Positions 1-10,155 of a DNA stretch of 10,155 nucleotides are shown here, in pieces; the first letter of the stretch is position 1, and each line of letters opens with the position of its first letter. Both the position numbers and the translations under genes were made by a program. The stretch covers positions 1-10,155 of the forward strand of contig PLCF01000067.1 of NCBI GenBank assembly GCA_003135555.1. Reading direction: 5' to 3'. The notes beneath the pieces are model-generated. The model ran no database searches and was not told the DNA's origin. It saw nothing but the letters and a program-made list of their open reading frames with translations. Origin of the DNA: Vulcanimicrobiota bacterium. Its GTDB lineage: Bacteria > Vulcanimicrobiota > Vulcanimicrobiia > Vulcanimicrobiales > Vulcanimicrobiaceae.

Positions 1-27
1 ATCATACGAACGCCCTTCGCCGTTACC

Positions 28-1056
28 GTGAACGAACTCTCGCAACTCCTCGAACTGCGCGGAACGCTGCGCATCGACTTCCTCGACAGCCCGGCGCTGC
101 GCGGCAACGCGCTTGGCGACCCGTCCCGCCGGCCGCTCGCGGTCTACACGCCGCCGGCGTACGACGCCCAGGGGTCGCGCCGCTATCCCGTGCTGTACTG
201 CTTGCACGGCTACACCGGGAACGTCGCCGCATTGGTCGGCGGGCGCGCGTGGGAGACCAACGTCGTCCAGTGGATCGACCGGTTGATCGCCGCCGAGCAG
301 ATGCCGCCCGCGATCCTGGCGATCGTCGACGGGTACACGCGGCTCGGCGGTTCGCAGTACGTCGACTCGATCCACAACGGGGACTACGCGACCTACGCCG
401 TCCGCGACGTCGTCGGCCACGTCGACGGAGCCTACCGAACGCTCGCGCGCGAGGGCGGGCGCGCGGTGTTCGGCAAGTCATCGGGCGGGTTCGGCGCGGT
501 GCACCTGTGCCTCGCCCATCCCGGAACGTTTGCGGCCTTCGCGTCGCACAGCGGCGACTCGTATTTCCGGTACTCGAACGTGCGCGGTTTCCCGACCGCG
601 CAGCGCGTGCTCGAAGAGTTCGGCTCGATCGAGAAGTTCGTGGTGGAGTTCGAGCGGCGGCCGAAACGGCCCAGCCATTTCTACGAGGCGATCGAGATGC
701 TCGGCTACGCCTCCGCGTACTCGCCGCGCGCCGCGGAGCGCTGGTCGATCGATCTGCCCTGGGACGACGCGACCGCCGAGCTGCGCGAAGACGTCTTCGC
801 GCGCTGGCTGGCCTTCGACCCGTGCGAACGCGTGGTCGCGGGCCGCGCCGCGCTCGAGCGGCTACGGCTGCGCTATCTCGATTGCGGGCGCAAGGACGAA
901 TACGCGCTCGACGTCGGAGCGCGCGTATTCGCCAAGCGCTGTCGGGAACTGGGGCTCGAAGTGCGCCATGAAGAGTTCGACGACGACCACCGCAATATCG
1001 GCTACCGCTACGAAGTCTCGCTACCGGCGCTCACCGCAGTCCTCGACAGCGCGTGA
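28..1056 (+). CDS. Putative esterase, alpha/beta-hydrolase fold (enterochelin-esterase-like / putative esterase family)
   Basis: 342 aa ORF from GTG. It has the 'VYTPPAY...RYPVLYCLHG' motif, nucleophile elbow GKSSGG, and candidate triad Asp (DCGRKDEY) and His (DDDH). Confidence 0.85.
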   Translation: MNELSQLLELRGTLRIDFLDSPALRGNALGDPSRRPLAVYTPPAYDAQGSRRYPVLYCLHGYTGNVAALVGGRAWETNVVQWIDRLIAAEQMPPAILAIVDGYTRLGGSQYVDSIHNGDYATYAVRDVVGHVDGAYRTLAREGGRAVFGKSSGGFGAVHLCLAHPGTFAAFASHSGDSYFRYSNVRGFPTAQRVLEEFGSIEKFVVEFERRPKRPSHFYEAIEMLGYASAYSPRAAERWSIDLPWDDATAELREDVFARWLAFDPCERVVAGRAALERLRLRYLDCGRKDEYALDVGARVFAKRCRELGLEVRHEEFDDDHRNIGYRYEVSLPALTAVLDSA

Positions 1057-1065
1057 GGGAGAGAC

Positions 1066-1581
1066 CTACTGAGGCTTCTGCTGCATCTGCGCTTTGTGTA
1101 GCTCGCGCATCTTTTCGCGGCTCACCGAGACTTGCAGCAAGAAACGTCCGGCATCGTTGCCGCCCGCTCCGGGACCACGAGGATGGTCGGCGTTCGGGCC
1201 ACCCGCCATCGCGCCGGGGCCGCCCGGGGCGCCGTCGGGGCGCGGCGGCATGTTGGCGCGCATAGTCGCCATCATCTTGTCGCGCTCGCCGAGCACGGCC
1301 TTGGATTCAGCCGGCGTGAGCGCGGCATCGACCTGCTGGGCCGCGCTGCGCAGGTCGGTGAGCTGACCGCCGTTGATCTGATCGACGATGGTCTGGACCT
1401 TGGCGCGAGTCGCCGGGCTGAGATCGTTGAAGGCGGCGGTTTTCGCGGCATCGTGCGCAGCTTGCATCTGGGCGCGAACTTCGGGCGGAGGACCATTTGG
1501 AGGCCCGCCTGCCTGTGCGAGGACGGAGAGCGGTAACCCGGCCGCAAGTACGGCGGCGAGCACCGGTAGCGATAATTTCAT
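1066..1581 (-). CDS. Secreted hypothetical protein, helical and Pro/Gly-rich (loosely Spy/CpxP-like)
   Basis: 171 aa with Sec signal peptide (MKLSLPVLAAVLAAGLPLSVLA|Q), helical segments such as 'QQVDAALTPAESKAVL', GP-rich linkers, and SD-like GGGTGGA upstream. Confidence 0.7.
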   Translation of the reverse strand: MKLSLPVLAAVLAAGLPLSVLAQAGGPPNGPPPEVRAQMQAAHDAAKTAAFNDLSPATRAKVQTIVDQINGGQLTDLRSAAQQVDAALTPAESKAVLGERDKMMATMRANMPPRPDGAPGGPGAMAGGPNADHPRGPGAGGNDAGRFLLQVSVSREKMRELHKAQMQQKPQ

Positions 1582-1614
1582 AGATCCACCCTATTGCATG
1601 GGCCCCCGGATTTG

Positions 1615-1644
1615 GCTGGGAAAGCGGTGAGGGCCGGGTGAGAA
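1615..1644 (-). promoter_or_regulatory. Three 11-bp-phased direct repeats upstream of the secreted-protein gene; candidate OmpR/PhoB-family operator
   Basis: On the + strand GGTGAG occurs at 1626-1631 and 1637-1642, with degenerate GCTGGG at 1615-1620. The period is exactly 11 bp. Confidence 0.35.
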
Positions 1645-1668
1645 GTTCGCGCGCTGGGCGTAAGCGCG

Positions 1669-2913
1669 TCAAGCGGTCGGCGCGCCCTGGCTCTGAGTCG
1701 CTGGGATCCGCTCCGGGTCCGGCACCTCCGCGCTCACGGCGGCCTCGGCTCGCGACGCCGGCGTGGTTCGCGCGTTGGTCGCGTCGAGCGCCTGACGCAG
1801 GTCGGCGATCAGATCGTGCGCGCTCTCAATCCCCACCGACAGCCGCAGCAAGCCCTCGGTGATGCCGCGCCGGTCGCGCTCGGCTTTGGGGATCGAACCG
1901 TGCGTCATGCGGGCGGGATGATTGATGAGCGACTCGACGCCACCCAAGCTCTCGGCGAGCGAGAACAGCTTGGTGGTGCGCGCGACGTCGAGCGCGCGCG
2001 ACTCCGGGCCGCGCAGCGTCATCGAGATGATCCCGCCGTTCCCGCGCATCTGCCGGCGCGCCAACTCGTGCTGCGGGTGGGATGCCAGGCCGGGATAGTA
2101 GACCCGCTCGACGTCGTCCCGCTCCTCGAGGAAGGTCGCGATCGCGTACGCGTTGCTGGCGTGTTCGCGCATCCGCAGCGCGAGGGTCTTGGCGCCGCGC
2201 GAGATGAGGAACGCTTCGAACGGGCTGAGCACCGCTCCCAGCGTTTTCTGCAGGAAGCGCAGCTGCTCGGCGATTTCCGCGTCGTCGGTCATCGCCGCGC
2301 CGCCCATCGCGTCGCTGTGGCCGCCGATGTATTTGGTCGTCGAGTGGATCACGATGTCGGCGCCCAGCGCGAGCGGCGACTGGAAGTAGGGCGTGCAAAA
2401 GGTGTTGTCGACGACCACGAGCTGACCGGCGGTCTTGAGCGCGACCATCGCGCGGATGTCGATCAAACGCAGCATCGGATTGGTCGGCGTCTCGATCCAG
2501 AACATCTTGGTGTTCGGTTGGATCGCCGCGCGCACCGCCGCCAGATCGGTCATGTCGACGAAGGTCGAACCCAGGCCGAAGCGCTCGAGCACCTTGGTGA
2601 AGAGCCGGTACGTTCCGCCGTACGTGTCGTCGCTGACGACGATGTGGTCGCCGGCGGAGAGCAAGCTGGTGATCGCGGTCTCGGCGCCGAGCCCGGACGC
2701 GAACGCCGCGCAGTAGCGCGCCTCCTCGAGCGCCGCGAGCTGGGTCTCGAGCGCGAGTCGGCTGGGGTTGGCCACCCGCGAGTAGTCAAAACCTTTGTGC
2801 TCGCCTACCGCCGACTGCGTAAACGTCGAAGTCGCGTAGATCGGAACGATGGTCGCTCCGGTGGCGGGATCGGGCTCCTGCCCGGCGTGGATGGCGCGCG
2901 TCGCGAAGTCCAT
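1669..2913 (-). CDS. Cystathionine gamma-lyase / gamma-synthase (Cys/Met metabolism PLP enzyme)
   Basis: Motifs 'FATRAIHAGQ', 'YSRVANP', 'ETPTNP', 'DNTF', 'HSTTKY' (PLP Lys), 'SLGGVES' and 'LRLSVGIE'. It starts 1 nt after the CBS stop, which favours gamma-lyase function. Confidence 0.92.
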   Translation of the reverse strand: MDFATRAIHAGQEPDPATGATIVPIYATSTFTQSAVGEHKGFDYSRVANPSRLALETQLAALEEARYCAAFASGLGAETAITSLLSAGDHIVVSDDTYGGTYRLFTKVLERFGLGSTFVDMTDLAAVRAAIQPNTKMFWIETPTNPMLRLIDIRAMVALKTAGQLVVVDNTFCTPYFQSPLALGADIVIHSTTKYIGGHSDAMGGAAMTDDAEIAEQLRFLQKTLGAVLSPFEAFLISRGAKTLALRMREHASNAYAIATFLEERDDVERVYYPGLASHPQHELARRQMRGNGGIISMTLRGPESRALDVARTTKLFSLAESLGGVESLINHPARMTHGSIPKAERDRRGITEGLLRLSVGIESAHDLIADLRQALDATNARTTPASRAEAAVSAEVPDPERIPATQSQGAPTA

Positions 2914-2914
2914 C

Positions 2915-4303
2915 TTACGCGCTCTGGGCCGAGAGGAACGAGATGATGTCCTGGCGCGTGACGACGCCGACGTGTTGACCGTCCTCGGTCACCACGATCG
3001 CCGAGTTCGCCATGGTGAGCAGTTTGTAGGCGACGGTCACTTCGACGTCGTGCTCGAGCGCCGGAAAGGCGCGGCCCATTACTTCGCCGACCGGTTTGTG
3101 GACGATGTCGGCGTGATCGAACACCGCCTGCATCACCGCGACGTCGTTGATCGAGCCGACGACGTCGTTGCCGCGGGTCACCGGCAGCTGCGAGATCGAG
3201 TAGGTTCGCAACAGCTCGAGCGCTTCTTTGACCGTTTGCACTTCGGTGACGGTGATGAGCGGCGGTAGCGGTCGCTTCGTGCGCAAGACGTCGCCGACGG
3301 TATCCTTGCGGCGGTCGTCCTCGAGGAAGCCGTTGGCGTGCATCCACTCGTCGTTGAAGATCTTCGACATGTAGCCGCGGCCTGAGTCGGGCATCACGAC
3401 CACCATGATCGCTTCGGGCGGCAACTCTTTGGCAACGCGGACCGCGGCTGCGACGGCCGTGCCCGACGAACCGCCGACGAGCAGTCCTTCCTCGCGCGTG
3501 ATGCGGCGCGCCATGAGAAAGCTCTCTTTGTCGGTGATGCGCAGGATGCGATCGATCACCCGCATGTCGACGGTCTGCGGGAGGTAGCTCATCCCGATAC
3601 CCTCGACTTTGTACGACTTGGGCGTGTCGCCGCTATAGATCGAGCCCTCCGGATCGGCGCCGACGACGACGATCGCGGGATTGCGCTCCTTGAGGTAGCG
3701 GGCGGTGCCCGAGATCGTCCCGCCGGTACCCATCCCGCTCACGAAGTGGGTGATCTTGCCGGCCGTCTGCTCCCAAATCTCCGGCCCGGTGGTCTTGTAG
3801 TGCGCGCCGGGATTCTGCGCGTTGTGCCACTGGTCGGGCTGGAGCGCGCCGGGGATCTCCGCGGTGAGTCGATTGGCGACGCCATAGTACGACTCCGGAG
3901 AGTCGTTGGGGACGTTGGTGGGCGTGATGACGACCTCGGCGCCGTACGCCCGGAGCAGGTCGATCTTCTCCTGGGCCATCTTGTCGGGCATCACGAGGAT
4001 GCAGCGGTAGCCGCGGATCGCGGCGGCCATCGCGAGGCCGGTTCCGGTGTTGCCCGAGGTCGCCTCGATGATCGTCGCGCCGGGCTTGAGGATACCGCGC
4101 GCTTCGGCGTCTTCGATCATCGCCACGGCCGGCCGGTCCTTGACCGAGCCGCCCGGGTTCACGTACTCCACTTTGGCCAAGACCAGACAGGTTGCGTTGT
4201 CGGTCACGCGATTTAGCTTGACGAGCGGGGTATGACCGACGGCATCGAGGGCGTTGCGGTAGTACGTCATCCCTTGCGTGGGACGGGGGTCGGTGAGGGC
4301 CAT
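2915..4303 (-). CDS. cbs: Cystathionine beta-synthase, heme-less, with C-terminal CBS-domain pair
   Basis: Motifs 'GHTPLVKL', 'NPGGSVKDR' (PLP Lys), 'TSGNTG', 'GMGTGGT' and 'PDSGRGYMSK', followed by a C-terminal Bateman module ('ISQLPV', 'VGVVTRQDII'). Confidence 0.93.
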   Translation of the reverse strand: MALTDPRPTQGMTYYRNALDAVGHTPLVKLNRVTDNATCLVLAKVEYVNPGGSVKDRPAVAMIEDAEARGILKPGATIIEATSGNTGTGLAMAAAIRGYRCILVMPDKMAQEKIDLLRAYGAEVVITPTNVPNDSPESYYGVANRLTAEIPGALQPDQWHNAQNPGAHYKTTGPEIWEQTAGKITHFVSGMGTGGTISGTARYLKERNPAIVVVGADPEGSIYSGDTPKSYKVEGIGMSYLPQTVDMRVIDRILRITDKESFLMARRITREEGLLVGGSSGTAVAAAVRVAKELPPEAIMVVVMPDSGRGYMSKIFNDEWMHANGFLEDDRRKDTVGDVLRTKRPLPPLITVTEVQTVKEALELLRTYSISQLPVTRGNDVVGSINDVAVMQAVFDHADIVHKPVGEVMGRAFPALEHDVEVTVAYKLLTMANSAIVVTEDGQHVGVVTRQDIISFLSAQSA

Positions 4304-4383
4304 GACCCAGTCGCGTTCCGCAACTCCGGAAGGGCAGCCTGCGTCGAAGGTAGTGCCACCAGTCGTACACGAGAGGAAGAGAA

Positions 4384-4734
4384 ATGCCCACCGATTTTAG
4401 GAACGGTGAGTTCCCGCGCCGGGGCCGTGACGGGCTCGACGGCTTTCTGTGGCTCGCGCGCGTGTTCGACAAGGCGCGGGCCGCCCGCGACGAGACGATC
4501 TTCGACTACATCTACCCCTGCCCGATGGACCGCGGCGTCTTCGACCGCTGGGGAATCACCACGCGCATGTTCGACGCGGCCCTCGATACGTGCCAGAGCG
4601 ACGACGAGATTCTGGCGTGGCTCAAGGCGCGCGTCCCCGACGCCCGCCGCGACGATGCGAACCGCTGGCTCCTCGACGAGAAGGCCGTCAACTTGGATCG
4701 CCAGGATGCCGAAGAAGGCGTCGTCCCGGTCTAG
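4384..4734 (+). CDS. DUF5069-like protein
   Basis: 116 aa. The pattern 'PR..R..LDG..WLAR..DKARA......DY.YPCPMD.......GI....F.......SDDEIL.W' matches my recollection of DUF5069. Purine-rich SD GAGAGGAAG lies upstream. Confidence 0.75.
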   Translation: MPTDFRNGEFPRRGRDGLDGFLWLARVFDKARAARDETIFDYIYPCPMDRGVFDRWGITTRMFDAALDTCQSDDEILAWLKARVPDARRDDANRWLLDEKAVNLDRQDAEEGVVPV

Positions 4735-4759
4735 GGTCTGCTAGCGGGTTCGCGTTGCG

Positions 4760-5116
4760 ATGAACGCGAACGCGGCTCGCGTGACCCGCGTGCGCCTCGC
4801 CCTGTTCGCGCTCCCCCTGCTGCTCGCGGCATGCGGCGGACCGCAGGTACCCCCCGCGCAGAACTATCCGACCATTCACGGCCGGGCCTTCGATGCGAGC
4901 ACGAACCAACCGGTCGCGGGCGCGCTCATCTCGGTCGACACGATCCTCACGGCGAGTACCGCGAGCGACGGGACCTACCGCATTACCAACATTCCGATCG
5001 GGACCTACACGTTCGCCGTGACCCCGCCCAACGGCTATAGCCAACCGCCCCCGTCCAGCGGCAGCCTCACCGCCGGCGAAAACGTCACGATCGACGTCCC
5101 GCTCACGCACCTATAA
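4760..5116 (+). CDS. Lipoprotein with carboxypeptidase-regulatory-like (prealbumin-type) domain
   Basis: Lipobox LAAC after a basic/hydrophobic leader, and 'TIHGRAFDASTNQPVAGALIS...TASDGTYRITNIPIGTYT'. An alternative GTG start at 4781 is possible. Confidence 0.8.
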   Translation: MNANAARVTRVRLALFALPLLLAACGGPQVPPAQNYPTIHGRAFDASTNQPVAGALISVDTILTASTASDGTYRITNIPIGTYTFAVTPPNGYSQPPPSSGSLTAGENVTIDVPLTHL

Positions 5117-5120
5117 CCGG

Positions 5121-6272
5121 TTGCGCGTCGTCGTCGCGCCCGACAAGTTCAAGGGCAGCCTCGACGCCGCCGGTGTCGCCGCGGCGCTGGCGGCGGGGGT
5201 CCGCGACGTGATCGCCGACGCGGTGATCGTGCTGGTCCCGATGGCCGACGGCGGCGACGGCACCGCCGACGCATTCTTGGCCGACGGCGCCGTGGCGCGA
5301 TGCGTGACCGTCAGCGGCCCGCTGGGCGATCCGGTCGACGCCCGTTACGCGCGCGACGGCGACGTGGCGATCGTCGAGATGGCGGCCGCGTCGGGCTTGG
5401 CGCTGCTGGGCCGGCGGCGCGAACCGCGGCGCGCGACGACGCGCGGTACCGGCGAACTGCTGCGCGACGCGCTCGACGGCGGCACGCGGCGCATCGTGCT
5501 CGGCATCGGCGGCAGCGCGACGACCGATGGCGGCGCCGGCGCGTTGGCTGCGCTGGGCGCGCGGTTTCTCGACGCCGCCGGGGCCGAGCTCGAGCCGTTG
5601 CCCGAAGCGCTCGCGGCGCTGGCGCGCATCGACCTCGAGGGTCTCGATGCGCGCCTCGCCCCTTCGACAGGCTCAGGGGTGGATCTAGCGATCGCGTGCG
5701 ACGTCGACAATCCGCTGCTGGGGGCGGCCGGTGCCGCGGCCGTCTACGGTCCGCAAAAGGGCGCCACGCCCGCCGACGTCGCGTTCCTGGACGGCGTTCT
5801 GGCCCGGCTGGCCGATGCGATGACCGGGGCGACCGGGCGCGATCTGCGCGACCTGCCCGGCGCCGGCGCCGCCGGCGGACTGGGCTGGGCGCTGGCCAGC
5901 GCGTGCGGGGCGCGCCTCGAACGGGGCGTCGCGTTGGTCGCCCAGGTGCGCGGACTGCACCACGCGCTCGACGGCGCTGACTGGTGCTTCACCGGCGAGG
6001 GCCGCATCGATGCGCAGACCCTGCGCGGCAAGGTCGTCGACGGGGTCGCCGCCGCGGCGCATGCAGCCGGCGTCCCGGTGGTGGCCTTCGGCGGCAGCGT
6101 CGACCCCGCCGTCGAGCCGGCCCTGCGCGCCCGCGGCGTGTGGTGTTTCCCGATCACCCCGGGCCCGCAGTCGCTCGACGAAGCGATGCGCGAGGCGGCC
6201 GCGAACCTGCGCGCAGCCGCCGCGCGCGTCGCGGCGTTGATCCAAACGCCGCGAAACGACGACGGAGGCTGA
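5121..6272 (+). CDS. glxK: Glycerate kinase (GlxK/GarK family)
   Basis: TTG start; motifs 'APDKFKGSL', 'PMADGGDGT', 'IVEMAAASG', 'GIGGSATTDGG', 'ACDVDNPL', 'YGPQKGA', 'GAGAAGG' and 'TGEGRIDAQT'. Confidence 0.95.
   Translation: MRVVVAPDKFKGSLDAAGVAAALAAGVRDVIADAVIVLVPMADGGDGTADAFLADGAVARCVTVSGPLGDPVDARYARDGDVAIVEMAAASGLALLGRRREPRRATTRGTGELLRDALDGGTRRIVLGIGGSATTDGGAGALAALGARFLDAAGAELEPLPEALAALARIDLEGLDARLAPSTGSGVDLAIACDVDNPLLGAAGAAAVYGPQKGATPADVAFLDGVLARLADAMTGATGRDLRDLPGAGAAGGLGWALASACGARLERGVALVAQVRGLHHALDGADWCFTGEGRIDAQTLRGKVVDGVAAAAHAAGVPVVAFGGSVDPAVEPALRARGVWCFPITPGPQSLDEAMREAAANLRAAAARVAALIQTPRNDDGG
5659..5679. repeat. Short palindromic REP/RPE-like element inside glxK
   Basis: CCCCTTCGACAGGCTCAGGGG. 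It shares the core CTTCGACmrGCTC with the copies at 9994-10020 and 10110-10128. Confidence 0.75.
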
Positions 6273-6276
6273 CGCC

Positions 6277-6711
6277 ATGCTCGCATTGTTCCTGGGCGCC
6301 GCGCTGCTCGCAACGGCCTCGCTCGACGCCGGACACGCGGCGGTGCTCGCCGTGGTCTCGCAGGACCCGATGGCCGGCGCCTGCGCGCCGGGCGAGCTGC
6401 GCCAGGCCGTCGTCGACACGCGGATCAGAACGATCGGCCACCTTGGCGCTGACTCCGTCGTGCTGTTCGCGGTGCATGCGCGCTGCATCTGCGGCGAGCA
6501 CAACTGTCAGCAATACGTGATCCGCTACGGCACCGGAGCGCCGCGTGTGCTGCTCGTCGGGCTGGGGTGGCGCGCCGACCCGCGGCCGGCGAAGCCGCTG
6601 CCGCAGATCGTGGTGCGGTCGCACGACAGCGCCGCGGTCAGCGACGTGATTACCTACGCGTACCGCGGCGGAAAATACGTCGAGATACGCAGTCAACGCG
6701 TCAGGAACTGA
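6277..6711 (+). CDS. Secreted hypothetical protein with a CxCGxxNC motif
   Basis: 144 aa with a hydrophobic signal peptide, GGAGG SD at 6264-6268, and four Cys including CICGEHNC. Confidence 0.7.
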   Translation: MLALFLGAALLATASLDAGHAAVLAVVSQDPMAGACAPGELRQAVVDTRIRTIGHLGADSVVLFAVHARCICGEHNCQQYVIRYGTGAPRVLLVGLGWRADPRPAKPLPQIVVRSHDSAAVSDVITYAYRGGKYVEIRSQRVRN

Positions 6712-6712
6712 A

Positions 6713-8056
6713 TCACGCGGTCGGGGCGGGCGTCGCGCTCTGACGGAAGCGCACGTACGACGCCCGCTCGGCGACGGCTTCGTCGATGATGCCGACGACG
6801 ACCGCGGCGAGCCGGTCGCTGTCGTGGCGCACGGTCTGCGTTTCGCTGATCACGTTGGCGCGCACGAGCTTCACGCCCAGACCGCGTAGCTGCTCTTCGT
6901 CGACCGCGACCGGGAACTGGCCCTCTTCGGCGTACTCGTCGCGCAGCTTGTGCGGGAGCTCGTCGTTGACGACCGCGATCTCGCACACGTTCGCACCGGC
7001 GCCGCGCAGCAGCGCGCGGATGTGGGCCGACGCGGTGTACCCGTCGGTTTCGCCGGGTTGGGTCATCACGTTGCAGACGTAAATCTTCACCCCCGCCGCG
7101 GCTTCGATCTCACGGCCGATCCGGTCGACGAGCAGATTCGGCATGATCGAGGTGTAGAGCGAACCGGGGCCGAGCACGATCGCGTCGGCCTCGCGAATCG
7201 CGGTGATGACTTCGTCGAGCGGCGGAGCATGCGGGGGGTCGAGGTACACTTCCTCGATCGTTCCACGCGCGTGGGTGATCTGCGATTCGCCCTCGACGAC
7301 GGTTCCGTCGCTCATCTTAGCGCACAAGCGCGCCACGGCCAGCGTCGAGGGCAGCACGCGCCCTTTGACGTTGAGCACGCGGCTCGACACCTTGATGGCC
7401 TCGTCGAAATTTCCGGTGATGCCGGTCATGGCGGCCAGGAAGAGGTTCCCGAAGGAGTGTCCGCTGAGCCCTTCCCCTTCGGAGAACCGATAGCGGAAAA
7501 GCTCGGTCACCAGCGCCTCGTCGTCGGCGAGCGCGACGAGGCAGTTGCGGATGTCGCCCGGCGGCAGCACGCCGAGTTCTTTTTGCAGGCGGCCCGACGA
7601 GCCGCCGTCATCGCTCACGGTGACGACCGCCGAGAGCTTGGTGGTGAACTTTTTGAGCCCGCGCAGCATCGTCGACAAGCCGGTGCCGCCGCCGACGACC
7701 ACGATCTTGTAGCCGCGCTCGAGGCGCCGTCCGCGGATCGCGCCGATCACGTCGTCGGTACCGTACGGCGCGACCGCGGTCACGATCGCGTTGAGCCAGC
7801 GCCAGATCCCCAGCGCGACGAGCAGCGCACCCAGGGCCATGAAGATCCACGAGAGATACCCGGGCGGAAAGAACTCCGAGACGAGCCAGTCGACGAACTC
7901 GTTGACGCGCAGCGTCGTGCCTTCGTCGGTGAGGTAGCGCGAAACGCCGTTGACGAAAAGCGTCGCACCCAGCGCCGCCAGCAAGAGCCAGCGCTTTACG
8001 CCGAGCCCGGGCTGCAACCAGCGCGCGATGTTGATCGACCGCGCGAAGCGCCTCAT
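6713..8056 (-). CDS. yvcK: YvcK/UPF0052 (GlmR-like gluconeogenesis/cell-wall factor) with N-terminal transmembrane segments
   Basis: Start reassigned to ATG at 8056, overlapping the rapZ stop (ATGA). Motifs 'PGLGVKRW', 'GGGTGLSTMLRGLK', 'DDGGSSGRL', 'PPGDIRNCL', 'GHSFGNL', 'GPGSLYTS', 'CNVMTQPGET' and 'RHD'. Confidence 0.93.
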   Translation of the reverse strand: MRRFARSINIARWLQPGLGVKRWLLLAALGATLFVNGVSRYLTDEGTTLRVNEFVDWLVSEFFPPGYLSWIFMALGALLVALGIWRWLNAIVTAVAPYGTDDVIGAIRGRRLERGYKIVVVGGGTGLSTMLRGLKKFTTKLSAVVTVSDDGGSSGRLQKELGVLPPGDIRNCLVALADDEALVTELFRYRFSEGEGLSGHSFGNLFLAAMTGITGNFDEAIKVSSRVLNVKGRVLPSTLAVARLCAKMSDGTVVEGESQITHARGTIEEVYLDPPHAPPLDEVITAIREADAIVLGPGSLYTSIMPNLLVDRIGREIEAAAGVKIYVCNVMTQPGETDGYTASAHIRALLRGAGANVCEIAVVNDELPHKLRDEYAEEGQFPVAVDEEQLRGLGVKLVRANVISETQTVRHDSDRLAAVVVGIIDEAVAERASYVRFRQSATPAPTA

Positions 8057-8907
8057 CGGTTCACGTCGCGCGCTTCGAAGGTCGCCGGCGCAGCGCTGGT
8101 CTCGGCGAGATGCTGTTGGAGCCGGCGCCCGAGATACACGCTGCGGTGCCGTCCGCCGGTGCAGCCGATCGCAATCGTCACTTGCGACTTCCCCTCGTGC
8201 TCGTAGCGCGGGATCAAGAAGTCGAGCAGCGGGAACAAGCGCGCGACGAAGTCCTCGGTATCGGGGATCGCTTCGAGGTAGGCGGCGACAGCGGCGTCGG
8301 CGCCGGTGAGCTCGCGCAGTCCTTCGACGTAGTTGGGATTGGGAAGAAAGCGTACGTCGAAGACCAGATCGGCATCGAGCGGGACGCCGTACTTGAAGCC
8401 GAAGGCGACGACGGAAACCCGCAACCGGCGGGCGTCGGCGCCCGCAAAGGTCGTGCCGATGCGGTCCTTGAGCTGACCCAGCGTGAGGCGCGTCGTGTCC
8501 CACACGAACCCGGCACGGTCGCGCAATGCGGCGAGCGAGGCGCGCTCTGCCGCGATCGCCTCGGCGAGGCCGGTCCCGGTTTGCCCGTACGGATGGCGGC
8601 GGCGCGTCTCGCTGTAGCGCCTGATCAGCGTCTCGTCCTCGGCGTCGAGGAACAGGACGTCGGTGCGAAAGCCGGCCGCTTCCAACTCGTCGAGCGCCGC
8701 GACGGCCTCGCCGAACGGGCCCAACGTGCGCACGTCGAGCGCCAGCGCGGCGTTCACGTACCCCGCCTCTGCGGCGAGCGTGACGAAGGAACGTGCCAGG
8801 ACCGGCGGCGCGTTATCGAGACAGGCGAACCCAAAGTCTTCCAGCGATTTCATTGCCTGGCTCTTGCCTGCACCCGAGAGCCCCGTTACGATGACGAGAC
8901 GGCGCAT
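8053..8907 (-). CDS. rapZ: RNase adapter / P-loop nucleotide-binding protein RapZ (YvcJ)
   Basis: Start at ATG 8907 (MRRLVIVTGLSGAGKS, Walker A). Motifs 'RRYSETRRRHP', 'FGFKYG', 'DVRFLPNP' and 'GCTGGRHRSV'; 284 aa. Confidence 0.95.
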   Translation of the reverse strand: MRRLVIVTGLSGAGKSQAMKSLEDFGFACLDNAPPVLARSFVTLAAEAGYVNAALALDVRTLGPFGEAVAALDELEAAGFRTDVLFLDAEDETLIRRYSETRRRHPYGQTGTGLAEAIAAERASLAALRDRAGFVWDTTRLTLGQLKDRIGTTFAGADARRLRVSVVAFGFKYGVPLDADLVFDVRFLPNPNYVEGLRELTGADAAVAAYLEAIPDTEDFVARLFPLLDFLIPRYEHEGKSQVTIAIGCTGGRHRSVYLGRRLQQHLAETSAAPATFEARDVNR

Positions 8908-9285
8908 ATGAAGCTCTTTTCGGCCGAGAAAGCCAACGCCCTCATCCCGGTGCTGGAGCCCCTGCTCGAGGAGCTCTGGGAGAAGCGGCGCGACCTGGCC
9001 ATCCGCTTGCTCGAGTCCGACCCGGCCCTGCGCACGGGCCGTTCCGACCCTGCGCGCGAGCGCCGGCGCTCGCGCACCTTCACCGAGCTTAAAGCCGAGA
9101 TCGTGCGGCTGATCAACCGCATCGAAGCGCACGGCTGCGTTGTAAAGGACCTCGATCTGGGCCTGCTCGACTTCCCGTCGATGCGCGAAGGCAGGCCGGT
9201 GTATCTCTGCTGGAAAGCGGGCGAGGTCGAGCTGACGCACTGGCACGGCACCGACGAGTCCTTCGCCGACCGTAAGGCGCTATAA
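8908..9285 (+). CDS. DUF2203-like protein
   Basis: Start at ATG 8908 (MKLFSAEKANALIP). C-terminal signature 'GCVVKDLDLGLLDFPS.REGRPVYLCWKAGE..LTHWH....FADRK'; 125 aa. Confidence 0.85.
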   Translation: MKLFSAEKANALIPVLEPLLEELWEKRRDLAIRLLESDPALRTGRSDPARERRRSRTFTELKAEIVRLINRIEAHGCVVKDLDLGLLDFPSMREGRPVYLCWKAGEVELTHWHGTDESFADRKAL

Positions 9286-9291
9286 TGCAGC

Positions 9292-9309
9292 GCCGCTCCG
9301 AAGGGCGGC
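9292..9309. terminator. GC hairpin between convergent genes (possible terminator or stabilising stem)
   Basis: GCCGCTC-CGAA-GGGCGGC forms a 7-bp stem. There is no U-tract on either side. Confidence 0.3.
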
Positions 9310-9328
9310 AGGGTGGCGCGGGCGAGCT

Positions 9329-9736
9329 CTATGCCGGGACGGCGGTGGCGTCGACCTTGATGAAGTCCTCGGCCAGACCTTGCAGGCGGACCTCGCCGAA
9401 CACCACGGTATAGGCGCCGGCCGCGAGGTCGGTGACCTTTCCGAACTCCTGAACGCTGGCGAGCTGCGGGATCTTCGCGCGAATCTCGTCGGGCAGCTTG
9501 ACCGTGTCGCCGACCTCGAGCGCAGGCTGCTCGAACAGCTTCTCGAGGTCCGCCATGAGCAGGCCCAGCGGGATGCCGTAGCCTTCGCTGACCTGCTCGA
9601 TCGTCTCGGTCTCGCTGATCGAACAGTGCGAGCAGCCGCCGAGGTGGAACCGCGCGAAGACGCGCTTGGCCCCGGCATGTGTCTTGAACGCCTGCTCGAC
9701 CGTTTGGTCCTTGGTGAAGTGGGCCACGGTGGACAT
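9329..9736 (-). CDS. DUF1858-like (CxxC redox/disulfide-associated) protein with C-terminal SH3/KOW-like domain
   Basis: Start at ATG 9736 (or 9739) after SD GGGAG. N-domain 'FTKDQTVEQAF..H..AKRVFARFHLGGCSHC.ISETETIEQ....YGI....LMADL'; C-domain 'LEVGDTVKL...GKV...YTVVFG'. Confidence 0.7.
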   Translation of the reverse strand: MSTVAHFTKDQTVEQAFKTHAGAKRVFARFHLGGCSHCSISETETIEQVSEGYGIPLGLLMADLEKLFEQPALEVGDTVKLPDEIRAKIPQLASVQEFGKVTDLAAGAYTVVFGEVRLQGLAEDFIKVDATAVPA

Positions 9737-9993
9737 CATTCTCCCAAACCGGGAAGCGACCCCGCCGGTTGCGGCGCGACGCCGCGCGCCCACGACGCCG
9801 CATCGATGGTGCGCCGCAGCGTCTCGATCGGTGATGTATGTGTTTCGGGAGAAGGCGCGGAGGGCGCCTGTACGCCGGATTCTGTCAAAGCCTCCGAAGA
9901 GGCCGTGGTCGTCATCTCTCTGGGGCCGGCCTCACGGCCGACCTCGGTGCGACGTTTGCTCGTTCCGCCGGGCCGGCGGCTCCGACCGACTCG

Positions 9994-10020
9994 GTCATCC
10001 CGAGCCGGTCGAAGAAATGA
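9994..10020. repeat. REP/RPE-like element inside the rnpB P15-P17 domain
   Basis: GTCATCCCGAGCCGGTCGAAGAAATGA with TCAT/ATGA inverted ends. Its orientation is opposite to the other two copies. Confidence 0.7.
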
Positions 10021-10109
10021 GCAGTCTTGCTCCAGGTGGGGTTTACCCGCGCCCGCGTCACCGCGGAGCGCCGTGCGCTCTTACCGCACGATTTCACCCT
10101 TACCGCCGC

Positions 10110-10128
10110 GCCTTCGACAAGCTCCGGC
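10110..10128. repeat. REP/RPE-like element at the tip of rnpB helix P12
   Basis: GCCTTCGACAAGCTCCGGC. CCTTCGACAAGCTCCGG differs from the glxK copy CCTTCGACAGGCTCAGG at 2 of 17 positions. Confidence 0.75.
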
Positions 10129-10155
10129 ACGGCGGCGGTATGTTTCTGTGGCACT

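Follow-up and report, generated by a model that had tools for sequence, protein, structure and literature searches.

A dispersed miniature hairpin repeat in protein genes and the RNase P RNA gene of a Vulcanimicrobiota bacterium, and its association with a putative GIY-YIG nuclease cassette in relatives

The three copies of a short palindromic motif found in a 10,155-nt stretch of a Vulcanimicrobiota genome (hereafter the window) are members of a dispersed family of miniature hairpin repeats. They lie at the positions given by an initial reading of the letters alone (the sequence-only reading); a glycerate kinase gene holds one of them, and the RNase P RNA gene the other two. The family is made up of genome-wide, very short, non-autonomous palindromic units, and in related genomes such units bracket a small gene for a putative GIY-YIG nuclease that, by analogy to a published system, probably spreads the repeat. 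The features concerned are as follows.

5121 to 6272, plus strand: glycerate kinase gene, host of copy 1 (Pfam Gly_kinase, E 1.3e-126, residues 3-374)
5659 to 5679, plus strand: copy 1, with the exact core CCTTCGACAGGCTCAGG at 5661-5677 and a CCCC/GGGG stem
9855 to 10155, minus strand: RNase P RNA gene, bacterial class A (Rfam RF00010), whose 5' part continues to C44:10241
9980 to 10015, minus strand: copy 2, core at 9999-10015, with two mismatches and the family ATGAC tail
10102 to 10136, minus strand: helix P12 with copy 3, core at 10111-10127 (plus strand), consisting of an 11-bp native stem and a 13-nt terminal loop that is copy 3

The genome under study (G000) comprises 3.57 Mb in 98 contigs, with an assembly completeness of 84%; the host of the hairpin repeat is a soil bacterium. 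In the window, CTTCGACMRGCTC is present at 5662-5674 (plus), 10002-10014 (minus), and 10112-10124 (plus), against a mean of 0.10 occurrences in 200 shuffles, none of which contained three. Genome-wide, CTTCGACNNGCTC was found 102 times where Markov models of orders 1, 3, and 5 predict 7-18, and the exact 17-mer CCTTCGACNNGCTCAGG 39 times versus 0.02-0.03 expected from the same models, so that the Markov comparison proposed by the sequence-only reading comes out well above expectation and its idea of a genome-wide family of short non-autonomous units holds. At 0, 1, and 2 mismatches, the 17-mer gave 39, 15, and 34 hits, compared to 0, 1, and 19 in the reversed genome; the glycerate kinase copy is exact, the P12 copy has one mismatch, and the other RNase P copy has two. 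The unit is often followed by (G/A)TGACA, and about half of the copies (27 of 54) carry an oriented TGAC tail. Eleven or 12 of the 54 copies are interior to coding sequence, affecting at least 10 protein genes, and two are in RNase P RNA, while in four genes a copy is situated 7-13 nt from the stop codon. The translation differs with the reading frame, giving PSTGSG in glycerate kinase and LRQAQ in Mfd and PheS. Copy number of the core ranges from 0 to 348 inside one family, from 0 to 269 among the close relatives of G000, and is near nil elsewhere in the phylum.

The conserved part of the unit is a 13-nt loop that reads TTCGAC-RR-GCTCA, or TGAGC-YY-GTCGAA on the opposite strand, and it is closed by a short stem of at least 3 bp whose sequence co-varies. 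Fully complementary triplets flank 39 of the 69 TTCGACNNGCTCA units in G000 (CCC in 24, TCC in 13) versus 0 of 9 in the reversed genome, and in 80 metagenome loci this applies to 99 of 114 units, with 13 different kinds of triplet. Position 3 paired against position -3 as T/A in 143 cases, as C/G in 23, and as another combination in 9. The folding energy of a single unit was no better than that of shuffled sequences (z -0.1 to -0.6). The hairpin proposed in the sequence-only reading is thus supported strongly by covariation of the closing stem, and weakly by energy. The covariation shows a 13-nt loop with its closing stem; the tandem GA/GA pairs of that reading are a possible further feature.

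The RNase P RNA gene scores 126.2 bits with RF00010 when cut by the window end and 203.8 bits at full length (C44:9855-10241), the cut-off being 100. It is the single RF00010 match in the genome, its conserved core is intact, and rnpA, the gene for the protein subunit, is present. Insertions are limited to P12 and a hairpin between P16 and P17. Copy 2 is placed at the tip of this extra hairpin, where the core and an inverted degenerate second arm are predicted to form a 15-bp hairpin with the loop GAUGA (-29.1 kcal/mol, z -6.62). Relatives have at this site either a plain hairpin or the element in one or the other orientation. Copy 3 appears in cmscan as an insertion in the P12 hairpin and, since its core is on the plus strand, the RNA as transcribed would bear the GAGC..GUCGAA strand; P12 with this copy has a predicted fold of -23.7 kcal/mol (z -2.70). 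The corresponding helix ends in a GCAA tetraloop in G001 and G018, and contains a full copy at the same place and in the same orientation in G009. Within the genus, 10 of 17 genomes contain RNase P RNA copies, amounting to 14 copies with up to two mismatches and in both orientations, located at three peripheral hairpins (P12, the P16/P17 hairpin, and the P19 position), whereas none was found in 10 genomes outside the genus, or in reversed controls. Occupancy tracks copy number, as RNase P copies are present in 10 of 12 genomes with at least 21 cores compared to 0 of 5 with at most 7. G007, G009, and G010 have exact 17-mers at the same helices, and these are plain tetraloop hairpins in relatives whose genomes hold few copies or none. 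In G010 the element replaces the hairpin tip and shares the native stem, and is not a simple addition. Judged from these alignments and predicted folds, the copies lie at tips of RNase P RNA helices. A comparable case is formed by STRRs, tandem heptanucleotide arrays that Vioque reportedly described in 1997 in cyanobacterial RNase P RNA genes, where they occupy helix P12. In both cases an essential ribozyme gene has a genome-wide short repeat in a peripheral helix, with variation among related species, but the units described here are single or doublet hairpins, in three helices and in both orientations.

Empty sites in relatives, which the sequence-only reading had suggested looking for, were found at glycerate kinase, Mfd, and PheS as well as in RNase P RNA. 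Glycerate kinase orthologues are present in 36 of the 40 other genus genomes searched. In the codon alignment, copy 1 is translated in frame to PSTGSG, with a net gain of 15 nt over orthologues that have no insert, the site being empty in 22 of 28; G046 has a related element of +21 nt at the same site. In Mfd, an insert of 15 nt, CTTCGACAGGCTCAG, occurs in G000 alone of 28 genomes and is lacking in 27 of 27 other orthologues. Copies in PheS were detected in 4 of 25 genus genomes, and the loop is short and empty in 13 of the 24 other orthologues from the genus. Both the Mfd and PheS sites are empty in G037, which groups with G000 in a quick Mfd tree (SH-aLRT 94). The presence/absence polymorphism at orthologous loci is therefore real, and copies lie inside real protein genes and at RNase P RNA helix tips alike, as foreseen. 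No target-site duplication was visible at the three protein sites where filled and empty alleles can be compared (glycerate kinase, Mfd, and PheS). The tip replacement in G010 makes ordinary cut-and-paste transposition unlikely.

The sequence-only reading had placed the mobiliser elsewhere, and indeed the window and the G000 assembly contain no candidate. In relatives, there is a cassette with the layout TGTCAYCCTGAGC..GTCGAAGGG - ORF - CCCTTCGAC..GCTCAGGGTGACA, in which the ORF is a gene of approximately 100 codons for a single-domain GIY-YIG nuclease, its last codons and stop codon being supplied by the element. The G007 (100 aa) and G280 ORFs match PF01541 alone (E 4.6e-13 and 1.2e-16), residues Y9, Y19, R29, H33, and E67 are invariant in 24 aligned homologues, and a comparison with NCBIfam gave no match. 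Of the 22 genomes with at least 100 cores, 19 have a strong homologue (E <= 1e-18), versus 12 of the 42 without cores, counts in which related genomes are not independent samples. Within the genus, the gene is present in 8 of 8 genomes with at least 100 cores and in 0 of 3 without cores; two of these eight genes are frameshifted, and G002 has a remnant only (E 2e-11, outside the 19). The gene is decayed in G046 and G041. Homologues in core-free genomes are flanked by variant hairpins in the same architecture, so the correlation between the presence of gene and core is imperfect. A change of hairpin variant is accompanied by a change of the variant that flanks the gene.

The sequence-only reading had also suggested GIY-YIG genes flanked by copy clusters, and this is what was found: at 18 of the 19 strong-homologue loci of high-copy genomes, cores are located on both sides within 400 nt, on the minus strand upstream of the gene and on the plus strand downstream of it. 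No flanking cores were seen at three GIY-YIG loci of UvrC or other type. Among the 80 metagenome loci (32-68% G+C), the architecture was recognizable on at least one side in 60 and on both sides in 31, compared to 0 in reversed controls. The cassette occurs in different gene contexts and, in three genome groups, stands in opposite orientations within one context; in G041 it has unit arrays beside it. Neither the nuclease gene nor a remnant was found in the 84% complete G000 assembly (best tblastn E 0.038), and the sole PF01541 match is a 663-aa frame that is probably UvrC; the copies in this assembly, some 40-70 in number, are accordingly non-autonomous or orphaned. Two high-copy genomes lack a strong homologue, namely G180 (348 cores), with no match, and G191, with a weak one.

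Judged at sequence level, the layout of nuclease and hairpins in relatives matches the architecture published for Ssn, single-strand-specific GIY-YIG nucleases with NTS/SRM hairpin repeats, while the repeat falls outside the published motif (Chenal et al. 2025, PMC11893778). In the excerpts of that paper on which the comparison draws, Ssn proteins belong to CDD family cd10448, bind the hairpin as single-stranded DNA only, and cut a few nucleotides upstream. Shared features are a single-domain GIY-YIG protein of about 94-100 aa (in the relatives; no such gene was found in G000), inverted hairpin repeats on both sides of the gene, a conserved GTCA-type tag beside the stem that orients the repeats, dispersed copies that number in the hundreds in some genomes and are absent from close relatives, and a repeat variant that changes with the gene. 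In contrast, the degenerate SRM search pattern fits 0 of 54 G000 copies (flanks included, both strands), the conserved part is the 13-nt loop here and the stem in the Ssn system, and copies are frequent inside genes, as opposed to the 2% reported for NTS (PMC11893778). Among solved structures, the nearest to the nuclease are 1zg2 and 1ywl, both of them UPF0213 proteins (profile E 2.4e-19 and 8.7e-17). The excerpts show no insertion events and leave repeat mobility open, and the genome table, as excerpted, does not contain the phylum names of the G000 lineage (PMC11893778). Rickettsia palindromic elements, to which the sequence-only reading had likened the family, are described as repeats of about 150 bp, inserted in frame in unrelated housekeeping genes and translated as extra peptide segments (PMC10969869, in excerpt). 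The analogy applies to the behaviour, i.e., in-frame and in-RNA insertion of a palindromic repeat, but not to size and family, as the units here add 15-27 nt, are GIY-YIG-linked, and are translated in two frames or more (PSTGSG, LRQAQ) instead of as a conserved peptide. Unlike MITEs, which have terminal inverted repeats with target-site duplications, the unit is a single hairpin of 15-27 nt, and no duplication was visible at the three protein sites.

Could these similarities be fortuitous, with native RNase P helix sequences merely resembling the repeat? A single unit is thermodynamically undistinctive and the two RNase P copies have one and two mismatches, but the genomic and window counts, the family tail on copy 2, and the occupancy in relatives, with exact 17-mers at the same helices or plain tetraloops where genomic copies are scarce, refute this explanation, and we give it practically no weight. 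The mechanism favoured by the sequence-only reading, mobilisation of REP/REPIN-type elements by a RAYT (an IS200/IS605-like HUH tyrosine transposase) encoded elsewhere, would fit the very short, dispersed palindromes, their extremely variable copy number, and inverted doublets such as the RNase P P16/P17 hairpin and the arrays by the G041 cassette. However, Y1_Tnp (PF01797) was detected in none of six genomes, namely G000 and five relatives that have 183-348 cores each and are at least 93% complete in four cases, while the same search was positive in six control genomes. In addition, many copies are intragenic and the gene that the units bracket encodes a GIY-YIG nuclease, so that RAYT mobilisation is already disfavoured and very improbable.

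Alternatively, the hairpins may serve the host, either as terminators or as sites of a domesticated single-strand nuclease policing incoming or replicating DNA, and have spread by selection and ordinary recombination. The Ssn/NTS pair is described as modulating transformation in Neisseria (PMC11893778, in excerpt), and both the copies at the ends of four genes and the oriented TGAC tail would agree with such a role. It is nevertheless unlikely, given the copies inside protein genes in differing frames and in both orientations in RNase P RNA, the 0 to 269 cores among close relatives, and the decay of the nuclease gene in G046 and G041, with a remnant in G002. We regard it as quite unlikely, too, that the nuclease gene is a bystander or preferred landing site, with units multiplying by replication slippage, template switching at hairpins, or gene conversion and no dedicated enzyme. 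Tandem arrays adjoining the gene, the native stem retained in G010, the absence of target-site duplications, and the many copies in G000 and G180, which have no detectable nuclease gene, are consistent with that explanation, but the precise oriented bracket, the joint switching of gene-flanking and hairpin variants, and the recurrence of the pairing in unrelated metagenome contigs argue against it.

The explanation that we consider probable is a hairpin family with an autonomous GIY-YIG cassette in relatives, spread by the nuclease and with harmless insertions retained. By analogy to Ssn, we infer that the nuclease is active and drives the spread: it would bind the hairpin extruded in single-stranded DNA and nick beside it, and the nick would start the copying that carries hairpin units to new sites. 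Of the insertions, selection would then retain only harmless ones: units of +15 or +21 nt that keep the frame within protein loops or linkers, units at gene ends, and units at peripheral RNase P RNA helix tips that merely lengthen or cap the helix. More tentatively, the TGAGC-NN-GTCGAA hairpin might be recognized by a clade of tiny GIY-YIG nucleases that extends across bacteria and forms a genuinely mobile element, with a non-autonomous unit down to 15 nt. The nuclease might, for instance, cut tandem arrays into single strands of unit length, and these would be built into hairpin-prone sites at replication. If true, the 15-nt unit would be the smallest insertion unit known, and protein loops and ribozyme helices would be continually remodelled in many phyla.

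The family makes the question of Ssn-repeat mobility testable, as three protein genes and three RNase P RNA helices provide natural filled and empty sites in a set of species spanning genomic copy numbers from 0 to 269, and a mobility test needs one small protein and short oligonucleotides. For annotators, it explains recurrent LRQAQ and PSTGSG stretches and spurious small ORFs in high-G+C metagenome genomes. It also illustrates the extent to which insertions can be accommodated in an essential ribozyme and in the core domain of an essential tRNA synthetase.

The sequence-only reading had placed three copies of a short palindromic repeat inside functional genes, and this was confirmed. The motif CTTCGACMRGCTC occurs three times in the window, compared to an average of 0.10 over 200 dinucleotide-preserving shuffles, none of which contained three matches, and its copies lie in the following genes (window coordinates, except for the full RNase P RNA gene, which is given on the window's contig, C44).

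Repeat copies and their host genes
5121-6272, + strand: glycerate kinase gene (Pfam Gly_kinase, E 1.3e-126)
5662-5674, + strand: copy of CTTCGACMRGCTC inside the glycerate kinase gene
9855-10155, - strand: class A RNase P RNA, window part (126 bits, cut by the window end)
C44:9855-10241, - strand: class A RNase P RNA, full gene (203.8 bits)
10002-10014, - strand: copy of CTTCGACMRGCTC inside the RNase P RNA gene
10112-10124, + strand: copy of CTTCGACMRGCTC inside the RNase P RNA gene

RNase P RNA was matched nowhere else in the genome of the window (G000; 3.57 Mb in 98 contigs, 67.9% G+C, 84% complete), in which rnpA is also present. Elsewhere in the window, at 6713-9803, a CofD/YvcK-type gene and a RapZ gene, both on the - strand, appear to make up an operon. 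On the + strand, DUF2203 was matched at about 8911-9285, where the opposite strand has long overlapping alternative frames, and a 305-aa frame at 8886-9803 (- strand), for which no family was found, may be spurious.

The expectation that the repeat would be overrepresented throughout the genome was borne out, since the extended core CCTTCGACNNGCTCAGG was found 39 times in G000, far above the 0.02-0.03 occurrences expected from Markov models of orders 1, 3 and 5. Copies with zero, one and two mismatches numbered 39, 15 and 34, respectively, versus 0, 1 and 19 in the reversed genome. The glycerate kinase copy matches the core exactly and the copy in helix P12 of RNase P RNA has one mismatch, while the second RNase P copy has two mismatches, yet runs on into the typical family tail ATGAC. 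At G000:C62:25961-26050, units stand in tandem arrays of three to four, spaced 27-29 nt apart.

The conserved part of the unit comprises 13 nt, TTCGAC-NN-GCTCA, with both N positions purines in 37 of 39 G000 units; in other genomes the NN position is occupied by an additional G+C-rich inner hairpin. The triplets flanking this part were fully complementary in 39 of 69 G000 units (24 CCC/GGG and 13 TCC/GGA), compared to 0 of 9 in the reversed genome, and in 99 of 114 units from 80 metagenome loci, with 13 triplet types. At 30 loci of relatives, position 3 and its partner were T/A in 143 cases, C/G in 23, and another combination in 9. Because the flanking triplets are complementary and co-vary, the unit is a hairpin, conserved in its loop and co-varying in its stem. 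The folding energy of single units (ViennaRNA, with RNA or DNA parameters, for the glycerate kinase copy and cassette-end units) was no better than that of shuffles; the single-unit hairpin is invisible to the energy model and visible by covariation. In 27 of 54 G000 copies, TGAC follows within 12 nt on the 3' side.

To estimate how many copies are genic, the 54 G000 copies with at most one mismatch were assigned with a crude, purpose-made codon-usage ORF caller, which placed 30 of them in a high-scoring stop-to-stop frame. A Pfam scan of 20 of the copy-bearing high-scoring frames located 11 copies, in ten genes, either inside a domain match or flanked on both sides by matched sequence. These genes encode a Zn-dependent alcohol dehydrogenase, Mfd, PheS, a DUF4438 protein, an ATP-dependent DNA ligase, an S9 peptidase, a RecN/SMC-like protein, prephenate dehydratase, glycerate kinase, and a 2-oxoglutarate dehydrogenase E1/E2 fusion with two copies (G000:C79:40352-40630), both of which are in flexible linkers. 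Of the remaining copies in the scanned frames, RNase E/G carries one in its C-terminal tail. Another four come 7-13 nt ahead of a stop codon, in genes for a pyruvate oxidoreductase-family protein, HemA, NuoJ and a DUF1028 protein; a TPR regulator has its copy 65 nt ahead of the stop, and five near N-termini were ambiguous. For 20 intergenic copies, searched together with about 250 nt of flanking sequence, Rfam detected no RNA family at E <= 0.1.

Comparison of orthologous loci, for which presence/absence differences had been predicted, revealed clear empty sites. At the glycerate kinase site, 22 of 28 genus orthologues have no insert, and the G000 insert adds a net 15 nt. In a relative, G046, a related element adds 21 nt at the identical codon, and the inserts of G014, G037, G047 and G001 are unrecognisable. 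In Mfd, G000 alone among 28 sequences spanning the site contains 15 additional nucleotides, CTTCGACAGGCTCAG (read LRQAQ), located between a C and a G of the ancestral sequence. In PheS (G000:C22:1753-2961), the insertion loop lies between two Cys pairs within the class II core domain. Recognisable copies are present in G000, G041 (two), G261 and G007, the element looks decayed in G015 and G034, and a short empty loop is found in 13 of 25 genus genomes and both outgroups. Across the genus this CPxC-CRTC loop varies from 3 to about 17 residues (orthologue loci L229 and L297-L322). Several lineages took up the repeat there, and the loop is thus an insertion hot spot within the catalytic core domain. 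No target-site duplication was visible at the glycerate kinase, Mfd or PheS sites; the insertion point read C^G in two cases.

An Mfd protein tree, constructed with a quick method that gives SH-aLRT support only, without bootstrap (25 of 29 rows kept; G003, G013, G018 and G261 were dropped as partial), grouped G000 with G037 (94), G009 with G046 (99) and G007 with G041 (100). G037 is empty at both the Mfd and PheS sites. A nucleotide tree from the RNase P flanks was abandoned and the Mfd protein used instead; synteny was not conserved, and flank identities between genomes were 0.39-0.51 upstream and 0.41-0.84 downstream.

RNase P RNA was compared in an alignment of 27 genes, 17 from the genus, 4 from a second family and 6 from a third, which includes the unpublished genome G030; G005 and G028 were omitted as fragments. 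When a copy was scored as at most two mismatches to the 17-mer, 10 of the 17 genus genes contained copies (14 in total), compared to none of the 10 outside the genus, and reversed controls gave none. The helix names below follow the cmscan structure line and the standard nomenclature.

Repeat copies in RNase P RNA genes of the genus
P12 tip: + strand in G002, G003, G004, G007 and G012; - strand in G000 and G009
Extra hairpin between P16 and P17: + strand in G000, G004 and G014; - strand in G002, G010 and G013
Hairpin at the P19 position: + strand, none; - strand in G010

The corresponding hairpins of empty relatives are plain, of GCAA or UUCG type. Occupancy rose with genomic copy number, as 10 of 12 genomes with at least 21 cores had an occupied gene versus 0 of 5 with at most 7. 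In G009 the unit adjoins an intact GCAA loop, and in G010 the hairpin tip has been replaced by the unit with the outer stem kept. In G000 the P12 fold has a stem of 11 bp, capped by the unit as its 13-nt loop (-23.7 kcal/mol, z -2.7), and at the second site a unit pairs with an inverted, degenerate counterpart to give a perfect 15-bp hairpin (-29.1 kcal/mol, z -6.6). Repeats inside cyanobacterial rnpB were reportedly described by Vioque in 1997.

Just past the window end, at G000:C44:10156-10157, the RNase P RNA gene reads NN, and about 13 nt present in all relatives are missing from the helix before the conserved GUGCCACAGA; the same region is also involved in G002. A masked stretch or scaffold gap, not biology, is the probable cause, and it lowers the score of the G000 gene (203.8 versus 230-250 bits in relatives). 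In a check for expression of the insert-bearing RNase P RNA, RNA runs contained at most 0.30 of the sampled words. Contigs of four metatranscriptomes covered solely conserved cores of relatives' RNase P RNA, with no cover of the element-bearing stretches at 9987-10008 and from 10119 on. One RNA-library contig (run X5, with a loose end at window position 9980) leaves the conserved RNase P core and passes into sequence that differs from the repeat core by a single letter, and therefore a relative's repeat-bearing gene may be represented in a metatranscriptome, with DNA carry-over possible.

Of the 301 genomes of the phylum surveyed, 206 belong to the window's family, and 149 of these contain the exact core, the range across the family being 0-348 copies (the tally includes the unpublished G276 and G278). 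In the genus it was present in 15 of 19 genomes. It was absent from three genomes of the second family and gave one single hit in 22 genomes of the third, and two more genomes had 10 and 5 copies. The backwards control pattern gave 0-1. Among the matches listed in species genomes, the identical core occurs in many phyla, often clustered and with related tails.

A RAYT/HUH mobiliser, one of the candidates put forward by the sequence-only reading, was not supported, as the RAYT domain Y1_Tnp was not found in G000 or five high-copy relatives. The other candidate, a GIY-YIG gene flanked by repeat copies, was found in relatives. G000 itself has one GIY-YIG (PF01541) match, within a 663-aa frame that is probably UvrC, and four of the five high-copy relatives encode an extra GIY-YIG frame of about 100-128 aa, which is bracketed by inverted units. 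In Pfam this protein matches GIY-YIG alone, no NCBIfam model recognised it, and among solved structures the UPF0213 proteins 1zg2 and 1ywl are nearest. Searches with the G007 protein found strong homologues (E <= 1e-18) in 19 of 22 genomes with at least 100 cores versus 12 of 42 without cores. Of the high-core genomes lacking one, G180 had no match, G191 a weak match, and G002 a 47-codon remnant (E 2e-11). Within the genus the split was 8/8 versus 0/3, two of the eight genes being frameshifted and one the G002 remnant. The frameshifts are in the C-terminal third, in G046 (locus L194, ORF ~1456-1839, - strand) and G041 (L195, ~1456-1794, - strand). Since these three genomes are all copy-rich, many repeat copies outlast decay of the nuclease gene. 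In G000, tblastn with 30 homologues as queries gave a best E of 0.038, in an assembly that is 84% complete.

Cores were present on both sides within 400 nt at 18 of 19 high-copy loci, with upstream units on the - strand and downstream units on the + strand, and there were none at three other GIY-YIG loci. In G007 and G280, the downstream unit provides the last residues of the nuclease (PSTSSG) and its TGA stop. Where a genome lacks the core, variant hairpins of this architecture flank the homologue, among them one with a CCC..GGG stem and others that contain an inner hairpin. A profile built from 24 homologues retrieved 80 metagenome loci (32-68% G+C). Hairpins of this architecture adjoin the gene on one or both sides at 60 of these loci, 31 of them having both sides, with no case in reversed controls. 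The cassette is flipped between identical neighbours in G007/G041 versus G009/G046, in G119/G285 versus G217, and in G170 versus G150/G226/G194 (loci L197-L226), the outcome expected of recombination between inverted terminal units; many other cassette loci share no common neighbour gene.

The combination of nuclease and hairpin repeat has the same architecture as the Ssn system. According to Chenal et al. 2025 (PMC11893778), Ssn is a 94-aa single-domain GIY-YIG nuclease (CDD family cd10448) that binds its NTS hairpin solely when the DNA is single-stranded and cleaves it a few nucleotides upstream, and its gene is flanked by NTS-type repeats in many bacteria; NTS-ssnA-NTS as an IS-like element was an idea put forward, not tested, by these authors. 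In contrast to the repeat described there, none of 54 G000 copies fit the published degenerate motif, the loop and not the stem is conserved, and copies are common inside genes, compared to 2% of NTS (PMC11893778). Chenal 2025 was the sole relevant paper found on GIY-YIG genes flanked by hairpin or mobile palindromic repeats. The repeat's strings were absent from all 12 (of 14) supplementary files searched, and its genome table lists no Vulcanimicrobium or Eremiobacter names. No publication giving this repeat was found in a search that had bioRxiv preprint supplements outside its scope, and repeat strings and peptide read-outs matched primers or chance only. A precedent for the in-frame protein insertions seen here is provided by Rickettsia palindromic elements, known as in-frame colonisers of proteins (PMC10969869).

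As a copying mechanism, ordinary transposition is disfavoured by the absence of target duplications, by net insertions of 15 nt and by the replaced hairpin tip of G010. The Ssn-like GIY-YIG nuclease, absent from the incomplete G000 assembly, is the best candidate partner of the repeat. The family counts, the copies inside genes and the clear empty sites support the initial proposal that the repeat is a tolerated, non-autonomous, genome-wide element.
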